From: Actinomycetota bacterium
GTDB lineage: Bacteria; Actinomycetota; UBA4738; HRBIN12
Assembly: GCA_034667405.1 (NCBI GenBank)
Contig: JAXDJX010000019.1
Span: 1,620-65,619 of the forward strand
DNA length: 64,000 nucleotides
Direction of reading: 5' to 3'
This document shows positions 1 through 64,000 of the stretch, one piece after another. The notes under the pieces were generated by a model. That model was not told the origin of the DNA, ran no database searches, and was given only the letters and a program-made list of their open reading frames with translations. Both the position numbers and the translations under genes were made by a program. Numbering within the stretch: position 1 is the first letter of the stretch; every line of letters starts with the position of its first letter.

Positions 1-1059
1 ATGACAGCGTTCGAACGCCATCTGCTGACTGATCTTGCCGGTCTTCACGAGCGCGGACAGGGACATGTCCATGGTCTGCATGCCGTACCGCCCACCGGCC
101 TGCATGGCCGAGTAGATCTGGTGCACCTTTCCTTCCCGGATTAGGTTCCGGATGGCAGGCGTAGCGATCATGATCTCGACCGCGACCGCACGGCCTTGCC
201 CGTCCGAGGTGGGGATGAGCTGCTGCGTGACCACGCCTTGGAGCGTGGTGGCCAGCTGGACGCGCACCTGCTGCTGCTGGTGAGGTGGGAACACGTCGAT
301 GATCCGGTCGATGGTCTGCGGTGCATCCTGGGTGTGCAAGGTCGCGAAGACCAAGTGACCGGTTTCTGCCGCGGTGATGGCGGTACCGATGGTCTCGAGG
401 TCTCGCATCTCACCGACCAGGATGACGTCGGGGTCCTGACGCAAGACGTGCTTCAGAGCTTGACCGAACCCGTGGGTGTCGGCACCGATCTCACGCTGGT
501 TCACGATGCAGCTCTTGTGCCGATGGAGGAACTCGATCGGGTCCTCGACCGTCATGATATGGCCGGCCCGTTCGGTATTCACGACGTCCACCATGGATGC
601 GAGGGTCGTCGACTTTCCGGACCCCGTAGGACCCGTGACCACGATGAACCCTCGCGGGAACCTCGCGAGGTCCGCGACCACTGGAGGAAGCTGGAGGTCT
701 TCGATGTTCTTGATCTCGTAGGGGATCACGCGGAACGCCGCACCGATGGAGTCTCGCTGGAAGTAGACGTTCACCCTGAATCGAGCTTTCCCGGGCAACG
801 AGTACGACATGTCGAGCTCGAGTTCCTGTTCGAAGCGCTCTCGCATCTTCTGCGGGAGGATCGCGTAGATCATGGTCTGGATGGACCGCGGCGTGAGCGG
901 GGGATATCCCTCGATCGGCTGGAGATCTCCGTGGAGCCGAACCGTTGGAGGCGCACCAGCCGTCACGTGCAGGTCCGAGCCGCCGATCTCCAACAACCTG
1001 GTCAGGAGTTCGGGGATAGGGATCTGGATATCGTCTTCTTGCTGAACAACGGTACTCAT
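1..1059 (-). CDS. pilT: Type IV pilus retraction ATPase PilT (twitching motility), C-terminal part truncated by window edge
   Basis: Reverse-strand translation from ATG at ~1057-1059 gives MSTVVQQEDDIQIPIPELLTRLLEIGGSDLHVTAG...GPTGSGKSTTLASMVD...REIGADTHGF...VGEMRDLETI, a classic PilT/PilU hexameric ATPase with Walker A and the Asp/His boxes. It is missing from the ORF track only because it runs off position 1. Its start abuts the pilB stop (TCA at 1061-1063). Confidence 0.85.
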   Translation of the reverse strand, partial: MSTVVQQEDDIQIPIPELLTRLLEIGGSDLHVTAGAPPTVRLHGDLQPIEGYPPLTPRSIQTMIYAILPQKMRERFEQELELDMSYSLPGKARFRVNVYFQRDSIGAAFRVIPYEIKNIEDLQLPPVVADLARFPRGFIVVTGPTGSGKSTTLASMVDVVNTERAGHIMTVEDPIEFLHRHKSCIVNQREIGADTHGFGQALKHVLRQDPDVILVGEMRDLETIGTAITAAETGHLVFATLHTQDAPQTIDRIIDVFPPHQQQQVRVQLATTLQGVVTQQLIPTSDGQGRAVAVEIMIATPAIRNLIREGKVHQIYSAMQAGGRYGMQTMDMSLSALVKTGKISQQMAFERCH

Positions 1060-1060
1060 C

Positions 1061-2743
1061 TCACTTCACCACCCTTGCGACCTCTTCGATGGAGGTAAGC
1101 CCCATCCGGGTCTTCTCGAGTCCGTCATCCCGCAGCGTCATCATCCCCTGCTGGATCGAGACAGCTTTGATCTGATCGGCGGAGGCCCGCTCGACCGTCA
1201 ATCGTTCGATCTCTTCACTCATCTGCATAACCTCATAGAGCCCGATGCGCCCGCGGTAGCCGGTGTTCGAACAGGCCGAGCATCCCGCGGGTCGGAACAA
1301 TTCCTTGATCTCGCTCCAGAGCCACTCGGGATAGCCGGCGAGCTGAAGTTGGGATTCCTCCGGGACGTAGGCCTCTTTGCAACGAACGCAGAGCTTTCGG
1401 GCGAGTCGCTGGGCGACCACACAGTCGATAGCCGAGGCAACGAGGAAGGTCTCCACGTCCATCTCGACGAGCCGGCTGATGGCGCTGGCGGAGTCGTTCG
1501 TGTGCAGGGACGACAGGACGAGGTGGCCGGTCAGGGCCGCTTCGATGGCGATGGTGGCCGTCTCTTTGTCCCGGATCTCACCGATGAGGACGATGTCGGG
1601 GTCGGCTCGCAGGATCGATCGCAAGGCACTGGCGAAGGTCAGGCCGGCCTTCGGGTTCACCTGCATCTGGTTGACGCCTGCGAGGCGGTACTCCACCGGG
1701 TCTTCGACGGTGATGATGTTCTTGTCTTCCTCGTTCAAGATGTTGAGGGTCGCGTACATCGACGTGGACTTGCCCGAACCCGTCGGTCCCGTCACCAGCA
1801 ATGCGCCGTAGGGCTTGCGGAAGGAGGTCTCGAAGCGCTTGTAGGCGTCTTCCATGAACCCGAGGTCTTCAAGGCGCAGGAGCGCGTTGGACTTGTCGAG
1901 GACTCGGATGACGACCTTCTCGCCGAACACCGTCGGCAGGGTCGCGACGCGGAGGTCGAGCTGCTTCCCGCCCACCCGCATGCTGATCCTGCCGTCTTGG
2001 GGAACGCGCTTCTCGGCGATGTTGAGGTCCGCCATGACCTTCAGCCGGCTGATGAGTCCGCCTTGGATGTTCTTCGGGCTGTGCATGACCTCGTGGAGCA
2101 CTCCGTCCACCCGGAATCGCACGCGGACGTCCTTCTCGGTGGGTTCGATGTGCACGTCGGAGGCACGGTCTCCGACTGCCTGGGTCATGATCGCCTGGAC
2201 CAGTTTGACGATCGGGGCTTCCTCAACGGCCGCCTCGATCTGAACGTCTGTGTCATCGGCCTGGTCGGCGGCTGCGGCGGAGAGCGCCTCGACCTGCCCG
2301 TCCATCCCGGAGAACTTCTGGATGGCCTGCTCGACATCGGCCGCGGTGGCGACCACGGGTTGCACGTCGCGGCCGGTGATTGTCCTGATGTCGTCCAACG
2401 CGTACACGTTCGCCGGGTCCGACATGGCGACCAAGAGCTTGCCGTCGCGATCGCCGATGGGGATGGCTCGATACCGACGTGCGAGCGCTTCGGGGAGCAG
2501 GGTGGTCGAACTGGGGTCGACTTGGAACTCGGACAGATCGACGAATTCGAGCCCGACCTGTTCGGCCAGAGCCCTGACCAGGTCCGTCTCCTTGATGAGG
2601 CCGAGGTCGATCAGGACGCGGCCGAGAGACTTCGGGGTCTTCCGATGCTCCTCCAGAGCTTGCTGGAGTTGCTCAGGGGTGATGAGCCCCTGTTCGATCA
2701 GGATCTGTCCGAGCTGCTTGGCCTTCCGTTTGACGGTTGTCAT
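1061..2743 (-). CDS. pilB: Type IV pilus assembly ATPase PilB / GspE family secretion ATPase
   Basis: 560 aa. Three N-terminal GSPII_E-N repeats (LGQILIEQGLITPEQLQQAL, LGRVLIDLGLIKETDL). C-terminal ATPase with Walker A GPTGSGKST and a CxxC...CxxC tetracysteine (CVRCK...CSACSNTGYRGR). Immediately upstream of pilT. Confidence 0.9.
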   Translation of the reverse strand: MTTVKRKAKQLGQILIEQGLITPEQLQQALEEHRKTPKSLGRVLIDLGLIKETDLVRALAEQVGLEFVDLSEFQVDPSSTTLLPEALARRYRAIPIGDRDGKLLVAMSDPANVYALDDIRTITGRDVQPVVATAADVEQAIQKFSGMDGQVEALSAAAADQADDTDVQIEAAVEEAPIVKLVQAIMTQAVGDRASDVHIEPTEKDVRVRFRVDGVLHEVMHSPKNIQGGLISRLKVMADLNIAEKRVPQDGRISMRVGGKQLDLRVATLPTVFGEKVVIRVLDKSNALLRLEDLGFMEDAYKRFETSFRKPYGALLVTGPTGSGKSTSMYATLNILNEEDKNIITVEDPVEYRLAGVNQMQVNPKAGLTFASALRSILRADPDIVLIGEIRDKETATIAIEAALTGHLVLSSLHTNDSASAISRLVEMDVETFLVASAIDCVVAQRLARKLCVRCKEAYVPEESQLQLAGYPEWLWSEIKELFRPAGCSACSNTGYRGRIGLYEVMQMSEEIERLTVERASADQIKAVSIQQGMMTLRDDGLEKTRMGLTSIEEVARVVK

Positions 2744-2785
2744 ATGCGCCCCATGAAGTCCATCCGGTGTAGGTCGTCAGAAGAT

Positions 2786-3523
2786 TCATTCGTCATCGTC
2801 GCCATCCATCTGAAGCAATCCCGAGAACTCTTTGGCGAGAAGCACCCGATCTACCTCGCCTTCGTCCTCGTCGGTGTCGATGCCCGCGGAACCGGCGAGC
2901 TTCTGCGGCTCCCTGCTCATGGCGGTCAGCGGTTGCTTCGGTTGCTCGGGCTCCTTCTGCTCCTCCGGCTCCGTCGGTTCCGGCGCCTCGATCATCGCCG
3001 GCGCGCTATCGCCCGGCGTCTCTGCGGGTTCGGTCCCCCCCGGCGAGGATGCCGTGCGCCCGCCCGGCCAGTTGCGTTCGACACCGGCGTTGACGTCGAC
3101 CTTCTCCTCCGCCGCAGCGGGGTGCAGGGTCGTCCTCGGCTTGCCGGAGGGGGCGGCGCCCAGCTCCGGGAGCTTCAGCGGTTCTCGTTTCGTGCGAGCC
3201 TCTTCGGCCGCGAGGAGCCCCTGCTCCATCATGTCCAGCAGGACCCCCGGGCGTACCGAGGTACCGGCGACGGCGAAGGATGAGTAGGCGCCCCGATGAC
3301 AGAAGACCCAGATCTGATCTGCGAACTCGACGAAGGAGCGTTCCGCATCGCCGAGCGCGGCGAAGCGCAGCCAGGCCGGCTTCGCTTGCATCTCGTCGTC
3401 CTCGGGGTAGGAGCCGAGGACCAGCCCGTCCCGGGACAAGATGAGACAGCTGCGAACATCGCCGACGCTGACCGCGACACGCTGAGCGAGCGCGGAATAG
3501 TCATCCATCTGTGTCTGTGGCAT
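2786..3523 (-). CDS. Roadblock/LC7 (MglB-like) domain protein with about 125-aa acidic/proline-rich disordered C-terminal tail
   Basis: N-terminal ~115 aa (LAQRVAVSVGDVRSCLILSRDGLVLGSYPEDDE...SSFAVAGTSVRPGVLLDMMEQ) has the roadblock/LC7 pattern. The remainder is low-complexity PE/TE-rich and ends in MDGDDDE. Only 43 bp upstream of pilB on the same strand. Assignment is by pattern recognition only. Confidence 0.5.
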   Translation of the reverse strand: MPQTQMDDYSALAQRVAVSVGDVRSCLILSRDGLVLGSYPEDDEMQAKPAWLRFAALGDAERSFVEFADQIWVFCHRGAYSSFAVAGTSVRPGVLLDMMEQGLLAAEEARTKREPLKLPELGAAPSGKPRTTLHPAAAEEKVDVNAGVERNWPGGRTASSPGGTEPAETPGDSAPAMIEAPEPTEPEEQKEPEQPKQPLTAMSREPQKLAGSAGIDTDEDEGEVDRVLLAKEFSGLLQMDGDDDE

Positions 3524-3574
3524 CGGCGGCCGGCACTCAAGCCTTGAATCGTTCGCTCGAGGGTGACGAACCGT

Positions 3575-4405
3575 CTAGAGGGCTGGGTCGTTCATCGCAG
3601 CGAGTGCGGCGGCCGACATCACATCCAGGGGCGCCGGACGCCCCGACCAGATCTCGAATGCGAGCGCCGCCTGGTGCAACAACAGCCCGACTCCCCCGAA
3701 CGCCGCCGCCCCCGCGGCCCTGGCGTTCGTCTGCAGCGGGGTGACTGCCGGGTGGTACTTGAGATCGACCACCATCATGCCCGGGGCATACGCGGGCTCG
3801 GGGGGTATCCCAACACCGTCGAAGCCGATCGGCGTGGCGTCGATGACCAGGTCGCCGTGCCACCCGGCTGCGTCGTCGAACGCGATGACATCAACGGGGG
3901 TTCCCAAGCCCTCGAGCGTTCCTTGGAGGCCCAGGGCCCGGGTGTGCTCCCGTACCGCAACGCTGATCCGGGACGCGCCGCCTTGTGCGAGGGCGAGCGC
4001 GCAGGCTCGAGCGGCTCCGCCGGCACCATAGATGAGCGCTGTCACCCCACGCGGGTCAAGGCCGGCATCCTGTCGGAGGAACCCGTCGAAGCCCGGTGCG
4101 TCGGTGTTGTGGCCGATCAGGTCGTCGCCTTGGATCTCGATCGTGTTGACGGCGTGCAAGCGGGCAGCCTCATCCGTGAGTCGAGCCGACAAGAGATCCG
4201 CGATCTCTGTCTTGTGGGGCATGGTGACGTTCGCTCCGGCAAGTCCCAGTGCGGTGATGGCGGCCACGGCCCTCCCGACGCTGCCGGGGGGCACCGGCAA
4301 AGGGACGTAGACCCAGTCCATCTCCAGTGCATCGAACGCGGCGTTGTGTATCGCCGGCGACAACGAGTGGGCGACGGGCCAGCCGATGATGCCGGCCACG
4401 CGGGT
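3575..4405 (-). CDS. aroE: Shikimate 5-dehydrogenase AroE
   Basis: Conserved N-terminus VAGIIGWPVAHSLSPAIHNAAF plus NVTMPHK and the GAGGAARA NADP-binding loop. The ORF-track 5-prime extension (MGCRPALS...) overlaps mltG and was rejected. Start set near 4405, approximate. Confidence 0.8.
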   Translation of the reverse strand, partial: TRVAGIIGWPVAHSLSPAIHNAAFDALEMDWVYVPLPVPPGSVGRAVAAITALGLAGANVTMPHKTEIADLLSARLTDEAARLHAVNTIEIQGDDLIGHNTDAPGFDGFLRQDAGLDPRGVTALIYGAGGAARACALALAQGGASRISVAVREHTRALGLQGTLEGLGTPVDVIAFDDAAGWHGDLVIDATPIGFDGVGIPPEPAYAPGMMVVDLKYHPAVTPLQTNARAAGAAAFGGVGLLLHQAALAFEIWSGRPAPLDVMSAAALAAMNDPAL

Positions 4406-4421
4406 GGCTCCCGACAGTCGC

Positions 4422-5501
4422 CTATCCAAGACAGGTCTTGTCCTGAAGGAAGGTGTTGTAATCGGTGCTGAAGCGCAGGCGCGCCTCCCCCGGGCATTGC
4501 AGGAAGTATCTGAAGGGCGAAGTCGCCGGACTGAGGGCCGCCAACAGCGACTCTTTGCTCGGACTCGCGATAGGGCCGGGCGGCAACCCACGATTCAGCC
4601 GGGTGTTGTAGGGACTGTCGATGGCGAAGTCACTCGTGGTCAGCCCATCCGAAGGGTTCGGGTCGATGTAGGCGACGGTCGTATCGAACCCAAGCGTCAT
4701 GTGCAATCTCAGACGGTTGTAGATAACGGCGGCGACCAGCTTGCGGTCGGCCGGATGCACCACCTCCTTCTCGATCATGGAAGCGACAACGACAGCCTGA
4801 TACGGGGTGATGCCGAGCCGGCTCGTGTTCTCCCACGGGAAGGAGGCGGTATCGCTCTTGAACTGGTCCAGCAACCGCTGGATCACGGTCGCCGACGTCA
4901 AGTCCTTGCGCTGGAACTCATACGTCTGCGGCCACAGGAAGCCCTCGATGCTCTTGCCTGCGGGCAGGTAAGGAGGCAAGGAGTACTTCCCACTCATCAC
5001 CGCCGTCATGAAGATTTTCTGTGGGATCCCAAGGTCCTGCTGCACCGCCAGGGCGATCCGAGTGGCACGCCAGCCGGGGATGACCGTCAGATCGACGGTC
5101 GGAGAGGCGACCGGAGTCGCAACGGGCGGCGTGCTCAGGATCTTCACCGCGTCGGCCATCGTCATGTTCGTGGTCAGGTCGAACGAGCCGGCACGGATCT
5201 CGCTCGCCTTCCCGGTCCCCTCCAGGAGCGTCCGACCCACGAACCCTCCGCAGCCGACGACCCCTTTGTCGTGGAGGAGATCGACGGTCTGGCTGCCCGA
5301 CGCGCCCGAGGGGATGACCACGGTGACGTTCGTCTTCGGTCCGTCGGGAGCCTTGCAGTGCGCGTAGTAGCGGACACCGCCCAACGCGATCCCCGTGACT
5401 GCCAGGAAGAACACCAACAACGCGATGAGGGCTTTTCGATGAGGATGCTCGTCGCGGGGGCGACTGGGTGCTGTGGGCTCGGCGACCTGGGCTCCTGGCA
5501 T
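4422..5501 (-). CDS. mltG: Endolytic murein transglycosylase MltG (YceG family)
   Basis: 359 aa with N-terminal TM helix (LIALLVFFLAVTGIALGG) and a YceG-like domain (GFLWPQTYEF...SMIEKEV). Conserved alaS-ruvX-mltG-aroE synteny of actinobacteria. Confidence 0.85.
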   Translation of the reverse strand: MPGAQVAEPTAPSRPRDEHPHRKALIALLVFFLAVTGIALGGVRYYAHCKAPDGPKTNVTVVIPSGASGSQTVDLLHDKGVVGCGGFVGRTLLEGTGKASEIRAGSFDLTTNMTMADAVKILSTPPVATPVASPTVDLTVIPGWRATRIALAVQQDLGIPQKIFMTAVMSGKYSLPPYLPAGKSIEGFLWPQTYEFQRKDLTSATVIQRLLDQFKSDTASFPWENTSRLGITPYQAVVVASMIEKEVVHPADRKLVAAVIYNRLRLHMTLGFDTTVAYIDPNPSDGLTTSDFAIDSPYNTRLNRGLPPGPIASPSKESLLAALSPATSPFRYFLQCPGEARLRFSTDYNTFLQDKTCLG

Positions 5502-5545
5502 CGAGCACCGAGGATAGCGGCCGATCCCCGGAGGCGACCGACCCG

Positions 5546-5974
5546 CTAGTGGCCGGTGTGTCGGTCGAGCCAGGCCTGAAGGATGAGTGTGGCCGCCGTC
5601 TGATCGACGGTCTTTCGGCGTTGCCTCCCAACGACACCGGCTCCGCGCAGCAATCGTTCGGCCTCCACCGTGGACAGGCGTTCGTCCTGGAAGTCGATCG
5701 GCACGTCGAGGAAGCCCTCAAGAGCGCCGGCGAACGCCCGTGCATGGCCCGCGCGTGGCCCCTCCTTGCCGGACAATTCGCGGGGAAGTCCGACCACCAC
5801 GACCGAGATCTGATCTTCGATGACCATGGCGGCGATCGCTTTCAGTTCGCCGGGGGGCTGCCCCACATGGACGGTGCCGAACGGCACCGCGACCCGGCGA
5901 TCCGGATCGCTGATGGCCACCCCGATCCGCGCATCGCCGGGGTCCAGTCCCAGGACCCTCCCGAGCTCAGGCAC
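5546..5974 (-). CDS. ruvX: Holliday junction resolvase-like pre-16S rRNA nuclease RuvX/YqgF
   Basis: 142 aa, RNase H-like fold motif RVLGLDPGDARIGVAISD. Overlaps the alaS stop by about 8 nt. Confidence 0.85.
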   Translation of the reverse strand: MPELGRVLGLDPGDARIGVAISDPDRRVAVPFGTVHVGQPPGELKAIAAMVIEDQISVVVVGLPRELSGKEGPRAGHARAFAGALEGFLDVPIDFQDERLSTVEAERLLRGAGVVGRQRRKTVDQTAATLILQAWLDRHTGH

Positions 5975-8603
5975 CGCCGATGAGGATCTGCTTCAGTCTC
6001 CCCGGGATAGCGGCGAGAGCAGCCGGCACCTGATCGGGGTGCTTCCCACCCGCGTTGGCGAGGATGTCTTTCCCGCCGGCCCCGCCGCCGACCAACGCCG
6101 CAGCATCGCGGAGCAGCTCAGGAGCCGTGACGCCCCGCTCCACAGCACCTGCGGTGCAAGCCGAAACGAGTTGCGCCTTGCCGTTCTCGCCGTTCCCGAG
6201 CACTACGGCTGCGGGCTGGGAGGCGAGTTTGTCCCGGAGCTTCTGCGCCAGATCGCGGAGACCTCCCATGTCTTCTCCGGGAACTTCAGCGACGACCAGG
6301 ACGACGCCATCAACTGTGTCCGCCGTCTCCGCGAGGGAGGAGAGCAGCGTGTCGCGATCGCCGGCGCGGAGCGCGCCGAGTTCGTTCTTGAGGCGTTTGT
6401 TCTCCTCGAGCACCCGTCGCGCGTGGTCGAGGGCGCTGCGCGGGTCCTTCGACCCCAACGCCTTCACCAGCCCGTCAAGTAGCGCCCGCTCGGCGTTGAT
6501 CTCCCGCAGCGCGTCGGGACCGACCAAGGCCTCCACTCGTCGCATACCGGCACCGATCGATCCCTCGTGAAGGATCTTCACGATAGCGATGTTCCCGGTC
6601 CGTTGGACGTGCGTGCCACCGCAGAGTTCGCGCGAATAGTCGCCGACCTCCACGACGCGAACCACATCTCCGTACTTCTCACCGAAGAGTGCGGTGGCTC
6701 CAAGCGCTTTGGCTTCGGCCATCGACGTCTCGAAGATGGTGATCGCATCATCGCTGGCCAGACGCCGGTTGGCCTCGAGTTCCACCTCGTCGAGGACATC
6801 TTGGGGGACGGCGCTCGGATGCGGGAAATCGAACCGGAGCCGCCCCGGCGCGACCAACGAGCCCGCTTGGCGGGCGTGTTCGCCGAGCAGGTGCTTCATG
6901 GTCCAGTGGACGATATGCGTGCTGGTGTGGGCACGCGCGGTGGCCTCGCGCCGCGAGACGTCGACCTCGGCGTGCGCCTCCTGGTCGGCCCGAACCTCTC
7001 CGGCCTCCACCGTGCCCAGGTGCATGATCGAGTGGTCACCGATCCTCTGCGTGTCGGTGACCTGGATCACGCCCGTTGTGGTTCGGATCCGGCCGTGGTC
7101 CCCCACCTGGCCGCCGCCTTCCGGATAGAACGGCGTGACGTCCAAGAAGAGCCGCACCGCCTGGCCCTCCTCTACCGCGGATAGCTCACGGAAATCGGGA
7201 TCCAGCAAGGCACCGATCTTGCTCTCGGCCTCCAGTTGGCCGTATCCCACGAACTCCGCCGCAGGCGCGGCGCCGGCATCCAACCCGATGGGGACCTTCT
7301 TCGCACTGCCGCGGGCCCGTTCGCGCTGTTCGTGCATGAGCGCCGTGAATCGGTCCATATCGACGGTCCGACCGGCCTCCGCGACGAGTTCCTCCGTGAG
7401 CTGGGGCGGGAAGCCGAACGTGTCGAACAGTTTGAACGTTTCCTCGCCCGGGAACGTCCCTCCCGCAGGGGTGGTTCCGAGTGCGCGTTCGAAGAGCTGC
7501 ATCCCTTGGCGCAGCGTCCCGCCGAACCGTTCCTCCTCTCCCCCGACCACCTGGAGGATGAACGCGCGGTTCTCGACCAGCTCCGGGTAGGCGTGCCCCA
7601 TGAGTTCGACCGTTCGGTCGACGAGTGGTTCCATCACGGGCTTGTCGATGCCGAGCCGACGGGCGTGTGTTACGACCCGACGGAGCATCCGGCGGAGGAT
7701 GTAGCCGCGCCCTTCGTTCGATGGCTGAACGCCGTCCGCGATGAGGAACGACACGGAACGCCCGTGCTCGGCGATCACCTTGAGGGACACATCGTCGCGT
7801 GCGTCGGCGCCATGACGGCGACCCGACAAGTTTTCGACGACCTCGAAAAGTGGGCGGAAGATGTCGGTCTCGAAATAGTTGTCCTTGCCTTGCAGCACCG
7901 TCGCGACCCGCTCGAGGCTCGAACCGGTGTCGATGTTCTTCGCGGGAAGCTCTCGGATCACTTCCTCGTCGGCGTCGACCTCGTCTTGCATGAACACCAG
8001 GTTCCAGATCTCCATGAACCGTTCTTCGTCCACATCGGGGCCGCCCTCGGGCCCGTACCTCGCACCTCGATCCACGAAGATCTCCGAACATGGTCCGGCC
8101 GGACCGGCCGCGTGTGTCGACCAGAAATTCGCAGGCTCGCCGTGCTCGTCGAACTTCCCACGCCGGACGATCCGCTCCGTCGGCAGCCCCAACGCCCGCC
8201 ACGCTTCGGTGGCCTCCTCATCGGTCTCGAACACGGTGACCCACAGACGGCCCGGGTCGATGCCATACCCATCGGTGACGAGTTCGTGCGCCCACCCGAT
8301 GGCCTCTGCCTTGAAGTAGTCGCCGAAGGAGAAGTTCCCGAGCATCTCGAACATCGTCAGGTGGCGTGCCGTGTGACCGACGTTCTCGATGTCGTTGGCG
8401 CGGAAGCACTTCTGACAGGAGGTCGCGCGTACGAACGGGGCCGGCGCCTGGCCCAGGAAGTACGGGATGAACTGGTTCATGCCAGCGTTCGCGAGCAGGA
8501 GACCCGTCTCCGGTGGCGGGATCAGCGACGAACTCGGCACACGCTTGTGGCCACGCTCTTCGAAGAACGAAAGGAACGTCTCGCGGATCTGGTCACCGTT
8601 CAC
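5967..8603 (-). CDS. alaS: Alanine--tRNA ligase
   Basis: 878 aa. Class II core (FTNAGMNQF, motif 3), editing-domain HxxxH/CxxxH (HTSTHIVHW...CGGTH) and a C-terminal DHHA1 domain. Confidence 0.95.
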   Translation of the reverse strand: MNGDQIRETFLSFFEERGHKRVPSSSLIPPPETGLLLANAGMNQFIPYFLGQAPAPFVRATSCQKCFRANDIENVGHTARHLTMFEMLGNFSFGDYFKAEAIGWAHELVTDGYGIDPGRLWVTVFETDEEATEAWRALGLPTERIVRRGKFDEHGEPANFWSTHAAGPAGPCSEIFVDRGARYGPEGGPDVDEERFMEIWNLVFMQDEVDADEEVIRELPAKNIDTGSSLERVATVLQGKDNYFETDIFRPLFEVVENLSGRRHGADARDDVSLKVIAEHGRSVSFLIADGVQPSNEGRGYILRRMLRRVVTHARRLGIDKPVMEPLVDRTVELMGHAYPELVENRAFILQVVGGEEERFGGTLRQGMQLFERALGTTPAGGTFPGEETFKLFDTFGFPPQLTEELVAEAGRTVDMDRFTALMHEQRERARGSAKKVPIGLDAGAAPAAEFVGYGQLEAESKIGALLDPDFRELSAVEEGQAVRLFLDVTPFYPEGGGQVGDHGRIRTTTGVIQVTDTQRIGDHSIMHLGTVEAGEVRADQEAHAEVDVSRREATARAHTSTHIVHWTMKHLLGEHARQAGSLVAPGRLRFDFPHPSAVPQDVLDEVELEANRRLASDDAITIFETSMAEAKALGATALFGEKYGDVVRVVEVGDYSRELCGGTHVQRTGNIAIVKILHEGSIGAGMRRVEALVGPDALREINAERALLDGLVKALGSKDPRSALDHARRVLEENKRLKNELGALRAGDRDTLLSSLAETADTVDGVVLVVAEVPGEDMGGLRDLAQKLRDKLASQPAAVVLGNGENGKAQLVSACTAGAVERGVTAPELLRDAAALVGGGAGGKDILANAGGKHPDQVPAALAAIPGRLKQILIGGA

Positions 8604-8635
8604 GCGGGTGAGTTTAGCGTTCGCTCCGGGCGCCC

Positions 8636-8908
8636 TCAGGCGGCCGGGTCGTCCGAGGCGGGGGTGTTCGCGGGTGTGTGCCCGTTCAACTCGGCGCGGA
8701 GTTCCCGTTCGCGGGCATCCATGGCCTGCTTGCCTTCTTGGAGGGACTCCGAGACCAGGCGCGAGAGATCCAGGAGCCCACTCTTCGCCTCGCGGGCCAG
8801 GGTCTGTGGCGCAACACGGCGGGCCTGCTTCTTGGTCCAGCGAGACGCGATGACGGCGCCGGTGGCCCCGGCGCCAAGACCCAGCGCGACCCAGAACCCA
8901 CGTCGCAC
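8636..8908 (-). CDS. Small membrane-anchored coiled-coil protein (hypothetical)
   Basis: 90 aa. N-terminal hydrophobic helix (FWVALGLGAGATGAVIA) then a charged helical region. Sits between the DUF948 gene and alaS. No recognisable catalytic motif. Confidence 0.4.
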   Translation of the reverse strand: MRRGFWVALGLGAGATGAVIASRWTKKQARRVAPQTLAREAKSGLLDLSRLVSESLQEGKQAMDARERELRAELNGHTPANTPASDDPAA

Positions 8909-8909
8909 C

Positions 8910-9282
8910 CTAGGACTTCCCTTTGCCGGTCACCTTCGACATCACGCCTTTGACCCCCGCACCCAGCGAGATGATCTTCACCAGGGGGCTCGCCGCAGCT
9001 TGCTCCACCAGCCCGGAGAGCTTCTCGACCCGCTCGACCACGCTCCCTGCGGACTTCAGCATCCCGTCCACACGGTCCAGTTCGCGGTTCGTCTTCTCGA
9101 CGGAGGTGCGGACCTCCCGAAGGAGCGGCACCGTTTCCTTGCGCATCTCGTCGATCGTCATCTTGGTGCTCTCGAGTACTCGGGAGGTGTTGAACAGGAC
9201 GTAGCAGAGGAACACGACCAACAACCCCCAGAAGGCGGCCAGGACGATCAAGGCGGTGTCGCCGGCTGTCAGTGCAAGCATC
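8910..9282 (-). CDS. DUF948-family membrane protein (YtxG-like)
   Basis: Start taken at MLALTAGDTALIVLAAFWGLLVVFLCYVLF (TM helix), followed by a coiled-coil region typical of DUF948. The longer ORF-track start overlaps rarA and was rejected. Confidence 0.5.
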
Positions 9283-9351
9283 GTTCCCTCCGTGTTCGTG
9301 AACCCTCGTGAGGCTGGTCGTGAGCCTGCGTAGCCTACCCGACCCGGGGGT

Positions 9352-10617
9352 CTACTCGGGAGGCTCGGGGTCCGAACCCCCCGCCGGCTCGACGCGGCCC
9401 TCCTCGCCCTGATGCGAGGGCTCGTAGTACGGGGTTCCCTGGTAGCGAACGGGCCGATACGCCTGGTCAACGGTGTGCCCGGGATAGTCGTGCGGGTACT
9501 TGTACCCTTCGCCGTGGCCAAGTTTGCGTGCCCCCGGATAGCTGGTGTCGCGCAGGTGCGTGGGCACCGGGTCGGCGCTGATCGCGTCCTCCATGGCGCG
9601 GTTCAACGCGGTGTAGACGCTGTTGGATTTCGGGGCGAGGGCCAGATAGATCGCCGCCTCGGCCAGGTTCAGGCGCGCTTCTGGAAGTCCGACATGTTCG
9701 ACCGCCTGAGCGGCGGCAACCGCGATCTGGAGGGCTCGTGGGTCGGCGAGGCCGATGTCCTCGCTCGCGTGCACGATCATGCGACGAGCGATGAACCTGG
9801 CGTCCTCCCCCGCCTCCAGCATCCGAGCGAGCCAGAAGAGGGTCGCGTCGGGATCCGATCCCCGGATCGACTTGATGAACGCGCTGATGACGTCGTAATG
9901 CGCGTCCCCTTGGCGGTCATACACCACGGCCTTCCGTTGGACCGCGTCGGCCGCCAGTTCGCGCGTGATGGTGGTCACGCCGGCACTCTCTGCGGCCAGG
10001 GCGGCTGCGTCGAGCCCGGTCAGCGCCATGCGCGCGTCGCCCCCCGAGATCTCCGAAAGGTGGTCCAGGGCCTCGTCCTCGATGGAGAGACCCAGCGAAC
10101 CCACGCCGCGATCGGTGTCCGCGAGCGCCCGCTTGAGCAGGTCGACCACCTCTGTCTTCGCGAGGGGCTCGAGCCGGAGCAGGAGACACCGGGAGAGCAA
10201 CGGACCGTTGAGCGAGAAGTACGGATTCTCGGTGGTGGCCCCGATCAGCGTGACGGTACCGGCCTCGACTGCCGGAAGGAGGACGTCTTGCTGCGCCTTC
10301 GACCACCGGTGAACCTCGTCGACGAAGAGCACCGTTCTGAACATTCCGCCGCTTGCGCCATCCATCACCTTCCGAGCGTCGGCCACCCCGGAATTCACCG
10401 CGGACAGCTGCATGAGCTGCGCGGATACCGCGTCCGCAAGGAGCCGGGCCAACGTGGTCTTTCCAGTCCCGGCCGGTCCCCACAGGATGATCGAAGGGAG
10501 GTGTCCTTTCTGGATGAGCTTGGAGAGCACCTTGCCCTCTCCCACCAGATGGCTCTGCCCAACGAACTCATCGAAGGTCCGCGGGCGCATCCGTGCGGCC
10601 AGAGGCTCCTCGGGCAT
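9352..10617 (-). CDS. rarA: Replication-associated recombination protein A (RarA/MgsA AAA+ ATPase)
   Basis: 421 aa. Walker A GPAGTGKTTLA, Walker B LFVDEVHR, and the MgsA C-terminal helical lid (DAHYDVISAFIKSIRGSD). Confidence 0.9.
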   Translation of the reverse strand: MPEEPLAARMRPRTFDEFVGQSHLVGEGKVLSKLIQKGHLPSIILWGPAGTGKTTLARLLADAVSAQLMQLSAVNSGVADARKVMDGASGGMFRTVLFVDEVHRWSKAQQDVLLPAVEAGTVTLIGATTENPYFSLNGPLLSRCLLLRLEPLAKTEVVDLLKRALADTDRGVGSLGLSIEDEALDHLSEISGGDARMALTGLDAAALAAESAGVTTITRELAADAVQRKAVVYDRQGDAHYDVISAFIKSIRGSDPDATLFWLARMLEAGEDARFIARRMIVHASEDIGLADPRALQIAVAAAQAVEHVGLPEARLNLAEAAIYLALAPKSNSVYTALNRAMEDAISADPVPTHLRDTSYPGARKLGHGEGYKYPHDYPGHTVDQAYRPVRYQGTPYYEPSHQGEEGRVEPAGGSDPEPPE

Positions 10618-10619
10618 CG

Positions 10620-11006
10620 CTACCCCAACACGACGATCCGCTCGGGCTTGATCCGGACGATCACCCGGACATCACCGGGAAGGTGCGGGGCATCCGTGCC
10701 TTCGTAGGCCTGCCACAGTTCGTCGTCGTGGGCATCGGCTCCGTCGTGAGACTCCCCAACAACCACGCCTCGCATCGCGACGGCCAGTGAGGGTGTAGTT
10801 CCGGCATCCACCGAGAGCGCCACCCGGGGATCGCGTCGCATGTTCGCGAGCTTCGCCGTCCCTTCGGAGGTGTTGATCCAGATCTCCTCATCGTGGACGC
10901 TGAGCCACAGTGGGGCGACATGCGGAGAGCCATCGGCTCGAAGGGTGGCGAGATGGCCGACGTTCGGTGCGCCGCAGAGCTGTTCGACCGTGTCCCAACC
11001 CGTCAT
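10620..11006 (-). CDS. Pyridoxamine 5-phosphate oxidase-like (PPOX class, probable F420-dependent) small enzyme
   Basis: About 128 aa starting MTGWDTVEQL...GHLATLRADGSPHVAPLW...RRDPRVALSV, the split-barrel PNPOx-like fold. Its ATG overlaps the TGA of the upstream paralog (ATGA). Confidence 0.7.
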   Translation of the reverse strand: MTGWDTVEQLCGAPNVGHLATLRADGSPHVAPLWLSVHDEEIWINTSEGTAKLANMRRDPRVALSVDAGTTPSLAVAMRGVVVGESHDGADAHDDELWQAYEGTDAPHLPGDVRVIVRIKPERIVVLG

Positions 11007-11398
11007 GGGTAACGGATGATGCGCTCGGGACGGATCCTGTAGAGGACGCGGACCTCGTTGGGCCTGAACGCCCAGGGCTCGTCGTGGTACTTGCGGCTGA
11101 GCATGTCCATATTCTGGTCCGCCTCGGGCCCGGTCACACGATCGCGCACCACGCCGCGCACGGCGACGAACCGGTATGGATCGTTCTGGTCGTGCACGCT
11201 CACGCTCACCCGCGGGTCGCGTTGGACCTCGCGATCCTTCACGCGCCCGGCAGCCGTGTTGACGAGGACGTCGGTGTCGTCGGCGTGAACCCACACAACC
11301 GTCACGTGCGGGTAACCGTCCTCTCCGTTGACCCCGAAGTGCGCCCAGTTCATCCCTTGCAACAGTGTGAGATCGGGCGCGGTCAACTGGTCGGCCAC
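11003..11398 (-). CDS. Pyridoxamine 5-phosphate oxidase-like (PPOX class) paralog
   Basis: About 131 aa from a GTG start (VADQLTAPDLTLLQGMNWAHFGVNGEDGYPHVTVVWV...QRDPRVSVSV). Same family as the downstream gene. The start abuts the aspS stop. Confidence 0.7.
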   Translation of the reverse strand: MADQLTAPDLTLLQGMNWAHFGVNGEDGYPHVTVVWVHADDTDVLVNTAAGRVKDREVQRDPRVSVSVHDQNDPYRFVAVRGVVRDRVTGPEADQNMDMLSRKYHDEPWAFRPNEVRVLYRIRPERIIRYP

Positions 11399-11399
11399 G

Positions 11400-13166
11400 T
11401 CAGCTTTCCCTCGGTTCGTCGAGGTGGATGCCCAGTTCGCGAAGCTGCTTGTCGGAAACGGTGGCAGGCGCACCCGTGAGGGGATCGGCCCCCGACTGGG
11501 TCTTCGGGAACGCGATGACCTCGGTGATGGCCTCCTGATCGGCCAGCAGCATGACCACGCGGTCCCATCCGAAGGCCACGCCGCCGTGGGGCGGAGCTCC
11601 GTAGCGCAGCGCCTCCAGGAGGTGGCCGAACTTCCCATCGATCTCCGCCTGCTCCAGTCCGAGGATCTCGCAGACCCTGCGCTGGACCTCGGCCTGGTGG
11701 ATGCGGATGCTGCCTCCGCCCAATTCGAATCCGTTGAGCACCAGGTCGTAGCCGCGGGCGATCGCCGTCGCCGGATCGAGGTTGTCGGGATGCTTCGGCG
11801 CGGTGAACAGATGGTGCACGCTGGTCCAACGGGATTCTTCTTCGCTCCATTCGAAGAGCGGTGGGTCGGTCTGCCAACAGAACGCCCAGGCGCCGTCGGG
11901 GATCAGGTTCAAGCGCACGGCTAGCGAACGGCGAAGGCCGTCGAGCGCCACCGCCACACGGTCCGCCTTATCGGCGACGATGAGGATGAGGTCTCCGGTG
12001 TCTGCCTTCGTCTGCACCTTCACGGCGTCGAGTTCATCCGGCGTCAGGAACTTGGCCACCGGCGAGCGGAGTTCATGCTCTTCGACCACCATCCAGACGA
12101 GGCCGGCGGCACCGCGGCCCTTCGTGTCCTGCACCAGCGCGTCTAGCTCCTTGCGGGAGAGATCGCCGCCGCCCGGCGCACAGATCCCCTCGATCCGCCC
12201 ACCTGAGGAGAGCACGCCGGCGAACGCGTTGAAACCTGTGGTCGCGAACACACTTGCCAGGTCGACGAGCTCCATACCGTAACGAAGGTCCGGCTTGTCG
12301 GAACCGAAGCGCTCGATCATGTCGGCGTAGCTCATACGCGGGAAGGGAGCGGACACATCGACGCCGCGAAGCTCCTTGAGGAGCCGAACCATGAGCGGTT
12401 CGATCAGCTCGACGATGTCCTCCTCGTCGATGAAAGACATCTCGATATCCAACTGGGTGAATTCGAACTGTCGGTCCGCGCGCCCATCCTCGTCCCGGAA
12501 GCAGCGGACGATCTGGTAGTACCGATCTTGGCCGGCGATCATGAGGAGCTGCTTGAGCTGCTGCGGAGATTGCGGGAGCGCGTAGAACGACCCCTTCGAC
12601 AAGCGGGAAGGCACCAGGAAGTCGCGCGCGCCCTCGGGGGTGGAGCGCGTGAGGATCGGCGTTTCCACCTCGACGAAGCCACGTGCATTGAGGTGGTCCC
12701 GGGTGATCCGGCTGACGTCGTGACGCAACAGCATCCGCCTGGTCATCTCTGGCCGGCGGAGGTCCAGGTACCGGTACTTCAGGCGGAGCAGTTCGTTCGC
12801 CTCGGTGAAGTCCTCGATCTGGAACGGGGGGGTGTCGGCTTCCGCCAGGATCTCGAGCCCCGCGGCGGCAACCTCAATGTCGCCGGTAGGAAGTGCAGGG
12901 TTGACCATGCCCTCGGGACGGCCGCGAACGGCACCGGTCACGCGGATCACGTCTTCGGAGCCCAGACGCTGTGCGGCGGCGTGCGCTTCGGGAGCCTCGG
13001 TTGGGTGGAACACAACCTGCACCACGCCTTCGCGGTCGCGGAGATCGATGAACGTGACCCCGCCATGGTCGCGCCGATGTGCCACCCAGCCGCAGAGCGC
13101 CACATCCTGACCGGCGTCGCTCCCACGAAGGGCACCGCACGCATGGGTTCGCATGGAGGTTCGCAT
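11400..13166 (-). CDS. aspS: Aspartate--tRNA ligase
   Basis: 588 aa. Anticodon-binding OB fold, class II motifs (FRDEDLRADRQPEFTQLD, GGGSIRIH) and the GAD insertion domain. Confidence 0.95.
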   Translation of the reverse strand: MRTSMRTHACGALRGSDAGQDVALCGWVAHRRDHGGVTFIDLRDREGVVQVVFHPTEAPEAHAAAQRLGSEDVIRVTGAVRGRPEGMVNPALPTGDIEVAAAGLEILAEADTPPFQIEDFTEANELLRLKYRYLDLRRPEMTRRMLLRHDVSRITRDHLNARGFVEVETPILTRSTPEGARDFLVPSRLSKGSFYALPQSPQQLKQLLMIAGQDRYYQIVRCFRDEDGRADRQFEFTQLDIEMSFIDEEDIVELIEPLMVRLLKELRGVDVSAPFPRMSYADMIERFGSDKPDLRYGMELVDLASVFATTGFNAFAGVLSSGGRIEGICAPGGGDLSRKELDALVQDTKGRGAAGLVWMVVEEHELRSPVAKFLTPDELDAVKVQTKADTGDLILIVADKADRVAVALDGLRRSLAVRLNLIPDGAWAFCWQTDPPLFEWSEEESRWTSVHHLFTAPKHPDNLDPATAIARGYDLVLNGFELGGGSIRIHQAEVQRRVCEILGLEQAEIDGKFGHLLEALRYGAPPHGGVAFGWDRVVMLLADQEAITEVIAFPKTQSGADPLTGAPATVSDKQLRELGIHLDEPRES

Positions 13167-13167
13167 G

Positions 13168-14439
13168 TCAGCTGGTCCAGTCGTCGAGGCGGGTCAGCCA
13201 CCCTACGGCATCGCTCGCAGGCACGGTCTTCTGGATCCCGTCGGCGAGCCGCTTGAGGGTGATCACGCCCTCCGCCAGCTCGCGCTCCCCCACGATCGCG
13301 ACGAACGACGCCTGGGCACGATCGGCCATCTTCATCTGCGCCTTCATGGGTCGATCCTCGAACGCGGTCGACGCCGCGAGACCGGCATCTCTGAGCTCAT
13401 CAACGAACGCGGCGGCGGAGGCACGTGCTGCCTCCCCGACCGCCACCACGAAGCAGCGGAGACCTCTCGGCTCCGGCAGCGGGACACTCTCACCCTCCAT
13501 CGCCAACAGGACGCGATCCAGACCCATCGCGAATCCGACACCGGGGGTCGGCGGTCCGCCGAGGACCTCGGCCAAGCCGTCATATCGCCCGCCCCCGCAG
13601 ACCGTGGCCTGCGCCGCAGAGAGCGCTCCCGACACGAACTCGAACACCGTCCGCGTGTAGTAATCCAGCCCGCGGACCAAGCGAGGGTCGTGCTCGTAGG
13701 GCATCCCCGCCCGATCGAGCCCCGCCAGGAGGGAAGCGAGATGCTCCCTGCAAGGCTCGCAGAGGTGATCGCTGATGACGGGCGCATCCAACACGAAGGA
13801 CTTCTTCCCGTCGACCTTGCAGTCCAAGATCCGAAGAGGGTTGGACTGCAATCGTTGTTGGCAATCCTCGCAGAGCTGCTCTCGGTGAGGTTCCAGATGG
13901 CCGATGAGGAGCTTCCGATAGGCAGGCCGGCACACCTGGTCGCCGATCGAGTTGACGAAGAGGGTTGTCTTCGTGAGACCTCGTTCGCGCAAGTAGCGAT
14001 CGGTGAGCGCGATGACCTCGACATCGGCATCCGCTCCGTCGACGCCGATGATCTCCACACCGAACTGACGGAGCTCACGGAGACGGCCCGCCTGGGGTCG
14101 TCCGTGACGGAACTGCGATCCCACGTAGTAGGCCATGAACGGGAGCGGAAGATCATGTGCGTTGCTGAGGTAGGCCCGCACGACCGAGGCGGTGGTTTCG
14201 GGCCGCAGCGTGATCGACCGGCCGCCTTTGTCCAGGAACGTGTACATCTCCTTCGACACCACGTCCGAGGTGCTGCCGGCAGCCCTCGCGAACAGCTCCG
14301 TGTGCTCGAACATCGGGGTTTCCACGTAGCGGAATCCGAAGAGCCGAGCGGACCGGTGCGCGGCCTCATAGAGCGCCAACATCGCCTCTGATCGCGGCGG
14401 CAGCAGATCCTGGGTTCCCCGGGGGGAGACCAGGTCCAT
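13168..14439 (-). CDS. hisS: Histidine--tRNA ligase
   Basis: 423 aa. HisRS motifs (GTQDLLP, RYVETPMFE, YYTRTVFEF, GGGRYDGL) plus a C-terminal anticodon-binding domain. Confidence 0.95.
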   Translation of the reverse strand: MDLVSPRGTQDLLPPRSEAMLALYEAAHRSARLFGFRYVETPMFEHTELFARAAGSTSDVVSKEMYTFLDKGGRSITLRPETTASVVRAYLSNAHDLPLPFMAYYVGSQFRHGRPQAGRLRELRQFGVEIIGVDGADADVEVIALTDRYLRERGLTKTTLFVNSIGDQVCRPAYRKLLIGHLEPHREQLCEDCQQRLQSNPLRILDCKVDGKKSFVLDAPVISDHLCEPCREHLASLLAGLDRAGMPYEHDPRLVRGLDYYTRTVFEFVSGALSAAQATVCGGGRYDGLAEVLGGPPTPGVGFAMGLDRVLLAMEGESVPLPEPRGLRCFVVAVGEAARASAAAFVDELRDAGLAASTAFEDRPMKAQMKMADRAQASFVAIVGERELAEGVITLKRLADGIQKTVPASDAVGWLTRLDDWTS

Positions 14440-14440
14440 C

Positions 14441-15064
14441 TCAGACCACCAGACCCTGCAGGAACGGGTTCTCGGCGCGCTCGCGCCCCACCGAGGTGGC
14501 GGGACCGTGACCCGGGTAGACGGGCAGATCGTCGCGCAAAGTCACGAACCAGCCCAGGCTGGCGCGCATCGCCTCCGCGTCGCCGTTGGCGAAGTCCGTT
14601 CGTCCGACAGAGCCCGCGAACACCAGGTCGCCGGCGAACAGCTGCGCGTCGGTGAGGAAGGCGCAGTGGCCCGGCGTGTGGCCCGGCGTGTGGACCGTCT
14701 CCAACGAGAACCCGTCGAAATCCAATACCTGGCCGTGTGTCAGCGTTCGGAGATCGGCCACGGGCTCGAGCGGGTTCCCGAAGCCCGGGTTCCACGCGTC
14801 GATGTCGGTGAAGGCGATGGCATCGTCGGTGTGGATGTAGACCGGGACGTCGTCGCCGGCCAGGATCCCCGCCTCTCGCGCGTGGTCGACGTGCGCATGG
14901 GTCAAGACGATGGCCGCGAGCTGCTTCCCGTGGTTCTCGAGCCGCCCAAAGACCTCCGCCGCGCCGAAGCCCAGGTCGACGATGACTACCTGGTTACTCT
15001 CGGCTGTGGAGAGCACCCAGTAGTTCGTGCCCCAGGGGTTCTGATCGAAGACATCGATGTCCAT
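14441..15064 (-). CDS. MBL-fold metallo-hydrolase (glyoxalase II-like)
   Basis: 207 aa with the THAHVDH metal-binding motif and downstream HTPGHTPGH and D ligands. Confidence 0.8.
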   Translation of the reverse strand: MDIDVFDQNPWGTNYWVLSTAESNQVVIVDLGFGAAEVFGRLENHGKQLAAIVLTHAHVDHAREAGILAGDDVPVYIHTDDAIAFTDIDAWNPGFGNPLEPVADLRTLTHGQVLDFDGFSLETVHTPGHTPGHCAFLTDAQLFAGDLVFAGSVGRTDFANGDAEAMRASLGWFVTLRDDLPVYPGHGPATSVGRERAENPFLQGLVV

Positions 15065-15100
15065 GGAGCGCCATCTTACCGGCGGTGCTCGGGTGCCTTC

Positions 15101-15550
15101 TCAGGGAAGTTCGGCCGCGTCGATGACGAGCGTCACCGGGCCGTCGTTCAGCAGTTCGACCTGCATGTCGGCGCCGAAGACGCCTTGCCGGACCGGCACG
15201 CCCACGGCCTCCAGCGCGTTGGCGAACGCCTCCACCCGCGCAGCGGCGATCGCCGGATCCTCCGCCCCCGTCCAGGACGGACGCCGGCCCTTCCGGATGT
15301 CGCCGTAGAGCGTGAACTGACTCACGACCAGTACCTGGCCGTCCACATCGGGGAGCGCCAGATTCATCTTGCCCTCCGCGTCCGGGAAGACCCGGAGCGT
15401 CGAGATCTTCGTCGCGAGCTTCACCTCTTCACCCGGTGGATCACCCGTGCCGACGCCGACCAGGAGCAGGAACCCGCGGCCGATCTCTGCGACCACCGAT
15501 CCGGAAACGCTGACGGAGGCACGCGAGACGCGTTGGAGGACCACCCGCAT
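15101..15550 (-). CDS. dtd: D-aminoacyl-tRNA deacylase
   Basis: 149 aa. [13 protein letters not shown]...SQFTLYGD, the conserved Dtd SQFTL motif. Confidence 0.9.
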
Positions 15551-15562
15551 CCGTGCGACGCC

Positions 15563-17872
15563 CTAGCTCGGGACGACCCGGTAGGTGTCGTAGACCCCTT
15601 CCACCCGCTTCACCGCGGCGAGCACGCTCGACAGATGTGCGATGTCGGCCATCTCGAAGGTGAACCGCAGTCGCGTGATCCGGTCGCGGCCCGTGGATGA
15701 GTTCGCGCTGAGGATATTGACGTGGCTGTCCGAGAGCACCGTCGCCACGTCGGAGAGCAACCTGGTTCGATCCAGTGCTTCCACCTGGATGGCCACGGTG
15801 AACGAGGTCGGTTTCCCCTCGGACCACGTGACCTCGATGATCCGTTCGGGTGCCTGCCGCAGCGAGCCCACGTTCGGACAGTCCGTTCGATGGACGCTCA
15901 CCCCCTGGCCCTTGGTGACGAACCCCAGGATGTCGTCGCCCGGAACCGGCGTGCAACACCGCGACAGCCGGACCCAGACGTCGGGCAGTCCCTTCACCAC
16001 GACGCCTTGACCGATCTCCTGCTTCCCGATCTTCACCGGGCGAGCGAGCGGCACTTCGGTCACGTCTTCGTCTGAATGGCCGGTGAGGAGGCGGGCGATC
16101 CGAGCCACGACCGACTGCGGGGACACATGTCCTTCCCCGAGCGCGACGTAAAGGTCTTCGAGCTTCGTGTACTTCAGTTCGTCGGCGACCTGGCTGAGCG
16201 TGTCTTCGGTCGCGAGCCGCTTGAACGGCAGGTTCTGCTTCCGCATGAGCCGCTGAAGCGCGTCCTTGCCCTGATCCAGGGCATCTTCGCGGCGCCCGCG
16301 GGTGAACCATTGCCGGATCTTCGAACGAGCCCGCGGCGTCTGCACGAACTGGAGCCAGTCCTGGCTGGGGCCTTCGCCCTGGGCTTTGGACGTGAGGATG
16401 TCGACGGTGTCACCGGTCCGAAGCTCGTAGTCGAGCGGCACCAACTTCCCACCGACCTTCGCACCGACGGTTCGGTGGCCGACCTCGGTGTGGATGGCGT
16501 AGGAGAAGTCCACCGGCGTGGCGCCGAGCGGCAGATTCACCACGTCACCCTTCGGCGTGAACACGAACACACGGCCACCGGACAGGTCGATCTTCAACGA
16601 ATCCATGAACTCGCGCGGATCGGCCATGTCCTTCAGCCAATCCATCATCTGGCTCAGCCAGGCGAGGTCGGCGGCGTCGCGGCGCTCTTTGACCCCTTCC
16701 TTGTAGCGCCAGTGCGCGGCGATGCCGTACTGGGCGGTTCGGTGCATGTCCCGGGTGCGGATCTGGATCTCGAGCGGTCGACCGGCCGGGCCTACCACCG
16801 TGGTGTGCAGGGACTGGTACATGTTCGACTTGGGCATGGCGACGTAATCCTTGAAGCGTCCGGGGACGGGCTTCCATAACGCGTGAACGGCACCGAGCGC
16901 TCCGTAACAGTCCTTGAGTGACTCAACCTGGATCCGCACTCCCACCAGGTCGAAGATCTCGTTGAACTCCTTGCCGCGGATGACCATCTTCTCGTAGATG
17001 GAATACAGGTGCTTCGGACGGCCGTCCACGTCTGCCTTGATGCCGAGTTCCTTCAGCTTCGTTCGGAGTGACTCGGTCACCTCGTTGATGAGAGCCTGTC
17101 GTTCGCCGCGGCGGTTCTCGACGAGGTTGGCGATCTCCCGGTACGGACCCGGATGCAGCGCCTTGAACGAGAGGTCTTCGAGTTCCCATTTGATCTCCTG
17201 CACGCCGAGCCGGTTCGCGAGCGGTGCGTAGATCTCGAGTGTCTCCGTCGCGATCCTCCGTTGCTTCTCCCGCGTGAGAGGAGCCAGGGTTCGCATGTTG
17301 TGCAGGCGGTCGGACAGCTTGATCAGCAGGACGCGGATGTCGCCCGCCATCGCCACGATCATCTTGCGAACGTTCTCGGCCTGCTCTTGTTCGCGGCTCC
17401 TGAACTCCAGTTTGTCCAGCTTCGTCAGTCCGTCCACGATCCCTGCGACCTCGGTGCCGAACTGCTCTTCCAGCTGGGCGATGGTCACCGAGGTGTCCTC
17501 GACGGTGTCATGCAGAAGGGCCGCCTCGAGGCTCGTCGTGTCCAGGTGGAGTTGTGCTGCGATCCGCGCGACGGCAAGCGGATGCTCGATGAACTCCTCG
17601 CCGGACTTCCGCCGCTGCCCCTCGTGGGCCACCTCGGCGAACCGAAAGGCGCGCTCGATCTCCTTCAGGTCGGCCTTCTGGTTGTAGGCGCGCACGTCCC
17701 GCAGCAGTGGGTCTACGCGGGTGGGCCTCTCCGCGCGACGGCGGCGAGGCCGAGGGATCCGCCCACCCCGCCGTTGTGCCGGCGGTTCCGGGCCGATGGA
17801 CTCGCCTGCGGGCGACGGCTGGTCAGCGGCTTCCGGTGAGGGTTCGACCTTCACCCGTTCCTGCTCGTCCAC
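15563..17872 (-). CDS. relA: Bifunctional (p)ppGpp synthetase/hydrolase RelA/SpoT (Rel)
   Basis: 769 aa. HD hydrolase domain (HPLAVA...HDTVEDT), synthetase domain (RFKDYVAMPKSNMYQSLHTTV), and TGS and ACT C-terminal domains. Confidence 0.95.
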   Translation of the reverse strand: MDEQERVKVEPSPEAADQPSPAGESIGPEPPAQRRGGRIPRPRRRRAERPTRVDPLLRDVRAYNQKADLKEIERAFRFAEVAHEGQRRKSGEEFIEHPLAVARIAAQLHLDTTSLEAALLHDTVEDTSVTIAQLEEQFGTEVAGIVDGLTKLDKLEFRSREQEQAENVRKMIVAMAGDIRVLLIKLSDRLHNMRTLAPLTREKQRRIATETLEIYAPLANRLGVQEIKWELEDLSFKALHPGPYREIANLVENRRGERQALINEVTESLRTKLKELGIKADVDGRPKHLYSIYEKMVIRGKEFNEIFDLVGVRIQVESLKDCYGALGAVHALWKPVPGRFKDYVAMPKSNMYQSLHTTVVGPAGRPLEIQIRTRDMHRTAQYGIAAHWRYKEGVKERRDAADLAWLSQMMDWLKDMADPREFMDSLKIDLSGGRVFVFTPKGDVVNLPLGATPVDFSYAIHTEVGHRTVGAKVGGKLVPLDYELRTGDTVDILTSKAQGEGPSQDWLQFVQTPRARSKIRQWFTRGRREDALDQGKDALQRLMRKQNLPFKRLATEDTLSQVADELKYTKLEDLYVALGEGHVSPQSVVARIARLLTGHSDEDVTEVPLARPVKIGKQEIGQGVVVKGLPDVWVRLSRCCTPVPGDDILGFVTKGQGVSVHRTDCPNVGSLRQAPERIIEVTWSEGKPTSFTVAIQVEALDRTRLLSDVATVLSDSHVNILSANSSTGRDRITRLRFTFEMADIAHLSSVLAAVKRVEGVYDTYRVVPS

Positions 17873-17953
17873 GCGTGCCTCCTCCCATCAAGTGTACGGA
17901 AGGGACGGCGTAGGACAGGGACGGGACCCGGCCGGCAGGGATCTGCCGGGCGA

Positions 17954-18475
17954 CTAGTAGTGGAGCAGGCTGAAGACGTCGTGGCCGGGGAGCTTGTCCC
18001 GGCCGTGGAGGAAGTCGAGTTCGATCATGCAACTGATGCCGGCCACCCTGCCGCCGATCTGCTCGATCAGCGAGGCCGCAGCCGCGGCCGTTCCACCCGT
18101 GGCCAGAACGTCGTCAACGATGAGCACCCTTTCGCCGGGGGCTACCCCATCACGGTGGAGTTCGAGCGTCGCGGTTCCGTATTCGAGTTCGTACGCCTCC
18201 TCCACGGTGTCCCACGGGAGTTTGCCCTGCTTGCGGATCGGCACGAAGCCGGCGCCGAAGTGATACGCCACCGGCGACGCCAGGATGAACCCACGGGCTT
18301 CGATCCCGACCACCTTGTCGATGTTCCCGCGACCGAAGTGCACCACGATGAGGTCGGTGATGGTCGAGAATGCGATCGGGTCCGCCAACACGGGCGTGAT
18401 GTCTTTGAAGACGATGCCGGGCTCCGGGAAGTCGGGGACATCGCGGATCAACGCCTTGATCGCCTCGAGATCCAC
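17954..18475 (-). CDS. apt: Adenine phosphoribosyltransferase
   Basis: 173 aa, PRPP-binding motif VLIVDDVLATGGTAAA. Confidence 0.9.
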   Translation of the reverse strand: MDLEAIKALIRDVPDFPEPGIVFKDITPVLADPIAFSTITDLIVVHFGRGNIDKVVGIEARGFILASPVAYHFGAGFVPIRKQGKLPWDTVEEAYELEYGTATLELHRDGVAPGERVLIVDDVLATGGTAAAAASLIEQIGGRVAGISCMIELDFLHGRDKLPGHDVFSLLHY

Positions 18476-18478
18476 CTG

Positions 18479-19594
18479 CTATCTCCGCTTCTTCTTCGCC
18501 GGCGGCTTCCGCTTGCTCTTCGGACGAGTGCCGGAGCCGGCGCCCGTTCGAGCGGTGACACGCTGAGCCGCCTGATCCGACGTTCGCGCCGTGGCTGCGG
18601 TTGCCGAGACAGCGGCCGCTTCCTCGACGGCGGGCTCCCCCGCCGTCATCCGGCGGAGCCGGCGCTCCTCCATCTGGCGGATCTTCGGGTCGCGTTCCTT
18701 CACCATGCTTAGTACCGGTGCCGCGATGAAGATCGATGAGTACGCGCCCGTCGTCACACCGACGAACATGGCGAACGCGAAGTCCTTGAGAGTGGCGCCG
18801 CCGAACAGGAGCAGCGACAGGATCGGCAGGAGCACCACGAGCGACGTGTTGACCGACCGCATGAGCACCTGGTTCAACGAACGGTCGACGACTCCCATGT
18901 ATCCCAGGCGGGTCAGTTGGGCGCTCGACTCGGTGTTCTCCTGGATCTTGTCGTAGATCACCACGGTGTCGTAGAGCGAGAACCCGAGGATCGTGAGGAC
19001 GGCGATCACGGTTGCGGGAGTGACCTCGCGTCCGACCAAGGCGTAGATACCGACGGTGATGATGATGTCGTGAAGCAGCGCGATCATGGCGCCGATGGCC
19101 ATCTGCAATTCGAACCGCATGGCGATGTAGATGCCGATGGCGACCAACACCAAGATGAGGCCCTTCAACGCTTTCGAGGAGATCTCGCTGCCCCACGTGG
19201 CGCTGAAACTGGTGGTGTTCACGTCGGCGGGGTCGATCCCGGCCTGCTTCGCAAGTGCCTGGGCAACCTTGTCCGTCTCGGCATTGTTCGCGAAGGCTCC
19301 GGTTCGGACCTGCACGTCGTTCCCGTTCACGATCTGCACCTGGGAATCAGACCGGCCGAGGGCCGCCAGCTGTGCCGTGATCTCCGGCACGGATAGGGGC
19401 TGCTGCAAGGTGTAAGTCACCTGAGAACCACCTTCGAAATCGATCGAGAAGTTCAGGTGCCGGATAGCGAGTCCGAGGAACGAGAGCGCGATGATGACGC
19501 CGGACAAGGCGAACCAACGGTTCCGAAGCTCGATGATCCTGAAGTGCGGGATGGTGTGCCCGCGGTAGGTGTCGATCGCGTGCCGGTAGTTCAT
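18479..19594 (-). CDS. secF: Protein translocase subunit SecF
   Basis: 371 aa. Multi-TM SecD/SecF-family C-terminal domain plus a basic C-terminal tail. Overlaps the secD stop by 4 nt. Confidence 0.9.
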   Translation of the reverse strand: MNYRHAIDTYRGHTIPHFRIIELRNRWFALSGVIIALSFLGLAIRHLNFSIDFEGGSQVTYTLQQPLSVPEITAQLAALGRSDSQVQIVNGNDVQVRTGAFANNAETDKVAQALAKQAGIDPADVNTTSFSATWGSEISSKALKGLILVLVAIGIYIAMRFELQMAIGAMIALLHDIIITVGIYALVGREVTPATVIAVLTILGFSLYDTVVIYDKIQENTESSAQLTRLGYMGVVDRSLNQVLMRSVNTSLVVLLPILSLLLFGGATLKDFAFAMFVGVTTGAYSSIFIAAPVLSMVKERDPKIRQMEERRLRRMTAGEPAVEEAAAVSATAATARTSDQAAQRVTARTGAGSGTRPKSKRKPPAKKKRR

Positions 19595-21861
19595 CCCTGG
19601 CTCCCATCGGTGACCTGGGCGGCGACGCCGCTCTCAAGCCCGAACCCCCGAAGGCTCACCAGCTTCTGATTCCGAGCGATGAGGAAGACGATGGGACGCT
19701 TGAAGAAGTACACGACGAACAGGTCGAGCAGCGTCGACACCAACAACGTGAGGGCGAACCCGCGCACGGAGCTGATCGCCGTCAGGTACAGGACCACGGC
19801 CGCGATCCCCGTCACCAGGTCTGCGGCAAGGATGGTCTTGAACGCGCGCTTGAACGCCGGCTGCACGGCCGAGCGCGGCGACTTCCCATTCCGCACTTCG
19901 TCTTTCAGCCGTTCGAAGAAGACGATGTAGGAGTCGGCCGTGACACCCAGAGAGATCACCAGTCCGGCGACCCCGGCAAGGGTCAGGGCGTAACTCAGGC
20001 TGCTCCCCGCCACGGAGATGAGCGCCAGCGCCAGCGTGGCCCAGATGGCCATCCCCGCCCAGGCGACGATGCCCAGCAACCGGTAGTAGAAGAGGAGGTA
20101 GAGGAAGAGGAGACCCAGTCCGATCAGGCCGGCAACGATGCCCTGATGTAGCGACGCCTTCCCGAGCGTGGGGCTGACGGTCTGCGTGGCCTTCCTGGTC
20201 AGCTCCACTGGGAGCGCTCCGGCATTGAGGATCGTCGCGAGGTCACTCGCGGTCTGTTGCGTGAAGTTCCCGGTGATCTGACCCTTGCCGTTGGTGATGG
20301 GGTTGATGACTTGCGGACTCGAGATAATGGAGCGGTCGACGGCGATCGCGATCTGGTCCTGCGGCGACTGACCCGCGGAGTGGTACTGGTACGCGAGGGT
20401 GCTGGCCTTGGCGAACGCGGTGGTGCCCGCTGCGTTCATCTGGAAGTCCACAGCCCATTGCGGCGTGGTGTTGGATTGTGAGGCGCCGTTGAAGGTGGCG
20501 TCGGCCCGCTTGATGTTGCTGCCGTCGACCACGACCGGACCGAGGCGAACCTTCGCCCCGAGACGCGGATCCGGGTACACCACCTCGGTCTTGTCCAGGG
20601 CCCCGACCGTGTTGCACAGTTCCGGCGTGTGATCCGGGTCGTTCTTGCTACAGGTGATCGGCGTCGGATCGGTCGCCGGAAGCAGAGCGAGCACCGGACG
20701 TTCTTCCAGCCGGGATGTCTTGCCGATGATGTCCAAGAGGTGTCCCTGGCTGGTCAGCCGCTGCTTGTTCTGGGCGGCCACCAGACTCACGTAGCAACCC
20801 AGCACCTCTTTCGTTGAGCTGACCACGCAGTACGTTTTCGTCTCCTTGGTGACCTGGATCTCGTCCACCGCGGCCTTCGCCTTGCTCTTGGAGGTGAAGC
20901 CGCAGGGAAGCGGATCGGCGTGCGTCCGGTCGAGCGTCGCGAACGGGCTCGGCTTGGGAGCGCTCGGCGAGGCACTTGCGCTCGCCGAGGCCGACGCAGA
21001 GGCCGATGCAGAAGGGCTGGCGTGCTTCGCCTTGCCGGCCTTCGATGGGCTCGGCTCGGGGTTCGGCGAAGGGCTCGGCGTCGGATTCGCGATCGCGACG
21101 CCGTTGTCGACGATGCAGTAGTTGTACTCCTCGACGACCGTCTTCAGCGTCTTCTGAAAGGTCTGCGCCTTCTGCTGGGTCGGCTTGCATGCCAGCTCGG
21201 TAGCGGTGCTGTCCGTCACGCAGTACGCCGAGGGAGCGGTTCCCGGCCCGGTGGTGTCGCTCGGATTCGCTGTTGGGGTCGCCGACGGGCTCGTTGAACC
21301 GGAAGGGGTCCCCGAGGCGCTGGAGGTTGGGGTGGGTGTTGGCGTGGCCTGCGCTGCGACCGTGAGGCTCGAGAGCTCGGTGGTTGCTTCGGTCTTGCTC
21401 GGGTAGCACTTCAGCTGCTTGCCGTCCTTGTCCTCGATGCAGACGCTGCTGGGCGTTCCATGTACCTCGAGCACCTTGAGACCGGCGGCCGCTGCCGCCT
21501 CCGTTGTCCCGCAGGCATAGACCTCGCCCGCGGTTCCGATCAGGCAGTACTGCGTCTTCGGGCGGGTTTCGATCACACTCTTGGTGAGTCCGGGCACCTC
21601 CACCTGGATGGTTGTCCCGGTCAGCGTGATATCGGGCTCACCGACCCCGAACGCGTCGACACGATTGCGGATGTTCGTGAGCGCCTGCTGCATGACGTTG
21701 CTGGGCGTGCCGGAGGGGGCGGCCAGGATCACCGATACCCCACCCTCCAGGTCCAATCCGAGCACGGGCTTCAGACTCTTCGTGGCGAAACCCACCACGG
21801 AGGAAATCACCAAGATGGCAACGAAGATGATGCTCGCCCACAGACCTCTGCTTCGTTTCAA
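19591..21861 (-). CDS. secD: Protein translocase subunit SecD, with a long Ser/Thr/Pro/Ala-rich and Cys-pair-module insertion in the periplasmic domain
   Basis: 756 aa. N-terminal TM, conserved SecD P1 head and C-terminal 6-TM region (GLIGLGLLFLYLLFYY...). Extended by a roughly 250-aa low-complexity insertion. Confidence 0.9.
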   Translation of the reverse strand: MKRSRGLWASIIFVAILVISSVVGFATKSLKPVLGLDLEGGVSVILAAPSGTPSNVMQQALTNIRNRVDAFGVGEPDITLTGTTIQVEVPGLTKSVIETRPKTQYCLIGTAGEVYACGTTEAAAAAGLKVLEVHGTPSSVCIEDKDGKQLKCYPSKTEATTELSSLTVAAQATPTPTPTSSASGTPSGSTSPSATPTANPSDTTGPGTAPSAYCVTDSTATELACKPTQQKAQTFQKTLKTVVEEYNYCIVDNGVAIANPTPSPSPNPEPSPSKAGKAKHASPSASASASASASASASPSAPKPSPFATLDRTHADPLPCGFTSKSKAKAAVDEIQVTKETKTYCVVSSTKEVLGCYVSLVAAQNKQRLTSQGHLLDIIGKTSRLEERPVLALLPATDPTPITCSKNDPDHTPELCNTVGALDKTEVVYPDPRLGAKVRLGPVVVDGSNIKRADATFNGASQSNTTPQWAVDFQMNAAGTTAFAKASTLAYQYHSAGQSPQDQIAIAVDRSIISSPQVINPITNGKGQITGNFTQQTASDLATILNAGALPVELTRKATQTVSPTLGKASLHQGIVAGLIGLGLLFLYLLFYYRLLGIVAWAGMAIWATLALALISVAGSSLSYALTLAGVAGLVISLGVTADSYIVFFERLKDEVRNGKSPRSAVQPAFKRAFKTILAADLVTGIAAVVLYLTAISSVRGFALTLLVSTLLDLFVVYFFKRPIVFLIARNQKLVSLRGFGLESGVAAQVTDGSQG

Positions 21862-21902
21862 GGGTTCTCAGTCCTCAGTCCTGTGTTGGCCGGGCCCAGG
21901 AG

Positions 21903-22313
21903 TCACGGCGTTGCGTCGTCCCCTGTCGCGTCGGACAAGAACCCGGAGCGGGTGCCGTCCTCCTCCTCATCCTGCGCATCGTCGTCATCGTCCTCGTCGT
22001 ACTCGTCTTCGGTGATGCGCTGGGCGATGGCCCCTCGAACCGCCTTGATGTGCATACCGGGGGCGATCTCCAACACGACCGTTCCCTCGTCATCGTCGAT
22101 CTCCAGCACGGTGGCGTAGATGCCCGAGGTCGTCAGGACCTCATCCCCTTCTTCGACGCTCCGCTGCAACGTCTGCTGGGCGCGGACCCGCCGCTGCTGG
22201 GGACGGATCAGTAGGAAATAGCCCACGACGCCCATCAGGAGGAGCGGCGCGAGCGTCACGAGGCCGCCCCCGCTCGAGGAGGTGGTGGTAGCTGCGAGGA
22301 ACGAACCGAACAT
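21903..22313 (-). CDS. yajC: Preprotein translocase subunit YajC with acidic C-terminal tail
   Basis: 136 aa. TM helix then the YajC core (GDEVLTTSGIYATV) and a poly-Asp/Glu tail. Confidence 0.8.
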   Translation of the reverse strand: MFGSFLAATTTSSSGGGLVTLAPLLLMGVVGYFLLIRPQQRRVRAQQTLQRSVEEGDEVLTTSGIYATVLEIDDDEGTVVLEIAPGMHIKAVRGAIAQRITEDEYDEDDDDDAQDEEEDGTRSGFLSDATGDDATP

Positions 22314-22384
22314 GGCGGTGCCCTTCGTCGTTGTACGGGAGGCCCGAGTCTACCCGTCCCGGCTCAGCTTCGGGGTTCTCCGGC

Positions 22385-23428
22385 CTACAGAGGCAGCGTC
22401 CCGGGCGCAGTGACCCCCAGATGGGCCGACGCTCGGGGTGTCGCGACCCGCCCCCGGGGCGTTCGTTGGAGGAAGCCCAGCTGGAGCAGGTATGGCTCCA
22501 CGACGTCTTCGACCGTGTCCGTCTCCTCGCCCACCGACGCCGCAAGGGTGGAAAGTCCCACGGGTCCCCCACCGAACTTCTGGATCAGGGCGGCAAGCAC
22601 GGCGTGGTCCAGTCGGTCAAGGCCGAGTTCGTCGACCTCGAAGAGTTGAAGCCCTGCGCGCGCGATGTCGCCCGAGATCGCACCTTCGTGCCGCACCTCC
22701 GCGAAGTCCCGAACCCGGCGGAGGAGCCGGTTCGCGATCCGAGGGGTGCCACGGGAACGGCGGGCGATCTCATCGGCGCCGTCGGCATCGGTCCGGACCC
22801 CCAGGATCCCCGCCGATCGGAGGGCGATCGTCGCGAGCTCGTCGGGGGCGTAGTAGTCGAGTCGAGGGCTGAAACCGAACCGTTCTCGCAGAGGGAGGGT
22901 GATCCGGCCGGGACGGGTGGTCGCCGCGACCAGCGTGAACCGCGGCAGCTCGAGCCGGATCGATCTGGCCGTCGGACCTTTCCCGAGCATCACGTCCAGG
23001 TTGAAATCCTCCAGTGCCGGATAGAGGACCTCCTCGACTGGCCTCGGCATCCGGTGGATCTCATCCACGAACAGGACATCGCCCTCGCCGAGATTGGTCA
23101 GGATGGCTGCCAGGTCGCTCGGGCGATCGAGCGCAGGTCCCGACGTGGGCTGGAACCCCGCACCCATCTCATGCGCGACGATCTGGGCCAGCGTGGTTTT
23201 GCCGAGTCCCGGCGGACCGCTGAACAAGAGATGGTCGATCGTCTCGCCCCGGGCCCGCGCACCCTCGATGAGGAGCGCCAACTGCTCCTTCACCCGCTCC
23301 TGCCCGACGAATTCGTCGAGCGAGCGAGGGCGGAGCGCGACATCGAACTCGCGATCTTCCGAACTCACAACGGCACCCTCGATGAGGCGTTCGTCGGCGG
23401 TGAGGTCGATATCGGGGTGCTCGTCCAT
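22385..23428 (-). CDS. ruvB: Holliday junction branch migration ATPase RuvB
   Basis: Walker [12 protein letters not shown], Walker B LFVDEIHR, and a RuvB winged-helix C-terminus. Start chosen at MDEHPDIDL; the track 5-prime extension was rejected. Confidence 0.9.
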
Positions 23429-23432
23429 CGTC

Positions 23433-23999
23433 CTAGCGTCCCACGCGCTGGAGGGCTTCGCGCAGGAGATCCTCCACCTCGCGTCCGTCGGGTTCGACAC
23501 CGGTGAGTGCGACAGCCGCCTCCTGCTGCGTGAGCCCCAACTGCATCAACGCCTCACGCACATCCGCTACAGGACCCTCGGCGGCCAGGTCGGTGGCCCC
23601 ACCCAGCTTCTCGCGGAGATCGAGGATGACTCGCTGGGCGACCTTCTTACCGACTCCGGGCACAACCACCAACGCGGCCGCATCGCCGTCGACGATGGCG
23701 CGTGTGAGTGTCGCGGTCGAGAGCGCAGACAACATGTTCAGCGCGACCTTCGGTCCGACCCCGCTCACCCCCGTGAGATGGTCGAACAGTGCCCGCTCGT
23801 CCGTAGTCGAGAACCCGTAGAGGAGCATGGCGTCATCGCGGACGATCATCCTCGTATGGACGCGCGCGGTACGGCCCACGGCCGGAAGCGCCGCGATGAC
23901 CGAGGTCGGGGCCTGGATGTCGTAGCCCACGCCGGCGACGTTCAGGACGATCCCCGAAGCCGAACGCTCCGCGACCTCCCCCTCCAGGAACGAGATCAT
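23433..23999 (-). CDS. ruvA: Holliday junction DNA helicase RuvA
   Basis: MISFLEGEV... OB fold, two HhH motifs ([23 protein letters not shown]) and C-terminal domain III. The ORF-track extension overlaps ruvC and was rejected. Confidence 0.9.
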
Positions 24000-24505
24000 C
24001 GCGTGCCCAGCCGCGCGACGGACCGCATCCGGGCGGCGCTCAGGTGGGTGAGCGCGATGGCCACTGCGTCCGCCGCATCCGGTTGGTCCGGCACGGCCTT
24101 CAGTCCGTGGATCCGAACCAACGCATCTCGGACCTGGGCCTTGTCGGCATTCCCCATCCCGGTGATCGCGCTCTTCACTTCGGTGGGAGCGTATTCGTCC
24201 ACCGTCAGACCGGCCTCCGCGGCAACCACCATGACGGCTCCGGTTGCACGCGCCACCTGGAGTGCGCTCACGGTGTTGCGATTGAACGCGACTCGCTCCA
24301 GCGCCACGGTTCCGGGTGCATGGTCCTCGATGGCCCGACGCATCGCGGCCGCGAGGATCCGCAGACGCTCGGCTTCCTCCATGCCCGAAGGGGTGCGGAT
24401 GGTGTCGGCCCACAGGAGGACAGGTGTGCGCTGGGATCGAGCGACGCACGCGAGGCCCATCCGGGCCACGCCGGGGTCCACACCGAGTACGCACGCGTCG
24501 AACAT
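23996..24505 (-). CDS. ruvC: Crossover junction endodeoxyribonuclease RuvC
   Basis: Start at MFDACVLGVDPG (catalytic Asp), RNase H-like fold. The start codon lies inside a LexA box. Confidence 0.85.
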   Translation of the reverse strand: MFDACVLGVDPGVARMGLACVARSQRTPVLLWADTIRTPSGMEEAERLRILAAAMRRAIEDHAPGTVALERVAFNRNTVSALQVARATGAVMVVAAEAGLTVDEYAPTEVKSAITGMGNADKAQVRDALVRIHGLKAVPDQPDAADAVAIALTHLSAARMRSVARLGTR

Positions 24506-24513
24506 CTGTTCGT
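24498..24513. promoter_or_regulatory. LexA box overlapping the ruvC start codon
   Basis: TCGAACATCTGTTCGT. The CAT inside the left half is the complement of the ruvC ATG. It sits between the yebC stop and ruvC. Coordinates approximate. Confidence 0.75.
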
Positions 24514-24563
24514 GCAGTCTAGGCGCGGGGCCGAGGCCGGGCAATCACCCCGACGGGGCTCGG

Positions 24564-25313
24564 TCACAGTGACGCCATAACCTCTTCGGGGATGTCGAAA
24601 TTGGCGTAGACGTTCTGGACGTCGTCGAGTTCTTCGAGCGCTTCGATGAGCTTGAGCACCTGACGTGCTTCGCCGCCCTCCACCGGGATGGTGGTCTGCG
24701 GCATCATCGTGAGGTCGGCCGAATAGACCTGGACGCCGGCCTCCTCCAAGGCCCCTTGCACCTGCTTGAACACACCCGGCTCCGCCACGATGTCCCAGGA
24801 ACTCTCCGAGTCGCTGAGATCCTCGGCTCCCGCTTCAAGGGCAAGCTCTAGGAGTCGATCCTCGTCGGGCGCGACCGCCTTCTCCACCACGATGACGCCC
24901 TTCCTGGAGAACATCCAGGAGACGCTCCCCTGTTCGCCGAGATTGCCGTTGTTGCGGCTGAAGGCGTGCTTGATCTCTTGGCCCGTGCGGTTGCGATTGT
25001 CGGTGAGCGTTTCGATCAACAATGCGATGCCGCCGGGTGCGTAGCCCTCGTAGACGAGCTCCTGGTAGTGCGCGGTATCGGCGTCCGCCCCGACGCCTCG
25101 CTTGATGGCCCGGTCGATATTGTCGCTGGGGACGCTGAAGCTCTTCGCCTTCTCCACCGCGGAAGCCAGGGTCATATTCCCCTCGATGCTCCCGCCACCT
25201 TCGCGCGCCGCGACCTCGACCGCGCGCAACAGCTTCGCGTACATGTTCGAACGCTTGGAGTCGGTAGCTTCCTTCTTCCGTTTGATGGTGGCCCATTTGG
25301 AGTGACCAGACAT
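24564..25313 (-). CDS. yebC: YebC/PmpR family DNA-binding transcriptional regulator
   Basis: 249 aa beginning MSGHSKWATIKRKK, the hallmark YebC N-terminus. Confidence 0.9.
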   Translation of the reverse strand: MSGHSKWATIKRKKEATDSKRSNMYAKLLRAVEVAAREGGGSIEGNMTLASAVEKAKSFSVPSDNIDRAIKRGVGADADTAHYQELVYEGYAPGGIALLIETLTDNRNRTGQEIKHAFSRNNGNLGEQGSVSWMFSRKGVIVVEKAVAPDEDRLLELALEAGAEDLSDSESSWDIVAEPGVFKQVQGALEEAGVQVYSADLTMMPQTTIPVEGGEARQVLKLIEALEELDDVQNVYANFDIPEEVMASL

Positions 25314-25883
25314 CTAGACCTTCCTCAAGACGTACTCATGCAGCGCCGAATCTCCCACTAGCTCCGGGTGGAACGATGCCACCACGATGTTCCCTTGTTC
25401 CAGGACGACCGGATGCCCCTCGTGTTCGGCCAGGATACGGACCTGCGAGCCCACATCGTCCACCCGCGGCGCTCTGATGAACACCCCACGAACCGGGTGA
25501 TCGATCCCCTCGACCGAGAGGTCGGTCTCGAACGATTCGACCTGGCGACCGTAGGCGTTGCGGTGCACAGTGATGTCGATCAACGGGAAGAGCGGCTCGC
25601 CTGTGCCGTCGATGCGGTCGGCGAGAACGATCATGCCCGCGCAGGTGCCGAAGATCGGCATCCCGGCGGCCGCACGCTCCAAGACCGGCTCCACGAACCC
25701 GTAGAGGCGGGCGAGCTTCCCGATCGTCGTCGACTCACCACCGGGGATAACCAGACACTCGACATCGGCCAACTGCTCCGGCGTGCGAACCTCGAGGGGC
25801 GTTGCCCCCGCCGATGCCAGCATCCGCGCGTGCTCCCGGAAATCTCCCTGCAGCGCGAGCACACCAGCCTTCACCGCAGACCT
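25314..25883 (-). CDS. pdxT: Pyridoxal 5-phosphate synthase glutaminase subunit PdxT
   Basis: Class I glutamine amidotransferase: GVLALQG, catalytic Cys in GTCAGMI, and His/Glu (SFHPEL). GTG start near 25883. The track extension overlaps pdxS. Confidence 0.85.
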   Translation of the reverse strand, partial: RSAVKAGVLALQGDFREHARMLASAGATPLEVRTPEQLADVECLVIPGGESTTIGKLARLYGFVEPVLERAAAGMPIFGTCAGMIVLADRIDGTGEPLFPLIDITVHRNAYGRQVESFETDLSVEGIDHPVRGVFIRAPRVDDVGSQVRILAEHEGHPVVLEQGNIVVASFHPELVGDSALHEYVLRKV

Positions 25884-25896
25884 CCTCCGAGGACGG

Positions 25897-26814
25897 CTAC
25901 CAGCCGCGGTCTTGCAACCGCGTTTCCAACTTGCTGATCTCCAGGCCGGCCATCGGGTCGCCCAGTCCGTGCGAGACCTTCGCGAGGACGTCGGGATCCT
26001 GGAAATGCGTGGTGGCCTCGACCACGGCCCGCGCCATCGTGGCCGGATCTTCGGACTTGAATATCCCCGACCCCACGAACACGCCGTCAACGCCGAGCTG
26101 CATCATGAGCGCGGCATCGGCGGGCGTCGCGATCCCACCCGCGGAGAAATTGACCACGGGGAGTTTCCCGGTCTCGGCAACCATCCGAACCAGTTCCACC
26201 GGTGCCCCGAGATCCTTCGCCTTCGTGACGTACTGCTCGGGACGAAGCGTGGTCACCTCGGCGATGTCGCGGAGGATCTGGCGTTCGTGACGGACGGCCT
26301 CCACCACATTGCCGGTCCCCGCTTCACCCTTCGTGCGGATCATCGCCGCGCCCTCAGCGATCCTTCGGAGCGCCTCTCCGAGGTTGCGGGCACCGCAGAC
26401 GAACGGCACCGTGAAGGCCCATTTGTCGATGTGGTACTCCTCGTCGGCAGGCGTGAGGACCTCGGACTCGTCGATGTAGTCCACGTTCAGCGATTGAAGG
26501 ATCTGCGCCTCGACGAAATGGCCGATCCGGGCCTTCGCCATCACGGGGATGCTCACGCATTCCTGGATCTCCTGGACTTTCGTGGGGTCTGCCATCCGTG
26601 CGACGCCCCCGTCCCGGCGGATGTCGGAGGGAACCCGCTCCAAGGCCATGACCGCACACGCGCCTGCGTCTTCCGCGATCTTCGCCTGGTCGGCATTGGT
26701 GACGTCCATGATGACGCCGCCCTTCAGCATCTCCGCCAGGCCCGACTTCACCCGAAACGTCCCGGTTTCGCGCTCCACTGTGGATCCCTCCTCGACGAGT
26801 TCGTTCAAGGCCAC
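25897..26814 (-). CDS. pdxS: Pyridoxal 5-phosphate synthase lyase subunit PdxS
   Basis: 305 aa. (beta/alpha)8 PdxS with GGVIMDV, the catalytic Lys region and FVGSGIFKS. Confidence 0.95.
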
Positions 26815-26850
26815 GAGTCTACCGCCCGCTTGCAGGTGCGAAGCAGCCGG

Positions 26851-27912
26851 CTACTTCGAGAACGTGGGTGTCATGCCGTTCGGCATCAGCTCGACGAACG
26901 TGGTTCCGGGCGCGAGCGGGATCCGTACGCCCTTCTTCGTCTTGAAGATCGTGACGGACTTCTGGCCGCCACGCGTCCAGGTCCCGGTGACCATCCGCCC
27001 ATTGCGCATGATCCACGCCCTGCCGGTTCCCGTGAGGGCCACTTCGGGTGAATAGTTCCCCAGGACGTCGTGGAGGTTGGACTTCGTGACCACTACTTCC
27101 TGAACGACGACGTTGGTGACCTGGATGGGACCTCCGGCCTCCAGCATCATCGGAGTCCCGTTCAGCTGACGAACCCAGGTCTTCGTGACGGCGTTCCATT
27201 TCCAATCGCCACTCACGCCGGTGCTGAAGGGGATGATCGCCGATGACACCTTCCGGCTCGGATTGATCACCTTCGGTCCATAGGTGAAGGCGGGCTTCGG
27301 CGGTCCCTGCTGCGTCGCCGCCTTGCCCGCGCGCGCGTAGAGCTTCGGGACGCTCACGAAGAGATTGTGGGGGATGACTCTGGGTGCCGGCGCTCGCGTG
27401 AAGGCGGCGGCGCCGTTGGTCTCGTCGTAGGCCAGGACTCCCGCGTGCTTCAGGGCGTTGACCACGGCAAGCTGAGCGCCCGAGTAGCCAAGGACCGGAT
27501 GCGTGTTGTAAGGGACCAGGATCTTCGGGTCCGTCGTTCGTGCGCTGCGAACCGGGCCCACCTTCGCAGCTTCGCTGCATTGGTAGACCGCCATGAACCG
27601 GGTGAGCCCACCCTCGACCAACTCCTCGTACATGATGTCGGCGTTCTGCAATCCAACGAGCGGATATGCGTCGGTGGTGTTCTCGACCTTCACGGCGACG
27701 ACGGGACGCTGGGGTACCGCTTTCCCGCCGGCCGGAGCAACGCCGGTGAGGGGACAAGGCGGCGGAGGCGGAGGCGAACTCTCACGGCCAACGATCTGAC
27801 CGATAACGTTCGGCGCGTGCCCGCTGAGCGCCCAGGCGGTCAATCCACCGGCAAGCAGCAGCACGACGACGACGACGGATACCACCGCGCGGCCGCGACT
27901 GGTGAGAGACAA
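26851..27912 (-). CDS. DUF3048-family secreted/membrane-anchored protein
   Basis: 353 aa. N-terminal signal-anchor, a poly-Pro linker (SSPPPPPPCPLTG), then a conserved DUF3048-like body (PVVAVKVENT...). Family call is by recollection only. Confidence 0.55.
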   Translation of the reverse strand: MSLTSRGRAVVSVVVVVLLLAGGLTAWALSGHAPNVIGQIVGRESSPPPPPPCPLTGVAPAGGKAVPQRPVVAVKVENTTDAYPLVGLQNADIMYEELVEGGLTRFMAVYQCSEAAKVGPVRSARTTDPKILVPYNTHPVLGYSGAQLAVVNALKHAGVLAYDETNGAAAFTRAPAPRVIPHNLFVSVPKLYARAGKAATQQGPPKPAFTYGPKVINPSRKVSSAIIPFSTGVSGDWKWNAVTKTWVRQLNGTPMMLEAGGPIQVTNVVVQEVVVTKSNLHDVLGNYSPEVALTGTGRAWIMRNGRMVTGTWTRGGQKSVTIFKTKKGVRIPLAPGTTFVELMPNGMTPTFSK

Positions 27913-28036
27913 AGCGAGGAACCTCCTGAGGGTTGGGAAAGACGTTCCGGCGTCCCATCACGGGGATCCGCCGCGCCTGGATGGTAGAGGCGAGATGGGG
28001 CCGCCTCAAACATCCGGACCTAATTCGACGGGTTCT

Positions 28037-28954
28037 TCACATCTCCTGGAGCCGCTTGATCCGCTCCTCGATGGGTGGGTGGGTGGAGAACAGCTTCTCC
28101 ATGGTTGTGGTCTTGCCACTTCCCGGCAACCGGGAAGGCTGCTCGAGCCAGAGGTGTGCGGTGGCGTTGTTCGCTCCGCGCATGGCGTGCGGCGCATCGC
28201 GGATCTTCTCGAGGGCGCTGATCAACCCCGGCGGGTACCGCGTGAGCATGGCACCCTGAGCGTCCGCCAGATATTCACGGTTGCGCGACACGCTGAGCTT
28301 GATCAACTGGCCCAGGATCGGCGCGAGGATCAGCAGGAGGAACCCCACGACGAACAGAACGAGTTCGATCGGACTTCCGCCCGAACTGTTGTCGTTGCCG
28401 CCGCGACGGCCGCCTCCCCCACCGAACCACCAGAACCGCATCACGAACTCGGACAGGAGGATCGCCGCACCCACCAAGGTCGCCACCACCGTCCCCACAA
28501 GGATGTCCCTGTCGACCACATGCGACATCTCGTGGCCGATGACGCCCTCGAGCTCGACCCGGTTCATGATGTCGAGCAACCCTTGCGTGACGGCGATGGA
28601 CGAATGTTCGGGATCGCGTCCGGTCGCGAACGCGTTGGGAGCGCCCTCGGGCACGATGAAGACCCGGGGTTTCGGAACGCCGGCCGCGATCGCGAGACCC
28701 TCGACCACGTTATGCAGGCGCGGTTCCTCCTCGGCTGTCACTTCTCGGGCGTGTGAGGCCGCAAGCACCATGCGGTCGCCGTAGAGATACGAACTCACGG
28801 ACATGACGATCGCGATCACGCCGGCGATCACCAAGCCGGCAGGCCCGGAGAACCAGACCAGACCAACCGCGTACCCGATGGCCCCAAGGAAGAGCACGGA
28901 GGCGACGATCAGCAGGATGGTCTTGCGTTTGTTCGCCGAGATCTGTTCGTACAT
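28037..28954 (-). CDS. htpX: Zinc metalloprotease HtpX (M48 family)
   Basis: 305 aa. HEMSHV zinc motif, four TM segments and a Gly-rich loop. Confidence 0.85.
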   Translation of the reverse strand: MYEQISANKRKTILLIVASVLFLGAIGYAVGLVWFSGPAGLVIAGVIAIVMSVSSYLYGDRMVLAASHAREVTAEEEPRLHNVVEGLAIAAGVPKPRVFIVPEGAPNAFATGRDPEHSSIAVTQGLLDIMNRVELEGVIGHEMSHVVDRDILVGTVVATLVGAAILLSEFVMRFWWFGGGGGRRGGNDNSSGGSPIELVLFVVGFLLLILAPILGQLIKLSVSRNREYLADAQGAMLTRYPPGLISALEKIRDAPHAMRGANNATAHLWLEQPSRLPGSGKTTTMEKLFSTHPPIEERIKRLQEM

Positions 28955-28959
28955 ACGGG

Positions 28960-29509
28960 CTAGAACCTAGCCTGAACGGGGCCGCGAGCCGCGTCTTCGA
29001 TCTGGAAGAACGGCTTTGGGGTGAACCCGAGTGGCCCCGCAAGGAGGTTCGTCGGGAACTGTTGGATCTTCGTATTCAGCTTCATGACCTGGTCGTTGTA
29101 GAACTGGCGCGCATAGGCGATCTTCGATTCGGTGCCGGTCAGCTCTTCTTGGAGCGCCAGGAAGTTCTCGCTCGCCTTGAGGTCCGGATAGTTCTCGGCG
29201 ACCGCCATGAGCCTGCCGAGGCCCGCCGTCACGGCCTGGTCGGCGGCGGCTTGTTGATCGATGCCTTGGGCGCCCATGGCGGCGTTGCGGAGCCTGGCCA
29301 CATCTTCGAAGAGCTCGCGTTCGTGGGTGGCGTACCCCTCGACGGTTTGGACCAGGTTGGGGATGAGGTCGTACCGGCGACGCAGCTGCACGTCGATCTC
29401 CGACCAGCCGTTGTCGGCCCGGTTGCGGAGCGACACCAGCCCGTTGAACGCGAACGCCACCCACAGGAGGATCAAGGCCAGGATGCCGAGCACGATCCAG
29501 ATGATCATG
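28960..29509 (-). CDS. lemA: LemA family protein
   Basis: Start at MIIWIVLGILALILLWVAF (TM), then the LemA helical domain. The canonical LemA-HtpX pair. The longer track ORF was rejected. Confidence 0.8.
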
Positions 29510-29512
29510 CGC

Positions 29513-30628
29513 CTATCGTAGCGTCGGAGGGCCTTGGTCGATGGCTCGCTCGTACCGCTCGCGGATCGCCGTCGCGACGACCCCCCACTCGAACCCGGCG
29601 GCACGCTCCCTGCCGGCGTCGGACAGCCGCTCGGAGAGGGCAGGGTCGTCCAGGATCCGAGCCGTCGCGGCGGCCAACGCTGCCGGATCGCCGGGGGGAA
29701 CCAGCAAGCCGTCAACCTCGTCGCGGACCACTTCGTCGTAGCCGCGGATGCGGCTCGCAACCACCGGCAATCCGGCAGCCATCGCTTCCACCAAGACGAT
29801 GCCGAAGCTCTCGCCGCCAAGGGCCGGCCCCAGGTACACGTCGGCAGCGGCGTGATAGCCGGGGAGGCGTTCGTTGGAGACGCTGCCCAGCAAGAGGATA
29901 CGGCCACGGAGTTCGGGAGACAGGGTGGCGACCGCCGACCGCTCCTTGCCGTCACCTGCCACGACCATCTGCAGGTCCGGACGGTTCGCCGCCAGGCGAC
30001 GGAAGGCCTCAACCGCGACCGGGAAGCCCTTGCGTTCTTCCAGCCTCCCTACGAACAGGAGCGTCGGACCCGCTTGCAAGGCAGCGGGTTCTGCGCCGGC
30101 GAAGCGATCGGTGTCGATCCCGTTGCCGATGACGTCGAACCGCCCGCCGATCCGCGACGCGGCGAAACTCCGCGCCGCCTCCGAGACCGCGATGCGGACC
30201 GTGATCCGCCGAGCGATCCGCCGGATGAGCGGAGCGGCCGCATCGAACAGTAGCGAGCGCTCGGCCGAGGAGTGAAACGTTGCGACGACGGGTACGCGCG
30301 CCTCGAGGAGAGCCCAGAGCGACGTGCTCGGGGAGAAGGGCTCGTGGATATGGAGGACGTCTGGCGCGAAGGCGCGCAGTTGCCTCCCGACCACCCCTCG
30401 CGACCAGGGCCTGGGGTCGATGGGGACGTTCGACGCGTTGTAACCGATGGTGACCGGGCGCGCGACCACCCTGACCCACGGCTCCGGCGCAGGCCGGCTC
30501 CCGGGCGCCAACACCATTACCTCGTCACCTCCAGCCCGCAGTCGGGCCGCCAGCTCCCGGACGTGGCCCTGGACGCCGCCGGGGGCGTCCCAGGCGTAGG
30601 GGCAGATCAGCGCGACCCTCACGGCCAT
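29513..30628 (-). CDS. pimA: GT4 glycosyltransferase, phosphatidylinositol alpha-mannosyltransferase PimA-like
   Basis: GT-B GT4: N-terminal VALICPYAWDAPGGVQGHV and C-terminal EX7E region (ESFGIVLVEAMAAGLPVV). Located downstream of pgsA1 and the acyltransferase, as in mycobacteria. Confidence 0.8.
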   Translation of the reverse strand: MAVRVALICPYAWDAPGGVQGHVRELAARLRAGGDEVMVLAPGSRPAPEPWVRVVARPVTIGYNASNVPIDPRPWSRGVVGRQLRAFAPDVLHIHEPFSPSTSLWALLEARVPVVATFHSSAERSLLFDAAAPLIRRIARRITVRIAVSEAARSFAASRIGGRFDVIGNGIDTDRFAGAEPAALQAGPTLLFVGRLEERKGFPVAVEAFRRLAANRPDLQMVVAGDGKERSAVATLSPELRGRILLLGSVSNERLPGYHAAADVYLGPALGGESFGIVLVEAMAAGLPVVASRIRGYDEVVRDEVDGLLVPPGDPAALAAATARILDDPALSERLSDAGRERAAGFEWGVVATAIRERYERAIDQGPPTLR

Positions 30629-31503
30629 CCCTGCTGGAACAGATGCCAATCCGCCGGCTCGACGGAGATCAATGCCTCGAATTCCTTCGCCAAGGACTGC
30701 GTGATGGCGGTGACGTCTGCTCGACGATCGCCCGTCGCGCGGACGTGGATGGGCTCGCGCATCACGCAGAGCCACCCGCCCGGTCGGCTGTAGACCGCGC
30801 AGGGCACCAACGGTGCACCCGTCCGAAGCGCAAGCGCCGCCGGACCCGCCGGCATCCGTCTGACCTTGCCGAACATCTCGACCTCGATGCCCGACCCAGT
30901 GAGGTCTCGGTCGGCGACCAGCGCCACCACCTTGTCGTCATGCAGCGCCTGCGCGAGCGCCCGACCCGTGCCGGACCCGCTGTCGAGCGGAAGGATCTCC
31001 ATACCGAGGGCACGGCGGTGGTTCTCGAAGAGTTCGAAGAGACGTTGGGGTTCCAGGCGTTCGGCGACCGAGACGATGGGCAGTCCCAAGCAGTGGACCC
31101 ACTTGCCGGCCACATCCCAGTTCCCCATATGCGGAAGGGTGAGGATCACTCCATTGCCGTTCTCGATCGCATCGTCCATGTGGGACTTCCCCTCGCAATG
31201 GAAGCGACGCAAGACCTCCCCCGGCGACAGCCCCACGGCATGGAACCCTTCATACCAATAGCGCCCATACCGAACGAACGCCTCCCGCGTGGCGGCCATG
31301 ACCGCAGGATCACCGGGCGCACGACCCAGGACCTGCGCCTGGTTCGCGGCAACCACCGCTCGAATCGTGGGCGCCGTGCGATACACGAGTTTCGCGACCG
31401 ACTCGAAGAGCGGCACGCCCAGCCGTTCGGGCAGTGCGACGGCGGCCCCGCGGACCGCCTGGAACGCGCGAAAGGCCAATCGTTGGCGAAGCGGCTCACT
31501 CAC
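30619..31503 (-). CDS. Lauroyl/myristoyl-type acyltransferase (PIM acyltransferase, HtrB/PatA-like)
   Basis: LPLAT family with an HX4D-like motif (LPHMGNWDVAG) and a GTG start overlapping the pgsA1 stop (GTGA). Mycobacterial Rv2611c-like position. Confidence 0.75.
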   Translation of the reverse strand: MSEPLRQRLAFRAFQAVRGAAVALPERLGVPLFESVAKLVYRTAPTIRAVVAANQAQVLGRAPGDPAVMAATREAFVRYGRYWYEGFHAVGLSPGEVLRRFHCEGKSHMDDAIENGNGVILTLPHMGNWDVAGKWVHCLGLPIVSVAERLEPQRLFELFENHRRALGMEILPLDSGSGTGRALAQALHDDKVVALVADRDLTGSGIEVEMFGKVRRMPAGPAALALRTGAPLVPCAVYSRPGGWLCVMREPIHVRATGDRRADVTAITQSLAKEFEALISVEPADWHLFQQGWP

Positions 31504-32030
31504 GCGCGCTCCTCGCGCGCGACCTGAGCCGTGCGGACCACGACCGCCAGGATCGACACGGCCGCTGCGGCCCATATGGTCCACCGCAGCCACGCGAATC
31601 CCAACCCGGCGGCGATGAGTGCGTATCGGACCCCTCGGGTGACATGGCTCTCCTCCACCGCGTAGCCGAGCGAGGCGCCTTTCGCGCGGACGTAGGCCGA
31701 GAGGAAACTGGCTCCCAACGCAACCAGGGCGCCCGCGGCGACAGACGGGGCCGCCAGCCGAGAAACCCAACCGATCGATGCCAGCACCACGCCGTCCCAG
31801 ACGCGGTCGTCGAGCGCGTCCAGCATCCGGTCCGTAGGTCCGCCGGCCCCGTGGTTCGCCCGGTTTCCCCCTATGAGAAGAAGTGCGCCCGAGAGGCCGG
31901 CGCCTAGCGCTGCAACCTTCGGCGACCGCTCGACCACCTCGAACCCTGCGAACACCACGAGCGCCACGCCGACGATGAGCGTGGCGCGAGTGATGGCGGT
32001 GCCCGGCGGTTGTCGTTCGAAGCGGACCAT
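31500..32030 (-). CDS. pgsA1: CDP-alcohol phosphatidyltransferase (phosphatidylinositol phosphate synthase PgsA1-like)
   Basis: 176 aa multi-TM protein with the D-G-x2-A-R...G-x3-D-x3-D signature region (DALDDRVWDGVVLASIGW). Confidence 0.75.
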   Translation of the reverse strand: MVRFERQPPGTAITRATLIVGVALVVFAGFEVVERSPKVAALGAGLSGALLLIGGNRANHGAGGPTDRMLDALDDRVWDGVVLASIGWVSRLAAPSVAAGALVALGASFLSAYVRAKGASLGYAVEESHVTRGVRYALIAAGLGFAWLRWTIWAAAAVSILAVVVRTAQVAREERA

Positions 32031-32094
32031 GGGGTCCGCGCGAGCCTAGCACCTGACTAGAATCGCCCTACCTCTCGGGCGAAGGAGATGCCGC

Positions 32095-34179
32095 GTGAAG
32101 ACCTACGACGCGAAGGACATCCGCAACGTCTTGTTGGTTGGCCACGGTGGCTCGGGCAAGACGACCCTCCTGGAGGCGATGCTCTTCACCTCCGGGGCCA
32201 TCACTCGGATGGGCACCGTTGAGGATGGCAACACGGTTTCCGACCACGATCCCGACGAACAACGGAAGGCCATCTCCGTCTCGCTCTCCATGGCACCCAT
32301 CGAATGGAACGGCGTGAAGATCAATGTCCTGGACGCCCCCGGCTATGCCGACTTCATCGGCGACCTCCGTTCCGCGGTTCGAGCGGCAGATGCTGTGATC
32401 GTCGTTGTGTCGGCCGTCGACGGGGTCGAGGTGCAGACGGAAGTGGCGTGGGAACTGGCGGTAGAGGCAGCTCTCCCCCGCGCGATCTTCATCAACAAGC
32501 TCGACCGGGAGCGGGCGGACTTCCAGGCGACACTCGACCAACTGGTCTCGGCGTTCGGGAACCAGGTGGCGCCGTTCGAACTCCCGATCGGAGCGGAGCA
32601 CGAGTTCAACGGAGTGGCCGACCTTCTTCACGAGAAGGCCGACCTCTATCCCGATGGCCCGAAGGCGGTGGAATCCGACTGGCCCGAGGATCTGCACGCC
32701 ATGGCGGACCCTGCCCGAGAGAAGCTCATGGAAGCCGTGGCTGAATCCGACGACGACCTCATCGAGGAATACCTGGAACAGGGAACCCTGCCGGAGAAGC
32801 ACATCGTGTCCGGAGCGAAGGACGGTTTCGCCCGGGCCCGCCTGGCACCGGTGATCGTCGGATCGGCCGAGAAGGCCATCGGCATCGACCGACTACTGGA
32901 CTTCATCGTGGAGGAGTTCCCCTCCCCCGTCGATCGCGGCCCGGTGGAGGTCTCCGCCAAAGACGGCACTACAACAGAACGTCCTCCCGATCCGTCCGCG
33001 CCCGTCTCGGCGTTCGTGTTCAAGACGTTGTCGGACCCCTTCGTCGGACACATCACGATGTTCCGCGTCTTCAGCGGCCGCGTGAAGCCGGATGCAACCA
33101 TCTGGAACGCGACGCAAGCCACGGACGAACGTATCGGGCAGCTGTTCACCCTGCGCGGCAAGGATCATGAGTCGATGTCCGAAGTCGTGGCAGGTGACAT
33201 CGGAGCGGTGGCAAAGCTCGCGCACACCCACACCGGCGACACCTTCAGCACGAAGGAGAACCCCGTGCAGCTCGCCGGCATCGAGCTCCCCGAGCCACTC
33301 CTGGCCTACGCCATCGAACCGAAAGCCAAGGGCGACGAAGACAAGCTCTCCACGGGACTTTCCCGGATGCGCGAGGAGGACCCCACGCTACGCGTGGCTC
33401 GGACGGACGAGACTCACGAGACGGTCATGTACGGCATGGGTGAGGCGCACCTAGAAGTGATCATCGAGCGCCTGAGGCGGAAGTACGGGGTCGAGGTCAC
33501 GCATCGGCCCGCCAAGATCGCCTATCGCGAAACCATCCGTACGAAAGCCAAAGGGCTCGGGCGACACGTCAAGCAAACCGGCGGCCACGGCCAGTACGCG
33601 GTCTGCAGCATCGAGATCGAACCCCAGCCTCGCGGGGAAGGCTTCATGTACGAGAACAAGATCTTCGGAGGAGCCATCCCTTCGCAGTTCATCCCTTCGA
33701 TCGAGAAGGGCATCGTGAAGACCATGACTGAGGGCGTGATCAGCGGGAACCCGATGGTCGACGTGAAGGTCACCCTCATCGACGGGAAGTTCCATCCGGT
33801 GGACTCTTCCGACATGGCGTTCCAGATCGCCGGTTCCCTCGCGCTGAAAGAGGCCGTGGACCAAGCGGGTGTGGTGCTCCTGGAACCGGTGGTCGACCTC
33901 GAGGTCATCGTTCCCGACGCCTATACGGGAGACGTCATGGGCGACCTCAATGCCAAGCGCGGGAGGATCGCCGGGATGGAGCAGGCGGGTGGCGGCAAGC
34001 AGGTCATCAAGGCGACCGTCCCGCAGGCGGAGGTGGCCCGCTACGTCATCGATCTACGCTCGATGACGGGGGGACGCGGCGCGTTCTCACTCGCGTTCTC
34101 CCACTACGAGGAACTCCCGCAGCATCTGGCACAGAAGGTCATCGACGAAGCACACAAGGCGCGCGAAGAACGCCACTGA
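32095..34179 (+). CDS. Elongation factor G paralog (EF-G2-like translational GTPase)
   Basis: 694 aa, GTG start with a GAAGGAG RBS. G1 GHGGSGKTT, DAPGYADF, NKLD, and EF-G domains II-V. Divergent from the PIM cluster. Confidence 0.85.
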   Translation: MKTYDAKDIRNVLLVGHGGSGKTTLLEAMLFTSGAITRMGTVEDGNTVSDHDPDEQRKAISVSLSMAPIEWNGVKINVLDAPGYADFIGDLRSAVRAADAVIVVVSAVDGVEVQTEVAWELAVEAALPRAIFINKLDRERADFQATLDQLVSAFGNQVAPFELPIGAEHEFNGVADLLHEKADLYPDGPKAVESDWPEDLHAMADPAREKLMEAVAESDDDLIEEYLEQGTLPEKHIVSGAKDGFARARLAPVIVGSAEKAIGIDRLLDFIVEEFPSPVDRGPVEVSAKDGTTTERPPDPSAPVSAFVFKTLSDPFVGHITMFRVFSGRVKPDATIWNATQATDERIGQLFTLRGKDHESMSEVVAGDIGAVAKLAHTHTGDTFSTKENPVQLAGIELPEPLLAYAIEPKAKGDEDKLSTGLSRMREEDPTLRVARTDETHETVMYGMGEAHLEVIIERLRRKYGVEVTHRPAKIAYRETIRTKAKGLGRHVKQTGGHGQYAVCSIEIEPQPRGEGFMYENKIFGGAIPSQFIPSIEKGIVKTMTEGVISGNPMVDVKVTLIDGKFHPVDSSDMAFQIAGSLALKEAVDQAGVVLLEPVVDLEVIVPDAYTGDVMGDLNAKRGRIAGMEQAGGGKQVIKATVPQAEVARYVIDLRSMTGGRGAFSLAFSHYEELPQHLAQKVIDEAHKAREERH

Positions 34180-34181
34180 AC

Positions 34182-34664
34182 TCAGGCGAACCTGGGAGCC
34201 AGCCGGCGATACGTGTCTGCGAGGAGTTCGGGCAGCACCCGGGTCTCCCCCACCACCGGCATGAAGTTCGTGTCCCCGCTCCACCGCGGGACCACGTGCC
34301 AATGCAGATGGTCGGGGATCCCGGCACCGCCCACCCGGCCCAGATTCATCCCGATGTTGAAGCCCTGCGGTTCGGACTCCTCCCGGAGTGCACGAACCGA
34401 TCGTTGCAACAAGGACTGCAGGGCGGCGTTCTCCTCATCCGTGAGCGCCTCGATGTCTCCCACATGTCGGCCCGGGATCACCACGAGATGTCCGGGGTTG
34501 TAGGGGAACTTGTTGAGGACCACGAAGGCAAGGTCGGTTCGGGCCAGCACCCGTTCGTCCTGGTCGCCGTCGCGGATCCGGCAGAAGACGCAGCCCTCGG
34601 GTTCGTCGTCGTCCGCGTGAGTTTGGATGTACTCCATCCGCCACGGACTCCAGAGATGATCCAC
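34182..34664 (-). CDS. HIT family hydrolase
   Basis: Histidine triad region HLHWHVVPR. GTG start near 34664 adjacent to the thrS stop. The thrS-HIT-pgsA1 synteny is conserved. Confidence 0.75.
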   Translation of the reverse strand: MDHLWSPWRMEYIQTHADDDEPEGCVFCRIRDGDQDERVLARTDLAFVVLNKFPYNPGHLVVIPGRHVGDIEALTDEENAALQSLLQRSVRALREESEPQGFNIGMNLGRVGGAGIPDHLHWHVVPRWSGDTNFMPVVGETRVLPELLADTYRRLAPRFA

Positions 34665-34665
34665 G

Positions 34666-36612
34666 TCAGTCTCCGAAGCGGGTCTGCTCCAGCGCCCGCG
34701 TCTCCGCCTCACGGACCAGTGCCTCCAGGACCCGCTCGAACGCCACGTTCTGTGTTTCTTCACCCGAGCGGTCGCGGACGGTAAAGGTGCCGGTCTCGAT
34801 ATCGCGGTCACCGACCACCAGCGTGTAGGGGGCCTTCGCGATCTGCGCCGCGCGGATCTTCTTCCCGACCGACTCCTTCGAGTCGTCTATGAATGTCCGT
34901 AACCCGGCGGCCCGAGCTTTGGCAGCGAGGTCCTCGCATCGGTCGTTGTGGCGGTCGGCCACTGGGACGAACCGGAGCTGCTCGGGCGCGAGCCAGAGGG
35001 GGAAGGCGCCGGCGTAGTGTTCAAGGAGCACGGCGAAGAACCGTTCGATGGAGCCGAACAGGGCCCGGTGGATCATGACGGGGCGGTGCCGCGCGTTATC
35101 GGCTCCCGTGTAGTTGATATCGAACCGGGCGGGCGTCTGGAAATCGAGCTGGATGGTCGACATCTGCCAGGTTCGACCGATGGCGTCGCGAGCCTGCACG
35201 CTGATCTTCGGCCCGTAGAACGCCCCGCCTCCCTCGTCCATGACGAGTTCGAGGTCCATCTGTTCCGCCGCTTCGCGGAGCGCCTGCGTTGCTTCGGACC
35301 AATCCTCGTCCGAGCCGAAGGCCTTCACCTCGGGCTTCGTCGAGAGTTCGAGGTAGAAGTCGTCCAAGCCATAGTCGCGAAGGAGGTCCAGCACGAAGAC
35401 CAACAGCGAGCGGAGTTCTTCACCCATCTGTTCGCGGATGGTGAAGATGTGCGCATCGTCCTGCGTCATCCCACGCACTCGCGTCAGGCCGTGGACCACA
35501 CCCGACATCTCGTAGCGATAGACGGTTCCGAATTCGAACAGCCTGAGTGGTAGCTCGCGGTAGCTGCGGATCCGGCTGCGGAAGATAAGGACGTGGAACG
35601 GGCAATTCATGGGCTTCAGGTAGTACTCGACGCCTCCGTCCAGCTCCATGGGCGGGAACATGCCGTCCGCGTACCACTCCAGGTGTCCGGATGTTTGGAA
35701 CAACTCCGCCTTCGTGATGTGCGGGGTGTAGACGTACTCGTAGCCTGCGGCTTCGTGACGCTCGAGTGAGTACTCCTCCATGAGGCGCCGCACCAGTCCG
35801 CCCTTGGGATGGAAGACGGCGAGCCCCGACCCGATCTCCTCGGGGAAGCTGAACAGGTCCAGGTCGATCCCCAGCTTGCGGTGATCGCGACGTTCCGCTT
35901 CCTCAAGCCGGTGCAGATGGGCGTCCAGATCCTCTTGCGATGCCCACGCGGTGCCGTAGATCCGGGTAAGCATCCCTCGCGACTCATCTCCGCGCCAATA
36001 CGCTCCCGCGATGTTCGTCAGCTTGAAGGCCCCGAGTTTCCCAGTGTGGGAAACGTGTGGCCCGAGGCAGAGGTCGACCCACTCCGAATTCCGGTAGATC
36101 GTCACGGAATCCCCGATGTCGACCTCACCCTCCTCGGACGCTAGGCCTTCGATGATCTCTCGCTTGAAGGGTTGGTCGCCCAGGCGCGCGATCGCCTCCG
36201 CCCGCGACACTTCCTCGCGCACGAACGGCTGGTTCAGTTTGACGATCTGACGCATCCGCCGGTCGATCCTCTGAAGATCGGCGGTCGTGATCGGCTCGGG
36301 GAGTTCGAAGTCGTAATAGAAGCCGTCGGTGATGGCAGGACCGATCGCGTACTTCGCTCCCGGGAAGAGATCGCAGACCGCCTGCGCCATCACGTGGGCG
36401 GTGGAATGACGAAGGACGTGGAGACCGTCATCCTCCGTGGCGCGGACGGGGACGACCGCCGCATCGGCCGACGGCACGTGGGAGAGGTCACGGAGCGTGC
36501 CGTCGACGCGTGCGGCCAACGTGCCCTTCGGCATGGCAGAGCCGACCGGCTCCCCTTCCGGGAGGGACTTGGTCGAACCGTCGGGCAGGGTAAGGATCGG
36601 CATGGCGCCCAT
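34666..36612 (-). CDS. thrS: Threonine--tRNA ligase
   Basis: 648 aa. TGS and editing domains, class II core ([12 protein letters not shown]) and an anticodon-binding domain. Confidence 0.95.
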
Positions 36613-36638
36613 GATATCGGCGTGACGTCCGCGACCGA

Positions 36639-39182
36639 CTACTCGTAGGAGATCGCTTGGAGCACGTCGATCTTCGCCGCGCGGCGCGCCGGCCAGATCG
36701 CGGCCACCACCCCGAGCAAGCCGGCGACCACCAGCATGAGTACGAGTTGTCCGACCGGCAGCGACAGCCTCGATACCCCCTGGTCGGCAAGCGCGCGCTG
36801 CATCGCCCAGCCGAAGGCGACCCCGATCGCAAGACCCAGGATGGCGCCGATGAGTGCGATCACCACGGCCTCCGATCGGATCATCCGACGCACCTGTTTC
36901 CTGGACATCCCCACCGCCCGCAGCAGCCCCAGCTCTCGGATGCGTTCGTAGATGGAAAGGGCGAGCGTGTTGACGATCCCGAACAGAGAGATGATCACCG
37001 AGAGCACCAGCAGCCCGAAGACCAGGCTGAAGATCTGATCGATCTGCGCGATCTCTTTCTCCTTGAACTGACTCTGGTCGCTCACCTGGACGTTGGGATA
37101 GCCCTTCAAGATGGTGTCGATCCCCTGTTTGACCGCAGTCGCATTGGCGCCCGGAGCCACCTTGACGAACACCACGAAGTCGAGCTGTTGCGCCACGTTC
37201 GCTTCGAAGGTGGACAGGGACGTCGCGTAGTCGTTCAGCAGGCTGTTCTGCTCGAACACGCCCACGACCTTCAGTTGTTGCGCACCCGTTCGCGAGAAGG
37301 TCGCGGTGAGCGTGTCGCCGACGCTCAAGTGTTTCGTCAGGGCGGCGCCGCTCGACACGATGACCGTGCCATCCGCGGATAGGCCCCCCAGCGAACCCGA
37401 TTCCATGGTCACGTTCGCCACCTTCGGGAGTCCGGCAGGATCGATCCCCACCATGAACGTGGACGCGGTGCCGAGTTTGACCTGCGCCTGGCGGAGCGGC
37501 GACGTCGCTTCAATGCCGGGCACGGTGCCCACCTCCTTCGACACCTGCGGACTGAAGGGTTGGAAGGACGTGGTGCTCAGCGTGTAGTCGGCTCGCAACA
37601 CGGCATCGAGCGTCGCGGTTACCGATGCCCGCAGCGAAGCCGCGAAGACACTTACGAACACCACCAGTCCGAGCCCGATCATGAGCGCGGACGACGTCGA
37701 TGCCGTTCGGCGAGGGTTCCGTTTCGCGTTCTCCAAGCCCAAGCGTCCCGGGAGCGCGCGGCGGAGCGGAGCTCCCAGAACAGCGCCGAGTGGCTCGGTA
37801 ACCAGCGGCGAGAGCATCGCCACGCCGATGAAGGTGAGCATGGCCCCCAGCCCCACCAGGGAGCCCGCGTTGGACACGCCACCGAACAGTCCGCCCAGCA
37901 GCGCCGCCACACCCGCCACGGTCACGATGGAACCCGCGATGACCCGGCGGCGCATCGAGGTAGGGGGGGCGGCACCTTCTGTGAGCGCTTCGATGGGCGA
38001 AACACGCGATGCTCGCCGGGCCGGTGAGAGCGCCGCCACCCCGGTGATGATGGTCCCGACGGCGAGGGACACGATGAAGGTGCGAGGGGCGATAACCAGG
38101 GATCCACTCGGCAGCTTGAGCCCCAGCGCGCTCAACAGCCCTCTCAACACGACGGCCAGACCCAGGCCAACCCCCACGCCCACCAGCGAGGCCACGAAAC
38201 CCACCAGCACAGACTCACTCAACACCGACGCCATGACCTGGCCGCGACCGGCACCGAGCGCTCGCAGCAACGCGAGCTCCCGCGTTCTCTGCGTAACCAC
38301 GATGTTGAACGTGTTGAAGATGATGAACGCCCCGACGAACAGCGAAACGAACGCGAACACCAGCAACGCCGTGCGGAGGAACCCGAGGCCCTTGTTGATG
38401 TCCGCGGTCTGCGTCTCCGCTGCGGAGGCGGATGTGACCGCCTCGAATCCGTTCGGCAGCGCGTTCTGGACCCGTGAGGCCAACTGCACGGGGGTGACGC
38501 CGGGATCGCTCGCCACGTAGATGTAGCTGTACTCGTCCTGCATGCCGAAGAGCTTCTGCGCGGTCGGCAGGTCGAATATCGCGAGCGTGGCGCCGAGGAG
38601 ACTGTCCGAATTCTCGTATCGCCCGATCCCCGAGATGGTGTAGGTTCCGCTCCCGGTCGAGGTCACGATCTGCAGCCTCTGGCCGACCGAGAGGTGATGG
38701 TCCGAGGCGGTCCCGGCGTCGATGAGGACCTCGGTCGAACCCGACGGTGCACTCCCCTGTGCCACGATCAGACTCGTGACCGCGGGATCCCACGAGTTCC
38801 CGATGGTCGGCGCTCCACCATTGTGGATCGAATCGCCGGTGACGGGGTCGGTGATCTCGGCCAGACCGGATACATCGCCGTTGACTGCTCGAACGCCGGG
38901 CACAGCTTCGACCTTGCTGAGGACGTCGGCAGGGATCGGGTCGCCAAGCTGACCTCCCCCGCCGCCGGGACCTCCCTGATCCGGCGTGAAGGCGGTTTTT
39001 GCTTGGACCACCACGTCGGTTCCCTTGTACACGTCGCCGAAGAGACCGTCGAAGCTGTCGAGCGCGGTGTCGGTGATGATGAGCGTGCCGGCCATGAAAC
39101 CGACGCCGAGCACGACCGCGACCGCCGTCAGCGCCAGGCGGAGCTTCCGGGCCAACAGGCTCTTGACGGTGGCGCGCCACAT
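36639..39182 (-). CDS. ABC transporter permease, FtsX/MacB family with two large extracytoplasmic domains
   Basis: 847 aa with duplicated 4-TM FtsX modules and large periplasmic loops. Directly downstream of the ATPase gene. Confidence 0.8.
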
Positions 39183-39186
39183 GCCG

Positions 39187-39924
39187 TCAGGCCTCCAGCG
39201 ACTTCAACCGGTCCAGGACGCGGTCCGCGGTTGGCTCCAGCATCTCGTCAACGGCTCTTCCATCCGCGAGGAACACGATCCGGTCGGCGTAGCTCGCGGC
39301 TCCCGCGTCGTGGGTGACCATGACGATGCTTTGCCCGTGGTCCTTCACCGCGGCTCGCAGGAACGTGAGGAGTTCGGCACTCGCTTTCGAGTCCAGGTTT
39401 CCCGTCGGTTCGTCGGCGAACACGATCTCGGGTGTACTGAGGAGCGCGCGGGCGCCCGCCACCCGCTGCTGTTGTCCTCCCGAGAGTTCGCTGGGCCGGT
39501 GCTTGAGCCGGTCCCGCAGCCCGACCGCATTCACCACCTCATCGAATCTCGCCGGGTCCACCGTCCGTCCGGCGATGTCCAGCGGAAGCGTGATGTTCTC
39601 CGCGGCCGTCAGCGTCGGGATCAAGTTGAAGGCCTGGAACACGAACCCCACCTTGTCGCGACGCAGCTGGGTGAGCTGCTTGTCGTTGAGCGAGGTGAGG
39701 TCAACATCGCCGATAAAGACCTGACCGAACGTCGGAGTGTCGAGACCGGCCAGGCAATGCAGGAGGGTCGACTTGCCGGAACCGGAGGGACCCATGATCG
39801 CGGTGAACTCGCCCTGCCCGAACATTGCGTCGATAGCATCGAGCGCCGTGACGGCAGCGTCGCCGACCCCGTACACCTTCGATAGTCCGACGGCGCGGGC
39901 GACTGCTTGGCTGGTCATGATCAC
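39187..39924 (-). CDS. ABC transporter ATP-binding protein (MacB/LolD-like)
   Basis: 245 aa. Walker A GPSGSGKSTLL, signature LSGGQQQRVA, Walker B IVFADEPTGNLD. Confidence 0.9.
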   Translation of the reverse strand: MIMTSQAVARAVGLSKVYGVGDAAVTALDAIDAMFGQGEFTAIMGPSGSGKSTLLHCLAGLDTPTFGQVFIGDVDLTSLNDKQLTQLRRDKVGFVFQAFNLIPTLTAAENITLPLDIAGRTVDPARFDEVVNAVGLRDRLKHRPSELSGGQQQRVAGARALLSTPEIVFADEPTGNLDSKASAELLTFLRAAVKDHGQSIVMVTHDAGAASYADRIVFLADGRAVDEMLEPTADRVLDRLKSLEA

Positions 39925-40274
39925 GATCCCTTCCGCTCACGTTTCGAAAGAGGCTACGCGAGATGGCGAGGAGAGACTGAGCGGCGCGCGTCGAAACCAG
40001 CGGGAGGATCGACCGCAGTCCGTGTGGTCAGGCTACGTGTCGGAGGCTCGGGCTCAGATGCAGGACGTCGGCCGAATCGGCGTTCGTCGTGGCTCCCCAG
40101 GTTGCCACGACGACGATCAGCGCGACTGCGATGAAGATCGCGAAGAACATGCCTACAGCCTGTCACCGTTCGCCGCGCTTCCCAGCATCTGCAGGGGTCA
40201 TTTTTTGGTGGCTTCAACAGCTGCCGCTCCACCAGAAAGGACTAGTCAATCCGCTGATCATCGGCCGTTCATCG

Positions 40275-40349
40275 TGGTGGGCGCGGCAGGTTTTGAACCT
40301 GCGACCTCTCGCGTGTGAGGCGAGCGCTCTCCCGCTGAGCTACGCGCCC
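40275..40349 (-). tRNA. tRNA-Val (anticodon CAC)
   Basis: Reverse complement GGGCGCGTAGCTCAGCGGGAGAGCGCTCGCCTCACACGCGAGAGGTCGCAGGTTCAAAACCTGCCGCGCCCACCA folds as a cloverleaf. Anticodon loop CTCACAC, encoded CCA. Confidence 0.85.
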
Positions 40350-40655
40350 GGGAGCCCTCTCACGATACCAACGAACGCAGCGTCACCGAGTTCGAACAAG
40401 GTGACGGCGGCACGTGCCCGCGTCGTGCCGCCGTCGGTCCGAGTCGCTGAGACTCAGACGTTTGAGGTAGTGCGCGCTGACTAGTCTGGCACGGGTCACG
40501 CGGCGCGAGCAAGCGGGAACTGGACGCCGAACACTCCCCCGCCCAAGAGGCCTTTGCCTCCTATCGGCCTCTGGAACACCGGGTGTACGGTGGCCGAGGG
40601 ACGCGCGATCGCGTCCGCGGAGGTGAGGGACTTGCGGAGCAGGAGAACGGTCACG

Positions 40656-41132
40656 ATGATCGCGGGCGCCCTGTTGCTGGTGATCGCCACGGCAGCCGCG
40701 ACCTACGGGACGGTGAGCCAGTACGTAGCGCGGCCTCTGAACCGTCAGAACCTCGGCGTCATCAAAGGGCCGCCGCGCACCACCCACTCGACATCGTTCA
40801 AAGACCTGGGTGGCTGGGGTCTGTCGGACGGGATGACCATCGACGCCCGTGCCGGCCTGGCTGCGACCCTAAGCGTCACCGTCAGCGGCGCCCCGGTGGA
40901 GTTCAGGATCTTCACCGAGGACGTGAACAACGGGTTCGCGATCCACAACCTTCCCCCCGGCTCGGCCCATTTCGATCCGGGGACCGGCACGCAATCCGTT
41001 TCCTTCACGTGGGTCTCTGGCCTGGCGGCGGGCCGCTACACCGTGAACATCGCCTGGAGGTCGCCGACGGGCGCCATCGTCACGCTCGATCGGGGGTCCC
41101 TGGTCGTTCAGTACGGCGCTCGCGTTCCCTGA
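40656..41132 (+). CDS. Hypothetical secreted/membrane-anchored protein
   Basis: ATG at about 40656 with an AGGAGAA RBS 8 nt upstream. N-terminal signal/anchor MIAGALLLVIATAAATYG, then a Gly/Thr/Val-rich probable beta-sandwich. High GC3. No recognisable family. Confidence 0.45.
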   Translation: MIAGALLLVIATAAATYGTVSQYVARPLNRQNLGVIKGPPRTTHSTSFKDLGGWGLSDGMTIDARAGLAATLSVTVSGAPVEFRIFTEDVNNGFAIHNLPPGSAHFDPGTGTQSVSFTWVSGLAAGRYTVNIAWRSPTGAIVTLDRGSLVVQYGARVP

Positions 41133-41138
41133 TCGACG

Positions 41139-41711
41139 CTACCGGGTCTGCTGCGTCGTGTCGGAAGAAGCGAACTGGCGAACCAGCGTATCCATGAGTT
41201 TTGCGTAGGGCTCCCGGAATAAGAGCCATGCTTCCCAACCGTCTTCGCCCCGGAGCACCACGCCCGTCCATCGGTTGCTCACGCCAGTGAACGAGACCTC
41301 CTTGAGGTCACGCACGGGGATACCGAACTCCTTCGCCCCGATGTACCGCCCATGTGTGCCGGGCATCCAGACGAACGAGTCCTTCTGCACCCACGCGTTG
41401 CCCGCCACCCACCCGATCGAACGGGGGATCCGGCCGAACGACGCGGGAGTCTCGAGGTCGATCTGCCGCATCCGCGGTACCCCAACGCTGCGCCCAACCA
41501 CGAGGAACGCTCGCCCTGTCCCTCTGTGGGGCTCATGCCTTCGTCCCCGAACGGGAACGATAGCCTCGCCCGCGAACAGCAACGCTACGGCGAGCGCGGC
41601 CGAGGCCACGACACCAACCAACCTCCAGGCGCGCCGTCGTCGCCGGATGGCGAGCCAGCTCCGTCGCTCATCGTCGCTCCCTGCACGAAACGTCGGCGTT
41701 TCGACGGACAC
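41139..41711 (-). CDS. Hypothetical membrane-anchored protein (possible bacterial PH-like domain)
   Basis: 190 aa. Arg-rich N-terminus then a TM helix (LVGVVASAALAVALLFAG). Coding-like GC3. Function unknown. Confidence 0.45.
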   Translation of the reverse strand: MSVETPTFRAGSDDERRSWLAIRRRRRAWRLVGVVASAALAVALLFAGEAIVPVRGRRHEPHRGTGRAFLVVGRSVGVPRMRQIDLETPASFGRIPRSIGWVAGNAWVQKDSFVWMPGTHGRYIGAKEFGIPVRDLKEVSFTGVSNRWTGVVLRGEDGWEAWLLFREPYAKLMDTLVRQFASSDTTQQTR

Positions 41712-41830
41712 TCGGATCCTCCGGTCGTCGAGATACTTCCTCGCGCAGATGGGTTCAGTTCCAACCTAGGGGAACCATCCCGCGCCGATGGTACGTCGCA
41801 TCCCCATCTTTCAGCCAAGGAGGGTGCTCC

Positions 41831-42892
41831 ATGCGGACACGACTCGGCTCTCGTGCGGCGGGAATGGCCATCGCGACGACGGTTCTCATCATCGGCTCGG
41901 CGGGCGGCGCACTCGCGTGTGGGGGGCTGATCGCTCCCAACGGCACGATCAGCCTCACCCGCACGACGACGCTCGCCGCCTACCACGACGGCATCGAGCA
42001 CTACATCACGTCGTTCACCTACGCGGGCGATGCCGCGGGTGATGTGGGCTCGATCGTTCCGCTTCCCGGTGTTCCCACCGACGTCATCAAGGGCGGAGAC
42101 TGGACCCTTCAGCGCCTGGAGCTCGAAGTGCATCCACCTGCGCCGTTCGCAGGTGCTGCCGTGGCCGCGAGCACTGCCGGCGCCGAGGTGATCCTTCGGA
42201 CCACCGTCGACTCCCTGGACATCACCGTATTGAAGGGTGGCGCAATCGACGTCGGGACGTGGGCACGCGATCACGGATTCTTCCTGCCACCCGACGCGCC
42301 GGCGGTTCTGGACTTCTACGCGCAGCGCAGTCCCATCTTCATGGCGGTGAAGTTCAACGCGGAACGCGCCGCCGCCCAAGGTGTGAACCAAGGCGAGGGA
42401 ACCCCGGTCGATGTCGTGATCCCCACCCCGCATCCGTGGGTGCCGCTCCGCATCCTCACCCTGGGCCAGGATCCAGACGCGCTGGTACAAGCGGACGTGT
42501 TCCTGCTGACCGACCGTCGGCCCTCGATGCTGCCGCAGACGATCGCACCGTCACGCGGCACCGGCCAGGAGGGTCTGATCCAGCGCGTGAGCGAACCGGC
42601 GTCTGCATCGCTCCTGAACGATCTGCGGCGGGACGACCGCATGTCCTGGGTCCCTCGCGAGATGTGGCTCACGTTCATCGATGTCAACGCGAGGGCCGCC
42701 GACGTCACCCATGACCTGTCCATCGACGCCAGCGGTTACGGGCGGCCCGATCCGATCGCTGCCGGCTACGCGGCTCCCGAACGGCTCGCCTCGACCTCGG
42801 CGACGCCCAGCATCATCGTGACACTCGCGATGCTCTCCGTTGGCGCAGTCCTCTTCGAGTCGCGACGACGCAGGCACCTTTCGGCGCGATGA
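41831..42892 (+). CDS. DUF2330-like secreted protein with C-terminal transmembrane anchor
   Basis: 353 aa with a strong RBS AAGGAGGG. Signal peptide (MAIATTVLIIGSAGGALA), mature N-terminal CGG, C-terminal Ser/Thr linker plus TM plus RRRRH tail. The DUF2330 assignment is from recollection of the family pattern. Confidence 0.55.
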   Translation: MRTRLGSRAAGMAIATTVLIIGSAGGALACGGLIAPNGTISLTRTTTLAAYHDGIEHYITSFTYAGDAAGDVGSIVPLPGVPTDVIKGGDWTLQRLELEVHPPAPFAGAAVAASTAGAEVILRTTVDSLDITVLKGGAIDVGTWARDHGFFLPPDAPAVLDFYAQRSPIFMAVKFNAERAAAQGVNQGEGTPVDVVIPTPHPWVPLRILTLGQDPDALVQADVFLLTDRRPSMLPQTIAPSRGTGQEGLIQRVSEPASASLLNDLRRDDRMSWVPREMWLTFIDVNARAADVTHDLSIDASGYGRPDPIAAGYAAPERLASTSATPSIIVTLAMLSVGAVLFESRRRRHLSAR

Positions 42893-43302
42893 TGCGGCGC
42901 CCCACGCTCCGGGCGGTTATGGCACTGATCGTCGCGGCCCCGGCGTGTGTCCGGGCGTCAGCGACTCCGGGGATCCGAAGCGTCACGATCACCATCCACT
43001 ATTCGCAGTTCTCATTGAGCGATCTGACCGTCGCTCCTGGAGAGACCGTGCGATTCGTGGTGGAGAACACCGATCCCATCGATCACGAGTTCATCCTGGG
43101 CGACCAGTACGTCCAAGACATCCATGAGAACGGGACGGAGGCACATCATCCGCCGAAGCCCGGCGAGATGACCATCCCGGCAGGCACCGCGCGGGTTACG
43201 ACGTACACATTCCCCACCGCGCCCACCCAACTGATCTTCGCCTGCCACCTACCGGGGCACTACGCCTACGGGATGCACGGCTTGGTGTTCGTAGCGCCCT
43301 GA
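42889..43302 (+). CDS. Cupredoxin (plastocyanin/azurin-like type 1 copper protein), secreted
   Basis: 137 aa with a signal peptide. Candidate Cu ligands are His (PIDHEF), then Cys-x4-His-x4-Met in FACHLPGHYAYGMHG. Start overlaps the DUF2330 gene stop (ATGA). Confidence 0.65.
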   Translation: MMRRPTLRAVMALIVAAPACVRASATPGIRSVTITIHYSQFSLSDLTVAPGETVRFVVENTDPIDHEFILGDQYVQDIHENGTEAHHPPKPGEMTIPAGTARVTTYTFPTAPTQLIFACHLPGHYAYGMHGLVFVAP

Positions 43303-43339
43303 TCCTGAAGACCTCCCCCGTCGACGAGGCGAGTACTAA

Positions 43340-44020
43340 TCATTCGCCTCGGAGGGGACCCGAGGAACCCTGCCATGCAGCTGGAAGTGTGGGCGGCGTC
43401 TCCCAGCGGAAGTAGTTGCTGATGATGGCCAGGCAGAGGCCATGGTTGGGGCCGGGGATCGCACACGTGAGTTTGGTGTTGGATTCGGTGGGCTGGTTGG
43501 TGACCGCAACGACCCCGATCGTCGTCTCCGGTCCCCCGGAGGGGTCACCCGTACCGAATACGCCTGGCGGGTCCACGAACACGGCGACCGTGGGACTCGG
43601 ATGCGAGACGAGCTCGCCCTTGACAGGTTTCGTGGCGAGGTATCTGCAATAGCCACGAGGGAGGTGGATCGAGAAGAGCGAACACACCGCCGATCCCATG
43701 GACGCGTGATCCTCCGTAACCGTCACGATCCCCTCTCGCATGCCGGGCGACCAGACGCTGAGGTAGAGGGAACCATCGCCACCGACATCACCTTGGCAGA
43801 TCGTCCACTCGCTTGGCGCCAAGACGCTCTGGAACCCGTCGCTGAACAACGAGAGCTGCGCGAGGGCGGCGTTCGATGCCGCAGGCGGCGCCAAAGGAGG
43901 CGGGGCCGAGGTTGTGGCTCGGGTCTCGGGGCCCAACGGGCATCTCACGACAGGAATCTGCGGCCGCCCCGGATCGGTGTCCGACCGACTCGCGGGCGAG
44001 TGACACGCGGACGAGAGCAT
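43340..44020 (-). CDS. Hypothetical Cys-rich protein (possible lipoprotein)
   Basis: 226 aa with 8 Cys and coding-like GC3. The in-frame upstream translation reads RTLAATLAAATMLSSAC (a lipobox-like LSSAC) but offers no canonical start before reaching tRNA-Val, so the N-terminus is uncertain. Confidence 0.4.
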   Translation of the reverse strand: MLSSACHSPASRSDTDPGRPQIPVVRCPLGPETRATTSAPPPLAPPAASNAALAQLSLFSDGFQSVLAPSEWTICQGDVGGDGSLYLSVWSPGMREGIVTVTEDHASMGSAVCSLFSIHLPRGYCRYLATKPVKGELVSHPSPTVAVFVDPPGVFGTGDPSGGPETTIGVVAVTNQPTESNTKLTCAIPGPNHGLCLAIISNYFRWETPPTLPAAWQGSSGPLRGE

Positions 44021-44129
44021 CGTCGCCGCGGCCAGGGTGGCCGCTAGCGTCCTCGAACCCTCGAAACGCCTGCGTGTCCCCGTGCTACGGCTTAAAGCGG
44101 ACGGTGTCGCACCGGGTCGTCGTTTCGCG

Positions 44130-44204
44130 TGGTGGGCGATGGAGGATTTGAACCTCCGACCTCTTCCATGTCAAGGAAGCGCTCTCCCCCTGAGCTAATC
44201 GCCC
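44130..44204 (-). tRNA. tRNA-Val (anticodon GAC)
   Basis: Reverse complement GGGCGATTAGCTCAGGGGGAGAGCGCTTCCTTGACATGGAAGAGGTCGGAGGTTCAAATCCTCCATCGCCCACCA. Anticodon loop TTGACAT, encoded CCA. Confidence 0.85.
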
Positions 44205-44247
44205 GTGCGGCGTATCGAGGGTACAGCCTGAAGGCCGTGTGGTGCAG

Positions 44248-44318
44248 AGGCGGGGACCGGAATCGAACCGGTGTGCGAGGCTTTGCAGGCCTCTGCCTAA
44301 CCACTCGGCCACCCCGCC
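44248..44318 (-). tRNA. tRNA-Cys (anticodon GCA)
   Basis: Reverse complement GGCGGGGTGGCCGAGTGGTTAGGCAGAGGCCTGCAAAGCCTCGCACACCGGTTCGATTCCGGTCCCCGCCT. Anticodon loop CTGCAAA, U73 discriminator, CCA not encoded. Confidence 0.8.
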
Positions 44319-44494
44319 GGGTGTGCGCGGGCCAGTCTATCGAAGGACACGCGAACGACTCGGGGGACATCGCGGCAGCGGACCTAAGCCACAGCCGCAT
44401 CCATTCGGAAGGTAAACCGTGTACCGCTTGACCGATGCGCCCAGAGGAGTGCCCCGCTACCTTGGCACACCCCACGAACGGAAGGATCCCCCTG

Positions 44495-44794
44495 ATGGCC
44501 CCCACGACGGAAGCGGCACCGGAGCGCATCTACATCTTGCAGCACCGCGACCGCAGCGGCCTGCGAGCCCGTCTGTCGGAGCAGGCCACGCCAGCCCCTC
44601 GTCCGATGGAGATCGACGTCGAACTCCGCGCCGCGATGCTCGAGAGAGAACGCCAAGACAGGCACGGACGCGGTGGGCAATTCTGGAGCGGTGCGGCGCG
44701 GAACCTCGCCCGTCTCCCCGGGGGCAGCCAGATCTCAGGATCGTCCGCGCTGGATACCCTGGATCTCACCGGAAGGTCTTTGCACCTGCGCTGA
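44495..44794 (+). CDS. Small hypothetical protein (about 99 aa) wedged between tRNA-Cys and tRNA-Gly on the opposite strand
   Basis: ATG at about 44495 preceded by GGAAGGA 9 nt upstream. Very high GC3. Product [22 protein letters not shown]... has no recognisable motif. The longer track ORF start (44435) is less likely. Confidence 0.3.
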
Positions 44795-44798
44795 GATC

Positions 44799-44873
44799 TG
44801 GAGCGGACGACGGGATTCGAACCCGCGACCCCCACCTTGGCAAGGTGGTGCTCTACCACTGAGCCACGTCCGC
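44799..44873 (-). tRNA. tRNA-Gly (anticodon GCC)
   Basis: Reverse complement GCGGACGTGGCTCAGTGGTAGAGCACCACCTTGCCAAGGTGGGGGTCGCGGGTTCGAATCCCGTCGTCCGCTCCA. Anticodon loop TTGCCAA, U73, encoded CCA. Confidence 0.85.
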
Positions 44874-44923
44874 GCTGTGCGCCCCATGGTAGTTGGACGG
44901 GCACGAAGGCTTCAACCACAGAC

Positions 44924-45358
44924 CTACGAGGAGCCGGTGGAGCCGAATCCGCCCTCTCCACGCGCGCTCTCCGGCAGATCCTTCACCCACACCGGCGCCA
45001 CGACCGGCACGGCAACCAGCACCAGCTGCGCGATACGGTCCCCCACCGCGATCTCCACGGGCGTCGATCGATCCAGGTTCACCATCGCGCACATCACCTC
45101 GCCGCGGTAGCCCGCATCGATCAACCCCGGAGTGTTGGCCACGGTGAGGCCGTGTTTCGAGGCCAACCCCGATCTGGGAAGCACCAGCCCCGCATGCCCG
45201 TCGGGGATCGCGACAGCCACGCCGGTAGGGACCATCGCGCGCTCCCCCGGCGCGATGGTGAGGGCGATCGTCGATCGCAAATCTAGCCCGGCGTCGCCGG
45301 GGTGCTGGGCCTGGGGCAGCGCGGCCCCTTCGGTCAGTCGACGGAACGGAAGGTCCAC
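44924..45358 (-). CDS. dut: dUTP diphosphatase
   Basis: 144 aa with dUTPase motifs (AGLDL, PRSGLASKHG, GLIDAGYRGE, GERIAQL-like, RGEGGFGSTG). Confidence 0.9.
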   Translation of the reverse strand: MDLPFRRLTEGAALPQAQHPGDAGLDLRSTIALTIAPGERAMVPTGVAVAIPDGHAGLVLPRSGLASKHGLTVANTPGLIDAGYRGEVMCAMVNLDRSTPVEIAVGDRIAQLVLVAVPVVAPVWVKDLPESARGEGGFGSTGSS

Positions 45359-45360
45359 GG

Positions 45361-45729
45361 TTAGACCGGTTCGACGAGTTCGATGCGGTTGCCGAACGGA
45401 TCGCGAACGTAGCAGCGGCGGTAGTTCTCGAGCTGGACGGAATCCACCACGCGGTAGCCCGCCTCATCGATCCGTGCCCGCAGGCTCTCTAGTCCGTCGA
45501 CCAGGAAGGCAGGGTGGGCCTTGTGCGCCGGCTGGAACTGCTCCTCGACGCCCAGGTGGACCTCAAGGCCACCGCGGCGGAACCACACGCCACCTCGGGG
45601 AGCAAGCTGGGGCGGCTTCTCCACCTGGCTCAGACCCAGGACGTCCGCGTAGAACTTCACCGCGGCGGCCTCCTCGCCGGGCGGCATCGCGAGCTGCACA
45701 TGGTGCAGGCTCTCGAGTTGCCCCTCCAT
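45361..45729 (-). CDS. VOC family (glyoxalase/bleomycin-resistance fold) protein
   Basis: 122 aa. HHVQLAMPPGEEAAAVKFYADVLGL plus a C-terminal second beta-alpha-beta-beta-beta module (RDPFGNRIELVEP). Confidence 0.75.
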   Translation of the reverse strand: MEGQLESLHHVQLAMPPGEEAAAVKFYADVLGLSQVEKPPQLAPRGGVWFRRGGLEVHLGVEEQFQPAHKAHPAFLVDGLESLRARIDEAGYRVVDSVQLENYRRCYVRDPFGNRIELVEPV

Positions 45730-45804
45730 CGTGCGTTCCTTCCCCTCAACGCAGAACGGGCCGGGGGACCCGGCCCGTTCGCTGTCTTACCGGATGGGGA
45801 GATT

Positions 45805-48570
45805 CTACGAGCAGCCGCTCGTAGAACCACAACTGGAGCAGACGTAGCACGATCCCGCCGGCTGCATCTTGGAACCGCACGAGTAGCAGAGCGGAGCGTC
45901 CAGGATCCTCGCCGACTGCCGCTCGGTGATCTCGATGGGTTGGGACATCTTCGGTGGCTCAGGCGCCTGCAACAGATCCTCGGACTCGCCGGCTTGGAGT
46001 TCGCCGAGCTTCTGGGCAGCCTCGGCCAGGGCCGTCTCTTTCCGCTCAGAGATCGAGCGGATCCCGAGTCCCTCCCGGGTCTCCTCGCTCAAATGATCGA
46101 GGGCGAGACGCCGGAACGTGTAGTCCAGGAGCGATGAGGCGAACCGGATGTCCGGGTCGTTGGTCATCCCCGACGGTTCGAACTTCATGTTGATGAACTT
46201 CGACACGAAGGTCTCCAGTGGCACCCCGTACTGCAGCCCGATGGAGATGGCGATCGAGAACGCATCCATCACTCCCGCGAGCGTCGAACCCTGCTTGGAC
46301 GTCTTGAGGAAGATCTCTCCCAGGCCATCGTCGGGGTAACTACCGGCCGTGATGTAGCCTTCGGCATCCCCCACCGCGAACGACGTGGTTCGGCTGGGGC
46401 GCGACATCGGCAGGCGCTTGCGGACCGGGGTGGCTAGCGTTGCGGGCTCGCCCGCATCCGCGGTGGCCGACTTCTTCTTGTCGGCCGACAGCGGCTGTGC
46501 AACCTTGCAGTTGTCGCGGTAGATGGCGACCGCTTTCAGCCCGAGCTTCCAGGATTCGATGAAGAGCTGCTCCACCTCTTCCACGGTCGCCGACTCCGGC
46601 ATGTTCACCGTCTTGGAGATGGCACCCGAGATGAACGGCTGTGCCACAGCCATCATCCGAACGTGCCCCATGTAGTGGATGGGCTCCGCTCCCATCGCCG
46701 TATCGAACACGGAGTAGTGCTCGGACTTCAGGTGCGGCGCATCGACAACCGAGTTGTGTTCGGCGATGTACCCGACGACGTCGTCGATCTGCCCAGCGTC
46801 GTAGCCGAGCTTGTCCAGCGCCCGCGGCACCGTCTGATTGACGAACTGCATGGTGCCACCGCCGACCAGCTTCTTCGTCTTCACGAGCGCCAGTTCGGGC
46901 TCGATGCCCGTGGTGTCGCAATCCATCATCAGGCCGATGGTGCCCGTGGGCGCCAGCACGCTGGCCTGTGCGTTGCGGTAGCCGTGCTTCTCGCCCAGGC
47001 TGATGGCCTCGTCCCACGCGTTCTTGGCTGAGGACAGGAGCGCCTCTGGCACGATGTCGCCGTCGATCGTGTCCACGGCCGCGCGGTGCTTGCGGATGAC
47101 GCGGAGCATGGCGTCGGCATTCGGTCGGTAGCCCTGGAACGGACCCATGGCGTCGGCGATCTTCGCGCTGGTTCGGTACGCGTGGCCGGTCATGAGCGCG
47201 GTGATGGCTCCGGCCCACGCGCGCCCACCGTCGGAGTCATACGCGAGCCCCCGCGCCATGAGGAGGGCGCCGAGGTTCGCGTATCCGAGGCCGAGCTGGC
47301 GGTAGGCCCGTGCGTTCTCACCGATCTTCTCGGTGGGGTAGCTGGACTCACCCACCAGGATCTCCTGCGCGGTGAAGACGACCTGGACCGCGTGCTTGAA
47401 GCTGGCCACGTCGAAGTTGCCCTCGTCGTCCAGGAACTTCATGAGGTTCAGCGATGCCAGGTTGCACGCGCTGTTATCCAGGTGCATGTACTCCGAGCAC
47501 GGGTTGGAACCGTTGATCCGTCCGCTGGCCGGGCACGTATGCCATTCGTTGATGGTGGTGTCGTACTGCATGCCGGGGTCGGCGCACTGCCACGCGGCCT
47601 CGGAGATCTGCCGCATGAGGTTCCGTGCGCGGACGGTGTGCACGGTCTCGTCGGTGGTGATGGCCTTGAGCTTCCAATCCTGATCCTGCTCGTACGCCTG
47701 CATGAACGCATCCGTCACGCGAACGGAGTTGTTCGCGTTCTGATACTGGATGGAGGCGCTGTCTTTGCCGTCGAGGTCCATGTCGAACCCGGCGTCGCGC
47801 AGGGCGCGGGCCTTCTGCTCTTCGTTGGATTTGCACCAGATGAAGTCCTCGACGTCGGGGTGATCGACGTTGAGGATGACCATCTTCGCGGCGCGCCGTG
47901 TCTTGCCGCCGGACTTGATGGTCCCGGCGGAGGCGTCGGCCCCGCGCATGAAGCTCACTGGACCCGAGGCGGTTCCGCCCCCGGCCAGCGTCTCCTTGGA
48001 CGAACGGATCTTCGACAGGTTGATCCCCGAACCCGAGCCGCCCTTGAAGATGGTGCCTTCTTCCACGTACCAGTTCAGGATCGAGCTCATGTGGTCGTCG
48101 ACCGCCAAGATGAAGCACGCTGAGCACTGCTGCGGGGTGTCGGGGACGCCGACGTTGAACCAGACCGGAGAGTTGAACGCAGCCTTCTGCGTGACGATGA
48201 GGTGGGTCAGTTCGTCGGCGAAGATCTGCGCGTCGTCCTTAGTGGCGAAGTACCCGTTCTTCTCCCCCCAGCCCCGGATCGTGTCGACGACCCTGCCGGC
48301 GAGCTGACGAACGGAGGTTTCGCGCTGCGGCGTGCCCAGGGTTCCGCGGAAATACTTCTGCGCGACGATGTTCGTCGCGTTCTGTGACCAGCTCTTCGGG
48401 AATTCGACATCCCGCTGTTCGAACGCGTTGCCACCCTCCTTGAAGTTCGGGATGACCGCGTCGCGGGTCTCCCATTCGACATCCTCGAACGGGTGGTGTC
48501 CCTCGCTGGTGAAGTACCGCTTGAAGGTCAATCCCTCCCGGATGACCTCCACATCCCCCTTGTTCGCCAT
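45805..48570 (-). CDS. nrdJ: Vitamin B12 (adenosylcobalamin)-dependent ribonucleoside-diphosphate reductase, class II
   Basis: 921 aa. RNR barrel with active-site Cys/Asn/Glu region (NPCSEYMHLDNSACNLASLNL), a radical Cys loop and a C-terminal Cys-rich tail CYSCGS...CYVCSSCGSTSGCS. Confidence 0.95.
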   Translation of the reverse strand: MANKGDVEVIREGLTFKRYFTSEGHHPFEDVEWETRDAVIPNFKEGGNAFEQRDVEFPKSWSQNATNIVAQKYFRGTLGTPQRETSVRQLAGRVVDTIRGWGEKNGYFATKDDAQIFADELTHLIVTQKAAFNSPVWFNVGVPDTPQQCSACFILAVDDHMSSILNWYVEEGTIFKGGSGSGINLSKIRSSKETLAGGGTASGPVSFMRGADASAGTIKSGGKTRRAAKMVILNVDHPDVEDFIWCKSNEEQKARALRDAGFDMDLDGKDSASIQYQNANNSVRVTDAFMQAYEQDQDWKLKAITTDETVHTVRARNLMRQISEAAWQCADPGMQYDTTINEWHTCPASGRINGSNPCSEYMHLDNSACNLASLNLMKFLDDEGNFDVASFKHAVQVVFTAQEILVGESSYPTEKIGENARAYRQLGLGYANLGALLMARGLAYDSDGGRAWAGAITALMTGHAYRTSAKIADAMGPFQGYRPNADAMLRVIRKHRAAVDTIDGDIVPEALLSSAKNAWDEAISLGEKHGYRNAQASVLAPTGTIGLMMDCDTTGIEPELALVKTKKLVGGGTMQFVNQTVPRALDKLGYDAGQIDDVVGYIAEHNSVVDAPHLKSEHYSVFDTAMGAEPIHYMGHVRMMAVAQPFISGAISKTVNMPESATVEEVEQLFIESWKLGLKAVAIYRDNCKVAQPLSADKKKSATADAGEPATLATPVRKRLPMSRPSRTTSFAVGDAEGYITAGSYPDDGLGEIFLKTSKQGSTLAGVMDAFSIAISIGLQYGVPLETFVSKFINMKFEPSGMTNDPDIRFASSLLDYTFRRLALDHLSEETREGLGIRSISERKETALAEAAQKLGELQAGESEDLLQAPEPPKMSQPIEITERQSARILDAPLCYSCGSKMQPAGSCYVCSSCGSTSGCS

Positions 48571-48599
48571 GTACCGCGCCCCCTTCCGATCCGTGCAGT

Positions 48600-48630
48600 T
48601 GTGGATGACCTGTGGATAGCCTGTGGATGA
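48600..48630. repeat. Three phased DnaA-box-like 9-mers in the nrdJ leader
   Basis: Plus strand TGTGGATGA (48600-08), TGTGGATAG (48611-19), TGTGGATGA (48622-30). The coding-strand complements are TCATCCACA / CTATCCACA / TCATCCACA versus consensus TTATCCACA. Head-to-tail with an 11-bp period, 30-60 nt upstream of the nrdJ ATG. Confidence 0.5.
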
Positions 48631-48715
48631 CTTACAACCGTGTCATTCGCAAGCTCCGGGATTGTGTCCCTCCGGAGCCCCGAGGTCAAGATGTCGTGGC
48701 AGGAAAGTTTGTCAA

Positions 48716-48730
48716 CCACTACAGGTAGTA
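48716..48730. promoter_or_regulatory. Palindrome (weaker NrdR-box-like) in nrdR-nrdJ intergenic region
   Basis: CACTACAGGTAGTAT, a 6-2-6 inverted repeat (ACTAC-AG-GTAGT) about 150 nt upstream of nrdJ. Confidence 0.35.
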
Positions 48731-48799
48731 TCTCACCTCGGCAGCCATATGAGCGAAATGGCTCGATGGAGCTACCGAAACGACGTTCCCAGGGCGTGG

Positions 48800-49273
48800 T
48801 CAGCGGCCGCGGCGCTTCGCCGGGATCTTCTTCTGGAGCACACCGAGTTCGCGTTCGAAGTCGGTGATCTCCTGGAAGTCCTTGTAGACGCTCGCGAACC
48901 GCATGTAGGCGACCTGGTCGAGCTTGGCCAGGCCGGCGAGGACCTCGACGCCGATCTGCTCCGAAGAGACCTCGGGCCCCTTGCGCCGCACCCGCTCCTC
49001 CACCCGGTCCACCAGGACGTGGACCCGATCCACCGTGACGGGGCGGTTCTTGATGGCCTTCATCACGCTCCCGATGATCTTGTCCCGGTCGAAGACATCC
49101 TTCGAGCCGTCCCGTTTCACGACGACCAGCCCGACGTCCTCGACGCGCTCGAACGTGGTGTACCGGCGCGTACAGCCGGCGCACTCCCGCCGTCGGCGGA
49201 TGGCCAGGCCGTTGTCCGCGGGGCGGGAATCCACGACCCGGTCGTCGTCGGCATTGCACCAAGGGCATCGCAT
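48800..49273 (-). CDS. nrdR: Transcriptional repressor NrdR
   Basis: MRCPWCNADDDRVVDSRPADNG...CAGCTRRYTTFE zinc ribbon plus ATP-cone (KRDGSKDVFDRDKI). The shorter internal start was chosen over the track start at 49312. Confidence 0.9.
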   Translation of the reverse strand: MRCPWCNADDDRVVDSRPADNGLAIRRRRECAGCTRRYTTFERVEDVGLVVVKRDGSKDVFDRDKIIGSVMKAIKNRPVTVDRVHVLVDRVEERVRRKGPEVSSEQIGVEVLAGLAKLDQVAYMRFASVYKDFQEITDFERELGVLQKKIPAKRRGR

Positions 49274-49280
49274 CGCCAGC

Positions 49281-49295
49281 CACAATATCTTGTGT
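49281..49295. promoter_or_regulatory. NrdR box candidate upstream of nrdR
   Basis: CACAATATCTTGTGT, an imperfect 15-16 bp palindrome resembling the NrdR-box consensus acaCwAtATaTwGtgt. About 8 nt upstream of the nrdR ATG. Coordinates approximate. Confidence 0.6.
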
Positions 49296-49338
49296 CGACG
49301 CGTGCGGTGCACCCGACATCTGGGCCTTCCCGCCGGGC

Positions 49339-49623
49339 TCAGGCCGAGGCCGGGACGGACAGACGCTCTCCCGGCACCACGGTCGGAGCCGGGAGGCCGT
49401 TGGCGCGCTGGATCTCCTCGATCACGAGCCGGGGATCCGCGTCTGGCTGAACCGTTCGGGCGATGCTCCAGAGGCTGTCTCCGCGCTGCACCACGTAGTG
49501 ATGGACCTGGGGTCGTTCCGGGCCCGAGAAAGCATGCGCCACAGGTCCTGTCATCATGCCGACGAAGATGCTCGCCCCGATGAGAACCGTTAGGCGGCGC
49601 CGGCGAACATGTGTTCGATGCAT
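49339..49623 (-). CDS. LysM domain protein (Rv2719c-like SOS-associated cell-wall protein)
   Basis: Start about 49623 (MHRTHVRRRRL then TM LTVLIGASIFVGMM). C-terminal LysM (YVVQRGDSLWSIARTV...EEIQRANGL). Divergent from lexA with LexA boxes in between. Confidence 0.65.
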   Translation of the reverse strand: MHRTHVRRRRLTVLIGASIFVGMMTGPVAHAFSGPERPQVHHYVVQRGDSLWSIARTVQPDADPRLVIEEIQRANGLPAPTVVPGERLSVPASA

Positions 49624-49637
49624 GGGACGATGGTGCC

Positions 49638-49653
49638 CGAACGAGCGTTCGAC
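49638..49653. promoter_or_regulatory. LexA box in lexA/LysM divergent promoter region (site 2)
   Basis: cCGAACGAGCGTTCGAc, a perfect inverted repeat CGAAC-N4-GTTCG about 15-30 nt upstream of the proposed LysM gene start. Coordinates approximate. Confidence 0.7.
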
Positions 49654-49665
49654 GTCAAGTGTTTG

Positions 49666-49681
49666 CTCGAACATATGTTTG
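49666..49681. promoter_or_regulatory. LexA box in lexA/LysM divergent promoter region (site 1)
   Basis: cTCGAACATATGTTTGc, about 55 nt upstream of the lexA ATG. Left half perfect, right half GTTTGC. Coordinates approximate. Confidence 0.7.
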
Positions 49682-49736
49682 CCTCCCGTATAGGTGCGTG
49701 CTAGCGTCCGATCCTGCGAATAGGAGGCTAGAGACC

Positions 49737-50348
49737 ATGTCTGACATCACTACCCGGCAGCAGCGGATCCTCGACGTCATCGCCGACGCAGTCCGTGATC
49801 GCGGTTACCCCCCAACCGTTCGGGAGATCGGAGAAGCTGTCGGCCTCACCTCCTCGTCCAGCGTCCACGCCCAACTGGCCAACCTTGAGCGGATGGGCCT
49901 CTTGCGGAAAGACGCCACCAAGCCGCGAGCCATGGCCCTGTCCGCCGACGACCACCGGCCGAACAGCGTGGCCGTCCCTTTGGTTGGCCGGATCGCCGCC
50001 GGCTCGCCCGTCCTGGCTGCGGAACAGATCGAGGAGTACGTGGCGGTTCCCGACGGATTCGCCGATGATCGCGACCATTTCGCACTCACGGTCGCGGGCG
50101 ATTCGATGATCGGGGCGGGCATCTTCGACGGCGACATGGTGGTTATCCGCCAGCAGGACTCCGCGGAGGACGGCGACATCGTCGCGGCATTGCTCCCTGG
50201 CCCCGCCGAGGAAGAGGCGACAGTGAAACGACTCGGTCACGACGGGGACCGCGTCATGCTCATCCCTGAGAACCCTGCCCTGTCTCCGTTCGAGATGAAC
50301 GACGGGCGGATCTTGGGCAAGCTGGTGGCGGTTCTCAGGAAGCTCTGA
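49737..50348 (+). CDS. lexA: LexA repressor
   Basis: MSDITTRQQRILDVI... winged HTH. Ala-Gly cleavage site (VGRIAAGSP), catalytic Ser (GDSMIGAGI) and Lys (VKRL). AGGAGG RBS 9 nt upstream. The track 5-prime extension was rejected. Confidence 0.95.
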   Translation: MSDITTRQQRILDVIADAVRDRGYPPTVREIGEAVGLTSSSSVHAQLANLERMGLLRKDATKPRAMALSADDHRPNSVAVPLVGRIAAGSPVLAAEQIEEYVAVPDGFADDRDHFALTVAGDSMIGAGIFDGDMVVIRQQDSAEDGDIVAALLPGPAEEEATVKRLGHDGDRVMLIPENPALSPFEMNDGRILGKLVAVLRKL

Positions 50349-50389
50349 AACCGGCTAGGCTGCTCCGACCAGACGTCCGGGAGTAGCCG

Positions 50390-51379
50390 ATGGAGCCCCA
50401 GGGCCAGCACCGCTTCGCAGACCAGGTACGTTCTCAAGCCGATGCGCTCCAACGCGTTCTGGATTCATCGTCGCTGCGCGCCCAGATCCACGCCGCGGCC
50501 GAAGGCCTTCACCGAGTCCATCGCATCTGGCTCGTAGGAACTGGCGCCTCCCTGCACGCGGCGGAACTCGGTGCGGCGATGCTGGGTGAGGCGGGCAGAG
50601 CAGCGCAGGCCGTGTCGTCGATGCACTTCGTGGAATGGTCGCCTGTGGTGGGGTCGCAGGACGGGGTCCTGGTGATCTCTCACTCCGGGACGACCGCCTA
50701 CGCGCTCTCGGCCCGGTCTCAGGCGTTCAATGCGGGGCTAGAGGCATTCATGGTTACCCGCGAAGGCAGCGGGTTACCCAACGCCATCGAACCCATTTCC
50801 AAGGAACCCAGCGAAACCGCGTCCGTGAGCTATACGACAGCCGTTATGGCCATCGCGATGCTCGCCGGGCAGTTGGGGGCCGAGGAGTATGGAAGCGAAG
50901 ACCTTTCGCGGGTGCCGCAAGCCGTCAAGGCCGCGCTCGACGCCGCACCCCTCACGCTGGAGGAACCGGCTCGATTGTTGGTCTTCACAGGAGCCGGCCC
51001 TGCCTCGGTCACCGCCCGCGCTGCCGCGCTTCTGTTCCGGGAGGCGGCACGCGTTCCGGCGGAAGGGTTCGATGTCGAGACATTGCTGCACGGCAACGCA
51101 GTGCCGCTGGATGGCCGGGACGCGCTGGTGGCGCTCACCACGCCCGACCCTGGCGGCATGGTGGAGGCCGTGGCCGGTGCCTCCGCAGCGGCCGGTATCA
51201 AGACGAGCAGTCTGAACGAACCCGCGCCGCTTTCCCCCGTCCTCGCCCAGATCCCTCTGATGGTTCGGCTCGAACTCGCGGCGAGCACGATGGCGTCTGC
51301 GGGGGGACACGATCCCGACACCGTCATCACGGGGGCGTGGAAGGACGAGGCGCTCTGGCGCCTGGGCGCGCCCGGCTAG
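50390..51379 (+). CDS. SIS (sugar isomerase) domain protein, GlmS/AgaS C-terminal-like
   Basis: 329 aa with two SIS-like halves (IWLVGTGASLHAA...VISHSGTT; LVFTGAGPASVTA). Confidence 0.65.
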   Translation: MEPQGQHRFADQVRSQADALQRVLDSSSLRAQIHAAAEGLHRVHRIWLVGTGASLHAAELGAAMLGEAGRAAQAVSSMHFVEWSPVVGSQDGVLVISHSGTTAYALSARSQAFNAGLEAFMVTREGSGLPNAIEPISKEPSETASVSYTTAVMAIAMLAGQLGAEEYGSEDLSRVPQAVKAALDAAPLTLEEPARLLVFTGAGPASVTARAAALLFREAARVPAEGFDVETLLHGNAVPLDGRDALVALTTPDPGGMVEAVAGASAAAGIKTSSLNEPAPLSPVLAQIPLMVRLELAASTMASAGGHDPDTVITGAWKDEALWRLGAPG

Positions 51380-52713
51380 TTCGTCCGGATGAAGGGGCGG
51401 ACGCGCGCGAGCTGACGAAGGCCCACCCGGGCGTGCACGCGGGTGCCGTCGTCCTCGAGCTCCGTCGATAGGACCTCAGCCTCCCGGTAGAGGCCCGCGG
51501 TGATGTCCTCTCGTCCGTACGGGATCAACAGCGTCACGTCGACCGGAGGTCGCGGGATCGCCGCCTCGACCGCCTCGAGCAGCCCGTCGGCTCCTTCTCC
51601 CGTGATGGCGGACACCTGCGACGAACCCGGGAAGCGGCGCGCCAGTCTGGCTCGCTCGGAGCCCTCGATCCGGTCGATCTTGTTGAGCGCCAACACCTCC
51701 GGGATCCCCGAGGCCCCGATGTCGTGAAGAACCGTTCGGACCGCGGTGATCTGACCGTCCAGATCGGATGTCGCAGCATCGGCTACATGCAGGATGACGT
51801 CCGCCTCGTTCACCTCCTCCAAGGTCGAACGGAACGCCTCCACCAGGTCGTGGGGAAGCTTGCTCACGAACCCCACCGTGTCGCTGGCGATCGCTCGGCG
51901 TCCGGCGGGGAGCGTCAGGCGGCGAGTCGTGGGATCGAGGGTGGCGAAGAGCTGGTCGGCGACCACGACATCGGAGCCAGTGAGCCGGTTGAGCATCGTG
52001 GACTTCCCTGCGTTCGTGTAGCCGGCCACGGCGATCTGTGGAACCTGCGAACGCCGGCGCGACGCGCGCTTGACGTCGCGCGTGCGCTCCAGATCCTTGA
52101 TGTCACGACGGAGCTTCGTGATCCTCCGGCGGATGTGCTGGCGGTCGACCTCCATCTTCGTTTCGCCGGGGCCGCGGGTTCCGATACCTGCGCCCAGACG
52201 ACTCATCGCTTCGCCCCAGCCTCGCAGGCGTGGAAGCAGGTAGTTCAACTGGGCGAGCTCGACCTGCGCTTTGCCTTCGCGCGAACGAGCGTGGAGGGCG
52301 AAGATGTCGAGGATCAGCGCGGTTCTGTCGATGAGCTTCACGCCGAGGCGCTCCTCCAGCGACCGGAGCTGACCGGGGTTGAGCTCGCGGTCCAGGATCA
52401 CCGCTGCGGCCCGCTCTGCGCGAACGACGTCGTGAAGCTCGTCGAGCTTCCCGCGTCCGACGAACGTGGCGGGGTCGGGCTCGGGCCTGTTCTGGACGAG
52501 ACGCGCCACCGGCTCCGCCCCTGCGGAGTCGGCAAGAGCGGCAAGTTCGTCGAGGTCGCCTTCGGTCATGCCGGGGCCGACGCCGACCAACACGGCTCGT
52601 TCACGGACGGCAGGTTTCCAAGTGGCCGAGAGCGGGGACTCCAGGACACCGGCAGTGTCGTGCTCGCCACGTCCGGCCGTCCGTTCGCTCGAGGGACGCC
52701 GGCGATCTGGCAT
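51376..52713 (-). CDS. hflX: GTPase HflX
   Basis: 445 aa. HflX N-terminal domain (ERAVLVGV...GKGKLDEL...DRTALILDIFALHA), then a G domain (GYTNAGKSTMLN, DTVGF, NKID). The start has a 1-nt overlap with the dapD stop. Confidence 0.9.
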   Translation of the reverse strand: MPDRRRPSSERTAGRGEHDTAGVLESPLSATWKPAVRERAVLVGVGPGMTEGDLDELAALADSAGAEPVARLVQNRPEPDPATFVGRGKLDELHDVVRAERAAAVILDRELNPGQLRSLEERLGVKLIDRTALILDIFALHARSREGKAQVELAQLNYLLPRLRGWGEAMSRLGAGIGTRGPGETKMEVDRQHIRRRITKLRRDIKDLERTRDVKRASRRRSQVPQIAVAGYTNAGKSTMLNRLTGSDVVVADQLFATLDPTTRRLTLPAGRRAIASDTVGFVSKLPHDLVEAFRSTLEEVNEADVILHVADAATSDLDGQITAVRTVLHDIGASGIPEVLALNKIDRIEGSERARLARRFPGSSQVSAITGEGADGLLEAVEAAIPRPPVDVTLLIPYGREDITAGLYREAEVLSTELEDDGTRVHARVGLRQLARVRPFIRTN

Positions 52714-53537
52714 CAGCTCAGAGAGGAGCCGAAGGAACGGAGCACGTCGTTCAGCCGCACCTTGTCGTCGGTGGCCTCCGTCCGGTACCCGATGACCAGA
52801 CCGCAGGGCAACCCGTAGGAACCCGCGGGGAATGCTCGTGCCCGGGAGCCCGGGATCACGATGGCCCGCGCCGGGACCACCCCACGATGCTCCACAGGCT
52901 CGGAGCCGGTGACGTCGATGATCGGGGTGCTGCCTGTCAGGACCACGCCGGCGCCCAGTACCGCTTCCCGACAGACCCGAACGCCCTCAGTGACGATGCA
53001 CCTCGATCCGATGAACGCCCCGTCTTCGATGATGACGGGAGCCGCCTGTGCCGGCTCCAGAACGCCGCCGATCCCCACGCCGCCCGCAAGGTGGACGTCC
53101 GCTCCGATCTGCGCACACGACCCCACGGTCGCCCACGTATCCACCATCGAACCGGGACCCACCCACGCGCCGATGTTCACGTAACTTGGCATGAGGATCA
53201 CGCCCGGTGACAGGTACGCGCCGAACCGCGCGGTCGCCGGTGGGACCACACGTACGCCCGCCTCCTCGTACCCGGTCTTGAGCGGGAGCTTGTCGTGATA
53301 TTCGAAGGGCCCGACCGACGTGGTCTCCATCCCGCGCACCCGGAAGTACAGCAGAACCGCCATCTTCGCCCACGTGTTCGTTCGCCAGCCCGTATCGGAG
53401 GACTCATCGGGTTCGGCGACGCGAATCTTGCCGGCATCCAGGAGTGCGATCGCCTCCTCTACGGCTGCCCGGTCGATGTCTGCGCCCGGCTCGAACGACG
53501 ACTCGATGCGCGTCGCCAACCCTTCGTACGTCATCAC
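52713..53537 (-). CDS. dapD: 2,3,4,5-tetrahydropyridine-2,6-dicarboxylate N-succinyltransferase
   Basis: 274 aa. Left-handed beta-helix hexapeptide repeats (GAWVGPGSMVDTWATVGSCAQIGADVHLAGGVGIGG). Confidence 0.85.
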   Translation of the reverse strand: MMTYEGLATRIESSFEPGADIDRAAVEEAIALLDAGKIRVAEPDESSDTGWRTNTWAKMAVLLYFRVRGMETTSVGPFEYHDKLPLKTGYEEAGVRVVPPATARFGAYLSPGVILMPSYVNIGAWVGPGSMVDTWATVGSCAQIGADVHLAGGVGIGGVLEPAQAAPVIIEDGAFIGSRCIVTEGVRVCREAVLGAGVVLTGSTPIIDVTGSEPVEHRGVVPARAIVIPGSRARAFPAGSYGLPCGLVIGYRTEATDDKVRLNDVLRSFGSSLS

Positions 53538-54706
53538 GACGATTCACCGAAGTAGGCGTCCAGGCGGGCGGCGGCGCGTTCGCACTCGGCCTGTTCTGGC
53601 ACCATCGCCATCCGAACGTATCCCTCCCCTTCGGTCCCGAAGAACGACCCCGGGGCCACGATGACATCGCACTGATCCAAGAGTTCGCCGGCCCACGCTT
53701 CCGAGGAGCGACCGCCCGGCGCCTCGAGCCACAGGTAGAACGTGGCGACGCTTGCCGCCACCTTCACGCCGCGCCTGGCGAACAGCTCCAGGAACACCCG
53801 TCGCTTCGCAGCGTAACGGGCTCTGTTCTCGGAGACATGCGCTTCGTCACCCCACGCAGCGACCGACGCCCGCTGCACGAATTCCTGCGGAGTGACCCCT
53901 ACGCTTGGGCGCAGACGCTTGAGCGCGGCGATGAGCGTCGGATCGCCGGCCACGAAGCCGCTGCGGTACCCGGTCATCGACGAGCGCTTGCTGAGCGTGT
54001 TGATGACCACGACGCCGCTGAGATCCTCGACCTGCAGCGCGCTGGCCGGTGCAACGTCGTCGAAATAGAGCTCGCTGTAGGCCTCGTCGGAGGCCAGCAG
54101 CACGCCGTTGGCCCGACAGAGGTCTGCAGCATGGCGGAGATAGTCGAGCGGTGCCACGGCACCGGTCGGGTTGTTCGGATAGTTGAGCCAAAGGATCGCG
54201 GCTCGCTCCCACGTGTTCTGTGGGACGGCCTCGAGATCGGCCAGGAATCCGCGATCTTCCGTCAACGGAAGCGAGACGGCGTCGCCTCCCGCGAACCGCG
54301 CTCCGCGTGCGGGGATGGGATAGCCGGGCGACGTCACCAGGGCAAGATCTTTTCCCGCCCCCGGGTCGAACACGCTCTGGGCGAGCGAGAACACCAACTC
54401 CTTGGACCCGAGGATGGGCAGGATGTTCGTCTCTGGGTCCAGGTTCGTACCGAACCGGCGGGCGGTCCAACCCGCGATGGCCTCCCGCAGTTCGGGGAGG
54501 CCCGCCGCGCGAGGATACGAACTCACCGGCTTCACTGCCTTCACGAGCGCGTCACGGATGAAGGGCGCGGTCACCTCACGGGGATCGCCCACGCCGAAGT
54601 CGATGAGCTGACGTCCCTGCGCCACCGCCTCCGTCTTGCGGCGGTCCAGCGCTTCGAAGGGGTACGGCTCCACGAACCTGATACCGGGTGACAGCTGCAC
54701 GTTCAT
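53534..54706 (-). CDS. dapC: Class I aminotransferase, N-succinyldiaminopimelate aminotransferase DapC-like
   Basis: Fold type I PLP enzyme with PLP-Lys region (INTLSKRSSMTGYRSG). Start chosen at MNVQLSPG. The dapC role is inferred from its position between dapD and dapE. Confidence 0.75.
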   Translation of the reverse strand: MNVQLSPGIRFVEPYPFEALDRRKTEAVAQGRQLIDFGVGDPREVTAPFIRDALVKAVKPVSSYPRAAGLPELREAIAGWTARRFGTNLDPETNILPILGSKELVFSLAQSVFDPGAGKDLALVTSPGYPIPARGARFAGGDAVSLPLTEDRGFLADLEAVPQNTWERAAILWLNYPNNPTGAVAPLDYLRHAADLCRANGVLLASDEAYSELYFDDVAPASALQVEDLSGVVVINTLSKRSSMTGYRSGFVAGDPTLIAALKRLRPSVGVTPQEFVQRASVAAWGDEAHVSENRARYAAKRRVFLELFARRGVKVAASVATFYLWLEAPGGRSSEAWAGELLDQCDVIVAPGSFFGTEGEGYVRMAMVPEQAECERAAARLDAYFGESS

Positions 54707-55806
54707 CCTTCCACCGGGGCTCGCAGGAACGCCCGGATGATGTCGTAGCACTCGACGAGGGCAGGGAGTTCGACCTGCTCCTCGTCGGTGTGAGCGTACC
54801 GCGGGTCCCCGGGGCCTAGATTGATGGCGTCGATCCCCGCCATCGCGAACTCGGCCACGGGGGTCCAGGCCTGCTTGGGCCGCACCGGCAGCCGACCTCC
54901 GTCCAGCAGACGCTCCACCAACGGGTTGGCCAGGACCACCGGTCCGGGAGGAGCGTTACCGTCGATCTCGATCTCGAGACCCGGATGGGTCAGGGACCCG
55001 CGTAACCAGGCCTCGGCCTCAGCTGCGGTCCGGCCGGGTGCGTACCTCACGTTCACCGTGGCCCGGACACCATCGGGGATGACGTTGGCGGCCACTCCCC
55101 CGTCGATGGTCGTCACGTTCACCGTCTCGCGAAAGGTCAAGCCGTCGATCTGCACGTCGTGGACCGGGAGACCCGCGACCGGGGCTAGCGCTTCCATCGC
55201 GGTGTGGATGGCGTTTCGACCAAGCCAGGGGCGTGCGGAATGCGCGGCCCGACCACGAACGGTGACGGTCGCGTTCAGGTTCCCAAGACACCCGACCTCC
55301 ACGGCGTTGGCGGTCGGTTCCAACACGATCGCGAGTGCGACACCTCGGAGTGCCGCGCATCGTTCGAAGAGCGGGAGGAGCGCGCTCTGCGTGATCGGGA
55401 GTTCCTCACGCCCGAAGAAGAGGTAGCCCACGTCAAGATCAGCCGCGTGCGGATCGATGTCCTGCGCGAGGGCGAGCATGACGGCGAGGCCGGCCTTCAT
55501 GTCCGCGGCCCCTCTTCCCTCGATGGTGTTCCCGTGGCGCGTTGAGGGCCACACGGCGTTCGTCAGCGGAACGGTGTCGGCGTGTCCAGCAAGGAGCAGG
55601 AGCGGTGCCTCGGGTCGGCGATCAGCGGGGAGGAAGCACCGAACCCCATCCACTGCGTCTATCAGGGCGTGGCGGTCTGGCGGCATCTCTTCGGTGATAC
55701 GGGCGAGCACCGCTTCTTCATCCAGGGAAACACTCGGGATGTCGACCAGCGCCTGGAGAAGGTGGCCTATCCGTTCTCGCTGATCACCGCTCGCCCCCAC
55801 GGCCAT
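54703..55806 (-). CDS. dapE: Succinyl-diaminopimelate desuccinylase (M20 family)
   Basis: M20 peptidase motifs (HADTVP, GAADMKAG, catalytic EE in GREE) and a dimerisation domain. Start at MAVGASGDQ overlaps the dapF stop. The track extension was rejected. Confidence 0.8.
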   Translation of the reverse strand: MAVGASGDQRERIGHLLQALVDIPSVSLDEEAVLARITEEMPPDRHALIDAVDGVRCFLPADRRPEAPLLLLAGHADTVPLTNAVWPSTRHGNTIEGRGAADMKAGLAVMLALAQDIDPHAADLDVGYLFFGREELPITQSALLPLFERCAALRGVALAIVLEPTANAVEVGCLGNLNATVTVRGRAAHSARPWLGRNAIHTAMEALAPVAGLPVHDVQIDGLTFRETVNVTTIDGGVAANVIPDGVRATVNVRYAPGRTAAEAEAWLRGSLTHPGLEIEIDGNAPPGPVVLANPLVERLLDGGRLPVRPKQAWTPVAEFAMAGIDAINLGPGDPRYAHTDEEQVELPALVECYDIIRAFLRAPVEG

Positions 55807-56675
55807 CAGCTCAGGAGCGCAGGAAGATCCACGGTCCCGTCGAAGACGTGCGAGACGCCACCGCTCAGCAACACCTGCCCGTCGGGTTGCCGCGTAACGC
55901 GGAGGTCGCCTCCCGGATAGTGGATGGTCACCTGAGACGGGGAGCGGCCCGACTCGTTCGCCAGGACCGCTACCGCGCACGCGCCCGTGCCGCACGACAG
56001 TGTCTCGCCGACGCCCCGCTCCCACACGCGCACGTCGATCTCCTCTCCACCCGGCCGGACTCGAGCGAACTCAACGTTGGTCCGCTCGGGAAAGAGTTCG
56101 TGGTGCTCCAGCGCCGACGCCGTATGCGCCACGTGGTATAGCTCGGGATCGTCGTCGACGAACAGGACCAGGTGTGGGTTTCCCATGCTCACCCCGCCGG
56201 CGGGAACCGTGGTGCCGCCGATGTCGAACGGTTGGTCCAAGAAGGTCTCCCATGCGGGTCCGTGCATGGGGATGGCAGCCCGTGCGAACGCCGGCTCCCC
56301 CATCGACACGGTGGCACAGATCACGGCGCCACCCCCTCGCTCGATGCTCACGAGTTTCACTCCCGACGCCGTCCAGACCTTGACCTCTGACTCGCTTTCC
56401 GGCAAGAGACCTCGGGCCGCAAGGAAGGCCGCCGTACAGCGGATGCCGTTCCCCGACATCTGCGCCGGGGTCCCGTCGGCATTGATGAGGCGCATCGCGA
56501 ACGGAGCCTCGCCACTTCCGCCGGTGACGCGGATGACGCCGTCCCCGCCTACCCCAACCCACCGATCGCACAAGACCCGAGCAGGCTCGCCCGTGAGGTC
56601 GAGTTCGTCGTCGAGATCCAGGATGAGGATGAAGTCGTTGCCCGTCGCTTCGAACTTGGAGAAGGTCACTGTCAT
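55806..56675 (-). CDS. dapF: Diaminopimelate epimerase
   Basis: 289 aa. The two catalytic Cys motifs GNGIRC and SCGTGACA. Confidence 0.9.
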   Translation of the reverse strand: MTVTFSKFEATGNDFILILDLDDELDLTGEPARVLCDRWVGVGGDGVIRVTGGSGEAPFAMRLINADGTPAQMSGNGIRCTAAFLAARGLLPESESEVKVWTASGVKLVSIERGGGAVICATVSMGEPAFARAAIPMHGPAWETFLDQPFDIGGTTVPAGGVSMGNPHLVLFVDDDPELYHVAHTASALEHHELFPERTNVEFARVRPGGEEIDVRVWERGVGETLSCGTGACAVAVLANESGRSPSQVTIHYPGGDLRVTRQPDGQVLLSGGVSHVFDGTVDLPALLS

Positions 56676-57604
56676 CGGCCGGCCCCGAGGAACTGAACGA
56701 TGTCGTCCATGGCGTCCATCGCTCCGCTCTCACCAGCCCGGAACCACTGGACCCGCGGGTCTCGGCGGAACCACGCGAGTTGCCGACGTGCGAGCTGTTT
56801 GGTTCGCTTGACGGTCAGGGCTTCGGCCTCCTCGAGCGAGCATCCTCCCTCCAGATGGCGGGAAAGTTCAGCGTAGCCGATGGCTTGCGTAGCAGTGAGC
56901 CAGCCCCCGAACCCGGCGTCAACCAACCGAGCGACCTCCTGGAGCCAACCTCCGTTGATCATCGCGTCTACCCGTCGCACGATCCGTTCGTTGAGGACCG
57001 TGCGATCGATGTCGACGCCGGCCACGATTGCCCGGTCGGCCGGATACCTCTCCCACGCCTCCGCGAACGAACTGAAGGGCCTACCGGTGATCCCTGCAAC
57101 CTCCAGCGCGCGGATCGTTCGTCTGACGTTCCCCGGTTCTATCTTCGCGGCGGCGACGGGGTCCAGGTCCTGCAAGCGGGCATAGAGGCGCGAGGAGCCC
57201 AGTGCTTCGGCCTGCCGCTCCAGGTCCGCGCGCGTTCCGGGGTCCGTCGCCGGAAAGACGAGATCGTCGACGCACGCGCGGAAATAGAGGCCGGAACCCC
57301 CGACCAGAAACGGCGTGACACCGCGGAGCTCAAGGTCGGCGAACGTGGTCCGTGACGCCTCCTGATAGGCGGCGACGCTGAACGGTTCGCTCGGCTCGGC
57401 CAGATCTATCAGGTGATGGGCGATCCGGTTGCGCTGAGCCGCAGAGGGCTTTGCTGTTCCGATATCCATCCCGCGGTAGATGAGCATCGAGTCGACGGAG
57501 ACGATCTCCGCGCCGAACGTCTCCGCGATCTGGATCCCAGCCTCGGTCTTCCCCGACGCGGTCGGACCGACCAGCGCCAGCATAGGGAACGCATCGCCGG
57601 GCAC
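56672..57604 (-). CDS. miaA: tRNA dimethylallyltransferase
   Basis: 310 aa with P-loop GPTASGKT. Confidence 0.9.
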   Translation of the reverse strand: MPGDAFPMLALVGPTASGKTEAGIQIAETFGAEIVSVDSMLIYRGMDIGTAKPSAAQRNRIAHHLIDLAEPSEPFSVAAYQEASRTTFADLELRGVTPFLVGGSGLYFRACVDDLVFPATDPGTRADLERQAEALGSSRLYARLQDLDPVAAAKIEPGNVRRTIRALEVAGITGRPFSSFAEAWERYPADRAIVAGVDIDRTVLNERIVRRVDAMINGGWLQEVARLVDAGFGGWLTATQAIGYAELSRHLEGGCSLEEAEALTVKRTKQLARRQLAWFRRDPRVQWFRAGESGAMDAMDDIVQFLGAGR

Positions 57605-57612
57605 GGGTCTCC

Positions 57613-58956
57613 CTAGGCGAAGACCGCGGCGGGAGCAGGGACCACGCGGCCGCGCAAGTGATGTGCCGCCGTATCAACGACCTCCGCCCAGACGAACGTC
57701 CCAGGATCCAGCGGCTCCGGAAGATGCACGATGCGGTTGGTGCGCGTCCGCGATTGCGTCGATAGACCCTTGCGGTCTCCTCCCTCGACCAGCACCTCGA
57801 CGATGGATCCGAGCTGCGCTGCGGACGCCTCCTCCGAGATCGCGGTCTGAAGTTCCAGGAGACGGTCGAACCGCTCCTGAACGATCTCCTTGGGGATCTG
57901 GTCGTCGAAGTTGGCGGCCCGCGTGCCGGGGCGTGGGGAGTATTGGAACATGAAGGCACTGTCGAACCGGGCTGTTCGGACGGTCTCCAAGGTCTCGGCG
58001 AAGTCGGCCTCGGTCTCCCCCGGGAATCCCACGATGACATCGGTTGAGACGGCGACGTGGGGAATGGCCGCGCGGATGGCATCGAGCCAGCCCAGGTACC
58101 GCTCGCGTCGGTAGGACCGTTGCATGGCCTTGAGGACGCGATCCGACCCCGACTGAAGCGGGAAATGGATGTGTTCACAGACGTTCTCGCATCCCGCCAT
58201 GGCGTCGATCACATCTGGTGTGAAGTCGTGCGGGTGCGGACTCGTGAACCTGATCCTTCGGATCCCCTCGACGTTGTTGACCTCCCGCAGCAGCGTGGCG
58301 AACAGGGGCTTGTTGGGCGAGTCGGGGACGGTCACATCTCGGCCGAACGTGTTGACGTTCTGACCCAGCAGGGTCACCTCGACGACGCCCTTGGAAACGA
58401 GCCCCTGCACCTCGGCCAAGATGTCCCCGATGCCCCGTGACCGCTGCGGACCTCGGACGAACGGCACGATGCAGAACGTGCAGGCGTTGTCACAACCCGG
58501 CGCGATGGATACCCAAGCTCTGAAGCTATCCTGCCGAACCGCCGGCAGGGCACTGGGGAACAGTTCCGTGTAGTCCCTCACGTCCATCTGTGGACCGTCC
58601 TCTTCCGCTGCTCTAAGGAGGTCCATGAGGCGGGGCAGCGCGTGGGTCCCGATCACGACGTCTACCCACGGCGCCCGTTCCTGGATCAGACCTTGATCCT
58701 TCTGCGCGAGACAACCGGCGACGACGATCCGCAGCGAGGGGTTCTCTTCCTTGAGCGGCTTGAGATGCCCCAGGTTGCCGTAGAGCTTGTTGTCCGCGTT
58801 CTCGCGGATGGCGCACGTGTTCAACACGATGACCTGTGCCTGCGAGGCATCCCGCGTCGGCGCCATCCCCTCGGCCACGAGGACGCCGGCGATGCGCTCG
58901 GAATCGTGCTCATTCATCTGGCACCCGAAGGTGCGGATCAGGTACTTCGGCTCCAT
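57613..58956 (-). CDS. miaB: tRNA-2-methylthio-N6-dimethylallyladenosine synthase (radical SAM methylthiotransferase)
   Basis: 447 aa. UPF0004 N-terminal domain with three Cys, radical SAM CDNACTFC, TRAM C-terminus. Confidence 0.9.
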   Translation of the reverse strand: MEPKYLIRTFGCQMNEHDSERIAGVLVAEGMAPTRDASQAQVIVLNTCAIRENADNKLYGNLGHLKPLKEENPSLRIVVAGCLAQKDQGLIQERAPWVDVVIGTHALPRLMDLLRAAEEDGPQMDVRDYTELFPSALPAVRQDSFRAWVSIAPGCDNACTFCIVPFVRGPQRSRGIGDILAEVQGLVSKGVVEVTLLGQNVNTFGRDVTVPDSPNKPLFATLLREVNNVEGIRRIRFTSPHPHDFTPDVIDAMAGCENVCEHIHFPLQSGSDRVLKAMQRSYRRERYLGWLDAIRAAIPHVAVSTDVIVGFPGETEADFAETLETVRTARFDSAFMFQYSPRPGTRAANFDDQIPKEIVQERFDRLLELQTAISEEASAAQLGSIVEVLVEGGDRKGLSTQSRTRTNRIVHLPEPLDPGTFVWAEVVDTAAHHLRGRVVPAPAAVFA

Positions 58957-58986
58957 GGCGTCGAGGCTACTACCTGCGTGGATGCG

Positions 58987-60519
58987 TTACTTCGCGTACT
59001 CGATGGCCCGTGATTCCCTTACCACGGTGATCCGGATCTGGCCGGGATACTGCAGTTCCTCCTCCACCTGCTTGGCGATGTCACGGGCGATGACCTGCGC
59101 CTGCATGTCGTCGACCTCCTGCGGCAGCACCATGACGCGCACCTCTCGGCCCGCCTGCATCGCGAAGACCTTCTCGACGCCTGGTTGCGCCGTGCAGATC
59201 TCCTCCAGGCGCTCCAACCGCTTCACGTAGGTCTCCAGCGATTCCCGTCGTGCTCCCGGGCGGCCACCGCTGATCCCATCGGCGATCTGGGCAAGCACCG
59301 CGTCGACGGAGTGCTGCTCGACCTCACCGTGGTGAGACTCGATGCAGTGGACGACCTCGGGGCTCTCTCCCAACCGGCGCGCGATCTCTGCCCCGATGAT
59401 CGCGTGAGAGCCCTCGACCTCGTGCGTGACGGCTTTCCCGATGTCGTGAAGGAAGGCTCCACGTTTGGCGATCGTTGCGTCCAGTCCGATCTCGGCGGCG
59501 ATGGCGCTCGCGATGTGGGCCGACTCGACCAGGTGCCGGAGCACGTTCTGACCGTAGGAGGTCCGATACTGGAGTTGTCCCAAGAGCTTGATGATGTCGG
59601 GGTGGATGTCGGGGATACCGACTTCGGCCACCGCATCCTCGCCCGCCCGCCTGATCCGATCCTCGATATCCCGCATCGAGCGTTCGTGCAGTTCTTCGAT
59701 GCGGGCGGGATGGATCCGCCCGTCTGCGACGAGCTTCTCCAACGTCATGCGGGCCGCCTCGCGTCGAACCGGGTCGAACGAGCTGAGAACGACGGCTTCG
59801 GGCGTGTCGTCGATGATGATGTTGACCCCCGTGGTTGCCTCGAAGGCGCGGATGTTGCGCCCTTCCCGGCCGATGATGCGACCCTTCATGTCCTCACTGG
59901 GCAGGGCGAACACGCTCACGGTGGATTCCGCGGTCTGTTCCGAGGCGACGCGCTGGATGGCGATGGTCACGATCTTTCGCGCTCGCTCCTCACCCTCTTC
60001 CCGGGCACGTTGCTCGATCTCCCGGACCTGGCTCATCGCGTGGCGTTTCGCATCCTCCAGGATCTGTGCCATGAGGACCTCGCGACCCTCGCTCGAGGTC
60101 ATCCCCGCGATCTTCTCCAACTGGGCCCTGTGGAGATCGGTGGCCCGTTCCAATTGCTCGCGGACGTAGGTCAGCCGCTCTTCCCGCTCGTCGAGTTCTG
60201 CTACGCGCGTGGCGACGGCGGCGTTCTTGGAACGGATGTCCTCCTCCGAGTCCGTGATCCGGCGCTCGATCCGCGCGATCTCGTCGCGCCGGGCCCGGAC
60301 GTCCTCCTCAGCCTCCCGACGGATCGCGGTGGCTTCCTGCTTGGCGCCGTCCACTGCCTGTTTGAGGCTCTGCGCGGCTTCCTGTTGGGCTTCAAGCAGC
60401 GCCTTCTGCGCTTGGGATTCGATGCTGTGGGCGTTGGAGGCGGCGATGGTCTTGCGGTAAAGGAATCCGGCGACGGCGCCCACCGCGAGGGCGCCGATGG
60501 CGATGACGACTTGAGGCAT
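58987..60519 (-). CDS. rny: Ribonuclease Y
   Basis: 510 aa. N-terminal TM, long coiled coil, KH domain (GRIIGREGRNIRAFE), HD domain (HDIGKA). Confidence 0.9.
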   Translation of the reverse strand: MPQVVIAIGALAVGAVAGFLYRKTIAASNAHSIESQAQKALLEAQQEAAQSLKQAVDGAKQEATAIRREAEEDVRARRDEIARIERRITDSEEDIRSKNAAVATRVAELDEREERLTYVREQLERATDLHRAQLEKIAGMTSSEGREVLMAQILEDAKRHAMSQVREIEQRAREEGEERARKIVTIAIQRVASEQTAESTVSVFALPSEDMKGRIIGREGRNIRAFEATTGVNIIIDDTPEAVVLSSFDPVRREAARMTLEKLVADGRIHPARIEELHERSMRDIEDRIRRAGEDAVAEVGIPDIHPDIIKLLGQLQYRTSYGQNVLRHLVESAHIASAIAAEIGLDATIAKRGAFLHDIGKAVTHEVEGSHAIIGAEIARRLGESPEVVHCIESHHGEVEQHSVDAVLAQIADGISGGRPGARRESLETYVKRLERLEEICTAQPGVEKVFAMQAGREVRVMVLPQEVDDMQAQVIARDIAKQVEEELQYPGQIRITVVRESRAIEYAK

Positions 60520-60743
60520 GGTGTCTCCCCTTATCCCTATGGGGAGAGGACCCTTCCGGGCCGGCGCGATGGCGGGGTTCGGGAACTACGGGGCGCCGCG
60601 GACTATCGCGAGCTCCGTTCTGTCGAACGTGTAGGTGTCAGTTCCGGTCACAGGGCCTCTGGCGTCGGTTAGGTAAGTGGTTCTCTCGTGGCCTGCGATG
60701 CTACGGCCGCCGAACCCGTCCGGCAAGACGCAACAGGCGCAGA

Positions 60744-61238
60744 TCACGGCTCCTGATCGGCTCCCTGCAGGTCAAGTGCCCTGCGAGCGGCGCTGCGTGC
60801 GATCTGGGGCCCGTATCCCCGTCGGGCCAGGAGTCCCACCAGCCGCGCGTAGGCCTTCTCCGGGGGGAGCGCCCCCATCCGCACGGCTTTCGACGCAGCG
60901 AGCTCGAATGCACGCTCCTCGTCATCCACGGCCACCCCTTCGAGCACCTCGTCCGCCACGGAGCGAGAGACACCCTTGGCGGCCAGGGCGCTCGCCACCG
61001 CACGAGAACCGGACTTCCTATTTTCCAGATGATGAGCGGCGAGTTGCTGGGCGAACGAGAGATCGTCGATGAGGCCGACGCCCTCAAGCCGGCCGAGCAC
61101 ATCCGCCACCTCTCGGCGTTCGAAGCCGGCGGCGGAGAGGCGTCGTTCGAGCTCCTGACGGCTGCGTGGGCGCACCGCCAGGAGCCCGAGCGCGCGCTCG
61201 CGGCAATCCTTGGGATTCTTGGCCTGGCCCCGAGGCAC
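60744..61238 (-). CDS. recX: RecA regulator RecX
   Basis: 164 aa three-helix-repeat RecX. Six bp downstream of the recA stop. Confidence 0.85.
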   Translation of the reverse strand: MPRGQAKNPKDCRERALGLLAVRPRSRQELERRLSAAGFERREVADVLGRLEGVGLIDDLSFAQQLAAHHLENRKSGSRAVASALAAKGVSRSVADEVLEGVAVDDEERAFELAASKAVRMGALPPEKAYARLVGLLARRGYGPQIARSAARRALDLQGADQEP

Positions 61239-61244
61239 GGCCGA

Positions 61245-62432
61245 TCAGGCCTCGGCGTCGGCTTTCGCCTTCGCTCTCCCGCTGGGCGGGGCGGCGTCTT
61301 CCAGGACGGCATCCGGGATGATCTCGATGGGCTTGTCGGCGTCTTCGCCGAATGACGTGAGTCCGACGGCTTCACGGATCTTGCGCTCGATCTCGTCTCG
61401 GATCTCCAGATGTTCACCCAAGAACTGGCGCGCGTTCTCCCGGCCTTGGCCGAGCTGTTCGCCTTCGTAGGTGAACCAGGCTCCCGCCTTCTTCACGATC
61501 TCGAGGTCGACACCCACGTCGATAAGCGCGCCCTCCTTCGAGATGCCCTTGCCGTACATGATGTCGAACTCGCACTGACGGAACGGCGGCGCGACCTTGT
61601 TCTTCACGACCTTCACCCGGGTGCGGGAACCGACGACTTCCTGGCCGTCCTTCAGGTTCTCGATCTTGCGAACGTCAAGACGGACGGACGAGTAGAACTT
61701 CAATGCCCGTCCACCCGGCGTGGTTTCCGGGCTGCCGAACATGACGCCGATCTTCTCGCGGAGCTGGTTGATGAAGATGGCCGTGGTGTCGAACCGGCTG
61801 AGGGATCCGTTCAGCTTCCGCATGGCCTGGGACATGAGTCGGGCCTGCAGACCTACGTGCGTGTCGCCCATCTCCCCTTCGATCTCCGCTCGAGGGGTGA
61901 GGGCGGCGACGGAGTCAACGACCACGACCGCCAGGGCTGCGGATCGAACGAGCATGTCGGCGATCTCGAGCGCCTGCTCCCCGGAGTCGGGCTGAGAGAC
62001 GAGGAGTTCGTCGATATTCACGCCGAGGGCACGCGCGTAGGTGGGGTCGAGTGCGTGTTCGGCATCGATGAACGCGGCGATACCTCCGGCCCGCTGGGCC
62101 TCCGCGATGATGTGGAGACACACCGTGGTCTTCCCGGATCCCTCCGGGCCGAACACCTCAACGATGCGGCCGCGCGGGATGCCCCCGATGCCGAGCGCGA
62201 GGTCGAGAGACATCGACCCCGTAGGGATCACGCCCATCTCGACGTTCATCGGGTGCTCACCGAGCTTCATGACGGCGCCCTTGCCGAACTGCTTCTCGAT
62301 CTGCTGGAGCGTCACGTCCAGCATCTTGTCCCGGTCCACGCGGTCCTCCTTCTTCCGTTGACGCTTCCCGGGGAGAGGCCGGGCGAGCACGTCTTCCATC
62401 TCTGCGAGCACGCTACTGGACTGGTCTGACAT
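61245..62432 (-). CDS. recA: Recombinase RecA
   Basis: Walker [11 protein letters not shown]1/L2 loops, [10 protein letters not shown]-terminal helix. Roughly 24-aa N-terminal extension relative to typical RecA; an alternative start at MEDVL is possible. Confidence 0.97.
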
Positions 62433-62476
62433 AACTTACACCCCTGTCATTAGACGGGTCGATCCGCGAACCTTAC

Positions 62477-62492
62477 CCGAACAGGTGTTCGA
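62477..62492. promoter_or_regulatory. LexA (SOS/Cheo-type) box upstream of recA
   Basis: cCGAACAGGTGTTCGAac matches actinobacterial TCGAAC-N4-GTTCGA at 11 of 12 core positions. About 45-60 nt upstream of the recA start. Coordinates approximate. Confidence 0.8.
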
Positions 62493-62502
62493 ACGCAAGC
62501 AA

Positions 62503-63065
62503 CTACGGGCCGAAGGCAGACCGGAGCAGCGGTTCATAGATCGCACCCTCGGATCGGAGGTAGCTTCGGAACAGGGTGACCGAGCTGATGGGAAAGGTCG
62601 TTCCGGTAAGGAGGGCCGAGGACCACCCCGGCGGGACCGAGTGGGGGGAACACATCGGCCGAGCGTGACATGGGGGACGTAGGGACCTTGTCGTTGCGGC
62701 AACCATGCCGAAAAGGACGCGCGGACCAGCGCCTCGATGTCCGCGATCCGCCCCTGCTTATCGTCAACCCCGGCCACCAGGACCCGGGCTCGCTGTGCGC
62801 CGACGGGGAACGAGCCGAGCCTCGCTATCGCCGTTCGGAAATGCACGGCTCCCCGGGCAACGTCCGAGAGCGCTGTACTGAGGCCGTCCACCTCCCCTCC
62901 CGGCACCTGGCCCACGAACCCCAGCGTGAGGTGGTAGTTCGCCTCGGGTACCCATCTCACGGATGGCGCACCTCGGAATGGGTCCACACAACGGGCGAGC
63001 ATCACCCGCACATCGGAGGGAACTTCCAGGGCGACGAAGAGCCGCATCCCATCCGAACGGCTCAC
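62503..63065 (-). pseudogene. thpR: RNA 2-prime,3-prime-cyclic phosphodiesterase ThpR/LigT (2H phosphoesterase), disrupted by a frameshift in a C6 homopolymer
   Basis: Frame A (track 62436..63065) carries both H-x-T-x motifs (HLTLGF, HVTLGR). Frame B (track 62503..62706) carries the canonical C-terminus FPISSVTLFRSYLRSEGAIYEPLL. The frames meet at GGGGGG (plus strand, about 62643-62648). Confidence 0.8.
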
Positions 63066-63066
63066 G

Positions 63067-64000
63067 TCAGATCAGGCGGTCGCCGTCGGGCAACGGCCTG
63101 CTCTCCAGGTAGCGGCGCAGCAGATCGAGCGATGCCTGCTCCGCCCAGGCGCGGACACGGTCGCGCTCCCCGGGGGACACGTACCCACGGGCATGCACCA
63201 CATCCTCGGCATGCAAGCCGATCCACACGGTGCCCGGCTCGGCTCCTCCGTGTGGCTCGGGACCCGCCGCACCGGTGAGCGACAGGCCGATGTCGGCCGA
63301 GAACAACCCGCGGACGCCCTCCGCCATCTCCAGCGCGCACTCCTTGCTCACCACCCCCGGCCCGTCGAGCGTCTCCTGCCGGACCCCCAGGACCGACCGT
63401 TTCGCCCCCGGCGAGTAAACGACGGCGTCGCCGATGAGATACGCCGAGGCGCCGGGGACGGACGTGAGCCGCGCGCCCACGCTCCCACCGGTCAGTGACT
63501 CTGCGAGCGCCACCGTCCTGCCCGAATCCCGGAGCAAGCGGCCCACCGCCTCTTCCAGCGTTTCATCGTTCCGAGTGAACACGACGTCGCCCAACCGCCG
63601 TTCGACCTCCGCCACCATCGGTTCGACGAGAGCCAGGGCCTCGCGCTCGGTTGCCGCCTTCGCGGTGATCCGGATCTTCACCTCTCCGTTCGATGCGAGG
63701 TAGGCCAGGCTCGGGTTGGTGCTTCCTTCGAACAGGTCCGCGACGATCTCGGCAACGCGCGACTCGCCGATCCCCGTGGAGCGAAGGGTCGTGGACCGGA
63801 TCACGGCCGGCCCGGCCAACGCACGGAGCTCGGTCAGGATGGTCCCTTCCATCATCTCCACCATCTCGAGCGGGACCCCCGGAACGGCATAGATGCGAAC
63901 ACCGTCGTCGAGTTCGGCGATGAGGCCGGGCGCGCTGCCTCGGATGGGCTGGATGTAGCGGGCCCCCACCGGCACATCCGCCTGTCGAAGGTTGTTCTGG
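63067..64000 (-). CDS. cinA: Competence/damage-inducible protein CinA, N-terminal part beyond window
   Basis: Two CinA domains: a MoCF-biosynthesis-like part ending ...IYAVPGVPLEMVEMMEG, and a C-terminal PncC-like deamidase part (VALAESLTGGSVGARLTS...GVVSKECALEMA). The reading frame continues past 64000. Confidence 0.85.
   Translation of the reverse strand, partial: QNNLRQADVPVGARYIQPIRGSAPGLIAELDDGVRIYAVPGVPLEMVEMMEGTILTELRALAGPAVIRSTTLRSTGIGESRVAEIVADLFEGSTNPSLAYLASNGEVKIRITAKAATEREALALVEPMVAEVERRLGDVVFTRNDETLEEAVGRLLRDSGRTVALAESLTGGSVGARLTSVPGASAYLIGDAVVYSPGAKRSVLGVRQETLDGPGVVSKECALEMAEGVRGLFSADIGLSLTGAAGPEPHGGAEPGTVWIGLHAEDVVHARGYVSPGERDRVRAWAEQASLDLLRRYLESRPLPDGDRLI

Follow-up and report, generated by a model that had tools for sequence, protein, structure and literature searches.

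A protein with a roadblock fold and a motif-bearing disordered tail is encoded directly upstream of the type IVa pilus motor genes in uncultured Actinomycetota

The window, that is, the whole 64-kb stretch of DNA that was analysed, contains at its beginning four genes in the order aroE, X, pilB, and pilT, all on the minus strand. pilT (1..1059), which codes for the retraction ATPase and is truncated by the window end after its first 353 codons, matched TIGR01420 with 487 bits. pilB (1061..2743, 560 aa) codes for the type IVa pilus assembly ATPase (T2SSE match of 1.4e-140; TIGR02538, 663 bits) and carries at its N-terminus an MshE-type c-di-GMP-binding motif (MshEN, 3.2e-26; NF053729, 72 bits versus a cut-off of 38). 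The two ATPase genes stand in tandem with stop and start 1 nt apart, as was proposed in the preliminary description of this DNA, and the junction reads TGA-G-ATG. The gene that we call X (2786..3523, stop TGA at 2788-2786) is an open reading frame of 245 aa counted from the ATG at 3523, and its product combines a roadblock fold with a disordered tail that bears motifs. Its location upstream of pilB had been described correctly, while the distance, given as 43 bp, is a spacer of 42 nt (2744-2785). The upstream neighbour of X, which is outside the system, is aroE (shikimate dehydrogenase, about 3575..4432); the coordinates of the reading frames agree with the earlier placement of this gene upstream and co-oriented, with 51 nt between both genes. 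Alignments of the spacer between X and pilB revealed a conserved noncoding element, CGACCTACACCGGATGGAC (2758..2776, minus strand), whose family consensus is CGACCTAG(A/C)CCGAACGGAC; a GGGG/GGAG run that resembles a Shine-Dalgarno sequence comes after it. A riboswitch or attenuator was considered for this spacer and dropped because RNAalifold gave no conserved pairs.

The scan for σ70 promoters in the region 900-6200 gave no promoter-like sites, and the terminator scan of the same region gave matches at chance level. Ahead of X there is a conserved motif of the σ28/WhiG type, TCAA-N16-GNCGATG, located 9-13 nt before the start codon. In the window the −35-like element is TCAA (3544..3547, minus strand), which fits the WhiG2 −35 consensus T(A/C)AA (PMC12871210) and is part of a TCAAG that was invariant in 34 aligned upstream regions; the −10-like element is GCCGATGC (3520..3527, minus strand), 16 nt downstream of TCAA, and includes the first ATG of the reading frame (3523). 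The complete TCAA-N16-GCCGATGC has a 10/12 match to the published WhiG-type consensus T(A/C)AA-N16-GCCGATAA (PMC8325347, PMC12871210) and ends 11 nt before the ATG at 3508, so that a σ28/WhiG promoter match, as a match of sequence, lies less than 200 bp from the start codon. TCAA-N16-GNCGATG occurs only once in the window, ahead of X, and the motif is found on the coding strand only. Most of the loci that match it have it at the same position upstream of X, a slightly relaxed form was present there in 94 of 116 non-identical loci, and among the listed loci without the motif most have the CCCGATAG variant. A second hotspot of the motif was observed ahead of the pilin gene. In Rubrobacter and Actinoplanes, the genes for type IV pili are under the control of sigma factors of the WhiG type (PMC8325347, PMC12871210). 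Taking into account that X heads the pilus operon behind this promoter-like motif, we assign it to the pil genes and not to aroE.

Considering that the ATG at 3523 is inside the −10-like element and that most homologues begin with MDDY, the true start of X is probably the ATG at 3508 (MDDY..., 240 aa); the earlier figure of 245 aa is right for the length of the reading frame, and the likely length of the protein is 240 aa. The conserved CGATG upstream of X was also evaluated as an alternative start codon and rejected, since in several loci (L017 and L019 among them) it is out of frame with the MDDY ATG, the distance not being divisible by three. At the other end, the X of the window finishes 3 residues early by the change of a GGx codon to TGA, and most homologues end in ...DDDEGSS.

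The X family comprises 1444 proteins at E<=1e-3, which form 372 clusters at 50% identity. All the members come from metagenomes of uncultured organisms, and the named matches are all uncultured Actinomycetota/Actinomycetes MAGs; a cultured host was looked for and none was found. The proteins vary in length from 173 to 454 aa, and all share a roadblock domain, a basic motif, a variable Pro/Glu/Ala linker, a near-invariant C-terminal peptide, and an acidic end, an architecture that is kept down to 30% identity. The search of X against Pfam and NCBIfam gave nothing beyond a weak match to Robl_LC7, and the protein is uncharacterised, as had been supposed.

The ordered part of the predicted structure is formed by residues 6-113 (3185..3508, minus strand; 245-aa numbering), with the topology alpha-beta-beta-alpha-beta-beta-beta-alpha, which is the fold of the Roadblock/LC7 superfamily (Pfam PF03259, COG2018). 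The match to the Pfam Robl_LC7 profile had an E value of 0.014 and 15.5 bits, versus a gathering score of 23, and covered only residues 18-44; the same weak match was obtained with 33 of 33 homologues, the best E value being 2.4e-4. The roadblock/LC7-type domain that had been announced for X thus stands as a predicted fold and falls below the gathering threshold as a profile match, and given these weak scores the structure model places X in the superfamily at the fold level only. When the X profile was compared with the sequences of the PDB, the sole match was 2o5h, whose E value of 0.07 falls short of significance and which is no roadblock protein. The fold agreed best with MglB, MglC, and CvnB, the top structural matches were protein-binding roadblock/longin domains and not GAF or PAS domains, and the domain of X has the extra third helix typical of roadblocks of the MglB/CvnB type. 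The domain itself is an already known fold. To our knowledge, all the roadblock proteins whose structures have been solved are dimeric platforms, and homo- or heterodimers of this superfamily pair through helix 2 and an edge strand; X was modelled as a monomer.

The remainder of the protein, residues 114-245, was predicted with low confidence. The preliminary description of this region as a long acidic disordered tail was right about its acidity and disorder and has to be completed with two short motifs, where the conservation of X is highest. The first is the basic motif APSGKPRTTLHP (3119..3154, minus strand; residues 124-135), with the family-wide pattern (K/R)(K/R/P)PRxxLH, in which A124, P125, S126, K128, P129, R130, H134, and P135 are invariant in alignment A1; the block conservation is 0.81, and the low pLDDT indicates that it is probably a linear motif. 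Then comes the variable, Pro/Glu/Ala-rich disordered linker (2864..3118, minus strand; residues 136-220), with pLDDT of 40-60, a net charge of −10, and column conservation of 0.15-0.47. The second motif, EVDRVLLAKEFSGLLQ (residues 223-238), is followed by the acidic end MDGDDDE (together 2789..2857, minus strand); the C-terminus reads QMDGDDDE, in accordance with the ending that had been noticed before. In the family this peptide is DRVLLAKEFSGLL, almost invariant and likewise followed by an acidic end. No other 10-residue block of X is as conserved (0.88), and D225, L229, A230, E232, F233, and L236 are invariant in 142 sequences; with the deep alignment the peptide was predicted as a 12-residue helix with a pLDDT of 84. 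It was found 147 times in all the DNA retrieved, each time as the C-terminus of X, and in none of the other proteins of the clusters. In view of that pLDDT, the modelled helix could dock on its own domain instead of on a partner. Other identities were compared and found unconvincing: for the C-terminal motif, the N-terminal CheY-binding peptide of FliM (EVDRVLL versus EIDALL, a weak likeness by eye) and the RsiG c-di-GMP motif; for the basic motif, a PilZ motif.

The tight linkage of X to pilB-pilT that had been proposed was seen in all the loci examined. X is directly upstream of pilB in 80/80 genome loci, in 64/64 evaluable metagenome loci anchored on pilB, and also in 5 diverged loci (L084-L086, L167, L168), so that it is neither absent from this place nor variable in it. 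Every locus has aroE or mltG upstream of X and pilB downstream, and the genes further downstream in the relatives are pilC, pilins, pilD, and pilM; position and co-orientation within the type IVa pil cluster are thus conserved across diverged genomes. The gap between X and pilB goes from 1 to 91 nt. In L086 the stop of X and the start of pilB are 1 nt apart, and to judge by this arrangement in the DNA X is translationally coupled to pilB in that relative. It could be argued that the linkage is incidental and that X, which is co-oriented with aroE at 51 nt in the window, is a housekeeping protein of an alaS-ruvX-mltG-aroE operon without a role in the pilus. We consider this highly improbable and close to refuted: aroE is missing between mltG and X in six loci (L043, L056, L071, L084, L085, and L086) where X still adjoins pilB, X keeps with pilB and not with aroE where the latter is missing or lies at 3 kb, X has a conserved promoter-like motif to itself, and its family was found only in genomes with this pilus cluster.

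Bacterial roadblock proteins usually act with GTPases of the MglA or CvnD type. The statement of the preliminary description that no MglA-like GTPase is visible in the window was borne out by the Pfam survey, which detected no small Ras-like GTPase in the 64 kb. Nor did tblastn with an MglA query find a small GTPase up to a distance of 10 kb from X at any of 83 loci, and the Pfam tables of five loci contain none. By comparison, MglB, the GAP of MglA in Thermus thermophilus and Myxococcus xanthus, shares with X the fold, including the third helix, and is tied functionally to motility by type IV pili, much as X is linked to the pil genes; as a dimer bound over the switch regions of the GTPase it stimulates the hydrolysis of GTP. 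It lacks the linker of about 100 residues and the C-terminal peptide, its identity to X is 9-13%, and mglBA is a separate locus, whereas X is inside the pil operon with no adjacent or co-occurring gene of the MglA family in the window and the flanking 10 kb. CvnB of the Streptomyces conservons (PDB 3leq, 3kye) is actinobacterial, like X, with 16-20% identity; it has no tail motifs, and it is encoded in cvnA-cvnB-cvnC-cvnD operons together with a kinase-like sensor and a GTPase, an arrangement that X did not have in any locus. The earlier analogy with MglB, as a GAP that sets the polarity of the motors, finds no direct support, there being no linked GTPase and CvnB and MglC being structurally as close to X as MglB.

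A related explanation is that X is a partner of the MglB/CvnB type (GAP, GEF-like, or adaptor) of an unlinked Ras-like GTPase and that the pair sets where and when PilB and PilT act, with MglA/MglB/SofG of Myxococcus as the model and the C-terminal helix of X contacting the GTPase. In M. xanthus, MglB contacts its partner via a C-terminal helix. The explanation agrees with the ranking of the fold matches, the third helix, the placing by JGI of a few proteins of the family in COG2018 ("regulator of Ras-like GTPase activity"), and the common occurrence of CvnD-type GTPases in Actinobacteria (PMC4316618). We regard it as rather unlikely, given that mglB and cvnB normally adjoin the gene of their GTPase while none was found around X, and given the low identity to MglB.

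MglC, the RomR-MglB adaptor of M. xanthus, was ranked sixth by Foldseek for X. It exemplifies the roadblock fold as a noncatalytic protein-protein adaptor and belongs to a polarity module that controls pili; unlike X, it is a single domain without a tail, is part of a GTPase module, and is not encoded with pilB. MglC and LAMTOR, as roadblock scaffolds, lend some weight to the idea that X, by its roadblock dimer and long tail, anchors the pilus base to a landmark (the pole, the division site, or the cell-wall machinery) leaving the ATPase activity unchanged. A long flexible tether with a terminal peptide is a design of FtsZ-like tethering, and X is linked to mltG and to a neighbourhood of cell-envelope genes. 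That linkage to mltG and aroE is general in actinobacteria and less strict than the one to pilB, X has no membrane-binding or wall-binding feature, and its acidic end disfavours binding to anionic membranes; we judge such a scaffold unlikely.

Another proposal would make X a sensor of a small molecule, for example c-di-GMP, in which the profilin-like roadblock fold or the Arg-rich motif binds the nucleotide messenger and signals to the motor. The MshE-type motif of PilB, the control by c-di-GMP of WhiG-type sigma factors via RsiG in basal actinobacteria, and the conservation of the basic motif, which reads RRPRxxLH in family members at 30-40% identity, are in line with it. Inspection of the alignments of X showed no PilZ RxxxR + DxSxxG, MshEN, or RsiG ExxxSxxRxxxQxxxD motif, and its best structural matches bind proteins and are not of the GAF or PAS kind, which leaves a sensor very unlikely.

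The reading that we favour, with the balance of probability slightly on its side, is that X acts in the cytoplasm as an accessory or regulatory protein dedicated to the pilus and is encoded by the promoter-proximal gene of a type IVa pilus operon (X-pilB-pilT-pilC...). Its roadblock domain would act as a homodimeric platform, and two tethered elements, the basic KPRxxLH motif close behind the domain and the helix DRVLLAKEFSGLL at the C-terminus together with the acidic end, would dock on a cytoplasmic component of the motor. PilB would be the most likely partner, because its N-terminal domain is the usual site of cofactors and starts here with a run of basic residues, KRKxK; as alternatives we consider PilT and PilM. 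Binding of X may control when and where PilB, or the exchange of PilB and PilT, engages the machine, and X would be produced along with the motor when a σ28-type sigma factor is active. The model needs no dedicated small GTPase, though it is compatible with one. A more specific version, which we advance tentatively, is that X is a GTPase-independent roadblock "light chain," a dimer that binds PilB and/or PilT via the C-terminal peptide and gates extension and retraction.

The niche proposed for X is that of PilZ, FimX, and CpiA, a set of small cytoplasmic proteins whose binding to PilB, for the most part at the N-terminal domain, gates extension (PMC11656802). Control of PilB by small cofactors at that domain is established (Roberge & Burrows 2024, PMC11656802), and the review of these cofactors names no roadblock protein. 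They are proteobacterial and their folds are unrelated to that of X, which had no homology to them in the Pfam/NCBIfam search. In Archaea, type IV pilus loci repeatedly include roadblock genes (Makarova et al. 2016, PMC4858521); these arCOG02603 roadblock/LC7 proteins, of unknown function, were compared with X at the fold level only and have no described tail motifs, whereas X is bacterial and has them. The dynein light chain Roadblock/LC7 has the same fold and serves an ATP-driven motor complex as an accessory subunit in dimeric form; a eukaryotic protein whose ligand is the disordered intermediate chain of dynein, it offers X a distant analogy only.

If the light-chain proposal is true, X would parallel Roadblock/LC7 on dynein, the old idea of NTPase regulation by roadblock proteins would be widened from small GTPases to the hexameric ATPases of the secretion superfamily, and X would count among the core accessory parts of type IVa pili in monoderm actinobacteria. 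Should X work independently of a GTPase, it would be the first case in bacteria of a roadblock protein known to act directly on a motor ATPase, and the unexplained roadblock genes of the archaeal pilus loci would gain a meaning. With the conserved σ28/WhiG-type motif, the connection of c-di-GMP and WhiG with type IV pili that has been published for Rubrobacter and Actinoplanes is extended to a large lineage of uncultured soil organisms. Much has been learned about the motors of type IV pili in Proteobacteria, and very little about how they are controlled in monoderm Actinomycetota; X, which is always encoded first in the operon, ahead of PilB and PilT, makes a strong candidate for a missing regulatory subunit.

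The leftmost genes of the window all lie on the minus strand, in the order alaS (8603..5967), ruvX (5974..5546), mltG (5501..4422), aroE (about 4432..3575), gene X (3523..2786), pilB (2743..1061), and pilT, which occupies 1059..1 and runs off the window end. By X we denote the gene directly 5′ of pilB, whose product is a predicted roadblock-fold protein with a disordered tail. Full-length PilB is identified as an assembly ATPase of the type IVa pilus by T2SSE (1.4e-140) and TIGR02538 (663 bits), and the pilT product matched TIGR01420 with 487 bits. The spacer between X and pilB measures 42 nt, and the stop codon of pilB and the start codon of pilT are 1 base apart (TGA-G-ATG). The layout given in the preliminary description, in which X stood upstream of a tandem pilB-pilT pair separated by 1 nt, is therefore correct, as borne out by ORF coordinates and HMM matches. 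The remaining 8.6-64 kb is a conserved actinobacterial housekeeping block with rarA, aspS, hisS, dtd, relA, apt, secF, secD, yajC, yebC, pdxS, an EF-G-like gene, a MacB-type ABC pair, nrdJ, nrdR, hflX, dapF, miaB, rny, recX, recA, and cinA, besides tRNA genes at 40.3-44.9 kb (Val, Val, Cys, and Gly). No Pfam match was obtained for several ORFs of the window, for example, 23025-24572 (+), of 515 aa, 40485-41132 (+), and 43340-44170 (−).

The conservation of X beside pilB, which had been proposed as a check, was found at every level of divergence sampled. When loci were anchored on X, all 80 species-level genome loci had pilB immediately 3′ of it and pilT next in line; when metagenome loci were anchored on pilB (PilB at 76-97% identity), X was present in all 64 with enough upstream sequence, two of these copies having been missed by tblastn and recovered by eye. 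The arrangement was also unchanged in the five diverged loci L084-L086, L167, and L168, where X retains 30-40% identity and PilB 57-65%. The X-pilB spacer ranged from 20 to 91 nt in 47 loci, and in L086 the stop of X and the start of pilB are 1 nt apart. In L043, L056, L071, and L084-L086 aroE is missing between mltG and X, and in L046 it lies 3 kb away; X still adjoins pilB in all of them. The window ends within pilT, so pilC, the pilin genes, pilD, and pilM are not visible in it. In relatives, the region 3′ of pilT, which the preliminary description had singled out for inspection, holds pilC, 1-3 pilin-like genes (N_methyl), 2 or 3 unannotated genes, and pilD, the prepilin peptidase gene. 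X is obligatorily co-located with pilB-pilT-pilC and is probably co-transcribed with them. Where the fetched sequence extends far enough, the gene after pilD is a tiny one of the HTH_17 (excisionase) type, encoding 47-69 aa, an unusual element within a pilus cluster (L001:20316-20459 and L086:20294-20503, for example); in L001 this gene is followed by pilM.

Two loci deserve comment on their quality. In L018, from a nanopore-derived MAG, the pilB frame, from 10805 onward, continues for 950 codons, apparently into pilT; an assembly frameshift is more likely here than a natural pilB-pilT fusion. Interrupted matches to alaS, aroE, or pilB, of the sort that indel errors produce, recur in several other MFD MAG loci. 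L069 (JBLMXP010000145.1) is a 4-kb contig with ruvX-mltG-aroE-X-pilB in a MAG labelled Planctomycetaceae, and it looks like a binning contaminant, because the distribution of X is otherwise strictly actinobacterial.

The region between aroE and X is unconserved except for an invariant TCAAG, a 15-nt spacer, and G-N-CGATG. These form a σ28/WhiG-type promoter-like motif, TCAA-N16-GCCGATGC, at 3520-3547 on the minus strand, directly 5′ of X, which agrees with the consensus T(A/C)AA-N16-GCCGATAA published for WhiG promoters (σ28 family) of actinobacteria (PMC12871210). Transcription of type IV pilus genes by WhiG-type sigma factors has been demonstrated or predicted in Rubrobacter, where transcription start mapping backs the link, and in Actinoplanes (PMC8325347). 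The pattern TCAA-N16-GNCGATG(C) matched once in the 64-kb window, at 3547..3521, with 0.22 matches expected by chance, and it occupies the same position 5′ of X in most of the matching fetched loci. A slightly relaxed form precedes X in 94 of 116 non-identical loci, and most of the listed loci lacking it carry TCAA-N16/17-CCCGATAG instead. Among 38 full 20-kb loci all matches were on the coding strand and none on the opposite one; 31 were just 5′ of X and, depending on how far the pattern was relaxed, 7 to 12 fell between pilC and the pilin gene. Second copies of this kind, between pilC and the first pilin gene, were seen in several relatives, for example, at L021:15547, L032:15661, L043:15094, L052:15812, L081:15830, and L088:8046, which parallels the multiple WhiG promoters reported within the Rubrobacter pilus cluster. 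Judged from its sequence, the motif places X at the head of the putative pilus operon.

The position of the motif also bears on the start of X. The start codon of MDDY comes 9-13 nt after the end of the −10-like octamer in most loci; in the window the ORF's first ATG (3523) falls inside this octamer. Since the −10-like part holds this ATG, and in some loci the distance from CGATG to the ATG of MDDY is not a multiple of three, the real start is probably ATG 3508, giving a protein of 240 aa. The transcript leader would be expected to be very short or absent. At the other end of X, a 19-nt non-coding element with the consensus CGACCTAG(A/C)CCGAACGGAC lies in the spacer before pilB (2758-2776, minus strand) and is kept across lineages whose X proteins share only about 50% identity. 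No conserved RNA structure was found in it; it might bind a protein or help to initiate translation of pilB.

Among 5.8 billion proteins searched, 1444 were related to X at E≤1e-3; when 1.84 billion cluster representatives were searched exhaustively with a profile, the number of clusters matched was 372 at E≤1e-3, falling to 310 at E≤1e-10 and 171 at E≤1e-30. By these sequence criteria the family is compact and stays separate from generic roadblock proteins. The named sources are without exception MAGs of uncultured Actinomycetota or Actinomycetes from soil, groundwater, or sediment, with no cultured organism among them. The alignments resolve four modules: a roadblock domain (residues 6-113); about 10 residues further, a basic motif (APSGKPRTSLHP in the main clade, RRPRxxLH at 30-40% identity); a Pro/Glu/Ala-rich linker, very variable in length and sequence; and a C-terminal motif, (E/D)(V/I)DRVLLAKEFSGLLQ, followed by the acidic end DxDDDEGSS. 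Protein length across the family ranges from 173 to 454 aa. The most conserved 10-residue block is RVLLAKEFSG (0.88 vs 0.86 for the best block of the folded core), and AlphaFold with a deep alignment modelled the C-terminal motif as a 12-residue helix (pLDDT 84). In all fetched DNA its pattern occurred 147 times, each time as the C-terminus of X and nowhere else. The tail had been described as acidic and disordered; it is indeed flexible with an acidic end, and it also holds two invariant linear motifs, the basic one and the C-terminal peptide DRVLLAKEFSGLL. Most homologues continue to ...DDDEGSS, and in the window X ends at ...DDDE through a GGx codon turned into TGA (2786-2791, minus strand), with loss of the usual GSS. 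A remnant of the old frame, ATC TTC TGA, is still readable, and the same early stop is present in L006, L020, L030, and L034.

At sequence level the evidence for a roadblock domain is weak. Pfam Robl_LC7 matched X over residues 18-44 only, at E 0.014 and with 15.5 bits, short of the gathering score (23); the same weak match appeared in all 33 homologues tested (best E 2.4e-4), NCBIfam gave no match, and the family profile found no roadblock protein among PDB sequences. However, AlphaFold2 with a 33-sequence alignment folded residues 8-111 with pLDDT of about 90, and a 142-sequence alignment raised the domain to 90-97, with a predicted topology alpha-beta-beta-alpha-beta-beta-beta-alpha. All 50 matches listed by Foldseek in the PDB were roadblock-family structures (probability 1.00, target-normalised TM-scores 0.5-0.77), including the Streptomyces avermitilis roadblock domains 3kye and 3leq, Asgard roadblocks, MglC 7ct3, MglB 6hjm/6h5b/1j3w, and LAMTOR/MP1-p14. 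These clear fold matches support the predicted roadblock fold, but X is a divergent member missed by the Pfam model; the earlier roadblock/LC7 assignment stands on structure and not on the HMM score.

In structure X comes nearest to CvnB (conservon roadblocks), MglC, and MglB. Unlike these proteins in their genomic setting, X has no adjacent GTPase and no conservon operon; it lacks their defining genomic feature and is therefore not filed in those families, and its reading as a GAP is unproven. As the preliminary description had stated, no MglA-like GTPase was found in the window. Tblastn with a hand-entered Myxococcus xanthus MglA query against the window and 83 loci gave only P-loop noise (E≥1.9), the Pfam survey of window ORFs yielded only the EF-G-like and HflX GTPases, and within 10 kb the precomputed Pfam tables of five relatives listed no domain of Ras, Roc, Arf, or MglA type. 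It is possible that a GTPase partner is encoded unlinked, outside the searched window and loci; the main rival reading, that X is an MglB/CvnB-like partner of such a small GTPase, seems to us improbable.

We lean slightly towards a general model in which X acts in the cytoplasm, probably as a dimer, and serves the pilus motor as an accessory subunit or regulator. The linker would act as a tether, and the C-terminal peptide, perhaps with the basic motif too, would dock on a partner. The foremost candidate for this partner is PilB, with PilT and PilM as alternatives; a specific contact with PilB is nevertheless a tentative and rather doubtful proposal. The known PilB cofactors PilZ, FimX, and CpiA act post-translationally, mainly via the PilB N-terminal domain (PMC11656802). 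In the X clade PilB begins with a conserved basic KRKxK stretch, which could complement the acidic end of X. The PilB N-terminus also carries a tandem MshE-type c-di-GMP motif (residues 1-62; 2560-2743, minus strand; NF053729, 72 bits vs a cut-off of 38), which would make gating of pilus extension by c-di-GMP probable at the protein level too.

Taken as a feature X is real, and the original observation is confirmed. The domain call itself is no novelty, since JGI's automatic annotation already labels a few family members "Roadblock/LC7/MglB family". No roadblock protein is named in the review of PilB cofactors from 2024 (PMC11656802), and the sole precedent found for a roadblock gene within a type IV pilus locus is a single line on archaeal arCOG02603 (PMC4858521). 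The family as such, with its tail architecture and invariant C-terminal peptide, appears to be undescribed, as do its fixed position as the first gene of a type IVa pilus operon in actinobacteria and the σ28-type motif before it. The proposed role of X in the pilus motor is directly testable with synthesised genes.

Follow-up and report, generated by a model that had tools for sequence, protein, structure and literature searches.

Between two tRNA-Val genes of an Actinomycetota genome, within the 64,000-nt stretch of DNA that was analysed as a whole (the window), lies a short run of genes that a sequence-only reading had described as a single accessory envelope/copper module. The locus raises the question of whether these genes belong together and, for those that do, what their products might do outside the membrane.

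The interval between the tRNA genes

ARAGORN and Rfam place all four tRNA genes where they had been placed before (Table 1), and the interval holds five coding ORFs (g1 to g5) on strands +, -, +, + and -, again as previously described. GC3 amounts to 0.77–0.86 in g1–g5 and to 0.83–0.88 in the flanks; since the five resemble the flanking housekeeping genes in this respect, all are coding. GC is flat at about 0.65 (0.62–0.68 throughout).

Table 1. Features of the interval and its flanks, in positions of the window
Feature	Position	Strand	Details
tRNA-Val(CAC)	40275-40349	minus	ARAGORN and Rfam (tRNA, 71 bits); left boundary of the variable gap
g1, hypothetical protein	40656..41132	+	158 aa from ATG 40656; N-terminal hydrophobic anchor or signal
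g2, hypothetical protein	41139..41711	-	190-aa form from GTG 41711; transmembrane segment at residues 27-56
Predicted ECF-sigma-type promoter	41771..41797	+	GGAAC-N18-CGTC; ends 33 nt before the g3 start codon
Shine-Dalgarno sequence of g3	41818-41824	+	AAGGAGG
g3, DUF2330 protein	41831..42892	+	353 aa; Pfam DUF2330 (PF10092)
g4, secreted type-1 cupredoxin	42889..43302	+	137 aa; Pfam Copper-bind (PF00127)
g5, 7-Cys lipoprotein-family gene	43340..44020	-	ORF from ATG 44020 starts within its own signal peptide
tRNA-Val(GAC)	44130-44204	minus	ARAGORN and Rfam; right boundary of the variable gap, with tRNA-Cys
tRNA-Cys	44247-44318	minus	ARAGORN and Rfam; right boundary (44130..44318 with tRNA-Val(GAC))
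tRNA-Gly(GCC)	44799-44873	minus	ARAGORN and Rfam; in the conserved backbone, adjoins dut
dut	44924-45358		beside tRNA-Gly(GCC)

The surrounding backbone runs nrdJ, glyoxalase, dut, tRNA-Gly, tRNA-Cys, tRNA-Val(GAC), the gap, tRNA-Val(CAC) and an ABC transporter. In relatives the nrdJ-dut-tRNA...tRNA-ABC frame is retained, but unrelated genes occupy the gap; the order dut, tRNA-Gly, tRNA-Cys, tRNA-Val(GAC) is kept in many metagenomic relatives, and one relative (L089) has the same tRNA-Val(CAC) followed by the same ABC ATPase. Among the relatives compared, the same five genes were not seen to recur between the same tRNAs throughout. The backbone is conserved and the interval is its variable gap, occupied by three lineage-specific near-orphans and by a two-gene operon that is widely conserved. 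The proposal of a single module fails in this respect: g1, g2 and g5 never occur alongside the DUF2330-cupredoxin pair formed by g3 and g4 and stand outside it.

The N-terminus of g1 is hydrophobic and its GC3 is 0.86; an alternative start at TTG 40632 would possibly extend it to 166 aa. It has no Pfam or NCBIfam match, was not found in any of 160 related loci, and appears in GenBank as hypothetical protein MEA2580637.1, whose 90% cluster has only four members. Likewise g2 (GC3 of 0.78) has no family match in Pfam or NCBIfam and was not found in the related loci. Its description as a membrane-anchored protein stands if translation begins at GTG 41711, which is preceded by GGAGG, and falls if it begins at ATG 41471, the start of a 110-aa form that lacks the hydrophobic segment and is annotated as a hypothetical protein in a sister MAG. 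For g5, seven cysteines were counted instead of the eight reported, and its lipoprotein-like signal peptide, RRRFEGSRTLAATLAAATMLSSAC, lies upstream of the sole canonical start, ATG 44020. The frame of g5 is open over 43340-44128, and its upstream part, up to the tRNA, contains no ATG, GTG or TTG. A search of 5.8 billion proteins yielded just two homologs, of which one (P0308, 55% identity) carries a full lipoprotein signal, ...LLAATILSAC, in an unrelated genomic context.

The interval had also been judged not to be a recognisable mobile element, and this judgement was borne out: no integrase or recombinase is encoded among its five coding ORFs (ORF calls, Pfam, NCBIfam), no att duplication was found, the one long direct repeat being that between the paralogous tRNA-Val genes, which are alike along their whole length (76% over 96 nt), and no deviation from the flanks was found in GC or GC3. 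These absences make it highly improbable that the whole 3.8-kb interval was acquired horizontally with all five genes together, as a genomic island or as what is left of a tRNA-targeting mobile element. The tRNA genes on both sides, a content wholly unlike that of relatives with the same flanks, the near-orphan status of g1, g2 and g5 and the seemingly 5'-truncated g5 would fit such an origin; however, the g3-g4 pair is widespread by vertical descent and has no tRNA association in other loci, and the g5 homolog P0308 sits in a different context.

The DUF2330 protein and its cupredoxin neighbour

DUF2330 is a family of unknown function. The assignment of g3 to it was confirmed (45.9 bits over residues 29–230, gathering score 24.7), and PF10092 is precomputed for all 120 homologs among the matches listed. 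The earlier outline of the protein was confirmed as well: the signal peptide (1–29) ends in A27-L28-A29, an A-x-A motif followed by Cys30 in C30-G-G, and the C-terminus consists of a hydrophobic segment (predicted transmembrane helix at about 323–344) with an RRRR tail. In between lie a conserved hairpin, Y51-H52-x-G54-x-E56-H57-Y58, and an invariant helix, GGDWTLQRLE (88–99), followed by a variable Ala-rich loop (102–116). Cys30 is the only cysteine of g3 and is present in 81/81 ungapped orthologs; the transmembrane segment with basic tail occurs in 67 of 83, and the distant members P0247, P0305 and P0299 share the same signal peptide/Cys/transmembrane/basic tail architecture. The polar residues C30, H52, E56, Y58, Y163, D228 and D295 are invariant in 78 DUF2330 sequences whose identity falls as low as 31%. 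H52 and H57 are substituted in some representative family members, which counts against a copper/redox role, and the invariant Cys30 could be just a lipid-attachment site.

The assignment of g4 as a type-1 cupredoxin holds, with Pfam Copper-bind above threshold (28.5 bits, cut-off 21.2) and a His plus Cys-x4-His-x4-Met set. The predicted copper ligands are H66 (43084-43086), C119 (43243-43245), H124 and M129, spaced C119-x4-H124-x4-M129; in 78 orthologs none of them falls below 95% conservation, and the alignment matches them to the ligand loop in auracyanin B and in 6kol. Further conserved residues are N60, D62, E67, H79, H87 and H120. Among the NCBIfam models the best matches are two for CopI, the periplasmic copper-tolerance cupredoxin of Rubrivivax gelatinosus, Pseudomonas aeruginosa and Vibrio cholerae. 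Membership in these families (NF051440 and NF047895) was considered and rejected, the scores of 61.3 bits (E = 1e-16) and 35.7 bits (E = 7e-9) being far below the equivalog cut-offs of 280 and 200; judged by its sequence, g4 is CopI-like and not a CopI member.

Both proteins are small, exported and single-domain, and the ligands of CopI (H70/C125/H130/M135) have the same C-x4-H-x4-M spacing as those of g4. In both, the stretch from the first His ligand to the Cys loop contains conserved histidines; in CopI it is here that the essential His/Met-rich Cu(I) site lies, and in the equivalent segment of g4, H79 and H87 are conserved and M94 is present, while no Met reaches 95% conservation. On the other hand, g4 is shorter than the CopI profile (137 aa vs 176–180 positions), and its mature N-terminus lacks the His-rich stretch found in CopI. 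The gene neighbourhoods differ too: the CopI gene adjoins copA/copR and copJ, whereas the partner of g4 is DUF2330, with no copper genes nearby.

The translational coupling described for g3 and g4 is present, the ATG of g4 overlapping the TGA of g3 as ATGA, and the suggested co-occurrence of the two families was found on a wide scale. Of 77 species-representative genomes that could be evaluated, 75 have a g4-type cupredoxin directly downstream of DUF2330 on the same strand, with a median gap of 2 nt. The genomes that carry the pair, all of them uncultured MAGs, belong to several phyla, mostly Actinomycetota and Chloroflexota. Export signals are found on both proteins throughout the family, and many Chloroflexota orthologs of g4 have a lipobox-like Cys. 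The pair sits in many unrelated contexts (urease, M1 peptidase, helicase and Crp regulators among others), and none of the copper genes sought (CopA, CopZ, CsoR, CopC/D, Sco, multicopper oxidase) recurs near it in the 77 loci. Soil Actinomycetota and Chloroflexota thus share a conserved operon for which no earlier study is known. The suggestion of an extracytoplasmic copper or redox function for it stands in part: the coupling of the pair and the predicted type-1 copper ligands agree with it, but no copper gene besides the cupredoxin co-occurs.

Type-1 copper sites usually transfer electrons, and the solved structures closest to g4 by sequence are auracyanins A and B of Chloroflexus (E = 5e-4 to 2e-2), the membrane-tethered blue copper proteins of Chloroflexota, together with another blue copper protein; all are electron carriers. 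DUF2330 might accordingly be an extracytoplasmic enzyme or substrate, thiol-based or redox-active in some other way, and the cupredoxin its private auracyanin-like electron carrier, which would connect it with respiration and play no part in copper tolerance. The predicted lipid anchoring of Chloroflexota g4 orthologs, as in auracyanin A, and the tight coupling of g3 and g4 would agree with a dedicated electron-transfer pair of this kind. It nevertheless appears unlikely, since DUF2330 has a single Cys and no recognisable cofactor motif, respiratory genes are absent near the 77 pair loci, DUF2330 subfamilies without a cupredoxin exist, and g4 scores far better with the CopI models than with those of plastocyanin, rusticyanin and nitrosocyanin (NCBIfam). 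Auracyanins themselves are respiratory/photosynthetic carriers with no DUF2330 pairing, and g4 differs from them by extra conserved His residues and its CopI-like profile.

A candidate stress promoter

The pattern GGAAC-N17/18-CGTC occurs at the position equivalent to that in Table 1 in 59 of 76 DUF2330 ortholog loci (shuffles: mean 0.4, maximum 3). It also precedes all five distant DUF2330 genes that lack a cupredoxin, one of them in a low-GC locus. The window taken by itself shows no enrichment of the pattern (4 copies against 3 expected). It shares its -35/spacer/-10 architecture with the validated sigma-E envelope-stress promoters of Streptomyces coelicolor, which have GGGAAC(C) at -35, a spacer of roughly 17 nt and CGTC(T/C) at -10, and which for the most part control genes for membrane proteins, secreted proteins or lipoproteins (PMC6767563), as in the DUF2330-cupredoxin operon. 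By contrast, sigma-C of C. glutamicum recognises CGACTA at -10, unlike the CGTC found here. The GGAAC/CGTC-type pattern is common to many ECF groups, and no ECF sigma-factor gene is encoded beside the operon or consistently adjacent in the ortholog loci. The operon appears to be driven by an ECF-type stress promoter and would presumably depend on a sigma factor of this class. Where such promoters have been studied, they signal cell-wall stress and not copper, which speaks against a copper reading (PMC6767563).

Fold of DUF2330 and possible function of the pair

The predicted DUF2330 fold is of the P35 type, resembling the viral caspase inhibitor P35, with Foldseek TM-scores of only 0.3–0.44; M1 aminopeptidases are matched in the same searches too, through their N-terminal domain, and the P35-like fold may therefore be generic. 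Neither this fold nor the conserved promoter had been noticed in the sequence-only reading. If the resemblance were functional, DUF2330 could be a membrane-tethered suicide substrate, in which a protease would cut the exposed variable loop after the conserved helix, leaving the free N-terminal Cys to capture or protect the acyl-enzyme in the manner of Cys2 of baculovirus P35, the cupredoxin being a clade-specific accessory. DUF2330 has a helix with a variable loop and an invariant first mature Cys, which may instead be lipidated. Such a protease trap is nonetheless improbable, as DUF2330 has no detectable sequence similarity to the P35-type inhibitors of baculoviruses and entomopoxviruses: alignment of an 81-sequence profile with P35 gave a probability of 0.2% (hhalign), and g3 has no match to Pfam Baculo_p35 at E <= 1. 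Additionally, the loop has no conserved cleavage residue and DUF2330 lacks the DxxD-type cleavage motif of the P35-type caspase inhibitors, the peptidases near the pair are clade-restricted and the M1 enzymes probably cytoplasmic, and the role of the cupredoxin would be left unexplained. P35 is a cytosolic viral protein, whereas DUF2330 is bacterial, exported and membrane-anchored. The N-terminal 8–10 mature residues of g3 are not confidently placed in either model, and no claim on metal-site geometry can therefore be made.

The best reading of the operon, to which we give a probability of roughly 40%, is an envelope-stress-induced extracytoplasmic copper/redox pair, a mechanism in which we infer the sigma dependence, copper binding, protein–protein interaction and direction of electron or metal flow. 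An envelope-type stress signal would free an ECF sigma factor and switch the operon on. The DUF2330 protein would then be exported through its A-x-A signal peptide, with the invariant Cys as first mature residue, and its C-terminal transmembrane helix would hold the putative P35-like beta-sandwich on the membrane's outer face. Outside the membrane, the secreted or lipid-anchored cupredoxin may bind and oxidise Cu(I), as proposed for CopI, or pass electrons; the tethered DUF2330 would be its partner, either as a hand-off site for metal or substrate or as a redox client, around Cys30, His52, Glu56 and Tyr58.

An extracytoplasmic copper/redox pair of this kind would be distinct from YcnI (DUF1775) of Bacillus subtilis, which belongs to another family with another domain size, uses an N-terminal His where DUF2330 has Cys, and has as operon partners the CopC/CopD-type YcnJ and the regulator YcnK instead of a cupredoxin. 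Concerning the origin of the pair, the cupredoxin is absent from five of five distant DUF2330 genes, and the core function of DUF2330 therefore needs no cupredoxin; DUF2330 may be an older autonomous stress protein that in one large subfamily recruited the cupredoxin as a partner.

Genes between the two tRNA-Val genes

The roughly 3.8-kb interval between tRNA-Val(CAC) and tRNA-Val(GAC) contains five open reading frames, g1 to g5. Their third-codon-position GC (0.77–0.86) resembles that of the flanking dut, nrdJ and ABC-transporter genes (0.83–0.88), and since overlapping alternative frames do not show it, the five are regarded as real coding frames. The assignment of g3 to DUF2330 (353 aa) and of g4 to the type-1 cupredoxins (137 aa), made earlier from the sequence alone, holds at Pfam thresholds (DUF2330 and Copper-bind), and their proposed translational coupling is visible in the overlap of the g4 ATG with the g3 TGA. 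GC content is even over the whole region, no recombinase occurs among the reading frames and the sole long repeat is the paralogy of the two tRNA-Val genes (76% similar), in agreement with the earlier statement that neither a recombinase nor an att duplication is present. A mobile element was rejected as the origin of the interval because integrase, att repeats and compositional signal are all absent.

Coordinates of the tRNA genes, reading frames and promoter motif in and beside the interval
Feature	Position	Strand	Remark
tRNA-Val(CAC)	40275-40349	-	ARAGORN + Rfam
g1	40554/40656-41132	+	ORF between tRNA-Val genes
g2	41139-41711	-	ORF between tRNA-Val genes
ECF-type promoter motif	41771-41797	+	33 nt before g3 ATG
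g3	41831-42892	+	DUF2330, above Pfam threshold
g4	42889-43302	+	Copper-bind, above Pfam threshold
g5	43340-44020	-	ORF between tRNA-Val genes
tRNA-Val(GAC)	44130-44204	-	ARAGORN + Rfam
tRNA-Cys	44247-44318	-	ARAGORN + Rfam
tRNA-Gly(GCC)	44799-44873	-	ARAGORN + Rfam

The other three are near-orphans: only three relatives of g1 reach 90% identity, the database record of g2 is a 110-aa hypothetical protein, and among 5.8 billion proteins there are two homologs of g5, one of which is a complete lipoprotein whose genomic setting is unrelated. Searches of the three against Pfam and NCBIfam gave nothing significant (only a sub-threshold DUF4850 match for g5), and PDB sequence searches with g1 and g2 returned chance-level matches only. 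The membrane anchor ascribed to g2 is present or not according to the start codon chosen. For g5, eight cysteines had been counted where there are seven; the lipobox-like signal reported for it is real insofar as its frame (43340-44128, minus strand) encodes a lipoprotein-type signal peptide, RRRFEGSRTLAATLAAATMLSSAC, homologous to that of P0308, its only distant homolog, but a canonical start codon is lacking: no ATG, GTG or TTG lies upstream of the signal peptide in the open frame, which reaches tRNA-Val(GAC). The single database copy of g5 begins with Leu at TTG 43894, and exact-sequence look-ups with nine alternative starts found none on record. As read from the sequence, g5 would be either 5'-truncated, a pseudogene or a gene that uses a non-canonical start.

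A scan for g3 in one genome per species yielded 80 loci from Actinomycetota, Chloroflexota (mostly Limnocylindria), one Armatimonadota and one Verrucomicrobiia. The contexts of the g3–g4 pair vary among them (urease, M1 aminopeptidase, UvrD helicases, Crp regulators, amidohydrolases), and g1, g2, g5 and the genes flanking the interval in the window are absent from every one. In the converse scan, metagenomes were searched with the neighbouring dut gene; the backbone of nrdJ, glyoxalase, dut, tRNA-Gly, tRNA-Cys and tRNA-Val(GAC) is widely kept, and one relative (L089) also shares tRNA-Val(CAC) and the ABC transporter that comes next to it in the window. The inter-tRNA gaps of these relatives carry unrelated cargo, such as an adenylate cyclase, an MFS/HEAT/cNMP protein, an ECF sigma factor, a Kelch protein and hydrolases, so that the same five genes do not recur between the same tRNAs. 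The differing contexts of the pair, the differing cargo between conserved flanks and the near-orphan character of g1, g2 and g5 therefore characterize the interval as a variable gap in which one conserved two-gene operon happens to lie. The sequence-only reading, in which the five genes formed a single envelope/copper module, is not supported on these grounds, and the 'tRNA-bounded islets' of these genomes are to be understood as variable gaps and not as modules. With its near-orphans between tRNA genes on one side and its even composition and lack of att repeats on the other, the whole interval is very unlikely to be the remnant of an island.

Other variable positions were seen nearby. In relative L096 an ECF sigma factor gene (Sigma70_r2/r4, 15157-15771) lies downstream of tRNA-Val(GAC), matching the gap of the window. 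The spacer from tRNA-Gly to tRNA-Cys is likewise variable in relatives L088-L131 (~40-90 nt up to ~5 kb); in the window (44319-44798) it measures 480 nt, with no convincing gene and an inverted repeat at 44625-44702. The match to nrdJ (class II ribonucleotide reductase) is interrupted by ~1 kb in two relatives (L102, 683-4513; L125, 5740-9582), where an intein or homing-endonuclease insertion may be present; nrdJ of the window (45805-48570) is unbroken.

Conservation and promoter of the operon

The coupling of DUF2330 with a cupredoxin noted in the window is confirmed: by tblastn, 75 of the 80 species loci have a co-directional g4 homolog immediately downstream of DUF2330. Three of the remaining five stop at a contig edge and two (L044 and L073) are truly without it. 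The distance from the g3 stop to the aligned g4 start is -25 to +55 nt in 72/74 loci (median 2 nt), and conservation of the operon spans phyla. Apparent DUF2330–cupredoxin fusions or long out-of-frame products were also seen (loci L034, 7704-9488, and L031; proteins P0138, P0218 and P0227), mostly in long-read MAGs, with garbled stretches rich in Arg and Pro that suggest indel errors and not true fusions.

When the 140-nt regions preceding the DUF2330 start codons were aligned, 59 of 76 loci proved to share GGAAC-N17/18-CGTC, against 0.4 on average and never more than 3 in shuffles; among loci with the N18 spacer the consensus reads gGGAACC ... CGTC(c/g)AA. Several of the loci lacking the motif have a same-strand gene ~57 nt upstream. 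Within the window alone the motif is not enriched (4 found vs 3 expected); the evidence for a promoter is its positional conservation across species. It shares the architecture of the validated envelope-stress promoters of Streptomyces coelicolor sigma-E, GGGAAC-N17-CGTCTT (PMC6767563), unlike Corynebacterium glutamicum sigma-C, which has CGACTA at -10 instead of CGTC. The copper-linked SigC is not claimed as the sigma factor of the operon, the SigC paper giving no consensus. An ECF sigma gene within ~8 kb of the operon was found at only three further loci and not in the window, and adjacency is not consistent. The divergent g2/g3 intergenic region (41712-41830) also contains an imperfect palindrome around CCTAGG (GATGGGTTC...GGAACCATC, ~41748-41779), which runs into the -35 element of the ECF-type promoter.

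Five distant DUF2330 loci (31-45% identity to g3) come from Ktedonobacteria-like Chloroflexota. Their proteins have the signal peptide, Cys start and C-terminal anchor of g3, the ECF-type motif lies upstream of all five, a low-GC genome included, and a cupredoxin neighbour is absent at all five. The promoter and the DUF2330 architecture are therefore family-wide and the cupredoxin a subfamily acquisition. Sequence analysis shows the operon to be self-contained, promoter-equipped and extracytoplasmic.

The cupredoxin and a possible copper function

The ligands of g4 (H66, C119, H124 and M129) are conserved at ≥95% among 78 orthologs, as are N60, D62, E67, H79, H87 and H120. Its top NCBIfam matches are two models of CopI, a periplasmic copper-tolerance cupredoxin (E = 1e-16 and 7e-9), both far under the equivalog cut-offs, and its nearest solved structures are auracyanins. 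The CopI of R. gelatinosus uses the ligands H70/C125/H130/M135; a segment rich in His and Met, located after the first His and ahead of the Cys loop, is essential in that protein and has been proposed to bind Cu(I), which the cupredoxin centre would then oxidize. g4 has the identical C-x4-H-x4-M spacing, and its H79 and H87 fall in the equivalent segment. All orthologs carry export signals, with a lipobox-like Cys in most Chloroflexota versions and an A-x-A end in those of Actinomycetota. The CopI-like matches, conserved ligands and export signals thus identify g4 as an extracytoplasmic type-1 cupredoxin, CopI-like and outside the CopI family.

The preferred reading is that the operon would be under ECF control and that its cupredoxin would act on copper or electrons outside the membrane, in a CopI-like manner, together with the tethered DUF2330 protein. 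Its probability is set at only about 0.4 because no other copper gene co-occurs, CopI membership fails, DUF2330 exists without the cupredoxin and no metal-site geometry is available. Around 77 pair loci no recurrent copper gene or regulator was found beyond the cupredoxin, which does not favour the copper-handling setting proposed earlier; the neighbours that do recur are all clade-specific (M1 peptidase, LigB, amidohydrolase, aldehyde dehydrogenase), and no classical periplasmic copper gene (CopC/D, multicopper oxidase) stands next to the pair in these genomes. A pure electron-transfer pair is a rather unlikely alternative. If the copper reading is true, abundant but uncultured Actinomycetota and Chloroflexota of soil would have in this operon a candidate system for handling copper outside the cytoplasm.

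In three Chloroflexota loci a ~170-180-aa membrane protein with the motif HWAHxLSGxLWVGGGFY is encoded upstream of DUF2330 on the same strand, ~50 nt away in L078 (7349-7873) and L081 (7330-7872) and ~1 kb away in L053 (6447-6950). Its family matches are sub-threshold only (Urate_ox_N, DUF4149), both presumably of the CopD-like membrane-domain superfamily.

The DUF2330 protein and its predicted fold

Word matching links g3 to more than 6,000 clusters at 90% identity, and a DUF2330 profile search returned 1,534 clusters at 50% identity. A search of an 8-million-paper library for DUF2330, PF10092 and COG4402 found no mention; the profile gave chance-level matches only and no related solved structure in a PDB sequence search, tblastn against a plasmid database gave no match, and IMG/VR viral contigs held no relative. 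Among 78 sequences, down to 31% identity, C30, G31, H52, G54, E56, Y58, Y163, D228, D295 (g3 numbering) and several Trp, Pro and Gly are invariant. A two-His copper site (H52/H57) was downgraded because both residues differ in some family representatives. Ahead of the Cys stand A/T/V (-3), L/A/F/W (-2) and A (-1); this end of the signal peptide suits the A-x-A rule of signal peptidase I at least as well as a lipobox, lipidation being possible too. Conservation is high over the ten residues following Cys30, an uncommon property in a lipoprotein tether.

AlphaFold models of full-length g3 (pLDDT 75.9, pTM 0.69) and of its mature domain with a more diverse alignment (pLDDT 78.1, pTM 0.78) are both beta-sandwiches, with low confidence only in the 8-10 residues that begin the mature protein and in loop 102-116, which is variable, rich in Ala and follows the invariant helix GGDWTLQRLE. 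Outside DUF2330 the predicted fold is known only from viral caspase inhibitors (P35-like), and the P35 fold of baculovirus and entomopoxvirus is not known to have cellular relatives. P35, the baculovirus inhibitor, has an N-terminal Cys2 and a reactive-site loop following helix alpha-1; the modelled DUF2330 protein likewise has a Cys as first mature residue and a helix plus loop, which are suggestive parallels. By sequence no similarity between the two was detected (hhalign, Pfam), and a literature search for bacterial P35 homologs found nothing relevant. DUF2330 proteins could be cellular counterparts of the P35 fold, acting as ECF-stress-induced, membrane-tethered 'mousetraps' in which a free N-terminal Cys, exposed by signal peptidase I, would perform P35-like thioester capture or other N-terminal-Cys chemistry outside the cell, one large clade coupling this chemistry to a dedicated blue-copper redox partner. 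Such a proposal is improbable, and a P35-like protease trap equally so; if true, it would give a cellular origin and a second chemistry to a fold thought to be virus-only, and a cellular P35-fold family with N-terminal-Cys chemistry, as a minority reading, would be of high interest.

Taken singly, the components belong to known kinds (blue-copper protein, ECF-type promoter, variable gap beside a tRNA cluster); the obligate DUF2330–cupredoxin pairing, the family-wide ECF-type promoter and the predicted P35-like fold with a first-residue Cys were not found in the searched literature. DUF2330 thereby gains three handles: a putative ECF stress promoter conserved over two phyla, the obligate CopI-like blue-copper partner of one large clade, and a predicted viral-type fold with a first mature Cys.

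Peptidase genes adjoin DUF2330 in several loci; they may reflect clade synteny only and are notable beside a P35-like fold. In one clade, 18-19 loci (including L008, L013, L015, L017, L020, L022-L026, L028, L030-L032 and L084) have a co-directional M1 aminopeptidase gene ~150 nt upstream; an M14 carboxypeptidase gene adjoins DUF2330 in two loci (L077, L085) and an S8 peptidase gene in one (L005), and a pro-kumamolisin (S53) gene adjoins one of the distant DUF2330 genes (L166).

Follow-up and report, generated by a model that had tools for sequence, protein, structure and literature searches.

By the textbook account, DnaA control of ribonucleotide reductase (RNR) genes ties dNTP supply to the initiation of replication; such control is established only for Escherichia coli nrdAB, with Bacillus subtilis and Caulobacter crescentus as proposed cases (PMC8203912). 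The nrdJ leader described here lies in a 64-kb window, the whole stretch of DNA that was analysed, and resembles the E. coli system in that a cluster of three candidate DnaA boxes adjoins an RNR promoter with an NrdR operator; the expected logic, in which dNTP supply would be coupled to replication initiation, is also shared (PMC8203912). In contrast to E. coli nrdAB, the gene is a class II nrdJ from an uncultured actinobacterium and the boxes are predicted ones. They follow one another head-to-tail at a strict 11 bp, and their position is 3′ of the predicted transcription start, whereas the E. coli boxes lie in the promoter region; in relatives, the first box overlaps NrdR box 2. A second point of comparison is given by the same-oriented low-affinity DnaA sites in the oriC of E. 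coli and actinobacteria, which the nrdJ array resembles in orientation, close spacing and helical face. Such close, same-oriented boxes on one face suit the growth of a DnaA oligomer (PMC4285127). Unlike the oriC arrays, the nrdJ array is not at an origin, consists of just three coding-strand boxes, and has neither an unwinding element nor a nearby dnaA or dnaN. No paper found in our literature searches described DnaA boxes at nrdJ or nrdRJ of actinobacteria. The features of the locus, in the direction of transcription, are as follows.

48800..49273, minus strand: nrdR (TIGR00244 match from residue 14 of a 170-aa ORF)
48716..48731, minus strand: NrdR box 1, ATACTACCTGTAGTGG (5/6 key positions; 14/16 columns invariant)
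48684..48699, minus strand: NrdR box 2, CCACGACATCTTGACC (6/6 key positions; 15/16 columns invariant)
48661..48689, minus strand: predicted sigma-70-type promoter, with -35 TTGACC at 48689..48684, a 17-nt spacer and -10 CACAAT at 48666..48661
48629..48648, minus strand: imperfect palindrome GAATGACACGGTTGTAAGTC with the core TNAC-N6-GTNA, directly 5′ of box A, between the -10 and the repeats
48622..48630, minus strand: candidate DnaA box A, TCATCCACA, followed by GG (unchanged in relatives L162, L163 and L164)
48611..48619, minus strand: candidate DnaA box B, CTATCCACA, followed by GG (kept in L162 and L163; degenerate CTTTCCACC in L164)
48600..48608, minus strand: candidate DnaA box C, TCATCCACA, followed by AC (TCATCCACA in L162 and L164; ACATCCACA in L163)
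48579..48587, minus strand: ribosome-binding site (RBS) GGAAGGGGG, 8 nt 5′ of the nrdJ ATG
45805..48570, minus strand: nrdJ, class II (B12-dependent) RNR of 921 aa (NF005122, 1488 bits)
44924..45729, minus strand: glyoxalase-fold gene (45361..45729) and dut (44924..45358), from Pfam, both downstream of nrdJ

On the minus (coding) strand the nrdJ leader reads, in order, ...gcgaatgacacggttgtaag TCATCCACA gg CTATCCACA gg TCATCCACA actgcacggatc GGAAGGGGG cgcggtac ATG. Boxes A to C are placed head-to-tail with start-to-start distances of exactly 11 and 11 bp, 30-60 nt 5′ of the nrdJ ATG (48570), and Tandem Repeats Finder reported a period-11 array of 2.9 copies at 48600-48631. Compared with TTATCCACA, each box has one mismatch, and compared with TTGTCCACA, two. 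The pattern YYATCCACA occurred five times in the 64-kb window against 1.0 expected, and three of these five occurrences were boxes A to C. When ATCCACA-N4-ATCCACA-N4-ATCCACA was searched with up to three mismatches, the nrdJ leader array was the single site in the window (0.01 expected), and no second array was found elsewhere in it. The triplet is real and far beyond chance. These coordinates agree with the original prediction, which had placed three head-to-tail 9-mers in an 11-bp phase 30-60 nt before nrdJ and just 5′ of its RBS; its mismatch counts against TTATCCACA and TTGTCCACA were accurate on recount, and its naming of the two genes as nrdJ and nrdR was borne out by the NF005122 and TIGR00244 matches.

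The 230-bp intergenic region between nrdR and nrdJ contains a canonical NrdR operator. Its two boxes, scored at C4, A6, A8, T9, T11 and G13 (PMC13584703), are separated by a 16-bp linker, which is the canonical length, and the operator (48731..48684) lies 55-100 bp upstream of the repeats. NrdR box 2 overlaps the predicted -35 element. TTGACC-17-CACAAT was the only promoter-like match between 48400 and 49700 (0.1 expected), and among close relatives the predicted -10 is invariant while the -35/-10 spacer varies. From this predicted promoter, transcription would start at about 48654, which would place the boxes at about +25 to +55. The true start of nrdR is ATGCGATGCCC at 49273, the gene being called as 157 aa on the source contig, and a single NrdR-like box, ACACAAGATATTGTGG, is located just 5′ of nrdR itself. 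Downstream, nrdJ, the glyoxalase-fold gene and dut probably form one operon; the same gene order was also found in relatives L161-L170. Pfam annotation of the window (about 50 called ORFs) revealed housekeeping genes, namely recA-recX-rny-miaB-miaA ... hflX-lexA-LysM-nrdR-nrdJ-dut, ruvABC, secDF, relA and tRNA synthetases, and no response regulator, MerR/B12-binding protein or dnaA was present among these called ORFs. The earlier suggestion that nrdJ might also respond to NrdR thus gained a concrete form, a canonical box pair with a 16-bp linker overlapping the predicted -35. A dual NrdR/DnaA input at nrdJ appears plausible because this two-box operator overlaps the predicted nrdJ promoter.

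Among 161 loci, 67 carried, upstream of nrdJ, the palindrome that abuts box A. When it was defined strictly, 36 occurrences were counted in 1.09 Mb, 31 of them within 320 nt upstream of nrdJ, and among close relatives 16 of 18 columns were invariant. The variable position in its arms did not covary. In classical actinomycetes, the same palindrome (TTACA-N4-TGTAAG) constitutes the conserved 15-nt linker between the NrdR boxes. A first version of the pattern, with N5 spacing, gave a single perfect copy in the window, at 58209 inside a radical-SAM (MiaB-like) CDS, which is probably a chance match. The analysis also brought to light, in this way, a conserved palindrome specific to nrdJ regulatory regions; in classical actinomycetes it is the NrdR-box linker, whose sequence current work calls unconstrained.

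Conservation analyses showed that the triplet was kept in the three closest relatives (L162-L164, 92-94% NrdJ identity), while the neighbouring spacers diverged; the best species representative had 87% NrdJ identity. Across the window and these three relatives, 25 of 31 columns were invariant in boxes A to C, compared with 2/12 from box C to the RBS, 7/12 from the -10 to the palindrome and 7/17 in the -35/-10 spacer. We then considered 26 leaders of the clade, from loci with an NrdJ identity of 76% or more. Allowing one mismatch, TTNTCCACA was found 22 times on the coding strand and twice on the other strand, against 0.7 in shuffles, and neighbouring matches were always 11, 22 or 33 bp apart. 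The number of copies per leader ranged from none to four, and about half of the 26 leaders carried one to four same-strand copies. Four boxes, including a perfect TTGTCCACA, were present in L002 and L003, L087 contained one perfect TTATCCACA, and an independent array of three boxes sits elsewhere in the leader of L169. A single box was kept in four relatives (L085, L087, L091 and L094). The remaining leaders, about half of the clade, had no boxes, including those of L081, L082, L084, L086 and L100 (86-91% N-terminal identity). Because of this absence, the boxes are, on the present comparison, evolutionarily labile over longer distances and dispensable. A sequence logo was built from 25 boxes of 11 independent related loci. 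It gave T1 in 17/25, T2 in 19/25, a free position 3, T4 in 23, C5 in 24, C6 in 22, A7 in 21, C8 in 25 and A9 in 20, followed by g g. Set beside the consensus for E. coli, Mycobacterium and Streptomyces (PMC4285127 Table 1), this logo, TTnTCCACA(gg), matches the DnaA-box consensus, degenerate third position included; position 3 showed no preference for the actinobacterial G.

Similar boxes were found in many classical actinomycetes. There, the nrdRJ leader consists of a promoter (-35 TTGCGn, -10 TAnnnT) followed by NrdR box 1, a 15-nt linker and NrdR box 2. A scan of the 250 nt upstream of nrdJ in 80 GTDB loci detected no box enrichment, a result that is misleading because the promoter of the nrdRJ operon lies upstream of nrdR. 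Actinoplanes, Nocardioides and Flexivirga are among those in which an exact TCCACA-N5-TCCACA was found upstream of nrdR. The opening TCCACA forms the left half of NrdR box 2, as in (TC)ATCCACAGGTTGGGG, AGTCCACAGGTTGTGG and CATCCACAGGTTGGGG, where it occupies positions 3-8 and supplies the critical C4, A6 and A8; more TCCACAGG boxes follow in a 10.8-bp phase. Among 66 classical nrdR leaders, 31 coding-strand TCCACA cores were inside NrdR-like boxes and 38 outside. These 38 are not NrdR boxes, since they lack T11 (present in 2/38). Outside NrdR-like boxes, only five cores were on the other strand, and the density was 2.3/kb against a background of 0.19. GG directly followed 25-26 of the 38, and another TCC(A/C)CA was often located 11 nt further on. 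The pairwise distances between boxes all showed phasing, for which 10.8 bp was the best period (R = 0.77, a value reached by none of 2000 random sets), and the phasing covered non-adjacent boxes up to about 95 bp apart. After NrdR box 2, the TCCACA boxes were placed at about 32, 42, 53 and 65 bp. Culturable carriers of such arrays include Actinoplanes, Nocardioides, Arsenicicoccus, Pedococcus and Flexivirga.

As a reference for genuine DnaA boxes, we used the dnaA regions of Nonomuraea, Arthrobacter, Nocardia and Tsukamurella, taken from chromosomes mislabelled as plasmids in PLSDB. The sample comprised 4.4 kb of rpmH-dnaA and dnaA-dnaN intergenic DNA and represents the origins of four other actinobacteria. 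It contained 40 TCCACA cores (4.5/kb per strand), whose flanks (T1 40%, T2 45%, G10 60%, G11 45%) were very close to those of the nrd-leader boxes. The 11-mer of box A, TCATCCACAGG, was present verbatim upstream of dnaA in Arthrobacter, and both upstream of dnaA and in the oriC (dnaA-dnaN) of Tsukamurella; the 11-mer of box B, CTATCCACAGG, was also found verbatim in the Tsukamurella oriC. In addition, the Nonomuraea oriC presented three same-strand boxes spaced by 11 and 11 bp. On this comparison, genuine actinobacterial DnaA-box clusters thus also show the GG flank, the TC/CT variants and a triplet layout. The two kinds of array differ in that the actinobacterial oriC has boxes on both strands and neighbouring exact cores 9-12 bp apart, whereas boxes of nrdJ arrays are almost all on the coding strand and those of the present array are strictly 11 bp apart.

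With a little more confidence than doubt, we read the repeats as candidate DnaA boxes of medium or low affinity that form an oriented array, in helical phase, in the DNA of the nrdJ leader. The DnaA interpretation of the original prediction is partly supported: its sequence statements are right, and it draws further support from the conservation in the closest leaders, the logo and the 11-mers flanking dnaA; the same prediction had proposed looking for the repeats in orthologous nrdJ leaders, and there the triplet held in the three closest relatives, but about half of the 26 clade leaders were without boxes. Under the DnaA reading, the array would act on transcription downstream of the start site (about +25 to +55), beyond the palindromic operator and the NrdR-controlled promoter. 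When DnaA-ATP is abundant, it would bind cooperatively, head-to-tail, along one face of the helix and could hinder promoter escape or elongation into the nrdJ-glyoxalase-dut operon. The drop in DnaA-ATP after initiation would then relieve the block, while NrdR would provide a separate feedback at the promoter from the dATP/ATP ratio. The proposed block is modelled on the control of E. coli nrdAB (PMC8203912), and the sign of the DnaA effect could be either repression or activation.

The resemblance of each repeat unit to half of an NrdR box suggests another explanation, namely that the left half of an NrdR box was amplified in tandem to give the repeats, which would either recruit extra NrdR, in a complex extended downstream of the promoter, or be functionless echoes of an ancestral box 2. 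A repeat unit shares with the NrdR operator C4, A6 and A8, the very positions that TCCACA provides in classical boxes such as (TC)ATCCACAGGTTGGGG or AGTCCACAGGTTGTGG, and box 2 of classical nrdRJ operons has a left half homologous to the unit. Moreover, TGACACGGTTGTAAGTCATCCACAGG, which comprises box A and the preceding 15 nt, matched the linker plus box 2 left half of Actinoplanes at 23 of 26 positions. The arrays were always found together with NrdR boxes, and the distances of about 32 and 42 bp from box 2 overlap the NrdR-compatible 31-32 and 42-43 bp. We nevertheless consider this explanation unlikely. An NrdR operator consists of two 16-bp palindromic boxes with a 15-16-bp linker, in which a pair of Zn-ribbons binds each box, the central AT is kinked, and both GC pairs as well as two boxes about three helical turns apart are needed (PMC9110341). 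NrdR affinity fell 50- to 60-fold when the two conserved GC pairs of box 1, or a single pair in each box, were inverted (PMC9110341; PMC13584703). The repeats, by contrast, are direct and lack in each unit the right half and the site of the central AT kink: of T9, T11 and G13, none is present in box A and one in each of boxes B and C. Because the units matched only 3/6 (A), 4/6 (B) and 4/6 (C) key positions, with G13 absent in all three, and are direct repeats 11 bp apart, a spacing that does not provide the required linker of 15-16 bp (or 26-27 bp), they are not, by these scores, canonical NrdR sites. The scarcity of T11 among the boxes outside NrdR sites in classical leaders (2/38) argues in the same direction. 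T3, C5, C7 and G9/G10 (NrdR numbering), which are conserved in the repeats, are not NrdR preferences and are absent from box 1 sequences. Finally, the boxes were kept while their spacers diverged, which argues against a neutral relic.

A helically phased triplet might instead be the operator of another protein that binds 11-bp direct repeats, either a response regulator of the OmpR/PhoB family similar to PhoP of Mycobacterium tuberculosis or an AdoCbl-dependent repressor of the CarH/LitR type, an explanation that we regard as improbable. PhoP recognizes TCACAGC repeats with a strict 4-bp spacer (11-bp period) and has higher affinity for arrays of three or four repeats (PMC4832192), and the target of the CarH tetramer is a tandem of three or four 11-bp repeats with the pattern nnnnTnnACAn (PMC9304148). 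The likeness of these operators to the nrdJ array lies in the three contiguous 11-bp direct repeats and the CACAG or TnnACA core. CCACAGG shares five of seven positions with TCACAGC and is combined with a T-rich spacer and a fitting period, and all three units of the window fit nnnnTnnACAn, with T at position 5 and ACA at 8-10. The conserved positions, however, exceed both motifs: C5 and C6 correspond to 'n' for CarH, the highly conserved T4 (23/25) falls in the PhoP spacer, and these additional positions jointly reproduce the DnaA consensus and the flank statistics of oriC. The single conserved box in L085, L087, L091 and L094 would suit a monomeric binder, and the phasing reaches non-adjacent boxes, up to about 95 bp. 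The array also differs from these operators in that the called ORFs of the 64-kb window included no gene for a cognate regulator, be it a response regulator or a MerR/B12-binding protein, and in its position relative to the promoter, the boxes being downstream of the predicted promoter whereas CarH operators overlap the -35 or -10. If the CarH reading were true, B12 or light would be linked to a B12-dependent reductase, and the pairing of such an enzyme with a repressor that itself depends on B12 has its appeal. The motifs of MtrA (GTCACAGCG; G/T-T-G/A-A-C-C-N5-GTKAC) did not fit the repeats.

That the repeats act at the mRNA level, by giving the leader a structure or by recruiting an RNA-binding protein, is very improbable, and an RNA-level function was rejected on the basis of the fold and of Rfam: although the boxes lie in the predicted 5′UTR, almost exclusively on the coding strand, and a conserved CTTCCCC in many related leaders could pair with the RBS, leader folding was no better than in shuffles (z = +0.65), Rfam gave no match to the leader, whether at the gathering threshold or at E <= 10, a phase of 10.8 bp that extends over tens of bp is a property of double-helical DNA, and the arms of the palindrome do not covary.

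If the repeats are indeed candidate DnaA boxes, NrdR may still explain where they came from. In many actinomycetes, the left half of NrdR box 2 already reads as a DnaA box. The array may have arisen by 11-bp amplification of TCCACAGG, the left half of an ancestral NrdR box 2, and box A most likely descends from an NrdR half-box, because of the 23/26 match to the Actinoplanes sequence. Duplication, and not selection for DnaA, could account for part of the T-rich 5′ flank and the GG 3′ flank. A wider model seems to us possible, and we advance it with some reserve: actinobacteria would widely interlock the replication initiator with NrdR, through a phased DnaA-box array that starts inside NrdR box 2 or, in the clade of the window, follows the palindromic operator of a third factor. 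DnaA-ATP, NrdR (through dATP/ATP) and a palindrome-binding protein would jointly set the expression of the class II RNR operon, the array serving as an ultrasensitive sensor of DnaA-ATP.

The presence of similar arrays in many actinobacteria suggests, without proving it, that DNA-precursor synthesis is tied there to the initiation of replication. Different actinomycete orders share the pattern, and culturable species offer a direct test of it. If true, the model predicts that DnaA and NrdR compete or cooperate at box 2, and the link known from E. coli would be extended to a distant phylum and to a different class of reductase.

Almost all occurrences of a palindrome located in the nrdJ leader were confined to the regulatory regions of nrdJ or nrdRJ, which held 31 of the 36 matches when 1.09 Mb were scanned with a strict definition. 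Its core was present in 67 of the 161 fetched loci and its position depended on the lineage. Since the variable arm position showed no covariation, the palindrome looks like a protein operator. The palindrome and the features surrounding nrdJ are as follows:

48629-48648, window: palindrome, core TNAC-N6-GTNA (TTACA-N4-TGTAA, AATCAC-N6-GTGATT)
about 1703-1717, nrdJ locus L027: copy of the palindrome
49281-49296, window, - strand: single NrdR-like box ACACAAGATATTGTGG, directly 5′ of the actual nrdR start codon (ATG, 49273)
49604-49680, window: three LexA SOS boxes (TCGAACACATGTTCG, TCGAACGCTCGTTCG, AAACATATGTTCG) in the divergent lexA/LysM-gene region
44924-45729, window, same strand as nrdJ, downstream: glyoxalase-fold gene and dut (dUTPase)

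According to published work, length is the sole constraint on the NrdR linker. At locus L139 (about 145-200), the two NrdR boxes (ACACAACATATAGTGG ... CCACAACATCTTGTGG) were separated by a 27-nt linker that contained a perfect TTGTCCACA, and in L144 the stretch 140-250 nt upstream of nrdJ contained five 9-mers resembling the DnaA box, distributed over both strands. Upstream of the window nrdR, no second NrdR box was visible at 31-32 bp from the single one. The LexA SOS-box region adjoined nrdR on its upstream side.

Actinobacterial origins for comparison were drawn from PLSDB, in which several 'plasmid' entries were in fact chromosomes, or parts of them, with dnaA, dnaN and oriC (L171-L175; NZ_LT559118.1, NZ_AP024649.1, NZ_LN868939.1 and NZ_LR134456.1), one example being the 11.85 Mb Nonomuraea gerenzanensis 'plasmid I'. 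The Nonomuraea sequence (L171) presented six DnaA-box-like 9-mers at 2754-2928, within the dnaA reading frame taken at its maximum length (2209-4029); either dnaA actually starts far downstream, or its 5′ coding region contains the boxes.

Many related nrdJ leaders (L081, L082, L085, L087, L088, L090, L094, L097, L004 and L111) conserved a CTTCCCC motif 20-60 nt 5′ of the ribosome-binding site (GGAGGGG/GGAAGGGG), which may constitute an anti-Shine-Dalgarno element; the motif was absent from the window's own nrdJ leader. Downstream, gaps of 75 and 2 nt separated nrdJ from the glyoxalase-fold gene and the latter from dut, respectively. All close relatives kept this gene order, which suggests that the three genes form a single operon.

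Follow-up and report, generated by a model that had tools for sequence, protein, structure and literature searches.

Near one end of the window (the whole 64-kb stretch of DNA that was analysed), the minus strand carries cinA, thpR, recA and recX in that order, followed by rny, miaB, miaA and further genes (Table 1). The cinA stop codon lies 19 nt before the ATG of thpR, and the full-length cinA product has 422 aa in another contig, L025; the order cinA–thpR–recA on one strand is found in the window, in L025 and in contigs L022 and L026. An identical copy of the RecA protein occurs on four contigs. This RecA has about 35 residues ahead of its Pfam RecA domain (62328–62432), and both the N-terminal extension and the upstream leader are kept in all the relatives, including one with 82% nucleotide identity. 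Elsewhere in the window, a tRNA-Val(CAC) gene lies at 40275–40349 and a tRNA-Val(GAC)/tRNA-Cys/tRNA-Gly cluster at 44130–44873; the region from 40.0 to 44.8 kb contains several short ORFs without a Pfam match and is the least gene-dense part of the window. Two adjacent paralogues of the PNPOx-like (pyridoxamine 5′-phosphate oxidase) family, of 128 and 131 aa and with a 4-nt overlap, are located at 10620–11398; each covers a near-full Pfam profile, so they form a tandem pair rather than a split gene.

Table 1. Features of the cinA–thpR–recA–recX locus, and lexA, in window coordinates.
Feature	Coordinates	Strand	Remarks
recX, 164 aa	60744..61238	-	RecX_HTH1, RecX_HTH2, RecX_HTH3
recA, 395 aa	61245..62432	-	Pfam RecA 1-262/262 + RecA_C
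LexA (SOS) box CGAACAGGTGTTCG in the 70-nt thpR–recA spacer	62478..62491	.	Exact palindromic match
Encoded tail, 68 out-of-frame codons (TRSRRGGPRPSL...LMTGV) + TAA	62436..62642	-	Crosses the recA promoter and SOS box
thpR 3′ part, other frame (B), would encode residues 136–181 (HSVPPGW...SAFGP)	62503..62642	-	Ends at TAG 62505–62503
C6 homopolymer (G6 on the plus strand)	62643..62648	-	One-base deletion site; encodes Pro134-Pro135
thpR 5′ part, native frame (A), residues 1–135 from ATG 63047	62643..63047	-	Both catalytic motifs
cinA 3′ part, runs off the window end	63067..64000	-	CinA, CinA_KH
lexA	49737..50348	+	LexA_DNA_bind 1-65/65, Peptidase_S24 1-116/116

The minus-strand ORF that covers thpR (62436..63065) encodes 209 aa when read from GTG 63065 and 203 aa when read from ATG 63047; the ATG is the start called in both the JGI and the NCBI records, with the GTG as an alternative. 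This ORF holds the two motifs HLTLGF and HVTLGR that a preliminary description of the DNA had assigned to the first of two thpR frames (frame A), and its product reads MRLFVALEVP...HLTLGF...HVTLGRCVPP, followed by TRSRRGGPRPSLPERPF...LMTGV, an Arg/Ser/Pro-rich tail that is unrelated to ThpR. Frame B is open from 62503 to 62706 on the minus strand and reads ...HSVPPGWSSALLTGTTFPISSVTLFRSYLRSEGAIYEPLLRSAFGP, ending at its TAG stop. The two halves meet at the plus-strand GGGGGG where the description had placed the junction, that is, at the C6 of the coding strand. With one C added to the run, the two frames become a single continuous protein, of the 187 aa that had been predicted when counted from the GTG, or of 181 aa when counted from the ATG. 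With one C taken out, the result is, again as predicted, a short unrelated tail (CVPPLGPAGVVLGPPYRND...CDL, then a stop codon). The sequence features given in the description are all correct.

The coding signal follows the same division. It changes frame, from A to B, at the C-run: past this point frame B has a GC3 of 0.80 and a codon score of +4.1, and frame A has 0.56 and −21. Together with the family matches of the frame-B segment given below, this marks a gene in two frames far beyond chance. The encoded tail as a whole (62436..62642) has a GC3 of 0.56 and a codon score of −27, and profile searches with Pfam and TIGR02258 returned zero family matches for it.

Comparison with relatives locates the lesion. 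A protein search retrieved an intact 181-aa orthologue (P0001) with 91% identity, and two further orthologues at 76–84% identity (P0003, P0004/P0024); the frame-B segment is identical to the C-terminus of P0001 at 40 of 46 positions. The contig that encodes P0001 (L022) shares 97.5% nucleotide identity with the window over 4,712 bp, and the sole gap in that alignment is TTCCCCCCCAC against TTCCCCCCAC, that is, C7 versus C6 with the same flanks. A comparison of homopolymer lengths, which the preliminary description had proposed, found that three other contigs (L023, L024 and L026) read TTCCGCCCC at this site (CCGCCCC, 7 nt) and that a GTDB representative (L001, 82% nucleotide identity) has C8; all five relatives are in frame here, and the intact ones stop at the same TAG as the repaired thpR of the window. 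These alignments show that exactly one base is absent from the C-run of the window. A break elsewhere between HVTLGR and FPISS was considered and excluded, the L022 flanks being identical up to the run on both sides. L001 was the one useful relative in a scan of genome contigs, the other matches being distant, and a scan of a metagenome contig collection with the repaired protein found one distant locus (L027, 34% identity), this collection apparently holding no relevant samples. The frameshifted 203-aa product itself (P0002) is on record as NCBI MEA2580660.1, 'MAG: 2,3-cyclic 3-phosphodiesterase [Actinomycetota bacterium]', and also in JGI; the largest contig on record for it is 461,688 bp. 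A literature search on the assembly, sample and contig accessions found no paper.

One of these relatives, L024 (GCA_034667425.1; 2,971 bp), has two private 1-nt deletions of its own, at L024:290–310 and L024:2895–2910 (window positions 62504 and 59899). The first removes the A of the thpR TAG, whereupon ThpR continues across the SOS box and ends, as in the window, at the TAA that lies 3 nt before recA; L024 thereby attains the same extended frame as the window by loss of a stop codon. The second puts rny (RNase Y) out of frame at 68 nt from the end of the contig. Either low coverage led to assembly errors here, or thpR has been hit a second time, independently. The thpR genes of L024 and L026 are identical over codons 82–133 and differ at 25 sites in codons 134–181, where L024 is closer to the window and L022; this mosaic, with a breakpoint near the poly-C site, suggests strain recombination or a chimeric contig.

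The gene is identified from its profile matches and motifs as thpR/ligT, encoding a predicted 2H phosphoesterase. The equivalog model TIGR02258 (RNA 2′,3′-cyclic phosphodiesterase; curated cut-off 65.7 bits, passed by both versions) matches the encoded protein with 91.5 bits over profile positions 1–131 of 180, and the +1C protein with 106.7 bits over positions 1–177, so that the frame-B segment contributes 15 bits and 46 profile positions. Both Pfam families LigT_PEase and 2_5_RNA_ligase2 are also matched, coverage of the latter growing from 9–121 to 9–147 of 152 upon addition of the C. The profile search that had been suggested for the corrected protein gave near full-length matches to TIGR02258 and 2_5_RNA_ligase2 and characterised the frame-B segment as ThpR-like. 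As encoded, the protein falls short of a full-length ThpR domain, its C-terminal β-strands being in frame only after +1C.

Both H-x-T-x motifs, H39-L-T41-L and H126-V-T128-L, lie within frame A. An alignment of 22 family sequences shows no variation at the H, T and L of the second motif; in it L159 and S162 are likewise invariant and G168 is near-invariant, and these last three residues all fall in the frame-B segment of the window. Residues 1–174 of the repaired protein align with the solved T. thermophilus structure 1iuh, including FPISSVTLFRSYLRSEGAIYEPL versus WPVEGFALVRSELKPKGPVYTVL, and the C-terminal part of 1iuh aligns with the frame-B segment; 2fyh and 1vdx were further PDB matches. 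The view that frame B carries the family-typical C-terminus is borne out by the identity to P0001, the conserved residues and this structural alignment. The intact orthologue P0001 was modelled with AlphaFold on the 22-sequence alignment (mean pLDDT 93.9); the model places the strand containing H126-V-T128 (residues 126–132) before the break and the strands 151–154, 156–165 and 168–178 all past residue 135. Judged against this model, the encoded product lacks the last three β-strands of the 2H fold, its last 46 residues being replaced by 68 non-native ones. With these strands lost, the 203-aa protein is most likely misfolded and inactive.

The 70-nt spacer between the repaired thpR and recA is nearly invariant in L022, L023, L024 and L026, and its SOS box is present in these four and in L001. 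The box lies 46 nt upstream of the recA ATG and 11 nt downstream of the thpR stop (TAG 62505–62503) that the intact relatives use, which agrees with the earlier proposal that a corrected stop near 62503 would leave it intergenic. The encoded ORF, which was said to run through the LexA box nearly to recA, does so, with 3 nt between its TAA (62438–62436) and the recA ATG (starting at 62432). Exact CGAAC-N4-GTTCG sites number four in the 64 kb: 24499–24512 at the start of ruvC, 49604–49617 and 49638–49651 at lexA, and 62478–62491 at recA. With up to one mismatch there are 15 matches versus 4.9 expected, and 0 of 100 shuffles reached 15. The recA SOS box is credible, since exact sites occur only at ruvC, lexA and recA, the window includes the lexA gene, and the box is conserved in relatives; the lexA product would be expected to be the repressor that acts on it. 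Between lexA and a LysM gene that diverges from it, a third box (49668–49681, one mismatch) lies beside the two exact ones, and nrdR follows the LysM gene, an arrangement (lexA / LysM / nrdR) that is actinobacterial. No terminator-like site was found between thpR and recA, and we infer from this and from the probable cinA–ligT–recA operon of Deinococcus (PMC6300522) that the genes may be co-transcribed. A scan of the spacer with the E. coli promoter consensus gave no match; a putative −35/−10 pair that flanks the box (TTGCGT, 17 nt, TAAGGT) was picked out by eye only.

The absence of one base from the C-run can be explained in several ways. The reading that we favour, with a probability of about 0.6, is that slippage truly removed a base from thpR, a gene under weak constraint. 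A C7 tract coding for Pro-Pro-His would have dropped one C, most likely by replication slippage, and the sequenced population would carry this deletion in an accessory gene that has only recently become a pseudogene. Translation would be native through Pro135, with both H-x-T-x motifs kept, and would then change frame. Neither the recA promoter nor its SOS box is altered at the DNA level, and LexA control of recA should stay unchanged; the sole side effect would be that ribosomes on read-through cinA–thpR transcripts cross the recA leader and stop 3 nt before its ATG. Within the clade, dN/dS of thpR is 0.3–0.4, and the codon-usage score of the gene is the lowest in the window (0.03–0.09 per codon versus 0.27 +/- 0.08 for the others). 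Given this weak constraint, a real loss would be unremarkable. A simple gene caller passed over thpR (62503–63047). Between the window and L022, dN/dS is 0.78 in the C-terminal part (9 substitutions) and 0.46 in the N-terminal part (18), counts that are tiny; there is no clear nonsynonymous excess past the break, so the lesion, if real, is very recent.

A less probable explanation is a sequencing or assembly artefact: the organism would have C7 and hence an undamaged ThpR of 181 aa, and one C would have been dropped from the consensus at the homopolymer. The lesion does lie in a G/C run, a kind of site at which consensus errors arise, and one in which the nearest relative has one base more between identical flanks, and the downstream frame retains its full coding signal and conserved residues as if nothing were broken. 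L024, seemingly from the same study (its accession series is adjacent), carries the 1-nt deletions in thpR and rny described above, and with one of them in a housekeeping gene it indicates that the data set can hold indel errors, at least in short, low-coverage contigs; however, that contig is 3 kb long and its deletions are close to its ends (at about 300 and 68 nt), whereas the deletion of the window lies in the interior of a contig of more than 200 kb. Two different assemblies, the NCBI MAG and the JGI metagenome 3300049434, carry C6 and the same 203-aa product. The JGI contig Ga0467053_0000021 (214,951 bp) matches the window with 100% identity along 11,565 bp, the C6 among them, and ends at window coordinate 13865, so that the window derives from another assembly, and a longer one. 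Two assemblies whose contigs end at different points thus agree base for base over 11.5 kb, although both records may share the same reads and so not be independent.

The rest of the window also speaks against an error. No other broken gene was found among the approximately 63 genes called in the 64 kb; 56 ORFs were scanned against Pfam and the other seven have normal length in the JGI calls. Adjacent same-strand pairs matching consecutive parts of one family numbered 0 among the 56 scanned ORFs, and the main Pfam domains are covered near end to end, the exceptions being the ORF that the start of the window truncates and a few choices of start codon. Gene calls and Pfam coverage were used for this census because a sliding-window frame plot was too noisy at 66% GC. 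Other G/C runs inside open ORFs amount to 19 of 6–7 and 86 of 5, all in frame, which argues that homopolymers are not a general source of error in this assembly. The sister contigs, of 1.5–5.7 kb, resemble short-read assemblies, and these seldom have consensus errors at a 6/7-mer. On this indirect evidence a true deletion is the more probable.

Two further explanations would give the C-run itself a function. A phase-variable locus, in which the poly-C would alternate reversibly between C7 (ON) and C6 (OFF), toggling ThpR and possibly coupling translation of the scrambled ORF to recA, is very unlikely. Tract length does differ between the two closest strains (C6 and C7), with C8 in a more distant relative; the out-of-frame ORF ends 3 nt before the recA ATG; and 7C tracts are documented switching sites in another actinobacterium, M. 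tuberculosis, where the tract in glpK changes reversibly and recurrently over thousands of isolates with a documented phenotype (PMC6667613, PMC10334774). However, a single OFF allele has been seen, C6/C7 is at the short end of switching tract lengths, and the tract is interrupted (CCGCCCC) in three of five close relatives (L023, L024 and L026), which argues against selection for a slippery tract. The 68-codon open out-of-frame stretch has, by our own estimate, a chance of about 0.2 at 66% GC. The suggestion of possible phase variation in the preliminary description found no support beyond the C7 tract of one relative. It is more improbable still that the change from C7 to C6 is a genuine switch that would turn ThpR off, extend the ORF over the recA operator and couple recA translation to thpR on read-through transcripts.

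Restoration of full-length ThpR from the C6 allele, by −1 ribosomal frameshifting or by transcriptional slippage on the C-run, has the slightest chance of all. The P-site tRNA-Pro could re-pair by −1 on C-CCC-CCA, and the next 0-frame codon, ACT, should be rare at 66% GC as inferred from the sequence. The relatives, however, are all in frame with the same flanks, so that a shift is not conserved; the 96 nt from the run onward have a minimum free energy of −26.6 kcal/mol versus a shuffle mean of −26.9 (z = 0.09); and six C is short for RNA polymerase slippage. Programmed frameshifting was rejected on the in-frame relatives and the absence of downstream RNA structure in this calculation.

The thpR frameshift is thus an ordinary broken gene or a consensus error and no new biological system. 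Public records name the 203-aa product '2′,3′-cyclic 3′-phosphodiesterase', and its last third is out of frame and overlaps the recA operator. This annotation is misleading, and the product should carry a frameshifted-gene or pseudogene flag. A real deletion would add one more case in which slippage has cost a natural population a dispensable gene; a consensus error would be a reminder that homopolymers in MAGs need checking.

The locus can be set beside several known systems. It shares with the ThpR/LigT family (TIGR02258, PF02834/PF13563; 1iuh from T. thermophilus, 4qak and 5ldi from E. coli) the two H-x-T-x motifs and, after repair, a length of about 180 aa, an end-to-end equivalog match and the C-terminal L-x-x-S...G..Y segment; unlike the intact members, the copy in the window is disrupted, with an unrelated 68-residue tail in place of its last 46 residues. 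The M. tuberculosis glpK tract likewise involves a one-base change in a short poly-C that breaks the frame of a high-GC actinobacterial gene, whereas the window's allele is known once, from one population. The order cinA–thpR–recA–recX and the SOS box are already known features. In Deinococcus, cinA–ligT–recA is a probable operon, placed under the IrrE/DdrO radiation response (PMC6300522, Figure 9 legend); the order on one strand is the same, with recX following here, whereas in this MAG, from another phylum (Actinomycetota), recA has its own LexA box in the 70-nt spacer right after thpR. That box is of the usual actinobacterial/Gram-positive operator type (CGAAC-N4-GTTCG, Cheo-box type), an exact palindrome upstream of recA as likewise at lexA and ruvC, and the sole oddity here is its overlap by the frameshifted ORF.
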